Shown here: piece after piece, positions 1 through 39,685 of the stretch | Position numbering within the stretch: position 1 is the stretch's first letter | Layout of the letters: every line of letters starts with the position of its first letter | NCBI GenBank assembly: GCA_035544475.1 | Contig: DATKEY010000227.1 | Coordinates: 1-39,685, forward strand | Reading direction: 5' to 3' | From: Candidatus Dormiibacterota bacterium | GTDB taxonomy: Bacteria; Chloroflexota; Dormibacteria; Aeolococcales; Aeolococcaceae | DNA: 39,685 nt | Program-made: the position numbers and the translations under genes | Notes under the pieces: generated by a model | Seen by the model: the letters and a program-made list of their open reading frames with translations, nothing else | Database searches by the model: none | What the model was told of the DNA's origin: nothing

Positions 1-2
1 AC

Positions 3-1463
3 GGCGGCGGCAAGAGCGTCGAGACGGCCGAGGGCAGCACCACCGAGACCGCGTCGCCACGCTACGTCTTCCCCGCGCACCACGCACCGGGGATCTTCCT
101 CGGGATCCGGTTCCCCCAGCTCGCGGTGATGCTCGGCGGCCTCGTGCTCGGGCTGATCAGCCTCCACTTCGTCCCGCGCGCCCTGGGCGCCCTCGTCGTC
201 TGCGCCTGGTGCGTCGCCGCGGGGGTGGTCGCGCTCGTGCCGATCCGCGGCCACCACGTCGACGACTGGGCGCTCATCCTCGCCGGCTACGCGACCCGGC
301 CGAAGCTCACCCGGCGGCGCGGCGACCTCCGGACGATCGAGCACGTCCTCCCCGACGTGGACCTGCTCACCCTCGAGCGCGGCGGCCGCCGCTACGGGAT
401 CCTCCGCGAGCAGCAGGTGGCGGGCGAGGTGACGTACTGCGCGATCATGCAGCTCGGCGCCATGCCCTTCGTGCTGCGCTCGGTCGAGGAACGGGTGAAC
501 CAGCTGAACCGCTGGGGCCTCGTCCTCGGCAGCCTGGTGCGCGAGCACTCACCGCTGTCCCGCATCCAGCTTCTTCACCGCACCGCGCCCGGGGCGGCGC
601 GCGACAACCGCAGCTGGTTCGCGCGCCACGCCGACCCGGGATCGCCGTTCTTCGACGAGGCGCTCGCCGAGCAGATCGACCGCCGCCCGCCCACCGAGCA
701 CGAGAACTTCGTGGTCGTCCAGGTGTCGCTCACCAGGATCGGCCGGCGGCAGGCGGCGCGGCGTGGTGGCGGCGACGTCGACCTCGGTGCGATGAGCATC
801 CTCGCCGCCGAGGTCGAGCGGCTGCGCGCCGAGCTGCACGAGATCCTCCCCGGCGCGGCGGTGCTCAGCCCCGGCGGCGTCGCCGCGGTGGTGCGCGCCG
901 CCTACGACCCCGAGGCGCGCCGCTCCCACGACGGCCACGAGGTGAGCTGGGACTCGGTGAGCCCGTCGCACGAGCAGGAGACCCCGACCCACTACGAGGC
1001 GCAGCAGTACTGCCACGTCACCTTCGTGGTCCGCCACTTCCCCCGGCTGCCCGTCGACTGCGGCTTCCAGATCCCGCTGATCCTCGAGGCGCGCGCCGCC
1101 CACTGCTACAGCATCGTGCTCCAGCCGGTCCCGCCGAGCCAGGCGCTGCGCGCCGCGGAGTCGGCGCGCACCGCCGACCTCGGCGACGCCCAGATGCGCG
1201 CCGCACGCGGCTTCATCGAGACCGCGAGCCGGCGCAACCAGCGGCACGGCATCGAGCGCCGCGAGCAGGAGCTCGCCGAGGGCCACCGCGAGTTCCTCTA
1301 CGCCGGGTACATCACCGTCTCCGCAGAGGGCGTGGAGGCGCTCGAGTCGGCGATCGCCGACGTCGAGGACTGCGCACTGCGCTCCCACCTCGACCTGCAG
1401 CGCCTCGTCGGCGAGCAGGGCCCCGCCTTCACCTTCACCCTTCCCCTCTGCCGGGGACTCTGA
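3..1463 (+). CDS. conjugation-system membrane protein, SCO6880/PrgI-like (5' end outside window)
   Basis: The ORF track gives 126..1463, but the same frame stays open back to base 3 with no ATG/GTG/TTG in 3..125. The upstream residues (RYVFPAHHAPGIFLGIRFPQLAV) lead straight into two hydrophobic helices (LGGLVLGLISLHF / ALVVCAWCVAAGVVALV), so the true start lies left of the window. The family call rests on the recalled architecture of actinobacterial T4SS-type conjugative elements (this protein followed by a VirB4-like ATPase). It was not checked by search. Confidence 0.55.
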   Translation, partial: GGGKSVETAEGSTTETASPRYVFPAHHAPGIFLGIRFPQLAVMLGGLVLGLISLHFVPRALGALVVCAWCVAAGVVALVPIRGHHVDDWALILAGYATRPKLTRRRGDLRTIEHVLPDVDLLTLERGGRRYGILREQQVAGEVTYCAIMQLGAMPFVLRSVEERVNQLNRWGLVLGSLVREHSPLSRIQLLHRTAPGAARDNRSWFARHADPGSPFFDEALAEQIDRRPPTEHENFVVVQVSLTRIGRRQAARRGGGDVDLGAMSILAAEVERLRAELHEILPGAAVLSPGGVAAVVRAAYDPEARRSHDGHEVSWDSVSPSHEQETPTHYEAQQYCHVTFVVRHFPRLPVDCGFQIPLILEARAAHCYSIVLQPVPPSQALRAAESARTADLGDAQMRAARGFIETASRRNQRHGIERREQELAEGHREFLYAGYITVSAEGVEALESAIADVEDCALRSHLDLQRLVGEQGPAFTFTLPLCRGL

Positions 1464-2704
1464 TGCCGAGCCTCGCGACCCGGGTCCCGCCGCCGCGCCG
1501 GGTGGTGCACCGGGCGACGACCGCGAGCCTCCAGGCGCTGCTGCCGTTCATCGCCGAGTCGAGCCTCGGCTCGGCCGGCGTGTACATCGGCACCGACGCC
1601 TTCAGCCGCTCGCCGTTCTACTTCGACCCGATCCGGATGTACCTGGATGGGGTCGTCGGTGACCCGAACATCCTGGTCATCGGCCGGCTGGGCTACGGCA
1701 AGTCGGCGCTGATGAAGGCCCTCTCACGCCGCCTCAACGTCGTCGGCTACTCGACGATCTACCTCGATCCCAAGGGCGAGACCACGCCGCTGGCGCGCGC
1801 CTTCGGCGTGGAGCCGCTGCGGCTCACGACCGGCGGCGAGCTCCGCCTCAACCCCCTCGACGAGAAGCTCGCCTCCGCCACCGGCCTCGACCCGACCCGG
1901 GAGCGCGAGCTGCTGATGCGTGCGGTGCTGCCGGTGATGCTCGAGCGCCCGCTGCGCCCGGCCGAGCTGCGGATCGTCAGCGAGGTGGTGCGCGGGGTCG
2001 TCGAGAGCTGCCCGCAGCCGACGCTGCGCGACCTGCACGCCGGTCTCGCCGCCCACGGCGAGGTCACCGCCGACCCCGCCGACGCGCTCTGGGACTACAT
2101 CCACGGCCCCGCCGGGGCGCTCTTCGACGCACCCACCTCGGCGGGCGTCGACCTCGACGCCCCGCTGCTCGCGCTCAACCTGCGCCGTCTCACCCAGACG
2201 CTCACCGCGGAGAAGCAGCGGCTGGTGACGCTGGCCCTCGCGGCGGCCTGGCTCTTCGCGATCGTCTCCCGGCGCCACGGCTACAAGCTCTTCGTCGCCG
2301 ACGAGGCGTGGTTCATGCTCCGCCACCGCGCCGCCGCGGAGTGGTTCCAGGCGCAGTGGAAGCTCTGCAGGGCCACCTCGACCGCGAACGTCGCCGTGCT
2401 CCACCGCCTGAGCGACCTCGAGGCCGCCGACGGCACGATGGCGAGCGTCCGCGGCCTGCTCTCCGACTGCGCGACCAAGGTGATCTTCAACCAGGAGCCC
2501 GGGGAGATCCCCCTGCTCCAGAAGCACCTCGGCCTGAGCTCGACGGAGATCGAGTACGTGCGCAGCCTCGGGCGGGCCTGGGCGCTGTGGCGGGTGGGCG
2601 AGCGCTCCTTCGTCGTCAAGCTCGACGTGCAGCCGGCGGAGTGGTCGATCGTCGACACCGACGGCGCCATGCGCGGCGAGGTGCTCGACGGGTCCGACGA
2701 CTGA
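1463..2704 (+). CDS. VirB4/TraC-like conjugation ATPase (ATP/GTP-binding protein)
   Basis: This is the in-frame C-terminal part of track ORF 209..2704. ATG 1463-1465 overlaps the upstream TGA (1461-1463), giving TGATG coupling. Walker A is GRLGYGKSAL and Walker B is KLFVADEAW (the DEAW motif typical of VirB4/TraC). The N-terminal 418 codons of the track ORF are Arg/Pro-rich shadow. Confidence 0.75.
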   Translation: MPSLATRVPPPRRVVHRATTASLQALLPFIAESSLGSAGVYIGTDAFSRSPFYFDPIRMYLDGVVGDPNILVIGRLGYGKSALMKALSRRLNVVGYSTIYLDPKGETTPLARAFGVEPLRLTTGGELRLNPLDEKLASATGLDPTRERELLMRAVLPVMLERPLRPAELRIVSEVVRGVVESCPQPTLRDLHAGLAAHGEVTADPADALWDYIHGPAGALFDAPTSAGVDLDAPLLALNLRRLTQTLTAEKQRLVTLALAAAWLFAIVSRRHGYKLFVADEAWFMLRHRAAAEWFQAQWKLCRATSTANVAVLHRLSDLEAADGTMASVRGLLSDCATKVIFNQEPGEIPLLQKHLGLSSTEIEYVRSLGRAWALWRVGERSFVVKLDVQPAEWSIVDTDGAMRGEVLDGSDD

Positions 2705-3654
2705 TGCGCCGGCGCAGGGGCAACGGCATGCGCAAGGCGGTGCTGTTCCTCTTCCTCGTCTCCGGGCTGGGGGTCGCCGGCATCGCGCTGATGGCCGCGT
2801 ACGACGACGCCCACACCGCGGCGGGGGCGAACGTCGCCGGCGGCCCGGCGCACAACCCGATGCCGCCCCAGGACATGCTCGTCCATTTCCAGCACGCCGC
2901 CACCGCGCACAACGTCCCGCTCAGCCTGCTCCTCGCCGTCGGCGCCGAGGAGAGCGGCTACAGCCCGAGCGCGCAGAGCTCTGCGGGCGCGCTCGGGGTG
3001 ATGCAGATGCTCCCCGCCACCTTCGCCGCGTACGCGCCCGCGGGCAGCGGCCCCCAGGACATCTGGAAGCCCGACGTGGAGATCGACGCCGCCGCCGCGA
3101 TGCTCGCCGCCGACGGCGCGAGCACCGGCGACGTCGGGCGGGCGCTGCTCGCCTACAACCACGACCAGGCCTACGTCGCCGAGGTCGAGGCGCGCCAGGC
3201 CGCCTACCAGGCCTGGCTCGACTCCGGCCGCCCCGCCGCCGACGTCGCCCTCCCCTGGCCGGTCACCGGGCCGTTGACCCAGCCCTTCGGCTGCACCGGC
3301 GTCGGGCTCGAGCCGTCGCGCGGAACGTGCCCGCACTTCCACACCGGGATCGACCTCGGAGTGCCGACCGGCACCGCGGTCGCCTCCGCCTGTCCGGGAA
3401 CCGTGACCGACGCGGTCGACGCCGGCGCCGGCTTCGGCGTCCACGTCGTCGTCTCCTGCGACCTCCCCGGGGTCGACTACAGCACTCTCTACGGACATCT
3501 CTCCAGCCGCGTCGTCGAGGCCGGCGACCGCGTCGAGGCGGGCCAGGTGCTCGGCTACTCGGGCTCGACCGGCAACTCCTCCGGTCCGCATCTGCACTTC
3601 GAGGTCGACACCCCCGCAGGACCTGCGGACCCTATGGACTACCTGGTGCAGTGA
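2704..3654 (+). CDS. secreted cell-wall hydrolase, lytic transglycosylase (SLT) + M23 metallopeptidase fusion
   Basis: ATG 2704-2706 overlaps the ATPase TGA (2702-2704). There is a signal/TM segment (KAVLFLFLVSGLGVAGIALMAA). The SLT motifs are AVGAEESGY and GVMQM. The M23 motifs are HTGIDL (HxxxD) and GPHLHFEV (HxH). Confidence 0.85.
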   Translation: MRRRRGNGMRKAVLFLFLVSGLGVAGIALMAAYDDAHTAAGANVAGGPAHNPMPPQDMLVHFQHAATAHNVPLSLLLAVGAEESGYSPSAQSSAGALGVMQMLPATFAAYAPAGSGPQDIWKPDVEIDAAAAMLAADGASTGDVGRALLAYNHDQAYVAEVEARQAAYQAWLDSGRPAADVALPWPVTGPLTQPFGCTGVGLEPSRGTCPHFHTGIDLGVPTGTAVASACPGTVTDAVDAGAGFGVHVVVSCDLPGVDYSTLYGHLSSRVVEAGDRVEAGQVLGYSGSTGNSSGPHLHFEVDTPAGPADPMDYLVQ

Positions 3655-5212
3655 CCCCCCGGTGCGCCGCGCGGCAGGCGGCGTACCCGAGGTCGTACTG
3701 CGCCTGGAGGTAGTCGTGGCCGCCGGGACAGCGGTCGATGCCGGCGAAGGGCCACACCCCGTTCTCGAAGCGCGCGACGTGGAAGCCGGAGAACATCGTC
3801 ACCCACCAGATCTCGCCGAGGTCGCTGCGGACGACCGGTCGCGCGAGCGCCACGTCGACGTTCGGGTCGTATCGACCGCGGGTGCCGGTGTTGTCGTAGG
3901 CGATCTCCCGTGGTCGCAGCGGGTCGCGGATGTCGTAGACGCGCAGGCCGCTGAGCTCCGTCGCGCACGCGAGGATGGTGGGGTCGTGCAGCCGGTCGGG
4001 CGTGCAGTAGTGGACGTCGTACATGAACAGGCCGGAGGCGAGCACGTACGAGAAGTCGCCCTTTCCGAATCCCTTCGAATGCCAGAAGGTGCGGTCGTCG
4101 GCGACGAGCGGGCAGTTGGCGGGGTCGTCCACCTCGTTGACGAACGTGGCGACCACCCGTGGGTGCAGCTCGTCGGCGAGGTCGATCATCCGCGGGGAGT
4201 CGAAGCTCGTGGCGGAGGGGTCGGTGCACCGGGTCGCGAAGTCCGTCGTCGACTCGCCGAAGTTGACGAGATACGGATGACCCGCGTAGTCGAGCCGGTA
4301 CGTCGACTGGTTGAAGGCGTTGTGGGGGAGAGGGATCCTGCTGATCACACGCCCCGCGGCGGGGCGGCCCGGCGCGACGTCCGATGTGTCGACGATGAGC
4401 ACCTCGCTCGGCGCACCGATCTCCGCGAGGTACCCACGCGAGCCGTCCTCGCTGATCGACCCGCCGTGGACGATCATCGGCCAGGTCGCGAGCTCCCGCG
4501 GGTGGGCCGGGTCGGAGAGGTCGACCGGGGTCACCGTCCTCGAGCCGACGCCCGACATGTAGTAGACGAGGCCGTCGGGAGAGAACCAGCCCTCGTGGCC
4601 CCGTCCGTGCGGCATCGCCACGTCGGCGAGCAGCACGGGATGCCGGCAGTCGTGGGACACGTCGTAGACGCCGAGCCAGGGATAGCTGTCCACGTCGAAG
4701 TGGCCGAGGCCGTAGTGATCGGCGACGAGGAGCCCACGCCGGGCGTTGACGCGCAAGGACTCGCCGGCGTCGCGCATCGCGCGCGCGGTGAGGTACGCGG
4801 TCTGCACCGGATGCCGCGGGTCGGAGACGTCGAGCACCACCGTGCCCGTATCGGCCAGGGTGCCGATGGCCCCGTCGTTGTCCGAGTAGTAGGCGCAGTT
4901 CCGGTAGGTGTCGAAGTTGGCGAAGCTGTAGCCGCGGTGCTCGCCGATGACGGAGAGGTTGCAGCGATAGCCCCGCGCGGCACGGCCGTCCAGCCGGTCC
5001 TGCCAGGGCACCTGCCCCTGCAGCCCCGTCTCGACGGGGTCGCCGGGCTGGCAGTGAGGCTTCCCGACGCTCACGAGGGGCGAGCGGTCGACGCCGGCCA
5101 TGGCGAACCCCGCGGACGGGTGCCCCGCCGCGGGTGCGGTGAGCGCCACGCCCCCGGCGAGCGCGACTGCGAGGACGAGCCGGTGCACATGCGCTGGACG
5201 GCCCGCCATCAC
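3632..5212 (-). CDS. secreted LVIVD-repeat (beta-propeller) protein
   Basis: Track ORF of 526 aa with an N-terminal signal peptide (RLVLAVALAGGVALTAPAAG). It carries six copies of the LVIVD-type motif: VVLDVSDPRHP, LGVYDVSHDCRHP, TPVDLSDPAHPRE, VLIVDTSDVAP, MIDLADELHPRV and LRVYDIRDPLRPRE. Its 3' end overlaps the convergent hydrolase gene by 23 nt. Confidence 0.7.
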   Translation of the reverse strand: MMAGRPAHVHRLVLAVALAGGVALTAPAAGHPSAGFAMAGVDRSPLVSVGKPHCQPGDPVETGLQGQVPWQDRLDGRAARGYRCNLSVIGEHRGYSFANFDTYRNCAYYSDNDGAIGTLADTGTVVLDVSDPRHPVQTAYLTARAMRDAGESLRVNARRGLLVADHYGLGHFDVDSYPWLGVYDVSHDCRHPVLLADVAMPHGRGHEGWFSPDGLVYYMSGVGSRTVTPVDLSDPAHPRELATWPMIVHGGSISEDGSRGYLAEIGAPSEVLIVDTSDVAPGRPAAGRVISRIPLPHNAFNQSTYRLDYAGHPYLVNFGESTTDFATRCTDPSATSFDSPRMIDLADELHPRVVATFVNEVDDPANCPLVADDRTFWHSKGFGKGDFSYVLASGLFMYDVHYCTPDRLHDPTILACATELSGLRVYDIRDPLRPREIAYDNTGTRGRYDPNVDVALARPVVRSDLGEIWWVTMFSGFHVARFENGVWPFAGIDRCPGGHDYLQAQYDLGYAACRAAHRGVTAPGSP

Positions 5213-5314
5213 GTCCCTCCCGACCCCTCTGCTGTGCGCACATCGTAGGGTGCGCCGTACGTCGCGGCAATCGAGCCGTGACGAGGCGGTCCGCGCGCCC
5301 CGGAGATGGCCCTT

Positions 5315-5977
5315 CTAGAGGATCTCCACCTTGTTCACCAACCAGCCACTGCCGCTGTGCACGAGGGTGACGCGCAGACGGTTGCGGTCGACGCGGGGGG
5401 TGGTCGCGCTGCTGTTCTTGACGGTCTGATCGACGAAGAGGACCACCACGGCGTTGTCGCTGGTCGCGTCCTGGACGCCGGCGGCCGCGACCCGGCCGGT
5501 CGAGGTGGCCTGGTACTTGGTGATCAGCGGCTGGAGGTCCTTGCTCGCCTTGGTGAAGTCGCTCTTGAACGTGCCGGTGGAGTGGTCGATGACCGCGCCG
5601 AAGTCCCTGTCCAGGGTGTGGTAGTCGTAGGTCGCGAGGTCGATCGAGAAGGTCTTGGCCGCGGCGAGGGCCGTGGCCCGGGCGTCGGTGACCGCGTCGG
5701 CGTTGTGGAGCTTGACCGTCGTCCAGAGGAGGGCGGCGATGAGCATCGCGACCCCCAGCCCGGTGACCGCGATCGCCGCGACCAGCCCGCCGCCGAGGCT
5801 CTGCCGTGGGGCGGGCTCCGGGACGGGCGCGGGCGCCGGCTCCGGCGCGACGGCCGGCTCCGGGGCCGGGGTCGGGGCCGCCGCCTCCGGGGTCGGGGTC
5901 GGGCTCGGGGGCACCGCGGGCGTCCACCCCGGCGGGGTGACGGGCGCGTCGGCCCCGCTGTCGACATCCTGGCTCAT
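5315..5977 (-). CDS. Mce-associated membrane protein (Mas)
   Basis: The protein has a Pro/Ala/Thr-rich N-terminus, one TM helix (LVAAIAVTGLGVAMLIAALLW), and the typical Mas C-domain (AAKTFSIDLATYDYHTLDRDF...VVVLFVDQTVKN...RVDRNRLRVTLV...GWLVNKVEIL). A GAGGAGG ribosome-binding site lies upstream. It sits directly downstream of mceF. Confidence 0.8.
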   Translation of the reverse strand: MSQDVDSGADAPVTPPGWTPAVPPSPTPTPEAAAPTPAPEPAVAPEPAPAPVPEPAPRQSLGGGLVAAIAVTGLGVAMLIAALLWTTVKLHNADAVTDARATALAAAKTFSIDLATYDYHTLDRDFGAVIDHSTGTFKSDFTKASKDLQPLITKYQATSTGRVAAAGVQDATSDNAVVVLFVDQTVKNSSATTPRVDRNRLRVTLVHSGSGWLVNKVEIL

Positions 5978-6025
5978 GGGCGGGGGCCTCCTCGGGTCGG
6001 GGACGGGCTTCGGGCGGCCGCCAGC

Positions 6026-7318
6026 CTAGCTGCTCAGCAGCGCCAGCAGCAGCCCCATCCAGGATCCGTGGATCCCGGTGCCGAGCCGCACCGTGCCGCC
6101 GCCGGGGATGGCGACCACCCCCGTCTGGGGATCGTAGACGGTCGGTACCGCCGCGTCCGTGGGAGCCACGGTGGCGCTCAGGGCCGGTCCTTGCGCGTTG
6201 CCGCCGGGTGCCGTCGCGGTGGTGTCGCCGCCGGGCCGCGGCGCGTAGCGGGCGCCGCGCTGGAGCATGTTCGGGGCGGTGGTCGTGCAGTCCTTGTCCA
6301 CGAACGGCGGACGCGGTGAGATGTCGAGCGGGCTGCGGGCCTCGCCGGAGCTCAGGTAGCCGCACACCGGGGTGGCGGTGTCGAGGTAGACGTCGACCTG
6401 GGCCTGCCCACCGCGGGCGATGCTCGCGAGCTTGCCTCCGGTGTCGGGCAGCGCGATGAGCAGCTGGGAGAGACCCGGGACCCGGGCGGCGACGATGTTC
6501 CCGGTGGTGACGAGGTTGCCGAGGAGCACCCCCAGCGGCGCGCTCGTCTGGCGGACGAAGCTGTCGAGCTGGGCGATCGCCGTCTGGCCGTTGGAGAGCA
6601 GCGCGCTGATGTCGGAGTCCGACGACTTCAGCTGGGCGGTGAGCTGGGCGAGAGCGTTGCTGAACGTCTGGAACTCGCCCGAGGCGTTGACCGCGGTGCC
6701 GAGCACGGTGTTCGCCGCTCCGATGAGGTCGACGGTCTGGGGCGCCGCGGCGCGCAGGCTGTCGACGAGCGCAGACGCGCCGTCGACGATCTGGTGCATC
6801 TGCTGGCCGTTGCCGGCGAAGCCGGTGGAGAGCTCGGTGATGACCACGTCGAGGTCGTGGGGATCGACGCTGTGCACCACCGCCTCGAGGTCGACCAGCA
6901 GGGTCGCGACCGGCAGCGGGATCTGGGCCTGGGACTCGGGGATGACGTCGCCGTCCTTGAGATACGGGCCGCCGGGGGCCTGGGGACGGAGGTCGACGTA
7001 CTGCTCGCCGACCGCGGAGAGCGAGGTGACGACCGCCTTCGAGCTGGTCGGGACCTGCTTGTCGGAGTCGATCGCCAGCTCGACGGTGACGCCGCCCGAT
7101 CGCAGCCGGACGTCGCTCACCGTACCGATCTGCTGCCCGCGGTAGTCGACGTTGGCGTGGGGGAAGATCCCGCCCGCGTCGGCGAGCTGCACCTGCACGT
7201 GGAAGGGACGGTGGAGGAGGTTGACCCCGATGACGCTGAAGGTGGCGTAGACGACGCCCAGCACCCCGATGAGCACGAAGGTGCCGATCTGGAGCTGGAG
7301 CAGCGAGATCCGTCTCAT
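6026..7318 (-). CDS. MCE-family substrate-binding protein (MceF position)
   Basis: It has an N-terminal TM helix (LQIGTFVLIGVLGVVYATF) followed by an MlaD/Mce domain (GGIFPHANVDYRGQQIGTVSDV). The start overlaps the mceE stop in an ATGA (7315-7318). Confidence 0.85.
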   Translation of the reverse strand: MRRISLLQLQIGTFVLIGVLGVVYATFSVIGVNLLHRPFHVQVQLADAGGIFPHANVDYRGQQIGTVSDVRLRSGGVTVELAIDSDKQVPTSSKAVVTSLSAVGEQYVDLRPQAPGGPYLKDGDVIPESQAQIPLPVATLLVDLEAVVHSVDPHDLDVVITELSTGFAGNGQQMHQIVDGASALVDSLRAAAPQTVDLIGAANTVLGTAVNASGEFQTFSNALAQLTAQLKSSDSDISALLSNGQTAIAQLDSFVRQTSAPLGVLLGNLVTTGNIVAARVPGLSQLLIALPDTGGKLASIARGGQAQVDVYLDTATPVCGYLSSGEARSPLDISPRPPFVDKDCTTTAPNMLQRGARYAPRPGGDTTATAPGGNAQGPALSATVAPTDAAVPTVYDPQTGVVAIPGGGTVRLGTGIHGSWMGLLLALLSS

Positions 7319-8394
7319 GGCAGGGCGCTCCCGAGCAGCGTCCGGGCTGCGTCGCCGCTCCAGGCGGGTTGCGCGAGCGGGAGCGGGAGCGGTGGCAGCA
7401 GGGGCGGCGACGGGCTCGAGCCGCTGCTGCTGCTGAGCACCGCGTTCACGACGCCGGAGATGTTGAGGTAGTCACCGGGAGCCGCCGCCGCCGCCGCGGG
7501 CCCGAAGGCGGCCAGCGCGTCGAGCGTGCTTCCGAGCTGACCGCGGATGCCGACGAGCGCGTCGACGACCGGTCCGAGCTCGCGCAGGTCGGCGAGGAAG
7601 GCATCGCGGCTCTGGTCGATCACCCGCGCGCCGACCTGGCCGAGCCGGCCGAGGTGGGTGAGCAGCGCGTCGAAGTCGCCGGCCTCGGACGCGAGCACCT
7701 GGAGCGCCGGGGCGATGCTGTCCAGCCCCTTGGCGATCACCGAGCTCTGGCCGTTGAGCTCGGCGGAGAGGGTGTTGAGCGCGGTCAGCGCGTGGTCGAT
7801 GTCGCCGGTGCGCGCGTTGAGCGCGGACACCAGCCGCCCCAACTGGTCGAGCAGGTCGCGGGCCTGCGGCTCGTGGCCGCCGAACGCCTTGTTGAGCTCG
7901 ACGATGATCGTCCGCAGCTGGTCGAGCCCGCCGCCGTTGAGGACGGCGGAGAGCAGCGCGAACGTGTCCTCGATGGTCGGGGCGCTGCTCGTCTGCGGCT
8001 CGCCGAGGGTCGAGCCGTCGGTGAGGTCCGGGCCGGACGCCTGGGCGGGTCTGGTGAGCGAGACGTAGTCCTCGCCGAGCGGCGTGGTGAAACGGATCTC
8101 CGCCGTCGTCCCGCCCGGCAGGCGGATGTTGCGGGCGATCGCCATGGCGACGACGCCGCGGTAGTTGTCGAGCTTGATGGTCGTGACCTGGCCGACGACG
8201 ACACCGTCGAGCTTCACCTGGGCGCGCTGCGGCAGGTTGAGGACGTCGCCGAAGACCGCGGTGAGCTTGTAGCTGTCACCCGGAGGACCGCCGCCCGGGG
8301 AGGGGAGGCCCTGTAGGTTGAACTGGCAGCCGGCGAGGCCGAGGGCGCAGAGGGCCCCGATGGCGGCGGTGCGGAGTCGCGGCGATCCCTGCAT
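7315..8394 (-). CDS. MCE-family lipoprotein (MceE/LprK position)
   Basis: This is the in-frame C-terminal part of track ORF 7315..9654. ATG 8394 shares one base with the mceD stop. The lipobox is ALCALGLAGC and the Mce domain includes VKLDGVVVGQV. The upstream 420 codons of the track ORF are shadow. Confidence 0.85.
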   Translation of the reverse strand: MQGSPRLRTAAIGALCALGLAGCQFNLQGLPSPGGGPPGDSYKLTAVFGDVLNLPQRAQVKLDGVVVGQVTTIKLDNYRGVVAMAIARNIRLPGGTTAEIRFTTPLGEDYVSLTRPAQASGPDLTDGSTLGEPQTSSAPTIEDTFALLSAVLNGGGLDQLRTIIVELNKAFGGHEPQARDLLDQLGRLVSALNARTGDIDHALTALNTLSAELNGQSSVIAKGLDSIAPALQVLASEAGDFDALLTHLGRLGQVGARVIDQSRDAFLADLRELGPVVDALVGIRGQLGSTLDALAAFGPAAAAAAPGDYLNISGVVNAVLSSSSGSSPSPPLLPPLPLPLAQPAWSGDAARTLLGSALP

Positions 8395-9542
8395 CAGCCG
8401 TTCGCCAGGTACCGGGCGACGTCGAGGTTGGGGACCGGGACGGCCCCCGGTGGGGGCGGCTCCTGGAGGAGCGCGTCGAGGGCGACGCAGAGAACGTCCC
8501 AGGGCGTCCCGCCGCCGCCGGGGAGCAGCCGGGTCGTGTGCGGGACCGCGCTCGAGCCGCAGTACTCGGCGATGAGCGGCACCTGGCCGGGCTCGAGCGA
8601 GGCGCGGATCCGGATCCGCAGCCCGTCGGCGTCGCTCTCGACCGTCTGCCCCAGGTTCGAGATCGTGAGCGGCAGGACGTCGAAGGTCTCGATGAGCTGG
8701 CGCTGGTGAGCGAGGAGCGCGTTGGTCACGGTCACCAGGTTGCCGATGTTCGCGCTGAGCGCGGACCGGTTGCTCTGGACGAAGGTGCCGAGCTGGCCGA
8801 GCGCGGTCTGCAGCGTGCTCAGCGCGGTGGCGATGTCCTGGCGCTCGCCGGCGAGCTGGGCGGTGGCGGTGGCGAGGTCGCGGTAGAAGGCCGAGACCGT
8901 GTCGTCGTGGTTCGCGAGCGCGCGGCTCAGGGTGTCGAGGTCGTCGAGCAGCGCGGTGAGTTGCTTCGCGTTCGCCGACACCGCCGGAAGCGCCTTCCCC
9001 AGGCCGGCGATGGCGTCGTGGAGACGCTGCCCGTTGCCGTCGAGGTTCTGCGCGGTGACGTGGAAGAGGTCGCCGAGGCTGCCGTTGCTGTCGACCGCGT
9101 TGGGACCGAGCGCCTTGCCGAGCTCGTCGAGCGACGAGTACAGCTCGTCGACCTCGACCGGGGTGTGCACCCGCGACGTCGGGATGTCGCCGCCGCTCGG
9201 CATCAGCGGGCCGCCGGTGTACGGCGGGCTCAGCTGGACGAAGCGATCGCTCACCACGTTGGCGGCGGTGAGCACCGCCTCCGCGCCGGCCGGCACCTTC
9301 TGGTCGTGGGGGAGGGACAGCTCGACGGCGACGTCGCGATCCCCGGGGGTGATCTTCGTGATCTTCCCCACCGGCACCCCGAGGATGTCGACGTGGTTGC
9401 CGACGTAGAGACCCGGCGCGGACAGGAAGTGCGCGGTGATCTTCAGCGGCGCCGGGCGGGTGGCGGCGAACGCGCCGATGCCTCCCCCGACCACGACGAC
9501 CGCGGCGACGGCGGCGAGGACGATGCGGCGCCGGGCGCTCAC
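8394..9542 (-). CDS. MCE-family substrate-binding protein (MceD position)
   Basis: The track ORF is 8394..9581. A GTG at 9542 overlaps the mceC stop (GTGA), matching the coupling pattern of the rest of the operon; ATG 9581 is the alternative start. It has a TM helix (IVLAAVAAVVVVGGGIGAF) and an Mce domain (GNHVDILGVPVGKITKI). Confidence 0.8.
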   Translation of the reverse strand: MSARRRIVLAAVAAVVVVGGGIGAFAATRPAPLKITAHFLSAPGLYVGNHVDILGVPVGKITKITPGDRDVAVELSLPHDQKVPAGAEAVLTAANVVSDRFVQLSPPYTGGPLMPSGGDIPTSRVHTPVEVDELYSSLDELGKALGPNAVDSNGSLGDLFHVTAQNLDGNGQRLHDAIAGLGKALPAVSANAKQLTALLDDLDTLSRALANHDDTVSAFYRDLATATAQLAGERQDIATALSTLQTALGQLGTFVQSNRSALSANIGNLVTVTNALLAHQRQLIETFDVLPLTISNLGQTVESDADGLRIRIRASLEPGQVPLIAEYCGSSAVPHTTRLLPGGGGTPWDVLCVALDALLQEPPPPGAVPVPNLDVARYLANG

Positions 9543-10558
9543 GGCGTGCACCCCGACGACGGGTTGGTCCGGCCGTTGCACGACGCGATCGCGTTGTCGG
9601 GGACGAGCAGGGCCGGGGCGATGACGTCGACGAAGTTGCCGCTGCCCGTCGCATTCGCGAAGTAGCGCGAGAAGGGCGCGAGCAGCTGGACGCTCTGGTC
9701 GATCGACGCCTGGTCGCGGGCCAGCACCGCCGTGACCGACTGGAGGTTCGCGAGCAGCGGCTGGATCTGGGCGGCGTTGTCGTGGAGGAGCGAGGTCAGC
9801 TGCTGGCCGAGGCTGGCGCTGTCGACGATGAGCTGGTGGATGACCTGGCGCCGCTGGATGATCGTCTGGAGCACGAGGTCGGCGTTGCCGAGCAGGGTGA
9901 CGAGCGGTCCCTGACGGCTGGCCAGCGTGTCGGCCACCTGCTGGGTGCCGGCGATCAGCGAGCTGAGCTGGTCCGAGTGGCTCGCGATCGTCTGCGAGAG
10001 CCGGCTCAGGCCGTCGAGGACCGCCCGCGTCGTCGCCGGGGTCGTGCGCAGGTCGTCGCTGAGGATCTTCAGCGACGTGTCGAGCTGCTTGAGGTCGACC
10101 TGGCGGGTCTCCGTCGACAGCGTGCCGAGGAGCTCGAGCAGGGTGTACGGCGAGGTGGTGTGCGACTGCGGGATGACGTCGTTCGAGCCGAGCTGTCCCG
10201 TGCCGGCCGGGGCGAGCTCGACGTACTCCTGACCGAGGATCGAGGCGATCTTGATGTTGAGAGTCGTGTCCTTCCCCACCCGGATGTCGTCCTTGGCGGT
10301 GAAGGTCATCAGGACGTGCGAGCCCTCGAGGTCGACACCGGTCACCTCACCGACGTTGAGGCCGGCGAGCCGCACCTCGTCACCGGTCGCGATCCCCGCC
10401 GCGTCGGCGAACTGGGCGTGGTAGTGGTTGACCCGGGCGATGAAGGGGAAGTGGCTGAAGCTCACCGCGAGCAGGACGATGCCGGCGACGAGGGCGCTGC
10501 CGACGATCGCGACCGTCGCCTGGTTGAGCTCGCGCAGCGGCCGCCATCTCACGAGCAC
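9539..10558 (-). CDS. MCE-family substrate-binding protein (MceC position)
   Basis: Track ORF of 339 aa with a TM helix (VAIVGSALVAGIVLLAV) and an Mce domain (GDEVRLAGLNVGEVTGV). An alternative GTG at 10552 would give a GTGA overlap with the mceB stop. Confidence 0.85.
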   Translation of the reverse strand: MLVRWRPLRELNQATVAIVGSALVAGIVLLAVSFSHFPFIARVNHYHAQFADAAGIATGDEVRLAGLNVGEVTGVDLEGSHVLMTFTAKDDIRVGKDTTLNIKIASILGQEYVELAPAGTGQLGSNDVIPQSHTTSPYTLLELLGTLSTETRQVDLKQLDTSLKILSDDLRTTPATTRAVLDGLSRLSQTIASHSDQLSSLIAGTQQVADTLASRQGPLVTLLGNADLVLQTIIQRRQVIHQLIVDSASLGQQLTSLLHDNAAQIQPLLANLQSVTAVLARDQASIDQSVQLLAPFSRYFANATGSGNFVDVIAPALLVPDNAIASCNGRTNPSSGCTP

Positions 10559-11592
10559 GCCCTCGAGTGCACGCTCTGATTCCCGACCGGTCCGTTGGGG
10601 ATGGTGATCGGCAGCGGCAGCGGGCCGGCGCTCGCCTGCCCCGTGGTCTGGAGGGTGATCGCGCAGGCGTAGATGTTCGCCCAGCTCCCGTACGAGAGCA
10701 CCCGGTCGAACGCGGCCAGGCCGGTCGGCAGCTGGCGGACCACGGTGTCGAGCTTGTCCTGGTTCGCGACCAGGCTGTCGGTGAGGGTCCTCAGACCCGC
10801 GATGTCGTGGTCGATCGCCGGTCGGGAGCCCTCGACGAGGCCGTTGAGCGCCGCGGCGAGGGCGTCGATCTGGACGAGCGAGTCGCCGACGCTGGTGCGG
10901 TCGGCGGCGAGCGTCGCGGTCAGCTGACCGAGCTGGTCGATGAGCTGGCCGAGCTGGGCGTCATGGCTCGCGACCGTGCCGACGACGCCGGTGAGGTTCT
11001 GGAGCACCTGGCCGATCACCGTGTCCCGGTCGGCGAGGTTCGCGGTGAACTGCGCGGTCTGGTCGAGCAGGGTCTGGAGGGTGCCCCCCTCTCCCTGGAG
11101 CACCTGCACGAGCGAGCTCGCGAGCTGGTTGACCTGGTCGGGGGTCAGCGCCGCGAACAGGGGCTTGAACCCGTTGAAGAGCACGGTGAGGTCGAGCGCG
11201 GGAGCGGTGCGGGACATCGGGATCAGCGCGCTGTCGGCGAGCGCGGTCCCCTCGCTGTCGCCCTTGACGAGTGCGAGGAAGCGCTGTCCGATCACGTTCT
11301 GATACCGGATCACGGCGCGTGTGGTGTCGGTGACCTTGATGTCGCGGTCGACCTGGAAGGTGATCTGCGCGGTGTATCCGTCGTTTCTCTCGTCCGTGAC
11401 CTTGCCGACCTCGACGCCGACCACCCGCACGATGTCGCCGACCCGAAGCCCGCTGATATCGCCGAACTCCGCCCGGTACGTCGCCTGAGGCTGGAAGCGC
11501 GGGTTGGTGATCGTGAGCACGACCAGGGTGGTGATCAGCACCGAGCTGATCGCGAAGATGATCAGCATGGTCAGCGGCTTGCGGACGCTCAC
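10549..11592 (-). CDS. MCE-family substrate-binding protein (MceB position)
   Basis: Track ORF of 347 aa. The GTG start overlaps the mceA stop (GTGA at 11589-11592). It has a TM helix (LTMLIIFAISSVLITTLVVL) and an Mce domain (GDIVRVVGVEVGKVTD). Confidence 0.85.
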   Translation of the reverse strand: MSVRKPLTMLIIFAISSVLITTLVVLTITNPRFQPQATYRAEFGDISGLRVGDIVRVVGVEVGKVTDERNDGYTAQITFQVDRDIKVTDTTRAVIRYQNVIGQRFLALVKGDSEGTALADSALIPMSRTAPALDLTVLFNGFKPLFAALTPDQVNQLASSLVQVLQGEGGTLQTLLDQTAQFTANLADRDTVIGQVLQNLTGVVGTVASHDAQLGQLIDQLGQLTATLAADRTSVGDSLVQIDALAAALNGLVEGSRPAIDHDIAGLRTLTDSLVANQDKLDTVVRQLPTGLAAFDRVLSYGSWANIYACAITLQTTGQASAGPLPLPITIPNGPVGNQSVHSRACS

Positions 11593-12944
11593 AGGCCGAC
11601 CACCGTCATTCCGCGCAGCACCGGGCCGGCGAGCACGTCGGTGATCGCCGGCGGGACCGCCTCGGGCCGCACGCCGAGGAGCTGGGCGACGGCCACCTGC
11701 ACGGCGTGCACCTCGGCGGGGCTGCCGACCGGGCCGACGCTGCCGCCGTTCTCCGACGAGGTGGTCACCGCGGGCTGGGCGGCGGCGCAGTTCGGTCCGT
11801 CGGCGCCGGGATAGCGCGGGCAGTTCTGCGCCGTGTACGTCGCCGGGTTGAGCAGCGCGGCGAATGCCCGGTCGGCCGCCGGCCGCCCCGTCGGCCCGCC
11901 GAGTGACGCGGTGACCGCGGCGCCGATGTCGACGTTCCGAAGCACGAGGTTGAGGTGGGCGTCGTTCTTGCCGAGGAAGGTGGTCCAGGTCTTCGCGACC
12001 GCGCCGAGGTTGAGCACCCCGTTCGTCAGCCCCGAGGTGTTCTGGTCGATGGCGGCCAGGACCGGCTGGAGGTCGTCGACGACGGTGACGAAGCGGTCGC
12101 CGTTCGCGGTGAGGAAGGCGTTGACGTCGTCGGAGAGGGTGATGCCGCCGCTGAGCAGGCCCTTGAGCTGGTCCTGGTGGCTGGTCAGGGTCTGCGCGGT
12201 CGTCGTCAGGTTCGAGATGGTCTGGAGCAGCGCCGGGGCGTTGCTGCCGAGCTCGTCGACGAAGCCGGCGAACTTGGTGATGTCGTCCTGGATCTCGGGC
12301 GTCAGCGGGGTCAGCTGCTTCACGTAGGCGTCGAGGTTGTCGACGAGGCTGCCGAGCTTCTCGCCCTGGCCGCTGAGCGCGGTGGCCAGGTTGGTGAGGG
12401 CGACGTCGAGCTGCGCGGGATGGATCGCGGTCAGCAGCGAGTCGACCTCGGCGAGCGCCGTCTGCAGCGCGGTCGTGCCCGGGCTCGTGTCGGCCGGGAT
12501 CGTCACCCCCGCGGTGAGCTGCCCGTGGCCGCCGCCCGCCGGCTCGACGAGCTCGACGAACTGCGAGCCGAAGAGGGTGGTCGGCACCGGCCGGGCGGTC
12601 ACGTCCGCCGGGATCTGCACCGCCTTCTCGGGCTCCACGTTGAGGTGGAGCAGCGTCTGGTCGCCCTGGAGCTCACCGGTCCCGACGAGCTTGCCGACGA
12701 TGATGTCGCGGAAGCGCACCTCGTCGCCGTCCTGGAGGGCGTCCCCTGCACGGCTCACCAGCGCGCTCATCGAGATGAACGTCCCGCCGGCGGTGAAGGC
12801 GCGGATGATCACCGTGCAGACCACGAGGATCCCCACCACCAGGAGCGCGCCGTAGACGGTGGCCTGCTTGCGCTGCTGCTGGCGGCGCCGGGCGGCGGCC
12901 GCCGCCGCGCCCTCGGAGGTGGTGATCTGGGTGGTGTCGGTCAT
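11589..12944 (-). CDS. MCE-family substrate-binding protein (MceA position)
   Basis: This is the in-frame part of track ORF 11589..13406. ATG 12944 overlaps the yrbEB stop (ATGA at 12941-12944). It has a TM helix (VYGALLVVGILVVCTVII) and an Mce domain (GDEVRFRDIIVGKLVG). Confidence 0.85.
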   Translation of the reverse strand: MTDTTQITTSEGAAAAAARRRQQQRKQATVYGALLVVGILVVCTVIIRAFTAGGTFISMSALVSRAGDALQDGDEVRFRDIIVGKLVGTGELQGDQTLLHLNVEPEKAVQIPADVTARPVPTTLFGSQFVELVEPAGGGHGQLTAGVTIPADTSPGTTALQTALAEVDSLLTAIHPAQLDVALTNLATALSGQGEKLGSLVDNLDAYVKQLTPLTPEIQDDITKFAGFVDELGSNAPALLQTISNLTTTAQTLTSHQDQLKGLLSGGITLSDDVNAFLTANGDRFVTVVDDLQPVLAAIDQNTSGLTNGVLNLGAVAKTWTTFLGKNDAHLNLVLRNVDIGAAVTASLGGPTGRPAADRAFAALLNPATYTAQNCPRYPGADGPNCAAAQPAVTTSSENGGSVGPVGSPAEVHAVQVAVAQLLGVRPEAVPPAITDVLAGPVLRGMTVVGL

Positions 12945-13810
12945 GCCGACAGGCCCACCGTCTGCGCCGTCCCCCAGAAGAGGAAGGTCATCAGCATGTC
13001 GGCGACGGCGATGAGCACGCTGGCGGAGCGGATGCCGCGTCCCGCCGCCTTGCCGACGCCCTCGGGACCGCCGCTCGCGTAGAAGCCGTAGAAGCACTGC
13101 ACCGGGATGATCAGCAGGGCGAAGACCACCACCTTCACCACCGAGTAGATGACGTCCATCGGCTGGATGAAGACGTGGAAGTAGTGGGCGTACGTCCCCG
13201 CCGACTGCTGGAAGAAGACGCTGATGGTGACCTCGGTGCCGACGTAGGCGGCGAAGAGGCCGACGAGGTAGAGCGGGATGACGGCGATGAGCGCGGCGAT
13301 GACCCGGGTGCTCACCAGGTAGGGGATGGGCGGGACCGCCATCATCTCCAGGGCGTCGACCTCCTCGTTGATGCGCATCGCGCCGAGCTGGGCGGTGAAC
13401 TTGCATCCCAGCTGCGAGGACAGCGCGACCGCGGCGATGAGTGGGGCGAGCTCGCGGGTGTTGGCGAACGCGGAGACGTAGCCCGACAGCGGGGCGAGGC
13501 CGAGGATCTGCAGTCCCTGGTAGCCCTCGAGGCCGACCTCGATGCCGACCGCGCCGGAGAGCATGAAGATGATCCCGACGGTGCCTCCGGCGACGAAGAG
13601 CAGCCCGCTGCCGACGCTCACCTCGGCGAGCAGGCGGAAGAGCTCGGGGCGGAACTTGACGAAGACGAGCGGGATGGACACGAAGGTCTTGATGCAGAAG
13701 CTCACGAGGTTGCCGAGCCAGACGAGCTGGTCGACGACGCGGCGGACGAGCTTCCCCCCGGGGAGGCTGAGGGTGCGCGGCGGCGCGACGGCGGCGCTCG
13801 GCGCCGCCAT
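12941..13810 (-). CDS. MlaE/YrbE-family ABC permease (YrbEB position)
   Basis: This is the in-frame C-terminal 289 aa of track ORF 12941..14464. ATG 13810 shares one base with the yrbEA stop. The protein is polytopic and carries the MlaE signature (INEEVDALEMMAVPPIPYLV). Confidence 0.9.
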   Translation of the reverse strand: MAAPSAAVAPPRTLSLPGGKLVRRVVDQLVWLGNLVSFCIKTFVSIPLVFVKFRPELFRLLAEVSVGSGLLFVAGGTVGIIFMLSGAVGIEVGLEGYQGLQILGLAPLSGYVSAFANTRELAPLIAAVALSSQLGCKFTAQLGAMRINEEVDALEMMAVPPIPYLVSTRVIAALIAVIPLYLVGLFAAYVGTEVTISVFFQQSAGTYAHYFHVFIQPMDVIYSVVKVVVFALLIIPVQCFYGFYASGGPEGVGKAAGRGIRSASVLIAVADMLMTFLFWGTAQTVGLSA

Positions 13811-14604
13811 CAGGTGACCCGCGGCGGGACGAGGGCGAAGTACACCTCGGTCACCACCAGGTTGACGATGAAGAGGGTGATGGCGGTGATCACCACCGAC
13901 TGGTTGACCGCGGCGCCGACCCCGGACGCGCCCTTCTTGCAGTTCAGGCCCTTGTAGGCGGCAACGACCACCGCGATGACTCCGAAGATCGCGGCTTTGA
14001 GGGTCGACACGAGGAAGTCGTCGATCTTGGCGAAGGTGCTGAAGGAGCCGAGGAAGCTGCCCGGGGTCCCGTGGAGCACGGTGACGTCGAAGATGTAGCC
14101 GCTGAGAACGGCGGAGAAGGCGACGATCCCGTTGAGCAGGATGGCGACGAGCAGGCCGGCGAGCACACGCGGGGCGACCAGCCGCTCGACCGGCGAGAGC
14201 CCGAGCACCTGGAGGGCGTCGATCTCGTCCTTGATGTTGCGCGAGCCCAGGTCGGCGCAGATCGCCGAGCCGCCGGCGCCCGCGAGCAGCAGCGCGGTGA
14301 CGATCGGGGCCGCCTCGCGCAGGACGCCGAGGGCGTCCACGGCACCGATGAAGGACGTCGCCCCCACCTGCCGGGCCACGTTGCCGACCTGGAGGGAGAT
14401 GATGATCCCGAAGGGGATCGCGATGAGGATGGTCGGGAGGATGCAGACGCTGGCGATGAACCACGCCTGGCCGATGAACTCACGCCAGACGAAGCGGCGG
14501 TGGATCATGGCGTCGGCCCCGGCGACGACGCTGTCGATGAAGAGGGAGTAGAAGCCTCCCAACCCGGAGAGCTTCTTCTGCACCCGCTCCGGCACAACGG
14601 CCAT
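13810..14604 (-). CDS. MlaE/YrbE-family ABC permease (YrbEA position)
   Basis: The track ORF is 13810..14607 (TTG). The ATG one codon in, at 14604, is preceded by a G-rich ribosome-binding site. The MlaE signature is IKDEIDALQVLGLSPVERLV. Confidence 0.9.
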   Translation of the reverse strand: MAVVPERVQKKLSGLGGFYSLFIDSVVAGADAMIHRRFVWREFIGQAWFIASVCILPTILIAIPFGIIISLQVGNVARQVGATSFIGAVDALGVLREAAPIVTALLLAGAGGSAICADLGSRNIKDEIDALQVLGLSPVERLVAPRVLAGLLVAILLNGIVAFSAVLSGYIFDVTVLHGTPGSFLGSFSTFAKIDDFLVSTLKAAIFGVIAVVVAAYKGLNCKKGASGVGAAVNQSVVITAITLFIVNLVVTEVYFALVPPRVT

Positions 14605-14715
14605 CAAACCCCCACGCCCCCCCTTGATGCCGGTGTCAACTCGGGATTATGCACAGCCCCATCGCGCTTCGGGAAATGGAGATCGCCGATCGATCGCACC
14701 GCCTCGGCACCTCCT

Positions 14716-15609
14716 CTACGGGGCGGGCTCGGACCCGTTGGCCTGCGGTTGGGGCGGCGCCAGCCGCTCGACCTCGGCGGATTCGAGGGGCAGGCACACC
14801 GCGCAGAAGTCGGTGCCGAAGGTGGTGAGGTGGATGCTCCGGCGGACGGTCCGGCCGTGTCCGCCCCGCTTGCGCGCCTCCATGACCTCGGGCTGGACCT
14901 CGAGGACCTGGTAGCGGAGCGCGTCGGTGAGGGGCTCGACCGAGACCCGGAGCAGGCCGAGGCGGGCGAGGTTGTCGAGATAGGCGGACACCCGGTCGAG
15001 GTGGGCGCAGCCGGCCTCGGTGCCGATCATCGTCAACCCGCGCTCGACCAGCTGGGAGCCGATCGGCCGCCCGGTGCGCACGTCGACGATCGCCTGCGGA
15101 CCGTCGAGCGCGAGCTTGCGGAGGATGCGCGCCTCGTCGGGGGCGAGCTCCTCGAGGATGCGGGCGTACGCGGGGTGGACCTGGGCGGCGAAGTTGACGT
15201 CGGCGGAGAGCCGCAGCAGCTCCGCCCCCCGGGCGCGGAGTGAGGCCGGGGTGGCCGCCGCGGTCCGCGCCGCGACCCGGTTCGACGCCGACGCCGTCGC
15301 CGAGGCGCCCGCGGCCCTGACCGAGTCCTCGAGCTCGGGGATGCCGAGGATCCGGCGGCCGCGGTCGCGGACCTCGTCGAAGGTGGCCTCGAGGACCTGG
15401 GCCGGGGTCTCGCCGATCGACGCCGCCCGGGCCACCCGCAGCGCGGCGTTCAGCGAGGTGTCGAGGCCCCACTGGGTGAGGTTGCGCGCGGTGAGGAATC
15501 CGAAGCGGGCGACCGCGGGCGCGGCCCGGAGCAGGACGAGCGCCGGCGGGTCGCCCCCGCGCTGCGGCGAAGCGCCGTTGCTGCCGTGGGAGGTGCCCTG
15601 CTCGCTCAT
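14716..15609 (-). CDS. Abi-alpha / DUF4393-like protein
   Basis: This is the in-frame C-terminal 297 aa of track ORF 14716..16914. ATG 15609 overlaps the DUF445 gene stop (ATGA). The segment VHPAYARILEELAPDEARILRKL ... YLDNLARLGLLRV ... IHLTTFGTDFCAVC resembles the Abi-alpha (DUF4393) family as I recall it. This was not verified. Confidence 0.45.
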   Translation of the reverse strand: MSEQGTSHGSNGASPQRGGDPPALVLLRAAPAVARFGFLTARNLTQWGLDTSLNAALRVARAASIGETPAQVLEATFDEVRDRGRRILGIPELEDSVRAAGASATASASNRVAARTAAATPASLRARGAELLRLSADVNFAAQVHPAYARILEELAPDEARILRKLALDGPQAIVDVRTGRPIGSQLVERGLTMIGTEAGCAHLDRVSAYLDNLARLGLLRVSVEPLTDALRYQVLEVQPEVMEARKRGGHGRTVRRSIHLTTFGTDFCAVCLPLESAEVERLAPPQPQANGSEPAP

Positions 15610-16898
15610 CCGAAGATCGCCAGGTGGACGAGCCCGGCGCCGAAACCGAGCACCGCGCCGTGGAGGAGGAGCAGCCACTCGTCCTGCTCGGTGGCGGTGC
15701 GCAGCATCCCCGAGAAGTCCTTCGGCGGCAGCTCGGCGACCCGGTCGGCGATGAGCCGGTGGATCCGGGCGTTCTGCTGCCGGTTGAACTCCGGGTTGGC
15801 GAGCGGGCTCATCGCGTAGTCGACCGCCTCGGTGGCCACCGACCTGCGGATCGCCTCGTACTCTCGGGTGCCGACCGCGGCGCGCACCAGGGTGCGGGTC
15901 CGGCCCACGGCTTGGTCGATCGCCGGCCGGAGCGCGGTCTCGATCATCTGCCGGGTGCGGTCGGCGCGCGGCCCGGTGAGCAGCTCGGTGCCGATGTTCT
16001 GGAGGGTGATGATGTCCTCGGCGATGATCTTCGCGTACTCGTCGGCGACCTCCGGCTGCCGCTTGATGAAGAGCCCCTGCCACCGGAAGGGCCCGATCCT
16101 CCGGGGCTCCACCGGCTCGTAGATCATGTAGAGCGCGACCCAGTTGGTGATGTAGCCGATGATCACGCCGCCGATCGGCAGCACCCACCACTGCGGGAAC
16201 GCCTTGGTGATCCAGATCATCGGCACGCCGAGGATGAGGCCGATGACGAAGCCGAGGTTCTGGATCAGCCGCAGCTCCTTCTTGCCGACGTCGAGGAAGA
16301 TCCGGTTGGCGAGCTGGGGATCGGCCTCGATGTGCTTGATCACCATGAGCTTGACGTCGATGAGCTGGTCGATGTTCTCGCCGATGTCGTTGGTGATCGA
16401 CCGCACGATGTCGGGCAGCTGCTGCTGGACACGCAGGTGCACCGCCTCGCGGACCAGCGCTGGGAGGTTGTTCCAGAGCTGGGGCTGCTCCCGCTCCATG
16501 ATCCGCTCGACCAGTGCGCGGATGTCCCGCTGCGAGCTGGCGACGATGTGCTCGGCGATCCTGTCGGGCTCGAGCTGCCGGTAGAAGTCCGCCGGCCGGC
16601 CCACCTTGGCGATCCCGGTGTCGACGGCGATGCTCCCCATCTTCGCCGCCCGCGACGGGACGATCCCCTGCCAGCCGAGACCGCCGTGCATCACCCCGGG
16701 GATCTCCTGGATCTTCCGCGGCATCAGGCTGACGAACCAGGCGAGCCCGGGCACGCGCCAGCCCCGGAAGTGGACGGGGTAGAACAGCATGAGCACCCCG
16801 CTCCAGTTCGTGATGTAGCCGATCACCCCCGTGAACAGGGGGATGGACAGCATCCGGAGCGTCTCGTGGCTCACGGCGGACTCGCCCTCCGACCCCAA
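15606..16898 (-). CDS. DUF445-family membrane protein
   Basis: Track ORF of 430 aa. The GYITNW motif appears twice (TGVIGYITNWSGVLMLFYP and GGVIIGYITNWVALYMIYEP), flanking a long soluble helical region, and there is a C-terminal TM helix. The start is uncertain: TTG 16898, GTG 16874 or ATG 16853. Confidence 0.65.
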   Translation of the reverse strand: MGSEGESAVSHETLRMLSIPLFTGVIGYITNWSGVLMLFYPVHFRGWRVPGLAWFVSLMPRKIQEIPGVMHGGLGWQGIVPSRAAKMGSIAVDTGIAKVGRPADFYRQLEPDRIAEHIVASSQRDIRALVERIMEREQPQLWNNLPALVREAVHLRVQQQLPDIVRSITNDIGENIDQLIDVKLMVIKHIEADPQLANRIFLDVGKKELRLIQNLGFVIGLILGVPMIWITKAFPQWWVLPIGGVIIGYITNWVALYMIYEPVEPRRIGPFRWQGLFIKRQPEVADEYAKIIAEDIITLQNIGTELLTGPRADRTRQMIETALRPAIDQAVGRTRTLVRAAVGTREYEAIRRSVATEAVDYAMSPLANPEFNRQQNARIHRLIADRVAELPPKDFSGMLRTATEQDEWLLLLHGAVLGFGAGLVHLAIFG

Positions 16899-16966
16899 AC
16901 CCGTCCGCCATCATAAGCGAGACCGGAGCACCCTTCCCGATCGCATCCGTCGGAGCGGGCGGACGC

Positions 16967-17992
16967 CTACATGAGCTCCCGCATCAGGGTGTCGAACTGC
17001 TCGCGGGTCGGGCGCAGATCGTCCTCGCCGAGGTCGCGCAGGGGCACCTCGGCGAGCCGCTCGCGGGTCGCGAAGTCCTCGGCGTGCTCGTCGACGAAGA
17101 GCAGGCCGGTGAGCAGCCGGCCCTGGGTGCGGCTCTCCTCGAGGATCCGCATGGCGGCGAGGCGATCGGTCGGGTCGTGGTCCTCGGAGAGCTTGTGGAG
17201 AACCAGGGTGGAGCCGTCGTAGAGGTCGACCTCCTTGACCTCCCCGGGCTCGTACTCGACCCGGATCTCCTCGAAGTAGGGGATGAAGGAGAGGTCGTGG
17301 ATGCCGGCGTCGTTGTCCTTGACCCAGCTGTAGCTGCGGGTCGACCCGTCGTGGTCGTTGAAGGTCACGCAGGGGGAGATGATGTCGAGGACCGCAGTGC
17401 CGCGATGGGCGACCGCCGCCTTGAGCAGCGGCACCAGCTGCTTGCCGTCGCCCGAGAACGACCGGGCGACGAAGGTGCTGCCGACGGAGAGGGCGACTGC
17501 GCACGGATCGATCGGCTGGTAGTGGTTGACCGCGCCCTTCTTGTGCACCGAGTCGATGTCGGCGGTCGCCGAGAACTGGCCCTTGGTCAGGCCGTAGGTG
17601 CCGTTGTCCTCGATGATGTAGGTGCAGTCGACGTTGCGCCGCACCAGGTGCATGAACTGCCCCAGCCCGATGCTCGCGCTGTCGCCGTCGCCGGAGACGC
17701 CGAGAAGGACGAGCTCGCGATTGGCGAGGCCGGCCCCGGTGGCGAGGGCGGGCATGCGTCCGTGGAGGCCGTTGAAGCCGTGGGCCTGGTCGACGAAGTA
17801 CGCCGGGGTCTTCGACGAGCAGCCGATGCCGCTGAGCTTGGCGAGGCGATGGGGCTCGACCCCGAGGTCGTAGAGCGCCTTGATGATGTGGTTGGTGATC
17901 GAGTTGTGGCCGCACCCCGCGCAGAGCGTCGAGGGACCACCCTTGTACGCCTCGCGGGCGAGCCCGATCCGGTTGAGGGCGAGAGCTGACAT
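16967..17992 (-). CDS. korB: 2-oxoglutarate/2-oxoacid:ferredoxin oxidoreductase, beta subunit
   Basis: Track ORF of 341 aa. It has the N-terminal Cys motif LCAGCGHNSI and the TPP-binding motif GVSGDGDSASIGLGQF...IIEDNGTYGLTKGQ. It directly abuts the alpha subunit stop. Confidence 0.9.
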   Translation of the reverse strand: MSALALNRIGLAREAYKGGPSTLCAGCGHNSITNHIIKALYDLGVEPHRLAKLSGIGCSSKTPAYFVDQAHGFNGLHGRMPALATGAGLANRELVLLGVSGDGDSASIGLGQFMHLVRRNVDCTYIIEDNGTYGLTKGQFSATADIDSVHKKGAVNHYQPIDPCAVALSVGSTFVARSFSGDGKQLVPLLKAAVAHRGTAVLDIISPCVTFNDHDGSTRSYSWVKDNDAGIHDLSFIPYFEEIRVEYEPGEVKEVDLYDGSTLVLHKLSEDHDPTDRLAAMRILEESRTQGRLLTGLLFVDEHAEDFATRERLAEVPLRDLGEDDLRPTREQFDTLMRELM

Positions 17993-19795
17993 CTAGACGC
18001 AGACGGCCTCCTGGGCGAGGAGCGGTTCGGTGACGGCGGCGGCGGCGACCGGCTGGCCGTCGTAGTGGCGGATGGAGCGGAGCCGGCCGGCGAGCGCGGC
18101 GGGGAGCTCCTGGGTGAGGATCTCGAGGAGCTGGCCGTCGCGGTTCTGCTCGACGACGTAGACGCGCTCGTGGGCGGCGACGAACTCCGCGACCTCCGGG
18201 CTGACGGGGAGCGCCCGCAGCCGCAGGTAGTCGACGGGCAGCCCCTTCTCGGCGAGCTCGTCGCGCGCCTCGACGACGGCGTGGTGGGTGCTGCCGAAGG
18301 CGATGAGGCCGAGCGCCGACCCGCCGGCGACGATCACCGGCGCCGGCACCGCGGCCCGCGCGGTCTCGAACTTGCGGCCGAGGCGGTCCATGTTCGCCTG
18401 GTAGGCCTCGGGGCTCTCGGTGTAGTGGGCCTGGTCGTCGTGGCCCGAGCCCCGCGTGAAGTACCCCGCGTTGGGATGGGCGGTCCCCGGCCAGGTGCGG
18501 TAGGTGATGCCGTCGCCGTCGACGTCGCGGTAGCGGGCCCAGCTCCCGTCGAGCCGCTCGAGGTCGTCGATGGTCAGCACCTTGCCGCGGTCGAAGGGCG
18601 CCTCGGGGTACTCGAAGGGGGGCGACATCCAGAGGTTCATCCCCAGGTCGAGATCGCTGAGGACGAACACCGGGGTCTGGACGCGGTCGGCGAGGTCGAA
18701 CGCCCGCCGGGCGAAGTCGTAGCACTCCTTCACGGAGCCGGGGAGAAGAACGGGGTGGCGGGTGTCGCCGTGGCCGAGCCGGTAGGCAAAGCCGAGGTCG
18801 CCCTGGGAGGTGCGGGTGGGGAGCCCGGTCGACGGGCCGAGCCGCTGGATGTCGAAGACGACGACCGGCACCTCGGCGTAGTAGGCGAGGCCGGCGAACT
18901 CGGCCATCAGCGAGATCCCGGGGCCGCTCGTCGCGGTCATCGCGCGCGCCCCCGCCCAGCCGGCGCCGATCGCCATGCCGACGGCGGCGAGCTCGTCCTC
19001 GGCCTGGACGATCGCCATCCTGCGCTCGCCCGTCTCGGGGTCGACGCGGAAGCGGTCGGCGTAGCCGGTCAGGCTCTCGCAGAGGCTCGACGAGGGGGTG
19101 ATCGGGTACCAGGCGGCCACCGTGCACCCGCCCATCACGCAGCCGAGCGCCGCCGCCTGGTTGCCGTCGACGAGCACGAGGCCGTCGGTGCCGCCCTCGA
19201 CCGGGCAGAGCATGTGGCTGATGGGACGGTCGGAGAAGTGCTCCTCCCAGTACTCCCAGCCGACCTTGGCGGCGTCGATGTTCGCCGGCCACGCCCTCGG
19301 CTTCGTCGCCAGGGTGCGCTCGATGCCGGTGACCAGGTTGTCGAGCGGGATCCCCAGGAGACCGGCGACCACCCCGACGTAGATCATGTTCGTGAGCTGC
19401 TTGCGCAGCGAGTCGTTCGCGATCCGGGTCTTGCCGAGACGGGCGAACGGGACCGGGAAGTACTCGACGTCGTCGCGGACACCGTTCGTGGGGAAGATGT
19501 CGTCGTGGACGACGGCCCCGCCCGGGACCACGGCCGCGAGGTCGTGGGTCCAGGTCTGGGGGTTGCGAGCGATGAGGAGGTCGTGCTGCGCCCGGCGGGC
19601 CTGGTAGCCCCGGGCGCTGACCCGGAGGTCGTACCAGGTCGGCAGACCCTCGATGTTCGAGGGGAAGACGTTCTTCGGCGCCACCGGGATGCCCATCGAG
19701 AAGATCGCGCGGGTGAGCACGAGGTTCGCGGACTGGCTGCCCGACCCGTTGACGGTCGCTGCCAGGATGGTGAGGTCATTGACGATCGGGTCCAC
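17993..19795 (-). CDS. korA: 2-oxoglutarate/2-oxoacid:ferredoxin oxidoreductase, alpha subunit
   Basis: Track ORF of 600 aa with a GTG start. It has the typical KorA N-terminus (ATVNGSGSQSANLVLTRAIFSMGIPVAPKNVFPSNIEGLPTWY) and is paired with korB. Confidence 0.9.
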   Translation of the reverse strand: MDPIVNDLTILAATVNGSGSQSANLVLTRAIFSMGIPVAPKNVFPSNIEGLPTWYDLRVSARGYQARRAQHDLLIARNPQTWTHDLAAVVPGGAVVHDDIFPTNGVRDDVEYFPVPFARLGKTRIANDSLRKQLTNMIYVGVVAGLLGIPLDNLVTGIERTLATKPRAWPANIDAAKVGWEYWEEHFSDRPISHMLCPVEGGTDGLVLVDGNQAAALGCVMGGCTVAAWYPITPSSSLCESLTGYADRFRVDPETGERRMAIVQAEDELAAVGMAIGAGWAGARAMTATSGPGISLMAEFAGLAYYAEVPVVVFDIQRLGPSTGLPTRTSQGDLGFAYRLGHGDTRHPVLLPGSVKECYDFARRAFDLADRVQTPVFVLSDLDLGMNLWMSPPFEYPEAPFDRGKVLTIDDLERLDGSWARYRDVDGDGITYRTWPGTAHPNAGYFTRGSGHDDQAHYTESPEAYQANMDRLGRKFETARAAVPAPVIVAGGSALGLIAFGSTHHAVVEARDELAEKGLPVDYLRLRALPVSPEVAEFVAAHERVYVVEQNRDGQLLEILTQELPAALAGRLRSIRHYDGQPVAAAAVTEPLLAQEAVCV

Positions 19796-19829
19796 GGGCT
19801 TCCAGGGTGATCCGGCGGGGGACGGCAGG

Positions 19830-19845
19830 TCCCCCCTCTGGGGGA
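19830..19845 (-). terminator. hairpin TCCCCC-N4-GGGGGA between the opu operon end and korA start
   Basis: Perfect 6-bp stem about 40 nt downstream of the substrate-binding-protein stop (19886) on the minus strand. Confidence 0.3.
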
Positions 19846-19885
19846 GAACTTTACCCCTCTCCGGGCCGGACCCGTCCTGACAGTG

Positions 19886-20857
19886 TCAGTGGTTGCCCGC
19901 GAGGTATGCGCCGAACGCGCTGAGCGTGCCGCCGAACTTCGACCTGTCGGCGGTGCGGATGGCCAGACCGTTGGTGTCGTTCATCGGCGCCGGCGCGGTC
20001 CAGCAGAGCCCGCTCGCCTCGTCGCGGCCGCGTGCCTCCTCGAACGCCGCGTTCAGGTCGGACGGCGGATGCTTGACGCCGAGGAACTCCTGCAGCTCGG
20101 TCCCGGTGTACTGCCAGAGCATGTCGACGTTCCCGGCGCGCAGCGCCCGGTCGATCTCCGGGTCGGCGGCGTGGAGGCTGTCGTCGATGTGGTAGCCGTG
20201 CCGCTCCAGGACCATCTTCGCGATCGTGGCGAGCAGCTCCTCCTCGGCGAACGGCTTGCTCCCGATCTTCAGCTGGGCGCCGCCGCCGTCGACCGAGGCC
20301 GCGCTGATGGGGCACGTCGAGGTTCCGGCACCGGAGGCCTGTGGGGCGGCGTCGAGCAGCGCGTTGTTCCGCAGCCACTGGCCCGCCACGTCGGCGGCCG
20401 AACGCTTGTCGACCTCGACGGCGCGGTTCATGCGGGTGATCTCGTCGGTCGTGATCCTCGCCGCGACCGGCGCGAGGATGGCCCCGATGCCGGGGTGCTG
20501 CTGGAGCACCGACGAGCGCACGACGAGGCCGACGCTGTCGGGCGGAAAGAGACCCCTGTCGTCCTGGAGAACGTAGAGGTTGTTCGCCGCGATCGCGGAG
20601 TCCGTGGTGAAGACCTCGCCGGCGGCGCACTGCCCGGCGGCGATCCCCGCCTCGGCGGTGCTGCCGATGTCCTTGTAGTTCGCGCTCGCGAACCCGTCGC
20701 CGTAGGTCTTCGCGAGGCCGGGCACGCCGTCGGCGCGGGTGCGGAACTCGGACATGATGCAGATCACCGGTCCGGCGTTGCCCCCGCCCCCACCGCCGCA
20801 GCCGGGGACGAGCAGAGAGACGGCGGTGAGCACGGCGAGGGCGAGGGGACCTCGCAT
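19886..20857 (-). CDS. glycine betaine/compatible-solute ABC transporter substrate-binding lipoprotein (OpuAC-type)
   Basis: This is the in-frame C-terminal 323 aa of track ORF 19886..21190. ATG 20857 is preceded by AAGGAGGG. The lipobox is LLVPGCGG. It is the last gene of the transporter operon. Confidence 0.8.
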   Translation of the reverse strand: MRGPLALAVLTAVSLLVPGCGGGGGGNAGPVICIMSEFRTRADGVPGLAKTYGDGFASANYKDIGSTAEAGIAAGQCAAGEVFTTDSAIAANNLYVLQDDRGLFPPDSVGLVVRSSVLQQHPGIGAILAPVAARITTDEITRMNRAVEVDKRSAADVAGQWLRNNALLDAAPQASGAGTSTCPISAASVDGGGAQLKIGSKPFAEEELLATIAKMVLERHGYHIDDSLHAADPEIDRALRAGNVDMLWQYTGTELQEFLGVKHPPSDLNAAFEEARGRDEASGLCWTAPAPMNDTNGLAIRTADRSKFGGTLSAFGAYLAGNH

Positions 20858-20858
20858 C

Positions 20859-21605
20859 TCATCCCTCCTTCCAGACGGCGGGGACCACGGCGCGCTCGAC
20901 GAGCCCGAGGAGCCAGTCGGCGATGAGCGCGAGCGCCGCGACCAGGGCGGCGCCGACGACGACGATACGCGAGGCGGGCTGCAGCCCGGCGGCGGTGAGC
21001 CCGGACTCGATGACGTCGCCGAGCCCGCCCCCGCCGACGAAGTTGCCGAGGGTCGCGGTCCCGACGACGAGCACCAGCGCGGTCCGCAGGCCGGCGAGGA
21101 TGACCGGCGAGGCGAGGGGCAGCTCGACCCGGCGGAGCACCTGCGCAGGGGACATCCCCATCCCGCGCGCCGCCTCGACGGCGTCGGCATCGACCCCCTG
21201 GAGGCCGGCGAGGGTGTTGCGCAGGATCGGCAGCACCGCGTAGGCGACGAGCGCGATCACCGTCGTCCGGAAGGTGAAGCCGGTCACGGTGAAGACGAGG
21301 GCGAGCAGGGCGATGCTCGGCACCGCCTGGCCGAGGTTGGCCGCGAGCAGGAGTGGGACACGCAGCGCCCGCCCGCCCCGCGACGCCACGATCCCGAGGG
21401 GGAGCGCGATCGCCGCCGCGATGCCGAACGAGGTGACGCTGAGCTCGACGTGGCGCACGACCCGGCTCGTGATGAAGTCCGGTGAGAGGACGTCCGCCTC
21501 CTCGGATGGCACGTTCGCGGTGTGGATCCAGAGGTAGAGGAGGAGCAGGCCGGCGCCGACCGCGACCGGGGTGGTCGCCAGGCGGAGCGCGCCCGGCCGC
21601 CTCAT
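20859..21605 (-). CDS. compatible-solute ABC transporter permease (OpuBD/OpuCD-like)
   Basis: This is the in-frame C-terminal 248 aa of track ORF 20859..22640. ATG 21605 overlaps the ATPase stop (ATGA). It is polytopic, with the binding-protein-dependent permease loop (EAARGMGMSPAQVLRRVELPLASP). Confidence 0.85.
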   Translation of the reverse strand: MRRPGALRLATTPVAVGAGLLLLYLWIHTANVPSEEADVLSPDFITSRVVRHVELSVTSFGIAAAIALPLGIVASRGGRALRVPLLLAANLGQAVPSIALLALVFTVTGFTFRTTVIALVAYAVLPILRNTLAGLQGVDADAVEAARGMGMSPAQVLRRVELPLASPVILAGLRTALVLVVGTATLGNFVGGGGLGDVIESGLTAAGLQPASRIVVVGAALVAALALIADWLLGLVERAVVPAVWKEG

Positions 21606-22543
21606 CCGGCGGCCGCCGCGCGACGGATCACCTCGGCGTCGGCGACGCCGACGATCCGGTCCCCGTCGACGACCGCGGCGCGCCCGTCGGGGGAGCGGAG
21701 CACCGCCTCGAGGGCGTCGCGCAGGCTGGCCCCGGCCTCGACCCGCTCGACCGGCGCGGAGCCGTCGGCTGGTCGCAGCTCGGCGGCGCGCAGCGGCACG
21801 AGCGCGAGCCGCCGCAGGGTGCGGTCGCCGCCGAGGAAGCCGGCGACGAAGTCCGAGGCGGGGCGGGCGAGGAGCGCCGCCGGGGTGTCGACCTGGGCGA
21901 TGCGCCCGCCGGTGCGCATGAGCACGACCCGGTCGCCGAGCCGCAGCGCCTCGTCGATGTCGTGGGTGACGACGACGATCGTCTTGCGCACCAGTGACTG
22001 CACCCGCAGGAGCTCCCCCTGGAGGCGCAGACGGGTGATCGGGTCGAGGGCGCTGAAGGGTTCGTCCATGAGCAGCACCGGGGGGTCGGCGCCGAGCGCC
22101 CGGGCGACGCCGACCCGCTGGCGCTCGCCCCCGGAGAGCGCCCGCGGCAGCCGGGCCGCGTACTCGGCGGGCGGCAGCCCCACGAGCTCGAGCAGCTCGT
22201 CGACGCGGGCGCGGATCCGGGCCCGGTCCCAGCGCAGAAGCCGGGGGACGGTGGCGACGTTCTCCGCGACGGTGAGGTGGGGGAGCAGTCCGCCCTGCTG
22301 GATGACGTACCCGATCGAGCGACGCAGCTCGGTGACCGGCCGCTCGCGGGTGTCGCGCCCGTCGACGCGGATCGTCCCCGCGGTGGGCTCGACGAGCCGG
22401 TTGATCATGCGCAGCGTCGTCGTCTTGCCACACCCCGACGGGCCGACGAGGACGGCGAGCTCGCCGGCGGCGATGTCGACGGAGAGGTCGTCGACGGCGA
22501 CCCGCTCGCCGTAGCGCTTGGTGACGTGCTCGAGGCTGATCAC
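21602..22543 (-). CDS. compatible-solute ABC transporter ATP-binding protein with C-terminal CBS-like region
   Basis: This is the in-frame part of track ORF 21602..22795. GTG 22543 overlaps the upstream permease stop (GTGA). Walker A is GPSGCGKTT, the ABC signature is LSGGERQRV, and Walker B is LLMDEPFSALD. Confidence 0.9.
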   Translation of the reverse strand: MISLEHVTKRYGERVAVDDLSVDIAAGELAVLVGPSGCGKTTTLRMINRLVEPTAGTIRVDGRDTRERPVTELRRSIGYVIQQGGLLPHLTVAENVATVPRLLRWDRARIRARVDELLELVGLPPAEYAARLPRALSGGERQRVGVARALGADPPVLLMDEPFSALDPITRLRLQGELLRVQSLVRKTIVVVTHDIDEALRLGDRVVLMRTGGRIAQVDTPAALLARPASDFVAGFLGGDRTLRRLALVPLRAAELRPADGSAPVERVEAGASLRDALEAVLRSPDGRAAVVDGDRIVGVADAEVIRRAAAAG

Positions 22544-23169
22544 CGGCGGCTCCGGGAGAGGCCGCGTTCGAGGGCGGCGAGCGCGGCGTCGGCGCCGACC
22601 CCGAGCAGCCCGACGAGCAGCGCGCCGGCGAAGATCGCATCGCGGTCGTCGCCGCGGATGCCCTCGAGCAGCGGCTGGCCGAGGTCGTTGGCGCCGACGG
22701 TGGCCCCGACGGTGGCGATCGCGACGACCATCACCGTCGCCTGGCGCAGGCCGGCGACCACGACCGGCAGTGCGAGCGGCAGCTCCACCCGCCACAGCAC
22801 CTGCGCCGGCCGCATCCCCATCGCCCGGGCCGCGTCGACGACCGCGGCGTCGACCGACCCGAGCCCGGCGCGGGTGTTGCGGATGACGGGGAGGAGCGCG
22901 TAGAGGGCGAGGCCGAGCTCGACCGCCGGGTTGCCGATGCCGAGCAGGATGGTGAGCAGCCCGAAGAGGGCGAAGCTCGGGATGGTGAGGATCACCCCGG
23001 TGACCCCGAGGGCGACGGCGGCGAACCGGGGCCGCCGCGCCGCCCGCACCCCGACCGCCAGCCCCGCGACCCCGGCCGCAGCCATCGCGACGGCGACGAT
23101 CTGGAGATGGGTGAGCAGCTGCGGGCGCAGCGTGTCCCAGTGGGTCCCGAGGTAGCGCAGGGTGCTCAG
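22540..23169 (-). CDS. compatible-solute ABC transporter permease (OpuBB/OpuCB-like), probable non-canonical CTG start
   Basis: The track ORF is 22540..23085 (181 aa), but that start cuts the first TM helix. The frame is open upstream to 23253 and encodes LSTLRYLGTHWDTLRPQLLTHLQIVAVA, the typical N-terminus of this permease family. There is no ATG/GTG/TTG in that stretch. CTG codons at 23169 and 23160 are the only plausible starts. Confidence 0.7.
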   Translation of the reverse strand: MSTLRYLGTHWDTLRPQLLTHLQIVAVAMAAAGVAGLAVGVRAARRPRFAAVALGVTGVILTIPSFALFGLLTILLGIGNPAVELGLALYALLPVIRNTRAGLGSVDAAVVDAARAMGMRPAQVLWRVELPLALPVVVAGLRQATVMVVAIATVGATVGANDLGQPLLEGIRGDDRDAIFAGALLVGLLGVGADAALAALERGLSRSRR

Positions 23170-23197
23170 CGGGGGTCCGCCGCCGCGACCGCGACCC

Positions 23198-23395
23198 TCA
23201 GCGGGAGAACCAGAGGCCGAAGCCCGAGGTCCAGTAGAGGAGCCCGACCAGGGTCACCGCGGCGAGGCACAGGCCGATGAAGATCCACATCAGCACCTGG
23301 GAGCGGCGCGAGGGCTCGCCGAGGGGGATCGAGCTGACGAAGCGCCGTGGCTCCTTCGGGCGTTCGAGGTGGCCCGACTCGCGCTCAGCGTCCAT
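23198..23395 (-). CDS. small (65 aa) single-pass membrane protein, unknown function
   Basis: The track ORF has an ATG start and nearly every codon ends in G/C, which is the coding signature of this genome. There is a clear TM helix (VLMWIFIGLCLAAVTLVGLLYW). It ends 28 nt upstream of the permease CTG. No obvious ribosome-binding site was seen. Confidence 0.5.
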   Translation of the reverse strand: MDAERESGHLERPKEPRRFVSSIPLGEPSRRSQVLMWIFIGLCLAAVTLVGLLYWTSGFGLWFSR

Positions 23396-23417
23396 GGCAC
23401 CGTTGAGGGTAACGCGT

Positions 23418-23434
23418 CCGCACCCGCGGTGCGG
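23418..23434 (-). terminator. hairpin CCGCACC-GCG-GGTGCGG between the 92-aa and 65-aa ORFs
   Basis: Perfect 7-bp stem 10 nt after the 92-aa ORF stop (23444). It could act as a terminator or attenuator ahead of the small membrane ORF and opu operon. Confidence 0.25.
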
Positions 23435-23443
23435 TTGCGCGGT

Positions 23444-23722
23444 TCAGGCTCCGCGAGCTCGCTGCAGCTTGCGGTCCTGGGAGGTGCGGATCGAGGCGAC
23501 GGTCACGTCTCCGTCCTCGAGCGAGTCCTCGGTCCCGGTGGCGAGGGCCCGGACCAGCCGCCGCACGTCCGTCCACGCGCGCACGGCGAGGCGGTGCTGC
23601 GCGGTGTCCGGTTCCAGCTGATCGAGGATGTCCACCACGATGTCGAGGTCACGGCGTGCCGCGCGCAGGGCGCGCAGGGCCGGGTGCGCCGTGCCGAGCG
23701 GGGTCGGCTCCGGGCTTGGCAT
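23444..23722 (-). CDS. small (92 aa) helical protein, unknown function
   Basis: This is the in-frame C-terminal part of track ORF 23444..24985. ATG 23722 is preceded by GGAGGAG about 5 nt upstream. GC3 is high. The remainder of the 513-aa track ORF is antisense shadow of the cupredoxin gene. Confidence 0.5.
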   Translation of the reverse strand: MPSPEPTPLGTAHPALRALRAARRDLDIVVDILDQLEPDTAQHRLAVRAWTDVRRLVRALATGTEDSLEDGDVTVASIRTSQDRKLQRARGA

Positions 23723-23941
23723 CGCGGCTCCTCCGGGGGCCCGCGGGCCCCGCCACCTCGGCCTCCCCCACCCCCGGGGGAGGGACGCCGTCCGCGTCTC
23801 TGTTTCGACGCGTGACCCCCCGGATTTCCTACGCGGGGAGTCCACCTTCCGGTCGTTCATCGCCGAGTCCCCCCGCTGCCACTCTCGGCAGGGCATCATC
23901 CCGGGGGGCATTTCGGCCCCTACACCAGTGGAGGGTGTCAG

Positions 23942-25018
23942 ATGGGTGCACGGCGCGCATTTGCGACGGTGGCCGCGCTGGGCGTGGCGGCTCTGATCGG
24001 CGGGTGCGGCGAGACGACCGGGACCCCGGTCAACGCTCCGGCGAGCACCACGTCGACCTCCGGCCCGGCGACGCTCAGCGTGAACGTCGGGGGGGCGGAC
24101 TCCGCCCATCCCCTCTACGACTTCCTTGCCTTCTACCCGTCGTCGATCAGCGCCCACCCCGGGGACACCCTGCGGCTCGTCAACCCGACCAAGGAGACCC
24201 CGCACACGGTCACCTTCGGGGTGCTCCCCGACCACTCCAACCAGCCGGCGCTCCTGACCCCGGGGGTCGGGTTCACCGCGATCGCCGGCGGCCCCTGCGT
24301 CAGCACCCAGCCGGTCACCGCGACGACCACGACATGCCCCGGGGCGCCGGCCGCGCCGCCCCCCGCGGCGCCGGCGGGGACCCCGCCACCGGAGGTGGCC
24401 CTCCCCGCCCCGTTCGCCGGGCAGCCCTTCTACAACAGCGGCATCTTCGTCGGCGGCCAGACCGCGGTCCTCCCCCTCTCCGCGGACATCAAGCCCGGCG
24501 CCTACCGCTTCATCTGCCTCCTCCATCCCACGATGGCGGCGACCCTGACCATCGTCCCGGCGGCGAGCCCGATCCAGGCGACGGACGCGGTGGCGAGCGC
24601 GGCGGACCGCCAGCTCGCGGCCGACCGGACCGAGGCGGCCACCGTCGCCGCCGGGGTGGCGGCGCCCGCCGCGGGGAACGTCCAGGCCGGGGCGGTCGGG
24701 AAGGAGCTGACGATCAACCAGTTCTTCCCGCCCACGCTCACGGTCTCCGCAGGTCAGACGGTGACCTGGAAGGACGACGGCTACGAGCCCCACGTCATCG
24801 TCCTCGGCCGCACGATCACCCCCGAGGATCCGCTGGTGTTCGGGGCGCCGACGCTCGCGCCCGGGAGCGCCTACGCGGGGGGCCTGGCCGTCTCGGGGCT
24901 CATCGGCGGCAAGCCCTTCCCCTCGAACAGCTTCGGGCTGAAGTTCACGACCGCGGGGAGCTACCCGTACACCTGCGCGATCCACCCGGGCATGGCAGGT
25001 GTTATCACGGTGCAGTGA
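23942..25018 (+). CDS. lipoprotein with two cupredoxin (amicyanin/plastocyanin-like type-1 copper) domains
   Basis: Track ORF of 358 aa with a GGAGGG ribosome-binding site. The lipobox is AALIGGCG. There are two ligand sets: His in TPHTVTF plus YRFICLLHPTM, and His in EPHVIVL plus YPYTCAIHPGM (C-x2-H-x2-M loops). Confidence 0.75.
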   Translation: MGARRAFATVAALGVAALIGGCGETTGTPVNAPASTTSTSGPATLSVNVGGADSAHPLYDFLAFYPSSISAHPGDTLRLVNPTKETPHTVTFGVLPDHSNQPALLTPGVGFTAIAGGPCVSTQPVTATTTTCPGAPAAPPPAAPAGTPPPEVALPAPFAGQPFYNSGIFVGGQTAVLPLSADIKPGAYRFICLLHPTMAATLTIVPAASPIQATDAVASAADRQLAADRTEAATVAAGVAAPAAGNVQAGAVGKELTINQFFPPTLTVSAGQTVTWKDDGYEPHVIVLGRTITPEDPLVFGAPTLAPGSAYAGGLAVSGLIGGKPFPSNSFGLKFTTAGSYPYTCAIHPGMAGVITVQ

Positions 25019-26040
25019 TCTCCCCGGTCGACTCCCTGAAGCGCATCGCCTTCCTCCTCGAGCGCGCGCTCGAGCCCTCGTACCGGGTGCAGGCCTTCCG
25101 CCGCGCCGCGGCCACCGTGGAGGCTCTCCCCGAGGGCGAGCTCGAGCGGCGGGTGCGCGACGGCACCCTGCAGCAGCTCCCCGGGATCGGCGAGGTGACC
25201 GCGCAGGTGATCACCGAGGCGTCCGCCGGGGAGGTCCCCGTCTACCTGCGCCGGCTCGAGTCGACGGAGGGGCGGCCGGTCGCCGAGGCGGGAGCCCAGC
25301 TGCGTGCCCGGCTCCGGGGCGACTGCCACGTCCACTCGGACTGGTCCGACGGCGGCAGCCCGATCGACGAGATGGCGGAGGCCGCGCGGGCGCTCGGCCA
25401 CGAGTACATGGTGCTCACCGACCACTCGCCGCGGCTCAAGGTGGCCCGCGGGCTCACCGCCGAGCGGCTGCGCCACCAGCTCGAGGTGGTCGCCGCGCTC
25501 AACGAGCGGCTCGCCCCGTTCCGCATCCTCACGGGCATCGAGGTCGACATCAACGAGGACGGCTCGCTCGACCAGGAGCCGGCCCTCCTCGCCCAGCTCG
25601 ACCTCGTCGTCGCCAGCGTCCACTCCGTGCTGCGGATGCCCGCCGCGGAGATGACCCCGCGCCTGCTCGCCGCGGTCGCCAACCCCCACACCGACGTCCT
25701 CGGCCACTGCACCGGGCGGATGGTGAAGGGGAGGGGCCGGCCCGAGTCCGAGTTCGACCACGGGACGGTCTTCGCCGCCTGCGCCGCGAACGACGTCGCC
25801 GTCGAGATCAACTGCCGGCCGGAGCGGCTCGACCCGCCGAAGCGGCTGCTCCGGCTCGCCGTCGAGGCGGGCTGCCGGTTCGCCGTCGACACCGACGCCC
25901 ACGCGCCCGGGCAGCTGGACTGGCAGATCACCGGCTGCGAGCGCGCCGCCGCCTGTGGGGTTGAGGCCGCATCCGTCATCAACACCCTCGACGCCGGCGC
26001 GCTCACCGCGTGGACGGGACGCAAGGGGGGACCTGGCTAG
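25015..26040 (+). CDS. PHP-domain protein with N-terminal helix-hairpin-helix region (PolX C-terminal-like phosphoesterase)
   Basis: This is the in-frame C-terminal 341 aa of track ORF 23656..26040. GTG 25015 overlaps the cupredoxin TGA (GTGA). The HhH-like segment is LQQLPGIGEVTAQVI. The PHP metal motifs are GDCHVHSDWSDG, VLTDHSP, GIEVDI, ASVHS and VDTDAH. Confidence 0.75.
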   Translation: MISPVDSLKRIAFLLERALEPSYRVQAFRRAAATVEALPEGELERRVRDGTLQQLPGIGEVTAQVITEASAGEVPVYLRRLESTEGRPVAEAGAQLRARLRGDCHVHSDWSDGGSPIDEMAEAARALGHEYMVLTDHSPRLKVARGLTAERLRHQLEVVAALNERLAPFRILTGIEVDINEDGSLDQEPALLAQLDLVVASVHSVLRMPAAEMTPRLLAAVANPHTDVLGHCTGRMVKGRGRPESEFDHGTVFAACAANDVAVEINCRPERLDPPKRLLRLAVEAGCRFAVDTDAHAPGQLDWQITGCERAAACGVEAASVINTLDAGALTAWTGRKGGPG

Positions 26041-26717
26041 GCGGGGACGACGTCGAGGATGCGGTCGACCGATCCGTCCGGCACCACACACGTCTGGAAC
26101 TGCGCCACGACGTCGGGTCCCTGGGCGGGGGGCACGCCGTTGGCCGCGGTCCAGTTCGCGATCACATAGGCGACGCGCCACACGTGCGCGGTGCCATTGC
26201 CGTCGTAGTAGGTGATGATCGCGCCCACGCCGAGGTGCATCAGCGGGGTGAAGACGCCGACGTTGTGGCCGACGAAGTACGTCGGTCCGGGGATGCAGGT
26301 GTCGATCGCCGCCTCGGTGTGGGTGAGCTCGGTGCGGCCGCTGCAGTCGGTGTACACGCCGACCGCGGTGTTGAGGGTGCCGTCACCGCTGGTGAGATGG
26401 TTGAACAGCCGCACCGGGGCGGGGGGCGGCGCCGCAGTGACCGGATGCGGCACCCGCGCCGCGACCGGCGCGGAGACGGCCTGCTGCACGACCGGGGCGG
26501 GGGTGGGCACCGGGGTCGGCACCGGGGTGGGGGCGGGCGTCGGCGCCGGGGTGGCGAGGGTGGTGTTGTGGTCGGCGTTCGGGACCAGGGCCGACGCGAC
26601 GGTCGCGGCGGCTGGGGCGCCGGCGACCGGCGAGGTGATCTGGGCGTGAACCGCGGCGAAGGCGCCGGCGAACGACGCGATGGCGGCGGCGGCCGTGAAC
26701 AGCCTGCGGAGGGGCAC
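26037..26717 (-). CDS. secreted protein with sortase-like (His/Cys/Arg) C-terminal domain, possibly class F sortase
   Basis: Track ORF of 226 aa with a GTG start and GGAG about 9 nt upstream. It has a signal peptide (AAAAIASFAGAFAAVHA) and a Pro/Thr linker. The C-domain pattern is YFVGHN..F..L..L..G..I......G...VWRV ... FQTCVVPDGSVDRIL, which parallels the sortase H / TLxTC / R arrangement. This is a pattern-level call only. Confidence 0.4.
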   Translation of the reverse strand: MPLRRLFTAAAAIASFAGAFAAVHAQITSPVAGAPAAATVASALVPNADHNTTLATPAPTPAPTPVPTPVPTPAPVVQQAVSAPVAARVPHPVTAAPPPAPVRLFNHLTSGDGTLNTAVGVYTDCSGRTELTHTEAAIDTCIPGPTYFVGHNVGVFTPLMHLGVGAIITYYDGNGTAHVWRVAYVIANWTAANGVPPAQGPDVVAQFQTCVVPDGSVDRILDVVPA

Positions 26718-26946
26718 AACAGCGCTCCGTGCTGTCGGCCCCGGTTGGCGACCCTTGGTAACCCGGCGGTCTGCGAGAGATCCGTGGCTTTGCGTCCCCT
26801 CCTCGCGGAGGGTTTGCCTTTGTCAGTGGTGCCGACGGGGGCAGTGTGCCCCTCCGGCGGCCTCCACGGAGCCCCCGGAACCCGCCCTCGACGCCCTCCC
26901 GGGATCCCTTTACCGAGTCGCGGACGATCGCGACAATCGCTAGGAG
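26718..26946 (-). other. long structured 5' leader of the sortase-like gene (unclassified)
   Basis: About 230 nt are non-coding and carry several perfect hairpins on the minus strand: CCCTCC-GCGA-GGAGGG (26798-26813, GNRA loop), GGGGCA-CAC-TGCCCC (26839-26853) and GTCGCG-N6-CGCGAC (26918-26935). No ORF with coding signature was found. Confidence 0.3.
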
Positions 26947-26961
26947 CGCGTCACACGCGCC
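26947..26961 (-). terminator. hairpin GCGCGT-GTG-ACGCGC 16 nt after the E1-beta stop
   Basis: Perfect 6-bp stem read from the sequence. There is no U-tract, which is common in high-GC actinobacteria. Confidence 0.3.
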
Positions 26962-26976
26962 GTCAGGGTGGTGGTC

Positions 26977-27969
26977 CTAGTGGGCCGCGAGGCGCCGGAT
27001 CGCCGCCGCCACCCGGGTGGCGTCGGGGAGGATGGCGAACTCCTCGGGGGCGTTGTAGGGGAGGTGGCAGTCGTCGGCGCCGATCCGCAGGATCGGTCCG
27101 TCGAGCTCGATGAAGAGCTCCTCGGCGATGAACGCCGCGATCTCGGCCGCCGGCCCCATGGTGCGGTTGGCCTCGTGGACGAGAAGCACCTTGCCGGTGC
27201 GGGTGACGGTCCGCGTCACCGCCTCACGGTCGAAGGGTGCCAGCGTGCGGAGGTCGACGATCTCGGTGGAGATCCCGTCCGAGGCGCAGGTCTCGGCGGC
27301 CTCGCGGGCGAGGTGGACACCCATGCCGTAGGTGATCACCGAGACGTCGGTCCCCTCGCGGTCGACGCGGGCGACGCCGAGGGGGATCACCTCCGAGCCG
27401 TCCTCGACGACCTCGCGGTGGCGCCGGTAGAGCGCCTTGTGCTCGAAGAACACCACCGGGTCGTCGTCGCGGATCGCCGCGCGGAGCAGCCCGCCGGCGT
27501 CACGGGGGGTCGCGGGTACGACCACCCGCAGCCCGGGGATGTGGCCGAAGAGCGCCTCGGTGCTCTGCGAGTGGTAGACGCCGCCGTGCACCCCGCCGCC
27601 GCTCGGGGCGCGGAAGACGACCGGGACCGCCCACGCGCCGACGCTGCGCCAGCGCATCGTCGCCGCCTGGTTGACGATCTGGTCGTACGCGGGATGCATG
27701 TAGTCGGCGAACTGGAACTCCGCCACCGGCCGCAGCCCCATCATCGCCGCGCCGATCGCGGCGCCGGCGATGACGATCTCCGAGATCGGGGTGTCGAGGA
27801 CCCGCATCGGGCCGAACTCCGCACGCAGCCCGTCGGTGACCTTGAACACCCCACCCTTGATCCCGACGTCCTGGCCCATCACGACGACCGCCGGGTCGCG
27901 CCGCATCTCGGCGCGCAGGGTGCCGTTGAGCACCTGGACCATGGTGCGGCCCTCGGGCGCCTCAGCCAT
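26977..27969 (-). CDS. 2-oxoacid (pyruvate/branched-chain/acetoin-type) dehydrogenase E1 component, beta subunit
   Basis: Track ORF of 330 aa with typical E1-beta blocks (VVVMGQDVG..GGVFKVT.GL...FG..RV.DTPISE; FQFADY; YHSQS; FFEHK). Confidence 0.9.
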   Translation of the reverse strand: MAEAPEGRTMVQVLNGTLRAEMRRDPAVVVMGQDVGIKGGVFKVTDGLRAEFGPMRVLDTPISEIVIAGAAIGAAMMGLRPVAEFQFADYMHPAYDQIVNQAATMRWRSVGAWAVPVVFRAPSGGGVHGGVYHSQSTEALFGHIPGLRVVVPATPRDAGGLLRAAIRDDDPVVFFEHKALYRRHREVVEDGSEVIPLGVARVDREGTDVSVITYGMGVHLAREAAETCASDGISTEIVDLRTLAPFDREAVTRTVTRTGKVLLVHEANRTMGPAAEIAAFIAEELFIELDGPILRIGADDCHLPYNAPEEFAILPDATRVAAAIRRLAAH

Positions 27970-29011
27970 CGAACACCCCGGTCCAGGTCGCGTAGCGTCC
28001 GGGGAGGGCGGCGCCCCCGTGCGGCGGATCCCCCGCGACGAGCCAGCGGCGCGCGCGCTCCGGCGTGGGCTCCGGCATCGCGAGGGCGAGGTCCTCGTCG
28101 GCGACCACCTGCTCGCGGGCCTCGCGCACCATCCGCTCGTCCTCGTCGATCGCGAGCAGCCCGCGTTCGATCAGGGTCTCGCGCAGCCGCGGCAGGGGGT
28201 CCGCGGCGGCGGCGGCGGCCCGCTGCTCGTCGGTGCGGTAGGCGTCGTCGTCCTGGGACGAGTGCGGCGTGATCCGCGGCACGCGCAGCTCGAGAAGGCT
28301 CGGCCCGCCGCCGGCGCGCGCACGCTCGACCGCCCTGCGGGTCGCGGTGAACACCGCCTCGGCGTCGGTGCCGTCGACGCTCTCGCCGGGCATCGCGTAC
28401 GCGGCGGCGCGGTCGCTCACCCGCTCGACCGGCATCTGCAGCGCCAGGGGCACGCTGATCGCGAGACCGTTGTTCTCGCAGAGGAAGACCACCGGCAGCC
28501 GGTGCACCCCGGCGAGGTTCATCGCCTCGTGGGTCGCGCCCTCGCTCGCGGCGCCGTCGCCGAACCAGCACAGGGCCACGCTGTCCTCGCCGCGCACCCG
28601 GGCCGCGTACGCGGCCCCGACGGCGTGGGGGATGTGGGCGGCGATCGCGCTCGAGATGCTGCCGATCCGCAGCGCGGGGCTGGAGAGGTGCATGGTGAGC
28701 TGGCGGCCGCCGGAGTGGGGATCGGCGCCGCGCGCGAGGCCACCGAGGAGGATCTCGTACGGCGTGACACCGAGCGCCATCCCCACGCCCATGTCGCGGT
28801 AGTAGCACCACGCGGAGTCGTGGCCGCGGCGCATCGCCGCGGCGCTGGCGATCTGGGCGACCTCGTGACCGCGGGCGGTGAGGACGAAGCCGGCCCGGCC
28901 CTGGCGGGAGAGCAGCCAGAGCTGGTGGTCGACGGCACGGGTGAGCACCGCGATGCGGTAGATGCGCACCAGCAGTCCGTCGGGGATCGGGGGTTCCGCC
29001 GGCGCGCTCAC
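27962..29011 (-). CDS. 2-oxoacid dehydrogenase E1 component, alpha subunit (TPP-binding)
   Basis: This is the in-frame C-terminal 349 aa of track ORF 27962..29359. GTG 29011 is the first start downstream of the GGDEF gene stop, with only a weak ribosome-binding site. The TPP motif is FGDGAASEGATHEAMNLAGVHRLPVVFLCENNG. It overlaps the E1-beta start by 8 nt. Confidence 0.85.
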   Translation of the reverse strand: MSAPAEPPIPDGLLVRIYRIAVLTRAVDHQLWLLSRQGRAGFVLTARGHEVAQIASAAAMRRGHDSAWCYYRDMGVGMALGVTPYEILLGGLARGADPHSGGRQLTMHLSSPALRIGSISSAIAAHIPHAVGAAYAARVRGEDSVALCWFGDGAASEGATHEAMNLAGVHRLPVVFLCENNGLAISVPLALQMPVERVSDRAAAYAMPGESVDGTDAEAVFTATRRAVERARAGGGPSLLELRVPRITPHSSQDDDAYRTDEQRAAAAAADPLPRLRETLIERGLLAIDEDERMVREAREQVVADEDLALAMPEPTPERARRWLVAGDPPHGGAALPGRYATWTGVFDG

Positions 29012-29048
29012 GAGCAGCCGATGATACGGGCGCCCGCCCGCGCCGGGC

Positions 29049-30227
29049 TCAGCCCGCGGCTGCCCGGGGACTGCTCCGCTGCGGTGCCGGGGGGAGGGTC
29101 CCCTCCGGCTTGTAGGCGACCGCCCGGTCGCGCTGCTCCTTGGCGCGGTACAGCGCGATGTCGGCGCGCTGCACCACCTCCTCGGCGTTGCCGCCGTCGG
29201 TCGGGAAGACCGCGAGCCCGACGCTGACCGTGACCGGCACCGGCCCCTTCGGCAGCCGGATGGCGGTGGTCTCGCTCCGGATCGCCTCGCGGAGACGCTC
29301 GGCGACCTCGAGCGCGTCGTCGGCACCGAGACCCGGAAGCAGCACCAGGAACTCCTCACCGCCGTACCGGTACGCGTGGTCGGAGCCCTGGCGCAGTCCC
29401 TGCGTCTGCAGCACCCGGCCGATCACCCGGAGGATGTCGTCGCCGAATCTGTGACCGTAGGTGTCGTTGTATGTCTTGAAGTTGTCGACGTCGGCGAGCA
29501 GCACGGTGAGCGGGTAGCCGATGCGCTCGGCGCGCACGACCTCCTCGGCGAGCCGGTTGTCGAGCGCACGCCGGTTGCCGAGCCCGGTGAGCGCGTCGGT
29601 GACCGATCGTGCTTCGGCGAGCGCGCGCAGGTGCTCGCGCTCGCGGGTGATGACCACCGTCAGGCCGGTGACGATGGCGACGATGAACAGCCGGAACACC
29701 AGCTCGTCCCAGTGGATCTGGAAGGTCCCCGGGCTGGCGCCGATGCTCTCGCCGATGCGCCGTGAGGCGATGAGGACTCCGCCGTAGGCGGCGAGGAACG
29801 CGAAGGCGATCCAGGTCTTGCGCGGATAGTTCACCGCGATCTCGATCGCGATGACGCTGAAGAGCGCGAAGCCGGTGTTGTAGTGGTTGTTGCTCAGCAG
29901 CAGCACCCATCCTGCGCAGATCAGGAAGTCGCCGACGATGAACGCCCCGACCAACCGCTCGGCGAACCACGCCGAGCGTTTGTGGATCGGCTTCAGACCG
30001 AAGAAGGCGATCGAGTTGTACGCGGCCAGGGCGATGGTCATGGCCACGAGGCCCGCCCGCGAGATGGGCGCCGGCTGCCAGTCCTTCGGACTGGCCTGGA
30101 TCCCGAACGCGAGCCCGAACCCGACGACGACCGCGATCCAGCGCCCGACCGAGATCGACCACTGGGTCTTCAGCCACTCCTCGGCTGCGCTCGTCGGCTC
30201 TGCCGGGGAATCACCGCCGATGCTCAC
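29049..30227 (-). CDS. membrane-bound diguanylate cyclase (GGDEF domain, GGEEF active site)
   Basis: Track ORF of 392 aa with about 6 N-terminal TM helices. The GGDEF domain motifs are DALTGLGNRRAL, LLADVDNFKTYNDTYGH, YRYGGEEFLVLLP and ALYRAKEQ. Confidence 0.85.
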   Translation of the reverse strand: MSIGGDSPAEPTSAAEEWLKTQWSISVGRWIAVVVGFGLAFGIQASPKDWQPAPISRAGLVAMTIALAAYNSIAFFGLKPIHKRSAWFAERLVGAFIVGDFLICAGWVLLLSNNHYNTGFALFSVIAIEIAVNYPRKTWIAFAFLAAYGGVLIASRRIGESIGASPGTFQIHWDELVFRLFIVAIVTGLTVVITREREHLRALAEARSVTDALTGLGNRRALDNRLAEEVVRAERIGYPLTVLLADVDNFKTYNDTYGHRFGDDILRVIGRVLQTQGLRQGSDHAYRYGGEEFLVLLPGLGADDALEVAERLREAIRSETTAIRLPKGPVPVTVSVGLAVFPTDGGNAEEVVQRADIALYRAKEQRDRAVAYKPEGTLPPAPQRSSPRAAAG

Positions 30228-30310
30228 CCACGGCCCCCATAGCCCTGACCGGCCGGACCCCCACCCGTCCGGCGCGCGGCGCCACTCCGTATGTGATCGG
30301 CATCTTAAGT

Positions 30311-30331
30311 GAGAAACGGCCGCGGACGGCC
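30311..30331 (-). terminator. hairpin GGCCG-TCCG-CGGCC followed by GTTTCTC
   Basis: It lies 24 nt downstream of the stop of the 30355..31410 gene on the minus strand, and a T-rich tail is present. Confidence 0.4.
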
Positions 30332-30354
30332 ATTGGGTGCACGGCCGAGTCTCC

Positions 30355-31410
30355 TCAGGCTCCGGCGGAGGCGGCCACAGGCCGCGCGGGCAGCACGAGC
30401 AGTCCGATCAGCCAGCCCTCCGCCGCCGCGAGCAGGATCGCGCCCGTCCAGACGTGTGTGGGCCACCACACACCGCGGGCGGCGACGAGCGCGGCGAAAT
30501 ACGCGGTGTATGCCGCCGCGGGCCAGAGAGCCGCAAATGCGAGAAACCGACGGCGGCTGCGCGGTGACGCACGAAGCACACGCACCAGGAGGTCGCCGAG
30601 CAGCCCCATCCCGATGGCGAGAAGCGCCAGGGGGCCGATGTGGTCGACCGACGTGACCAGGAAGCCGTTGAGGCCGGCGATCACGGTGAGCGACCCCACC
30701 GGCAGCCGCAGGTGGGCGAGGAGGAGCAGCGCGATCCCGACGAGAAGCCCCGCCTGCACGAGGACACCGAGCAGGCCGAGCTGCATCTCACGGTTGCGCA
30801 GCCCGAGAACCGGGGGCGGGGCCGCGCCGGCCGCCCAGAGGTTGCTGAGCGGGTGGTCGAACTGGGTCAGGTAGGTGAGAACGCTGAGGGTCAGCGCCGC
30901 CGAGAGCACCGCCGGCCACGGGGCCGCCGCGCTCCGGCTGCTCCAGGCGAGCCGCAGCGGGCCGCTCACGATCAGGCCGGTGCTCACCGTGAGCAGCACG
31001 TGGGGTGGGCTGACCAGCCCGTTCACCCCGGTCTCGACCCCGAAGATCGTGTGCCAGGCGCCGTCGAGGGCCCCGGAGGCCGCGAAGAGCGCGCAGCCGG
31101 TGAGCGAGAGGCCGTAGCCCGACGCCCAGTCCCAGGCGAGCCCACGGCCGATGCGGCTGTGGCGCAGCACGAGCAGATAGGCGGTGGTCGCGAGCATCCC
31201 CGAGTAGAGGACGGCGTGCCACGGGGTGAGGAAGGACTCGGCGAGGCGGAGGTGGGAGTGCGCCCAGACGTCGAGGTAGCCACCGCCGACGATCCACGAG
31301 GACAGAGCGACCAGCCCCCAGTCGGCGCGGCCGCCGGCCACGTCCGCGGCGGCGGCGGAGGGCGCCGCCGAGCGGAGAGAAGCGGACCTCCCCCCGGTGA
31401 TCGTCGCCAT
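30355..31410 (-). CDS. polytopic integral membrane protein, unknown function
   Basis: The track ORF is 30355..31473. ATG 31410 is directly preceded by GGGAGGGAG. It has about 9 hydrophobic segments and recurring His motifs (YLDVWAHSH, TPWH, GAWH, SPPH, FDH). Confidence 0.6.
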   Translation of the reverse strand: MATITGGRSASLRSAAPSAAAADVAGGRADWGLVALSSWIVGGGYLDVWAHSHLRLAESFLTPWHAVLYSGMLATTAYLLVLRHSRIGRGLAWDWASGYGLSLTGCALFAASGALDGAWHTIFGVETGVNGLVSPPHVLLTVSTGLIVSGPLRLAWSSRSAAAPWPAVLSAALTLSVLTYLTQFDHPLSNLWAAGAAPPPVLGLRNREMQLGLLGVLVQAGLLVGIALLLLAHLRLPVGSLTVIAGLNGFLVTSVDHIGPLALLAIGMGLLGDLLVRVLRASPRSRRRFLAFAALWPAAAYTAYFAALVAARGVWWPTHVWTGAILLAAAEGWLIGLLVLPARPVAASAGA

Positions 31411-31497
31411 GCTCCCTCCCGCGCGCCGGCCACAGCCGGGAGTTCGCGCACCGCCAGTGTAGGACCCCGGCACCGTGCGCGAGCCCCGGATCCGCCT

Positions 31498-32748
31498 CTA
31501 CCGGCCGGGCACCCCGTCCTCGGCGGCCGGCGCGGCGTCGGTCGGGAAGGTGAGAGCCTGGACGGCGGCCTCGAGCAGCCCGCGTGGCCGCTCCCCGGGG
31601 GCCGGGTGGGCCCGCACCCGCGCCACGAGCACCGGACCGCGCACCCCGCGGAGGTGGCGGGGGAGCGCCCGCGACCAGCGGAACTCGTCGCCGGTGGCCT
31701 CGCGCACCTCGGCGGTGGCGACGACGTAGCCGGGACGGGCGGCGGCGGTCAGCCGGCTTGCGAGGTTCACCGCGTGCCCGTACCAGTCGGCGCCGACCTC
31801 GACCGCGGGGCCGGAGGCGACGCCGGCGCGGAGCTGGGGGAAGTCCTCGCCCTCGGCGTCGACGGCGGCGACGAGGCGGAGCAGGCAGTCGACGAGGGGA
31901 CCGGCCTCGGGGGAGACGAACATCACCGCGTCGCCGATGGTCTTGACGATCGCCACCTGCGGCCCGGCGAGCTCGTACGCGAGGGTGACCAGGCGTCCCG
32001 CGACCCGTCCGATCTCGTCGGCGTGGACCCGGTTTCCCAGGCGGGTGAAGCCGACCAGGTCGGCGAAGGCGACGCAGATGTCGCGGGCACCGCGCACCCC
32101 GCCGGTCTCGCGCTCGACCCGGCCGACCGCCTCCTGGCGCAGCGCCTCGCGGAGATGGCCGCGGAACTGGTAGATCCCGAGCGCGGTGACGAGGGGGAAG
32201 AACTCGTCGGCGGCCCTCACGTACCGGCGGCTCACGTCGAGCTCGGAGTCGCCGGCGCGGACGAGGACCCGGGCGGCGACCCGGGTGATCGCCCGGGCGA
32301 TGCTCGAGACCCCCTGGCCGGCGACCCGGCAGACGTCGACGATGTCGTCGGCGGGGATCCCCGCCTCGAGAAGCCTGGCCAGAGCGCTCGCAGCGGTGAG
32401 GTCGGCGTTGGTGAGCTCGGACACCGGCGAGAGCCCGGCGGCGCGCCGGAACTCGTCGAGCTGGGCGCGGCTGAGCCCGGTGCGGCGTTCGAGGGTCTCG
32501 TCGGAGTACTGCCGGCCGCCGCGCAGGATCAGGTCGGTGAGCAGGAGCGAGAGCCGGTCGCTCTCGACGGCGTCGAGCAGGTCCTCGCGCTCGACCCCCT
32601 CGTCGAGGAGCTCGCGGATCAGCCGCCGCCGCGCCCGCCGCTCCGCCTCGGTCTCGGCGCCCGCGAGCAGCGGGTCGCCGGGGGCGAGGCGTGCCCGCCG
32701 TCGCGGCGGGCTCGCCTCGGTGTCGTCTCCATCCCCGGGTGCGGTCAT
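31498..32748 (-). CDS. class III adenylate/guanylate cyclase with helical N-terminal domain
   Basis: Track ORF of 416 aa. The ATG overlaps the P450 stop (ATGA at 32745-32748). The catalytic motifs are VAFADLVGFT, KTIGDAVMF, RAGVASGP and GHAVNLASRL. Confidence 0.8.
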   Translation of the reverse strand: MTAPGDGDDTEASPPRRRARLAPGDPLLAGAETEAERRARRRLIRELLDEGVEREDLLDAVESDRLSLLLTDLILRGGRQYSDETLERRTGLSRAQLDEFRRAAGLSPVSELTNADLTAASALARLLEAGIPADDIVDVCRVAGQGVSSIARAITRVAARVLVRAGDSELDVSRRYVRAADEFFPLVTALGIYQFRGHLREALRQEAVGRVERETGGVRGARDICVAFADLVGFTRLGNRVHADEIGRVAGRLVTLAYELAGPQVAIVKTIGDAVMFVSPEAGPLVDCLLRLVAAVDAEGEDFPQLRAGVASGPAVEVGADWYGHAVNLASRLTAAARPGYVVATAEVREATGDEFRWSRALPRHLRGVRGPVLVARVRAHPAPGERPRGLLEAAVQALTFPTDAAPAAEDGVPGR

Positions 32749-34046
32749 GCCCCGATTGTGGGCGACGGGGCTCGACCGGCGACCTGGACGGGCAGCGACA
32801 CCAGGCCGCGGAGCAGGATCCCGGGCCGCCAGCGCAGCTGCTCCGGTGGGACCGCGAGCCGCACGTCCGGGAAGCGCCGCACGAGCTCGCCGATCGCGAT
32901 CCGCCCCTCGAGCCGGGCGAGCGGAGCCCCGAGGCAGTAGTGGGGGCCGAGCCCGAAGGAGAGGTGGCGGTTCTCCGTGCGTCCGAGGTCGAGCCGCTCC
33001 GCGTCGGCGAACTGGGTGCCGTCGGCGTTCGCCGAGGCCACGCCGACGAGCACGAGCGCCCCCCGGGGGATGGTGACCCCGCCGAGGTCGACGTCCTCAC
33101 GTGCGTAGCGCTCGCTCGCGTGGTCGACGGGGCAGGCGAGACGCAGCAGCTCCTCGACGGCGGGGCCGATGAGGCCCGGGTCGTCGCGGAGCCGGGCGAG
33201 CTGGTCGGGGTTGCGGAGCAGCAGCAGCGTCCCCGTGGCGATGAGGTTGACGGTGGTCTCGTAGCCGGCGATGAGCAGGACGAACACCATGGCGAGGAGC
33301 TCGTCGTCGTCGAGCCGATCGCCGCTCGCGTCGGGGGCCGCGAGCCGGCTGATGAGGTCGTCCCGAGGATCGAGGCGCCGCTCGGCGATGAGGCGCCGGA
33401 GCAGGCGCATCATCGCGAGCACGTCGGGGAGCCTCATCAGCATGCGCAGCGTCGGCCGGGTCGACGGACGCGCGCCGAGCAGGGTGGTCACGTAGCGGCG
33501 GAAGCGCATCCGGTCGCGCTCGGACACGCCCATGACCTCGGCGATCACGGTGAGCGGCAGCGGCAGCGCGAAGGCGGCGACGAGGTCGGCACTGGTCGAG
33601 CCGGCGAGCCCGTCGAGGAGCTCGGACGTGAGCGTCACGATCCGCGGCTCGAGCTGGGCCATGTACCGCGGCGCGAAGGTCTCCTGGACGAGGCTCCGCA
33701 GCCGCCGGTGGTCCGCCCCGTCGGCGTCGAGCATCGTCCTCTGCAGCGGCCGCAGCGACCTCGGCGCCCACGGGAGGCGGAGGTCGCCGGGGTCGCGGGC
33801 GTTGCGGACGTTCTTGACGAAGCGCTCGTCGCGAAGGACGAGCGCGGCCTCGGCGTACCTGGTGACGACATACGCGTGGCCGTCGGCGAACGGCGCGGGG
33901 ATGCGCACCACCGGCCCCTGCGCGCGAAGCCGGGCGCAGGCGGGGAGGGGGTCCGCCTTGAACACGGCGGAGTCGATCTCGACCGCCGTCGGGAGGGCGG
34001 TGGTGGTCGGGGTGGGCGTCGTCGTCGTCGTCGCGGTCATCGTCAT
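32745..34046 (-). CDS. cytochrome P450
   Basis: This is the in-frame part of track ORF 32745..34109. ATG 34046 overlaps the tetR stop (ATGA at 34043-34046). The I-helix is LLIAGYETT, the ExxR motif is EELLR, and the heme loop is FGLGPHYCLGAPLA. Confidence 0.9.
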   Translation of the reverse strand: MTMTATTTTTPTPTTTALPTAVEIDSAVFKADPLPACARLRAQGPVVRIPAPFADGHAYVVTRYAEAALVLRDERFVKNVRNARDPGDLRLPWAPRSLRPLQRTMLDADGADHRRLRSLVQETFAPRYMAQLEPRIVTLTSELLDGLAGSTSADLVAAFALPLPLTVIAEVMGVSERDRMRFRRYVTTLLGARPSTRPTLRMLMRLPDVLAMMRLLRRLIAERRLDPRDDLISRLAAPDASGDRLDDDELLAMVFVLLIAGYETTVNLIATGTLLLLRNPDQLARLRDDPGLIGPAVEELLRLACPVDHASERYAREDVDLGGVTIPRGALVLVGVASANADGTQFADAERLDLGRTENRHLSFGLGPHYCLGAPLARLEGRIAIGELVRRFPDVRLAVPPEQLRWRPGILLRGLVSLPVQVAGRAPSPTIGA

Positions 34047-34651
34047 CCCCTCTCTCTCGGCGGCCCCTTGAACCAGAGTCCGGTCAGGAACTCGGGAAGC
34101 TCGTCCCATCGCCGGGCGAGCACCGGCTCCTCGAGGATCGCGAGCATCAGCAGCCCGAGCCCGGTGGCGGCGGCGACCCGGACCAGCAGCTCCGGATCGA
34201 GATCGCCGAGCTCGCCGGCCCTCGCCCGGCGGGCGAGCTCGGCGTCGGCGGCCTCGTACGCCTCGGCGACCCGCTCCGCGAAGGCCTCCCGCAGGTCGGC
34301 GTCGGCCAGGAGCTCGGGGAGCACGGCGGTGAACAGCCCGCGGGTCTCGCGAACCTGCGCGAACCGCCGCGCCATGTACGTCCGTGAGAACTCGCGAAGG
34401 TCCATCCCCGCGTGCTCGGCGAAGTCGTCGCGGCGCTCGGCGAACCGTCCCAGCTGGGCGATGAGCGCGAGCAGCAGCTCCTGCTTGCTCGAGAAGTAGA
34501 GGTAGATGGTGCCGTCGGCGATCCCGGCCTCGCGAGCGATGTCACGCACCGTGGTGCGGTGGTAGCCGCGCTCGGCGAGGACCCGCGCGGCGGCGTCGAG
34601 GATCTGGGTCCGGCGCCGGTCGCCGCGCTCCTCGTCGCCGATGGCCCGCAT
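34043..34651 (-). CDS. TetR/AcrR-family transcriptional regulator
   Basis: The track ORF runs to 34693, but the first codons there (AAG CTT CAT TCA CCT) are AT3-rich and lie inside the palindrome. ATG 34651 is preceded by GAGAGGG, and ATG 34672 is an alternative start. The HTH is [37 protein letters not shown]. Confidence 0.85.
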
Positions 34652-34678
34652 CGCCCGCCCTCTCGTGCCCATCCCAGG

Positions 34679-34696
34679 TGAATGAAGCTTCATTCA
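34679..34696. promoter_or_regulatory. 18-bp perfect palindrome TGAATGAAGCTTCATTCA, candidate TetR operator
   Basis: Read directly from the sequence and equal to its own reverse complement. It is AT-rich in a GC-rich region. It lies in the 127-nt divergent region between tetR (start 34651/34672) and the YtfJ-like gene (34779). Confidence 0.55.
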
Positions 34697-34778
34697 GTCT
34701 ACGTGGACGGGGCTCGCTGGGCAAGGAGCGCGGCGGCGCTACCCTCGACGCCTCGAACCAGTCCGTGGAGGGAGCGCG

Positions 34779-35129
34779 ATGCGCGCGGAGGAGATCCTCG
34801 ACCGGGTGCGCGACACCCTGACCATCCGCCAGGTCTTCGGTGAGCCGTACGAGCGCAACGGGACCCTGATCGTGCCCGTCGCCAGGCTCGTGGGTGGCGG
34901 CGGAGGAGGAGGGGGAGAGGGCAACAGCCCCGCCGAGGGCGGCGGGCGCGGCGGTGGCGGCGGGTTCGGCTTCGAGGCGCGCCCGGTCGGCGCCTACGTC
35001 ATCCGTGGCGACGAGGTGGCGTGGCGGCCCGCCGTCGACGTGACCCGGATCGCCCTCGGCGGGCAGATGGTCGCGATCGTCGCCCTGCTCGTCCTCCGAG
35101 GCGTGATCCGCCGGCTGACCCGGCGCTGA
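34779..35129 (+). CDS. YtfJ/GerW-family (sporulation-protein-like) protein
   Basis: Track ORF of 116 aa with a GGAGGGAG ribosome-binding site. It has the family-like motif FGEPYERNGTLIVPVA followed by a Gly-rich tract (GGGGGGGGEG...GGGRGGGGGFG) and a C-terminal TM helix. Confidence 0.7.
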   Translation: MRAEEILDRVRDTLTIRQVFGEPYERNGTLIVPVARLVGGGGGGGGEGNSPAEGGGRGGGGGFGFEARPVGAYVIRGDEVAWRPAVDVTRIALGGQMVAIVALLVLRGVIRRLTRR

Positions 35130-35132
35130 GGC

Positions 35133-35738
35133 TCAGGAGATCCCGCGGGGCTCGGGGACGAGGTCGGTCGCGGGCATCCACTCGAGCCTCCCGGCCGCCT
35201 CCAGCTCGCGCACCGCGGGCACCGGGTCGGGGTCGCCGTACGCACCGCGGTCGTCCTCCGCCTTCGCAGTGACGTCCGTGAGCCAGAACGACGCCTCGAG
35301 GGCGATGCCGTTCGGGTCGGTGAAGTAGATCGAGTGGATGAAGCCGTGGTCGATCTCCTCGGTCACCTCGACCTCGGCCTCCTGCAGCCGCGCCTGGAGG
35401 GCGAGCAGCGACTCGTGGTCCGGCAGGCTGAACGAGAGGTGGTCGAACTGCAGCGGCTGGCCGACCCGCCATCCCGCCGGCTTGCAGAAGGTCCCGCCGC
35501 CCTTCCACTCGAAGAAGGCGACGGTGTTCCCCGGCGCGATCTCGAAGAAGTAGTGGCGCATCGGTCCCGCCATGAGGGTCGCGACGAGCCGCATGCCGAG
35601 CACGCCGTGGTAGAAGCGGACGGTCGCGTCCATGTCGGGCGTGACGAGCGCGAGGTGGTTGACGCCCTGCCACGCCGGCCGCGGCATGTCCTGGATGGCG
35701 GCGGACGCCGTCCTCGGGGCTCCATCGCTGGCGGCCAT
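35133..35738 (-). CDS. VOC-family (glyoxalase/bleomycin-resistance/extradiol dioxygenase fold) protein
   Basis: Track ORF of 201 aa with a GAGGAGGG ribosome-binding site 6 nt upstream. The motifs are VNHLALVTPDMDATVRFYHGVLGM, FDHLSF and SIYFTDPNGIALE. Confidence 0.8.
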   Translation of the reverse strand: MAASDGAPRTASAAIQDMPRPAWQGVNHLALVTPDMDATVRFYHGVLGMRLVATLMAGPMRHYFFEIAPGNTVAFFEWKGGGTFCKPAGWRVGQPLQFDHLSFSLPDHESLLALQARLQEAEVEVTEEIDHGFIHSIYFTDPNGIALEASFWLTDVTAKAEDDRGAYGDPDPVPAVRELEAAGRLEWMPATDLVPEPRGIS

Positions 35739-35754
35739 CGATGCCCTCCTCTGA

Positions 35755-35946
35755 TCAGGCGACGCCGACGTTCCGGAGGAGTTCCACGAGGCTGTGGGCG
35801 ATCCGCGCCGCCTTGGCGTCGTCGACGGCGGCGGGATCGAGATCCGGGATGAAGCGGCCCACGCCGGCCGGGTCCTCGTCGACCAGGTAGCGCACCAGCG
35901 CGTGACCGATCTCCGCCGCGGTGAAGTCGTCCAGCACGTCCGCCAT
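35755..35946 (-). CDS. small (63 aa) acidic protein, unknown function
   Basis: The track ORF is 35755..35964 (GTG). ATG 35946 (MADVLDD...) is preceded by GGAGGAGAG. GC3 is high. Its stop lies 16 nt upstream of the VOC gene start, so the two are likely co-transcribed. Confidence 0.5.
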   Translation of the reverse strand: MADVLDDFTAAEIGHALVRYLVDEDPAGVGRFIPDLDPAAVDDAKAARIAHSLVELLRNVGVA

Positions 35947-36011
35947 GTCTCTCCTCCGGTGCACGACGCCCGCGGGTGCGCGGGCCCTCGACGACAGGGT
36001 ACTACCCCGCC

Positions 36012-36077
36012 TTCAGCCTTCCACCGGCGATTTCAGCGCTCCGCAAGGAGGGCTTCAGCGCCTCCCCCGATAGGAGG
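36012..36077. repeat. three direct TTCAGC boxes (36012, 36032, 36054), the last two fused to hairpin-capable units
   Basis: TTCAGC is found at 36012-17, 36032-37 and 36054-59, spaced 20 and 22 nt apart. CTCC-GCAA-GGAG lies at 36039-36050 and CCTCC-N7-GGAGG at 36061-36077. All are in the divergent intergenic region. Confidence 0.35.
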
Positions 36078-36100
36078 GCGCGGCCGGGTGAACCCGGCGA

Positions 36101-36129
36101 TTGACGACATCGCCGGCAGGCGTTAGGGT
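36101..36129 (+). promoter_or_regulatory. candidate housekeeping-sigma promoter: -35 TTGACG (36101-36106), 17-nt spacer, -10 TAGGGT (36124-36129)
   Basis: The hexamers and spacing were read from the sequence. TANNNT is the actinobacterial -10 consensus. It lies about 54 nt upstream of the 660-aa gene start. The -35 sits inside the inverted repeat GGCGAT-N7-ATCGCC (36096-36114). Confidence 0.4.
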
Positions 36130-36182
36130 GGCGGCCCGCCCCGGTCCGCGGCGGGAAGCTCATGACGCAGCTGGGGCGATGA

Positions 36183-38165
36183 GTGTTGAGGACCGGCCGG
36201 GGGGGGTGGATCCCTCGCCGGGTGGCGCTCGCCGCCGTCACCACGCTCGTGCTGACGGCGGTGTCCCCCGGCCCGTCGCTGCCGAGTCCGGATCGAGCGT
36301 ACGCCGCGTTCAACTGTGCGCTCCCGCGCTGCACCCCGCCGCTCCTCGACCACGGCGGTCCCGTGGTGCACGACCCGCGCGTCTACCTCGTCTTCTGGGG
36401 ACACCTCTGGTCCGGCGATCCCGGCGGCGTGGTCTCGGCGGAACAACGGCTGTTCCGGGGGCTCGCAGGCGCGGGCGGAACGTACAACGACATCCTCACG
36501 GACTACCACGACGATCGCGACTACGTGCACATCGACACGGTGCTCGCCGGCAGCTGGACGGACACGGCCGACCCCGCCGGGACGATCGATTTCCCGCAGC
36601 TGGCCGGAGAGGCGGCGCACGCAAGCGCGGTGAACGGCTGGTCGAACAGCTCGGAGACCGTGTACTTCGTTCTCACTCAGTCGGGTACTCCGACTCCGTA
36701 CCGGAGGTCGGGCACGTGCGGGTATCACGTTCCCTACACGGTCTCCGGTGCCACCTACCTCATCGCCACGGCGCTGTGGCCTTCGGATCAGGCCGGGTGC
36801 CTGAACGGGTTCGGCGGCGGCAACACGGCCGACGCGGTCACCGTGGCGTCATCCCACGAGTACGCGGAGACGGTGACCGACCCGATGCTCGACGCCTGGA
36901 GGACGGTCGACCCGGCGCCGGTGGAGATCGGTGACCTCTGCGAAGGGCTGTTGCCCGCGTTCGTGCGGATTCCGGGCGTGGGTTCCGTCCAGTTCCTGTA
37001 CGACGACGCCACGGGCCGCTGCGATTCCGGGCTCACGAGCCGCCAGGTCGTGCCGCCGAGGCGTGAGGGCGCCCTGAGCAGATACTCCGGGTCCGCCGGC
37101 CACTGGACCACATCCGGGTCGGTCACGTCGGGATTCACCGTCGAGTCGTCGCTCGGGTTCTCGCTGCAGAGCGCGTCCTCGCTCACGACCGCGGTCTACG
37201 AGTGCCGGCCGGCGGTGGGGGCCGGCCACTTCACGACCACGAGCAGCCTGTGCGAGGGCACGGTCAACATCCCGCTGCGGCTCGAGGGCTGGCTCTTCAC
37301 GTCGCCTCCGCCCAGCCCCCTGACCGGCACCGCCGTCTATCGGTGCCGTGCAGGCATCGATCACTTCGACAGCACGGCGTCCGGATGCGAGGGACAGATC
37401 GTCGAGGGCCTGCTCGGATATGCGCTGACCGAGGCGACGCTGGGCCGCTACACCGGCGCCGGATATCACCAGGTCAGCTCCGGTCAGGTGAACGTCCCCT
37501 ACCGCGCCGAGGAGCCTCTGGGGACGGTCATGTCCGCACCGACCGGCGGCGCACCGGTGAGGCCGATCTACAACTGCCTGGTCGGCGGCGGCCCGGGGTA
37601 CATGACGTCGACCGCATCCACCTGCGAGGGGACGCAGACCATCGGGCTGAGCGGCTACGTGTACACCACGCCTCCCCCGGGCGCGTCCGTCCTCCCGCTC
37701 TGGCGGTGCCGAGCCGGTGCTGATCACTTCGTGTCGAATGACCCCGGGTGCGAAGGCCAGGTCGCGGAATATCAGCTGGGCTACATCAGGCAGTCGGTCG
37801 GTCTCGCTCGGTACGCGGCTCCCGGCGACCACTGGTCGACGACCACCGGCATGGACGACGCGCACTCCTGGGACTCGATGCTCGGGTACCTGTTCGCCGC
37901 CGATCCACCCGACTCGACCGCACCCCTCTACGCGTGCATCACCGCCGCCGGCGGACACTTCACATCTCCCGACCCGGGATGCGAGGGGAACACCCGGCTG
38001 GCGCTCGACGGCTACGTGTACACGACGCCGCAGCCTGGGACGGCCGCGCTCTACCGCTGCGTGCTCGGGCTCGACCACTTCGACACCCTCAGCTCGGGAT
38101 GCGAGGACTCCGGCGGCACGAACGAGCTGACGCTCGGATACGTCGAGACTGGCGACGAAGGGTGA
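36183..38165 (+). CDS. secreted 660-aa protein: EXORDIUM/PHI-1-like N-terminal domain + nine Cys-patterned lectin/propeller-like repeats
   Basis: Track ORF with a GTG start and a signal peptide ending in AYA. Residues ~55-280 align by eye block-by-block to plant EXORDIUM: HGGPVVHDPRVYLVFWG; TVYFVLTQSG...GTCGYH; ADAVTVASSHEYAETVTDP; EIGDLCEG. Residues ~296-656 form a 3 x 122-aa super-repeat. Both domain names are from memory and unverified. Confidence 0.55.
   Translation: MLRTGRGGWIPRRVALAAVTTLVLTAVSPGPSLPSPDRAYAAFNCALPRCTPPLLDHGGPVVHDPRVYLVFWGHLWSGDPGGVVSAEQRLFRGLAGAGGTYNDILTDYHDDRDYVHIDTVLAGSWTDTADPAGTIDFPQLAGEAAHASAVNGWSNSSETVYFVLTQSGTPTPYRRSGTCGYHVPYTVSGATYLIATALWPSDQAGCLNGFGGGNTADAVTVASSHEYAETVTDPMLDAWRTVDPAPVEIGDLCEGLLPAFVRIPGVGSVQFLYDDATGRCDSGLTSRQVVPPRREGALSRYSGSAGHWTTSGSVTSGFTVESSLGFSLQSASSLTTAVYECRPAVGAGHFTTTSSLCEGTVNIPLRLEGWLFTSPPPSPLTGTAVYRCRAGIDHFDSTASGCEGQIVEGLLGYALTEATLGRYTGAGYHQVSSGQVNVPYRAEEPLGTVMSAPTGGAPVRPIYNCLVGGGPGYMTSTASTCEGTQTIGLSGYVYTTPPPGASVLPLWRCRAGADHFVSNDPGCEGQVAEYQLGYIRQSVGLARYAAPGDHWSTTTGMDDAHSWDSMLGYLFAADPPDSTAPLYACITAAGGHFTSPDPGCEGNTRLALDGYVYTTPQPGTAALYRCVLGLDHFDTLSSGCEDSGGTNELTLGYVETGDEG
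37068..38150 (+). repeat. in-frame tandem array inside the 660-aa CDS: 3 super-repeats of ~366 nt, each made of 3 sub-repeats (a-b-c)
   Basis: The R-Y anchor of the 'a' units sits at residues 299-300, 421-422 and 543-544, an exact 122-aa period. The 'b' units are xYxC...GHFTS...CEG......GYVYTTPxPG with Cys-Cys spacing of 16 (341/357, 465/481, 584/600). The 'c' units are LYRC..G.DHF.S...GCE(G/D)......LGY with spacing of 14 (388/402, 509/523, 626/640). Confidence 0.8.
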
Positions 38166-38782
38166 CGGGGCGGCCCCGCCGGCGCATACTGCGTGCGGCT
38201 GTGAGGTCTGCGCGCACTGGGGTCGTCCTTGGCATCCTGCTGGTGGGTGTCGCTCTGGCGGTCACCCTCGGCCTGTTGCTGCCCCATCGGTCCGCGCCCC
38301 CCGGCCGGGGACCGGCTTCCTCCGCGACGACCACGACATCGTCGGGGAACGCCTCCGCGCCGCCGTCCTCGGCTGCGCAGAGCGCCGTCTCCGCGCCACC
38401 GTCCTCTGCGTCCTCGACGGCCTCCCAGGCCGCTCCTCCGCCGGTCGCGGCGCCGGCGACACCATCGCCGACGCTTGCCCTGACCGAGGCGCAGGAGGGC
38501 CAGACCTTCACCCTGACGATGGGCACGGTCGTGAGCTTCAGCGTCAGGTCCGACGGACGCAACCGCTGGGGGCCGCCCCGCGCGCAGGACGAGACCATTC
38601 TCGCCCCGATGGTGTCGACCGCGGACTCCGACGGGAACGCCTCCGGGCGGTTCAGGGCGTCCAGGCGGGGAACCACCTATGTCCAGATGTTTCCCGCGAA
38701 CGGGTGCCCGACCCCGGCGTCCGGGGGCACGCCGATCCCCTGCATGCTCGGCAAGCTGGTCTGGAGGTTCGTGGTGTCCTGA
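38162..38782 (+). CDS. membrane-anchored Ser/Pro/Ala-rich protein with small beta-rich C-terminal domain, unknown function
   Basis: This is the in-frame C-terminal 206 aa of track ORF 37748..38782. GTG 38162 overlaps the upstream TGA (GTGA at 38162-38165). It has a basic N-terminus, a TM helix (VVLGILLVGVALAVTLGLLL), a low-complexity linker of about 70 aa, and a globular domain of about 95 aa with two Cys (NGCPTPASGGTPIPC). Confidence 0.5.
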   Translation: MTGRPRRRILRAAVRSARTGVVLGILLVGVALAVTLGLLLPHRSAPPGRGPASSATTTTSSGNASAPPSSAAQSAVSAPPSSASSTASQAAPPPVAAPATPSPTLALTEAQEGQTFTLTMGTVVSFSVRSDGRNRWGPPRAQDETILAPMVSTADSDGNASGRFRASRRGTTYVQMFPANGCPTPASGGTPIPCMLGKLVWRFVVS

Positions 38783-38795
38783 GCTCGGTCCGGGG

Positions 38796-38812
38796 TCTCC
38801 CCCCAGGGGAGA
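38796..38812 (+). terminator. hairpin TCTCCCC-CCA-GGGGAGA after the 38162..38782 gene
   Basis: Perfect 7-bp stem 14 nt after the stop codon. There is no T-tract. Confidence 0.3.
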
Positions 38813-38905
38813 GTCGAGCGGCGGATCGGGTCTTGACCCTCCAACCGCAGGAGCAGCGATGGTGGGATCGAGCCGGCCGCGCGGCCGGCGGAAAGGAATG
38901 CGCAC

Positions 38906-39226
38906 ATGAGCACCCTGGTCACCAACGAGCTCTTTGCCCAGCCCGGTCGTGGGGACGATGTCGCCAACCTGCTGTTGGAGATCCTGGGCGAGAGCCTTCA
39001 GTGGGATGGCTGCGAGACCATCCGGATCGTGCGGGATCAGGACGACCCCGATCACGTGGCCGGCTTCACGGAATGGACCGAGCGCCGCAACTTCGACGAC
39101 TACCTCGCGTGGCGGACGGAGCGCGGCTTCAGCGACACCTTCCTGGCCATGATGACCCGGCCGTTCGTCATCCACTACTACGACACGGCGTTCTTCGACC
39201 AGGGCGTCGCCGCACGCCGGCGCTGA
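38906..39226 (+). CDS. ABM-domain (antibiotic-biosynthesis/quinol monooxygenase-like) protein
   Basis: Track ORF of 106 aa with a GAAAGGAA ribosome-binding site. The ferredoxin-like ABM pattern is present (LFAQPGRGDDVANLLLEIL...C..IRIVRDQDDPDHVAGFTEW..R..FDDYLAW). Confidence 0.7.
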   Translation: MSTLVTNELFAQPGRGDDVANLLLEILGESLQWDGCETIRIVRDQDDPDHVAGFTEWTERRNFDDYLAWRTERGFSDTFLAMMTRPFVIHYYDTAFFDQGVAARRR

Positions 39227-39250
39227 CGGCCTGGGGTCGACCGCCGCCTC

Positions 39251-39281
39251 GGGCCCCCGGCCGCGCGGCGGTCGGGGGCCC
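39251..39281. terminator. strong GC hairpin between convergent genes (bidirectional terminator candidate)
   Basis: GGGCCCCCGGCCGC-GCG-GCGGTCGGGGGCCC forms a 14-bp stem with one G-U pair and a 3-nt loop. It lies between the ABM gene stop (39226) and the membrane-protein gene stop (39356). Confidence 0.5.
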
Positions 39282-39355
39282 CGTCTCCACACCCGGAGGT
39301 GTTGCGGCCGGAGCTGACATCAATACCGAGCGACCCTGCGCTCGCGAGGGCTGGC

Positions 39356-39685
39356 CTATGGGATGGTGTGCCCGGTCGCCAGGATCCAGGCGGGCACCCA
39401 GAACGTGTAGACGGCGGTGCCGATCAGGATGGTTCCCAGCGCTCGTGGCTGGAACTTCCCGTACGTCGTCGCTGCGATGCAGAGGAAGGTGACCGCCCAG
39501 AAGATGAGGATCGACCGGAACATCCAGCCCCCATCGAAGAACTGCCAGTAGGCGAGGGGAGCGAGCGCCACCGCGGCCGACACGTTCCCCAGCGGGCGCA
39601 GGTCCAGTCCGAGGATCTCGGTGACGCCGAGCAGGGTGAAGAAGGCCGCGTAGAAGATGATCAGGCCGGCGAGCAGGACGGAGGC
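39356..39685 (-). CDS. integral membrane protein, unknown function (5' end outside window)
   Basis: The track ORF is 39356..39583, but the frame stays open to the window edge (…ASVLLAGLIIFYAAFFTLLGVTEILGLDLRPLGN-VSAAVALAPL…). It is hydrophobic throughout. Confidence 0.5.
   Translation of the reverse strand, partial: ASVLLAGLIIFYAAFFTLLGVTEILGLDLRPLGNVSAAVALAPLAYWQFFDGGWMFRSILIFWAVTFLCIAATTYGKFQPRALGTILIGTAVYTFWVPAWILATGHTIP

Follow-up and report, generated by a model that had tools for sequence, protein, structure and literature searches.

The window, by which we mean the whole 39,685-nucleotide stretch of DNA that was analysed, contains a complete coding sequence and a second gene that overlaps its stop codon. 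The product of the first gene, referred to here as the window protein, is laid out as a predicted signal peptide, an N-terminal domain of about 254 residues (the N-domain), and three tandem super-repeats of 121 to 122 residues. The features are as follows, each with the evidence on which it was assigned.

36183..38165, + strand: complete coding sequence for 660 amino acids plus stop, with a GTG start; present in the list of open reading frames, GC3 0.88.
36183..36305, + strand: putative signal peptide, residues 1-41, from direct reading of the translation.
36306..37067, + strand: PHI-1/EXORDIUM-superfamily domain with a predicted α/β fold, residues 42-295, from profile search, hhalign, AlphaFold and Foldseek.
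37071..37436, + strand: DUF5648-like domain 1, residues 297-418, with units 1a, 1b and 1c and cysteines 341/357 and 388/402, from alignment and homology to the protein P0043.
37437..37799, + strand: DUF5648-like domain 2, residues 419-539, with cysteines 465/481 and 509/523, from repeat alignment.
37800..38162, + strand: DUF5648-like domain 3, residues 540-660, with cysteines 585/600 and 626/640, from repeat alignment.
38162..38782, + strand: overlapping downstream gene for 206 amino acids, with a GTGA overlap with the upstream stop; GC3 0.87.

The first reading frame is as an earlier note on this DNA had described it, a GTG-initiated gene for 660 amino acids. It was judged to be coding because its GC3 is 0.88, whereas that of the overlapping antisense frame is 0.63. 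A near-identical protein has also been called on ENA contig L002. An alternative start at 36222 would give a 647-residue form (P0001), and the longer start at 36183 supplies a positively charged n-region like that of the homolog P0002. Read directly from the sequence, this n-region is RTGRGGWIPRR, with arginines at positions 3, 6, 12, and 13. It is followed by the h-region VALAAVTTLVLTAV, in which hydrophobic residues 14-27 form a 14-residue core, and by a candidate cleavage motif A39-Y-A41 in front of A42. Hydrophobic leaders also open the relatives of the N-domain. By these features the N-terminus looks like a signal peptide, which would make the window protein secreted or extracellular, as the PHI-1/EXORDIUM proteins are. 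A syntenic ortholog in a sister genome (L003) is decayed together with its partner gene, and the gene pair is therefore dispensable. In other respects, the window protein is an ordinary accessory exoprotein.

The earlier note had likened residues ~40-295 to the plant EXORDIUM/PHI-1 family, and had proposed a search with the Phi_1 model of Pfam (PF04674). Pfam by itself would have spoken against this kinship. With this model the full protein reached 13.7 bits (E 0.04) and the domain alone 16 bits (E 0.0079), both below the gathering cutoff of 25 bits. Of two sets of relatives, one gave sub-threshold Phi_1 matches for just 4 of 89 members and the other for 7 of 32. The consensus of the bacterial family had no match in Pfam, so that scans with single members or with the consensus understate the link to Phi_1. 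Profile-profile comparison with 14 genuine PHI-1/EXO sequences, taken from the supplement of PMC2661892, bore the likeness out: hhalign aligned the bacterial family profile with them at a probability of 99.5% and E 2.5e-23 over 223 collinear columns. In HMMER searches, the bacterial HMM gave 91.5 bits with the Solibacter PHI-1 protein and 73 bits with Arabidopsis EXL5, and BLASTP with the window domain alone reached the Solibacter protein at E 2e-9. As a shuffle control, we used an EXO-like proxy sequence validated against Pfam Phi_1; its score of 18.2 bits compares with at most 5.2 bits in 2000 shuffles. The four sequence blocks quoted in the earlier note are present and sit in columns paired with genuine PHI-1/EXO sequences in the profile-profile alignment. 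On these profile comparisons, the N-domain is a true but distant relative within the PHI-1/EXORDIUM superfamily.

The homology to PHI-1/EXORDIUM (PF04674, IPR006766) extends across the whole domain of ~250 residues. By HMM alignment and hhalign, the window domain has the family's W/Y-G after strand 1, Y108, D127, C-G-x-H, C206, (D/N)-P, and E...C, with cysteine residues in common. The closest resemblance, however, is to the EXL3/EXL5/EXL7 clade and not to the EXL2 and EXO sequences that the earlier note had quoted; this clade has the H-E-x-x-E...E-I-G-D-L-C-E-G block in common with the window domain. In the clade and in the PHI-1-like protein of Solibacter usitatus, the full block takes the window-like form H-E-x-x-E...(D/N)-P...W...E-I-(G/A)-D-L-C-E-G. 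Identity of the window domain to the nearest genuine PHI-1/EXORDIUM members is ~25-27%. Missing from the window domain are the plant-specific insert, which lies between C206 and the helix with HExxE, and the C-terminal G-rich segment. The window protein has C-terminal targeting modules that are found in none of the plant sequences of the PMC2661892 supplement.

A profile search returned 2109 bacterial representatives of the N-domain at E≤1e-3, and the N-domain family forms a large branch drawn mostly from actinobacteria. For this bacterial family, every Pfam and NCBIfam model stayed below its threshold; NCBIfam gave no match to the N-domain, the family consensus or the relatives, and the PDB sequence search with the protein and the family profile returned nothing at E≤10. 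The fusion partners of the domain are overwhelmingly wall- or glycan-binding, with LGFP in 19 of 89 members and with ricin, CWB2, CBM4_9, fucose lectin, fn3, and NPCBM_assoc among the others. Such carbohydrate-binding partners suit glycan-active enzymes as well as peptidases. A SUKH-4 or Imm27 immunity domain was seen in rare members. The exact fusion of N-domain and repeats occurred, among 5.8 billion proteins, only in the window protein and in one metagenomic protein 51% identical to it; the combination, unfamiliar to the earlier note, is rare. The neighbourhoods of three genome-borne relatives were heterogeneous and had no common partner.

Three motifs of the N-domain stand out by conservation, which was counted over a common HMM alignment of 114 diverse family members with 23-51% identity.

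36717..36728, + strand: C179-G-Y-H182 motif at the start of predicted strand β4, from conservation in the family.
36855..36884, + strand: H225-E226-Y-A-E229-T-V-T-D233-P234, candidate metal-binding/catalytic motif, from conservation and its helix position in the AlphaFold model.
36924..36941, + strand: E248-I-G-D251-L-C253 motif, from conservation in the family.

H225, E226, and E229 were each present in 114 of 114 members. C179 was equally constant (114/114) and H182 nearly so (113/114), and both are kept in all 14 PHI-1/EXO sequences. High conservation was also observed for D127 and P234 (113/114 each), E143 and D233 (112/114 each), E248 and D251 (113/113 each), and C253 (112/113), and W72-G73 is invariant as well. 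Most of the conserved residues, including HExxE, are kept in EXL5/EXL7-type plant proteins and in Solibacter and, by inspection, in EXL3, and the EXL3/5/7 clade has an E-I-(A/G)-D-L-C block identical to that of the bacterial family. The EXO/PHI-1-type plant proteins (EXO, EXL2, PHI-1) are without the H-E-x-x-E site; since they work without it, the fold can act non-catalytically.

AlphaFold modelled the N-domain with a pLDDT of 92.8 and a pTM of 0.92. The predicted elements follow the order β-α-α-β-α-β-β-β, a short helix, and a long helix (domain residues 176-193) that bears the H-E-x-x-E motif at its C-terminal end. In a Foldseek search of the PDB, nearly all of the top 40 matches were metzincin catalytic domains, among them ADAM22, ADAM33, VAP1, ADAM8, TACE, fragilysin, ulilysin, and adamalysin. 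These matches were weak (E 1e-2 to 0.5, probability ≤0.96, TM-score 0.33-0.41), with ~180 columns aligned to catalytic domains of ~200 residues. The modelled fold appears weakly but consistently like that of ADAM/adamalysin catalytic domains, the best structural matches being the adamalysin/ADAM-type metzincins 1IAG, 1R54, and 4DD8. Like the N-domain model, metzincins have a compatible order of strands and helices and a long final helix with H-E-x-x-[metal ligand] followed by an Asp turn, and both are extracellular and disulfide-stabilised.

The comparison also brought out clear differences. Zincins have HExxH where the N-domain has HExxE in every member counted, and instead of the HExxHxxGxxH/D extension of metzincins the motif continues as x-x-T-D-P. 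No Met or Gly was found in the ≥90%-conserved columns downstream of the motif, where a Met-turn was sought. The invariant CGxH, D127, E143, E248, and D251 have no metzincin counterpart. W72-G73 and D127 lie at the C-terminal ends of parallel strands, an arrangement atypical for a zincin cleft. Pfam, NCBIfam, and the PDB gave no sequence match between the N-domain and any peptidase or hydrolase family, and a viral structure library returned only noise. In the literature, we found neither a described zincin family with HExxE nor a link between EXORDIUM and zincins; where M35 and CLCA1 papers write 'HEXXE', they seem to mean HEXXH.

The C-terminal array had been described as 3 x 122 residues. The three super-repeats, each of three ~40-residue units, were confirmed, with lengths of 122, 121, and 121 residues and starts at residues 297/298, 419/420, and 540/541. 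They align end to end with pairwise identities of 36-41% (BLASTP E 7e-29, 2e-25, and 2e-22). Unit a has no cysteine and units b and c have two each. The claimed strict alternation of 16 and 14 in cysteine spacing did not hold, the real spacings being 16, 14, 16, 14, 15, and 14. These pairs may form the one disulfide per blade that the earlier note suggested. The Pfam DUF5648 model (PF18885), whose 134 positions correspond to one super-repeat, did not match the window protein even at E≤1, nor was its 25-bit threshold reached. The suggested DUF5648 likeness was borne out transitively. The window repeats find the homolog P0043 at E 1e-12, over residues 347-595 of that protein, and within this segment, at residues 472-574, it carries an above-threshold DUF5648 domain (E 7.3e-15); another homolog, P0028, gave a weak DUF5648 match (E 0.0025). 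By this homology, each of the super-repeats is a DUF5648 domain, though a divergent one that bears cysteines.

The window repeats agree with DUF5648 in size (~120-134 residues), in having three ~40-residue units, and in the Y-R-x...D-H-F...G-Y pattern. They differ in the Cys pair that units b and c each have, whose Y-x-C...C-E-G motif is conserved in 25 close homologs, and in that unit a has degenerated to R-Y...H-W. The Cys pair is not known from the canonical DUF5648 pattern YRxYN...DHFYT. The window protein has three such domains in tandem, whereas most relatives have one. The module was found in 92 homologs, joined to CHAP, M23, trypsin, CAP, DUF5722 or kinase ectodomains. Published accounts present DUF5648 as a β-α propeller with three blades, each a β-β-α-β unit, and with an implied role in glycan recognition, as the (β3α)3 domain of GH70 glucanotransferases, and as the C-terminal domain with which the Bacteroidales toxins BSAP-2 and BSAP-3 target O-antigen (bioRxiv 10.1101/2025.01.06.631476; PMC11299179). 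Besides GH70 enzymes and BSAP-2/-3, it is present in some endolysins, and its C-terminal accessory position on extracellular enzymes is like that of the window repeats. By analogy, the array is best read as three separate three-bladed β-α propellers and not as one nine-bladed propeller. A full-length AlphaFold model, made from only two full-length sequences, had a pLDDT of 28.6 and was unusable for the fold of the repeats.

A GTG at 38162, which belongs to the reading frame ending at 38782, overlaps the stop codon of the window protein gene (TGA, 38163-38165). The protein encoded by this downstream frame has an Arg-rich N-terminus, one transmembrane (TM) helix, a Ser/Pro/Ala-rich linker, and a C-terminal domain of ~100 residues. 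It matched no Pfam, NCBIfam or PDB family and no recognisable inhibitor or immunity family. Two weak matches were rejected: an NCBIfam 'BamI metzincin inhibitor' hit (E 0.036) that fell in the TM/low-complexity linker and was compositional, and a ColH collagen-binding-domain match (E 0.1) that was not significant. A gene of analogous TM-anchored architecture lies 14 nt downstream of P0095, the closest outgroup relative, but no such TM partner was found in 51 wider-family loci that were scanned. The coupling proposed in the earlier note thus stands at the sequence level, by the GTGA overlap and GC3, and does not extend to the wider family; the downstream gene is real but conserved only within the clade of the window protein and its close relatives.

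We propose, with about even confidence and with the mechanism deduced indirectly, that the window protein is a hydrolase which is secreted, depends on a metal and is directed to glycans; it may be a peptidase of zincin-like type. The N-domain would be the catalytic part, with its active centre on the long helix that carries H225-E226-x-x-E229. The metal would be ligated by His and Glu, and E226 would act as general base by analogy with the zincin HExxH. D233, H182 (of CGxH on the adjacent strand), D127, E143, E248, and D251 may contribute further. Since adamalysin/ADAM-type metzincin catalytic domains come nearest to the predicted fold, a peptidase would be the most likely chemistry. The role of the three DUF5648-like domains would be to fasten the enzyme to a glycan at a surface, be it of the cell's own or a neighbour's envelope or of an extracellular polysaccharide, as the module appears to do for CHAP, M23, trypsin, GH25, GH70, and BSAP proteins. 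The downstream protein would be membrane-anchored with a small extracytoplasmic domain and may retain the enzyme, inhibit it or give protection against it, which is the most speculative step.

Other readings of the N-domain were weighed against this proposal. It may be a metal-dependent but non-peptidase enzyme, a hydrolase or lyase that is directed at glycans or esters and attacks polysaccharide of the cell wall or the extracellular space. The DUF5648 domains would then be its carbohydrate-binding modules, and the metzincin likeness would reflect only a generic α/β sandwich. We consider this unlikely. In its favour, the family's partners (ricin, CBM4_9, fucose lectin, NPCBM_assoc, DUF5648) are classic carbohydrate-binding modules, the plant relatives are cell-wall proteins tied to cell expansion (PMC2661892, PMC8792609), the invariant acidic D127, E143, E248, and D251 at strand ends would suit a glycan-active site, and the Foldseek scores are too weak to settle the chemistry. 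However, there is no sequence likeness to glycoside hydrolase, polysaccharide lyase or carbohydrate esterase families, none of these appears among the top structural matches, which are almost purely metallopeptidases, and a long-helix H-E-x-x-E followed by a D-P turn is most zincin-like. That the N-domain is a non-catalytic binding or signalling module, its His, Glu, and Asp residues forming a structural metal or ligand site in an adhesin- or lectin-like surface protein, seems to us improbable. Plant EXORDIUM is usually assumed to be such a module, the EXO/PHI-1-type proteins have clear phenotypes despite the missing H-E-x-x-E, PMC2661892 and PMC8792609 report enzymatic activity for no family member, and the window protein has many binding modules. 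An H, E, and E kept in 114 of 114 members together with six near-invariant charged residues, on the other hand, is the signature of a catalytic centre and not of a binding surface, and the many alternative targeting modules are typical of a catalytic head.

The name 'serine protease', which JGI/UniRef gives to many domain-only relatives (among them P0247, P0248, P0267, and P0330) and which many ricin-fused relatives also bear, has next to no chance of being right. We rejected it for want of a conserved Ser: even S224, the most promising position, is Ser in only 53 of 114 members. In addition, no serine-protease model matched in Pfam or NCBIfam and no such fold was among the structural matches. 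Concerning the gene pair as a whole, it might encode an antagonistic exoenzyme, directed by DUF5648 against the envelopes of competitors as in the BSAP toxins, and a membrane-anchored partner that protects the producer. The GTGA overlap, the analogous partner next to P0095, the O-antigen targeting by BSAP-2/BSAP-3, the presence of the repeat module on lytic CHAP, M23, and GH25 enzymes, and the SUKH-4/Imm27 domains of rare family members are consistent with this. Set against them are the absence of the partner from the 51 loci, the heterogeneous neighbourhoods, a partner protein of no recognisable inhibitor or immunity family, and the decay of both genes in L003, where no addiction-like constraint is evident. 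We regard such a system as quite improbable.

EXORDIUM/PHI-1 proteins are abundant plant cell-wall proteins, and cells require EXO to expand normally (PMC2661892). In the family literature (PMC2661892, PMC8792609), we found no report of a biochemical activity, and in 2009 a single bacterial PHI-1/EXO homolog was known (PMC2661892). The window protein leads to a bacterial sister family of at least 2109 representatives that Pfam and NCBIfam models do not capture. In this family, an invariant H-E-x-x-E centre, backed by several acidic and His residues, comes together with a zincin-looking fold that is predicted with confidence and with fusions of the kind typical for a catalytic head on interchangeable glycan or wall anchors. 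A bolder and rather doubtful extension would make the PHI-1/EXORDIUM superfamily an unrecognised clan of zincin-like metallohydrolases with an H-E-x-x-E centre, in which the window protein, more than 2000 bacterial clusters, and EXL3/5/7 would be active on cell-wall components and EXO/PHI-1 proper would be pseudoenzyme descendants; the window locus would then encode a glycan-targeted secreted peptidase and its co-translated membrane-anchored inhibitor or immunity protein. For bacteriology, the analysis adds a cysteine-stabilised DUF5648 subfamily, likely a glycan-targeting module of Actinomycetota. The finding is of value mainly because this bacterial sister family gives EXORDIUM proteins a biochemical hypothesis that can be tested.

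The protein under study is encoded in window DNA of high GC content (~70-76% GC) by the following ORF.

36183-38165, + strand: ORF encoding the fusion protein, 660 aa

GC3 was 0.88 in this frame and 0.63 for an overlapping antisense ORF, indicating that the frame of 36183-38165 is the coding one. The earlier note had described an N-terminal domain followed by a repeat array in this ORF, and we confirmed this layout with the correction of one cysteine spacing. The 18 cysteines are divided between the N-terminal half (6) and the C-terminal half (12, in six pairs). A word-indexed search with the full protein as query, covering 5.8 billion proteins, gave only three matches: a near-identical protein on ENA contig L002 (P0001), called from an alternative start at 36222; a full-length homolog, 51% identical, on a 2-kb JGI contig (P0002); and a third protein matching in the repeats alone (P0003). 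The fusion architecture is therefore very rare, even though both halves are common.

The N-terminus looks like a signal peptide: its n-region is basic, residues 14-27 form a hydrophobic core, and A42 is preceded by A-Y-A. The start codon is ambiguous. Initiation at GTG 36183 provides the basic n-region, as in P0002, and the start at 36222, chosen by the metagenome gene caller, yields 647 aa without it. A weak twin-arginine motif is another possible reading of the stretch R12-R13-V-A-L.

The N-terminal domain (residues 42-295) had been likened to the plant EXORDIUM/PHI-1 family. Pfam by itself did not bear this out; Phi_1 (PF04674) scored 13.7 bits with the full protein and 16 bits with the domain alone, below the cutoff of 25 bits, and membership of the Phi_1 family as currently defined is not established. 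The bacterial profile scored an EXO-like proxy sequence, checked against Pfam (Phi_1, 419 bits), at 18.2 bits, the maximum over 2000 shuffles being 5.2 bits. Genuine PHI-1/EXO sequences were then taken from Additional file 2 of PMC2661892, and 14 of them were aligned (A6). Profile-profile comparison of the bacterial family with A6 gave a probability of 99.5% and an E of 2.5e-23; the 223 aligned columns cover the domain from end to end. The bacterial HMM scored Solibacter PHI-1 at 91.5 bits, EXL5 at 73 bits, and EXO at only 14.9 bits, and the window domain matched Solibacter PHI-1 by BLASTP with an E of 2e-9. The A6, HMM and BLASTP comparisons establish, at the level of sequence, the homology of the N-terminal domain to PHI-1/EXORDIUM, and the proposed likeness is thus upheld. 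In a 2009 paper, Solibacter was the sole bacterial homolog known (PMC2661892).

When 1.84 billion representatives were searched exhaustively with a profile, 2109 relatives of the domain were recovered at E≤1e-3, 622 of them at E≤1e-10; they come mainly from Actinomycetota, with some from Dormibacterota, Chloroflexota, and Proteobacteria, and a few from archaea. No above-threshold Pfam/NCBIfam match to the domain was found in any relative scanned, Phi_1 being the sole recurring Pfam match and weak every time. Its fusion partners are for the most part wall- or glycan-binding modules: LGFP in 19 of 89 family members, and further Ricin-type lectin, He_PIG Ig-like domain, fn3, CWB2, CBM4_9, Fucose lectin, and FG-GAP. 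Many relatives (P0247, P0248, P0267, P0330, and many ricin-fused members) are named 'serine protease' in JGI/UniRef. We rejected this identity; no serine-protease model matched, and the name is unsupported since the domain has no conserved serine. It looks like a propagated misannotation. In a single instance, in Streptacidiphilus fuscans (L061:4039-6047), a domain-only member lies directly downstream, on the same strand, of a Peptidase_A4 (glutamic peptidase) gene.

Residue conservation was counted in 114 relatives of 23-51% identity. H225, E226, E229, and C179 occur in all 114; D127, H182, and P234 occur in 113 of 114, E248 and D251 in 113 of 113, and E143 and D233 in 112 of 114. The EXL5/EXL7-type plant sequences and Solibacter in A6 retain Y108, D127, C-G-x-H, H-E-x-x-E, (N/D)-P, W, and E-I-(G/A)-D-L-C, and Arabidopsis EXL3, read by eye, has the same conserved block. 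In contrast, hhalign placed S-L-L-A-G of EXO opposite H-E-Y-A-E of the window protein, and L-E-A-A-S-A-C opposite E-I-G-D-L-C; the raw sequences of EXL1, EXL2, EXL4, and tobacco PHI-1 are similar to EXO at both blocks. The plant family of PMC2661892 Additional file 2 splits cleanly in two: H-E-x-x-E, (N/D)-P, W, and E-I-x-D-L-C are kept in the EXL3/5/7-type sequences of Arabidopsis, rice, poplar, grape, spruce, and moss, as in Solibacter, and are absent from EXO, EXL1, EXL2, EXL4, and PHI-1. This split suggests that the former are an active clade and the latter a pseudoenzyme clade.

An AlphaFold model of the N-terminal domain, built on the 114-sequence alignment, had a pLDDT of 92.8 and a pTM of 0.92. 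Its elements run β-α-α-β-α-β-β(hairpin)β, short helix, long helix; the long helix (domain residues 176-193) carries H-E-x-x-E at its C-terminal end, followed by a D-P turn. In a Foldseek search of the PDB, metzincin catalytic domains, including ADAM22, ADAM33, VAP1, ADAM8, TACE, fragilysin, and ulilysin, made up nearly all of the top 40 matches, with weak scores (E 1e-2 to 0.5, probability up to 0.96, TM 0.33-0.41). The model is suggestive, not decisive, and weakly supports a metzincin-like fold class. Metzincins carry HExxH, whereas the window protein has HExxE, and literature searches found neither a link between EXORDIUM and zincins nor a described HExxE zincin family.

The C-terminal 364 residues consist of three super-repeats that align end to end and are pairwise 36-41% identical (E 7e-29 to 2e-22). 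The regular three-fold array of the earlier note, with three units of ~40 aa in each super-repeat, was borne out, the lengths being 122, 121, and 121 aa. All six cysteine pairs were found, but the spacing is 16, 14, 16, 14, 15, 14 and not a strict 16/14 alternation. In units b and c, the cysteines of Y-x-C...C-E-G are conserved across 25 close homologs. One disulfide per blade may be formed, as the earlier note suggested. Residues 296-660, searched alone, gave 92 homologs, most with one copy of ~115-125 aa at the C-terminus; the module neighbours unrelated extracellular domains (CarboxypepD_reg, CHAP, Peptidase_M23, Trypsin, CAP, DUF5722, and Ser/Thr kinases). One homolog, P0043, matches DUF5648 (PF18885) above threshold (E 7e-15) within the part of its sequence that is homologous to the window repeats, in support of the suggested DUF5648 likeness, and another, P0028, matches it weakly. 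The PF18885 model has 134 positions, about one super-repeat. The window protein thus contains three tandem, divergent DUF5648 domains. In GH70 enzymes, DUF5648 is described as a (β3α)3 domain with three β-β-α-β subdomains (PMC11299179). A second description is that of a three-bladed β-α propeller with an implied role in glycan recognition; the O-antigen-targeting C-terminal domains of BSAP-2 and BSAP-3 share this fold (bioRxiv 10.1101/2025.01.06.631476). An endolysin survey treated it as a putative cell-wall-binding domain.

The TGA stop of the ORF overlaps, as GTGA, the GTG at 38162 that opens a 206-aa ORF (38162..38782, + strand; GC3 0.87). In its product, an Arg-rich N-terminus is followed by a single TM helix, then by a Ser/Pro/Ala-rich linker and a C-terminal domain of ~100 aa for which no family match was found. 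The proposed coupling of the two genes holds in the window at the sequence level, but the pair is not conserved beyond close relatives: a scan of 51 wider-family loci turned up no such partner. In the closest outgroup relative, P0095, a gene with an analogous layout follows after 14 nt. Proteobacterial family members in two Ferrovum MAGs (L038, L049) and a Burkholderiales MAG (L052) share another small ORF, of 142-159 aa, which lies 11-35 nt past their stop codon and is unrelated in sequence to the downstream gene of the window. Its leader is signal- or lipoprotein-like, the segment '...LFSVDWSI.EGE.GGRIE...' is conserved, and it may be a clade-specific partner. Neighbourhoods of other family members are heterogeneous. 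Genes in the window flanks (32745-35964 and 38906-39583) are conserved with L002 and with L003, a metagenomic contig of a related genome.

Further upstream: GGDEF protein and adenylate-cyclase-like protein
32745-34109, - strand: P450
34043-34693, - strand: TetR regulator
34779-35129, + strand: YtfJ-like protein
35133-35738, - strand: glyoxalase-fold protein
35755-35964, - strand: 63-69-aa ORF
38906-39226, + strand: ABM monooxygenase
Downstream flank, - strand: AmiS/UreI-like membrane protein

No functional link between any of these genes and the fusion protein is obvious. L003:7252-9078 is syntenic to window 36183-38288, and its orthologous gene has decayed: it lacks window 36522-36707 (residues ~114-183, including D127, E143, C179, and H182) and 37118-37201, has a changed frame, and is called as ORFs of 100 aa and 315 aa. 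The downstream gene is kept for only ~37 codons before truncation by an IS240-type DDE transposase.

The homology, domain architecture, and residue conservation are established, and support reading the protein as secreted and as a fusion of a PHI-1/EXORDIUM-superfamily domain with three DUF5648-like glycan-binding modules. Most likely, the N-terminal domain would act as a metal-dependent hydrolase head of presumed catalysis and substrate, possibly a zincin-like peptidase using H-E-x-x-E, which would be tethered to surface glycan and accompanied by a clade-specific, membrane-anchored partner of putative function.
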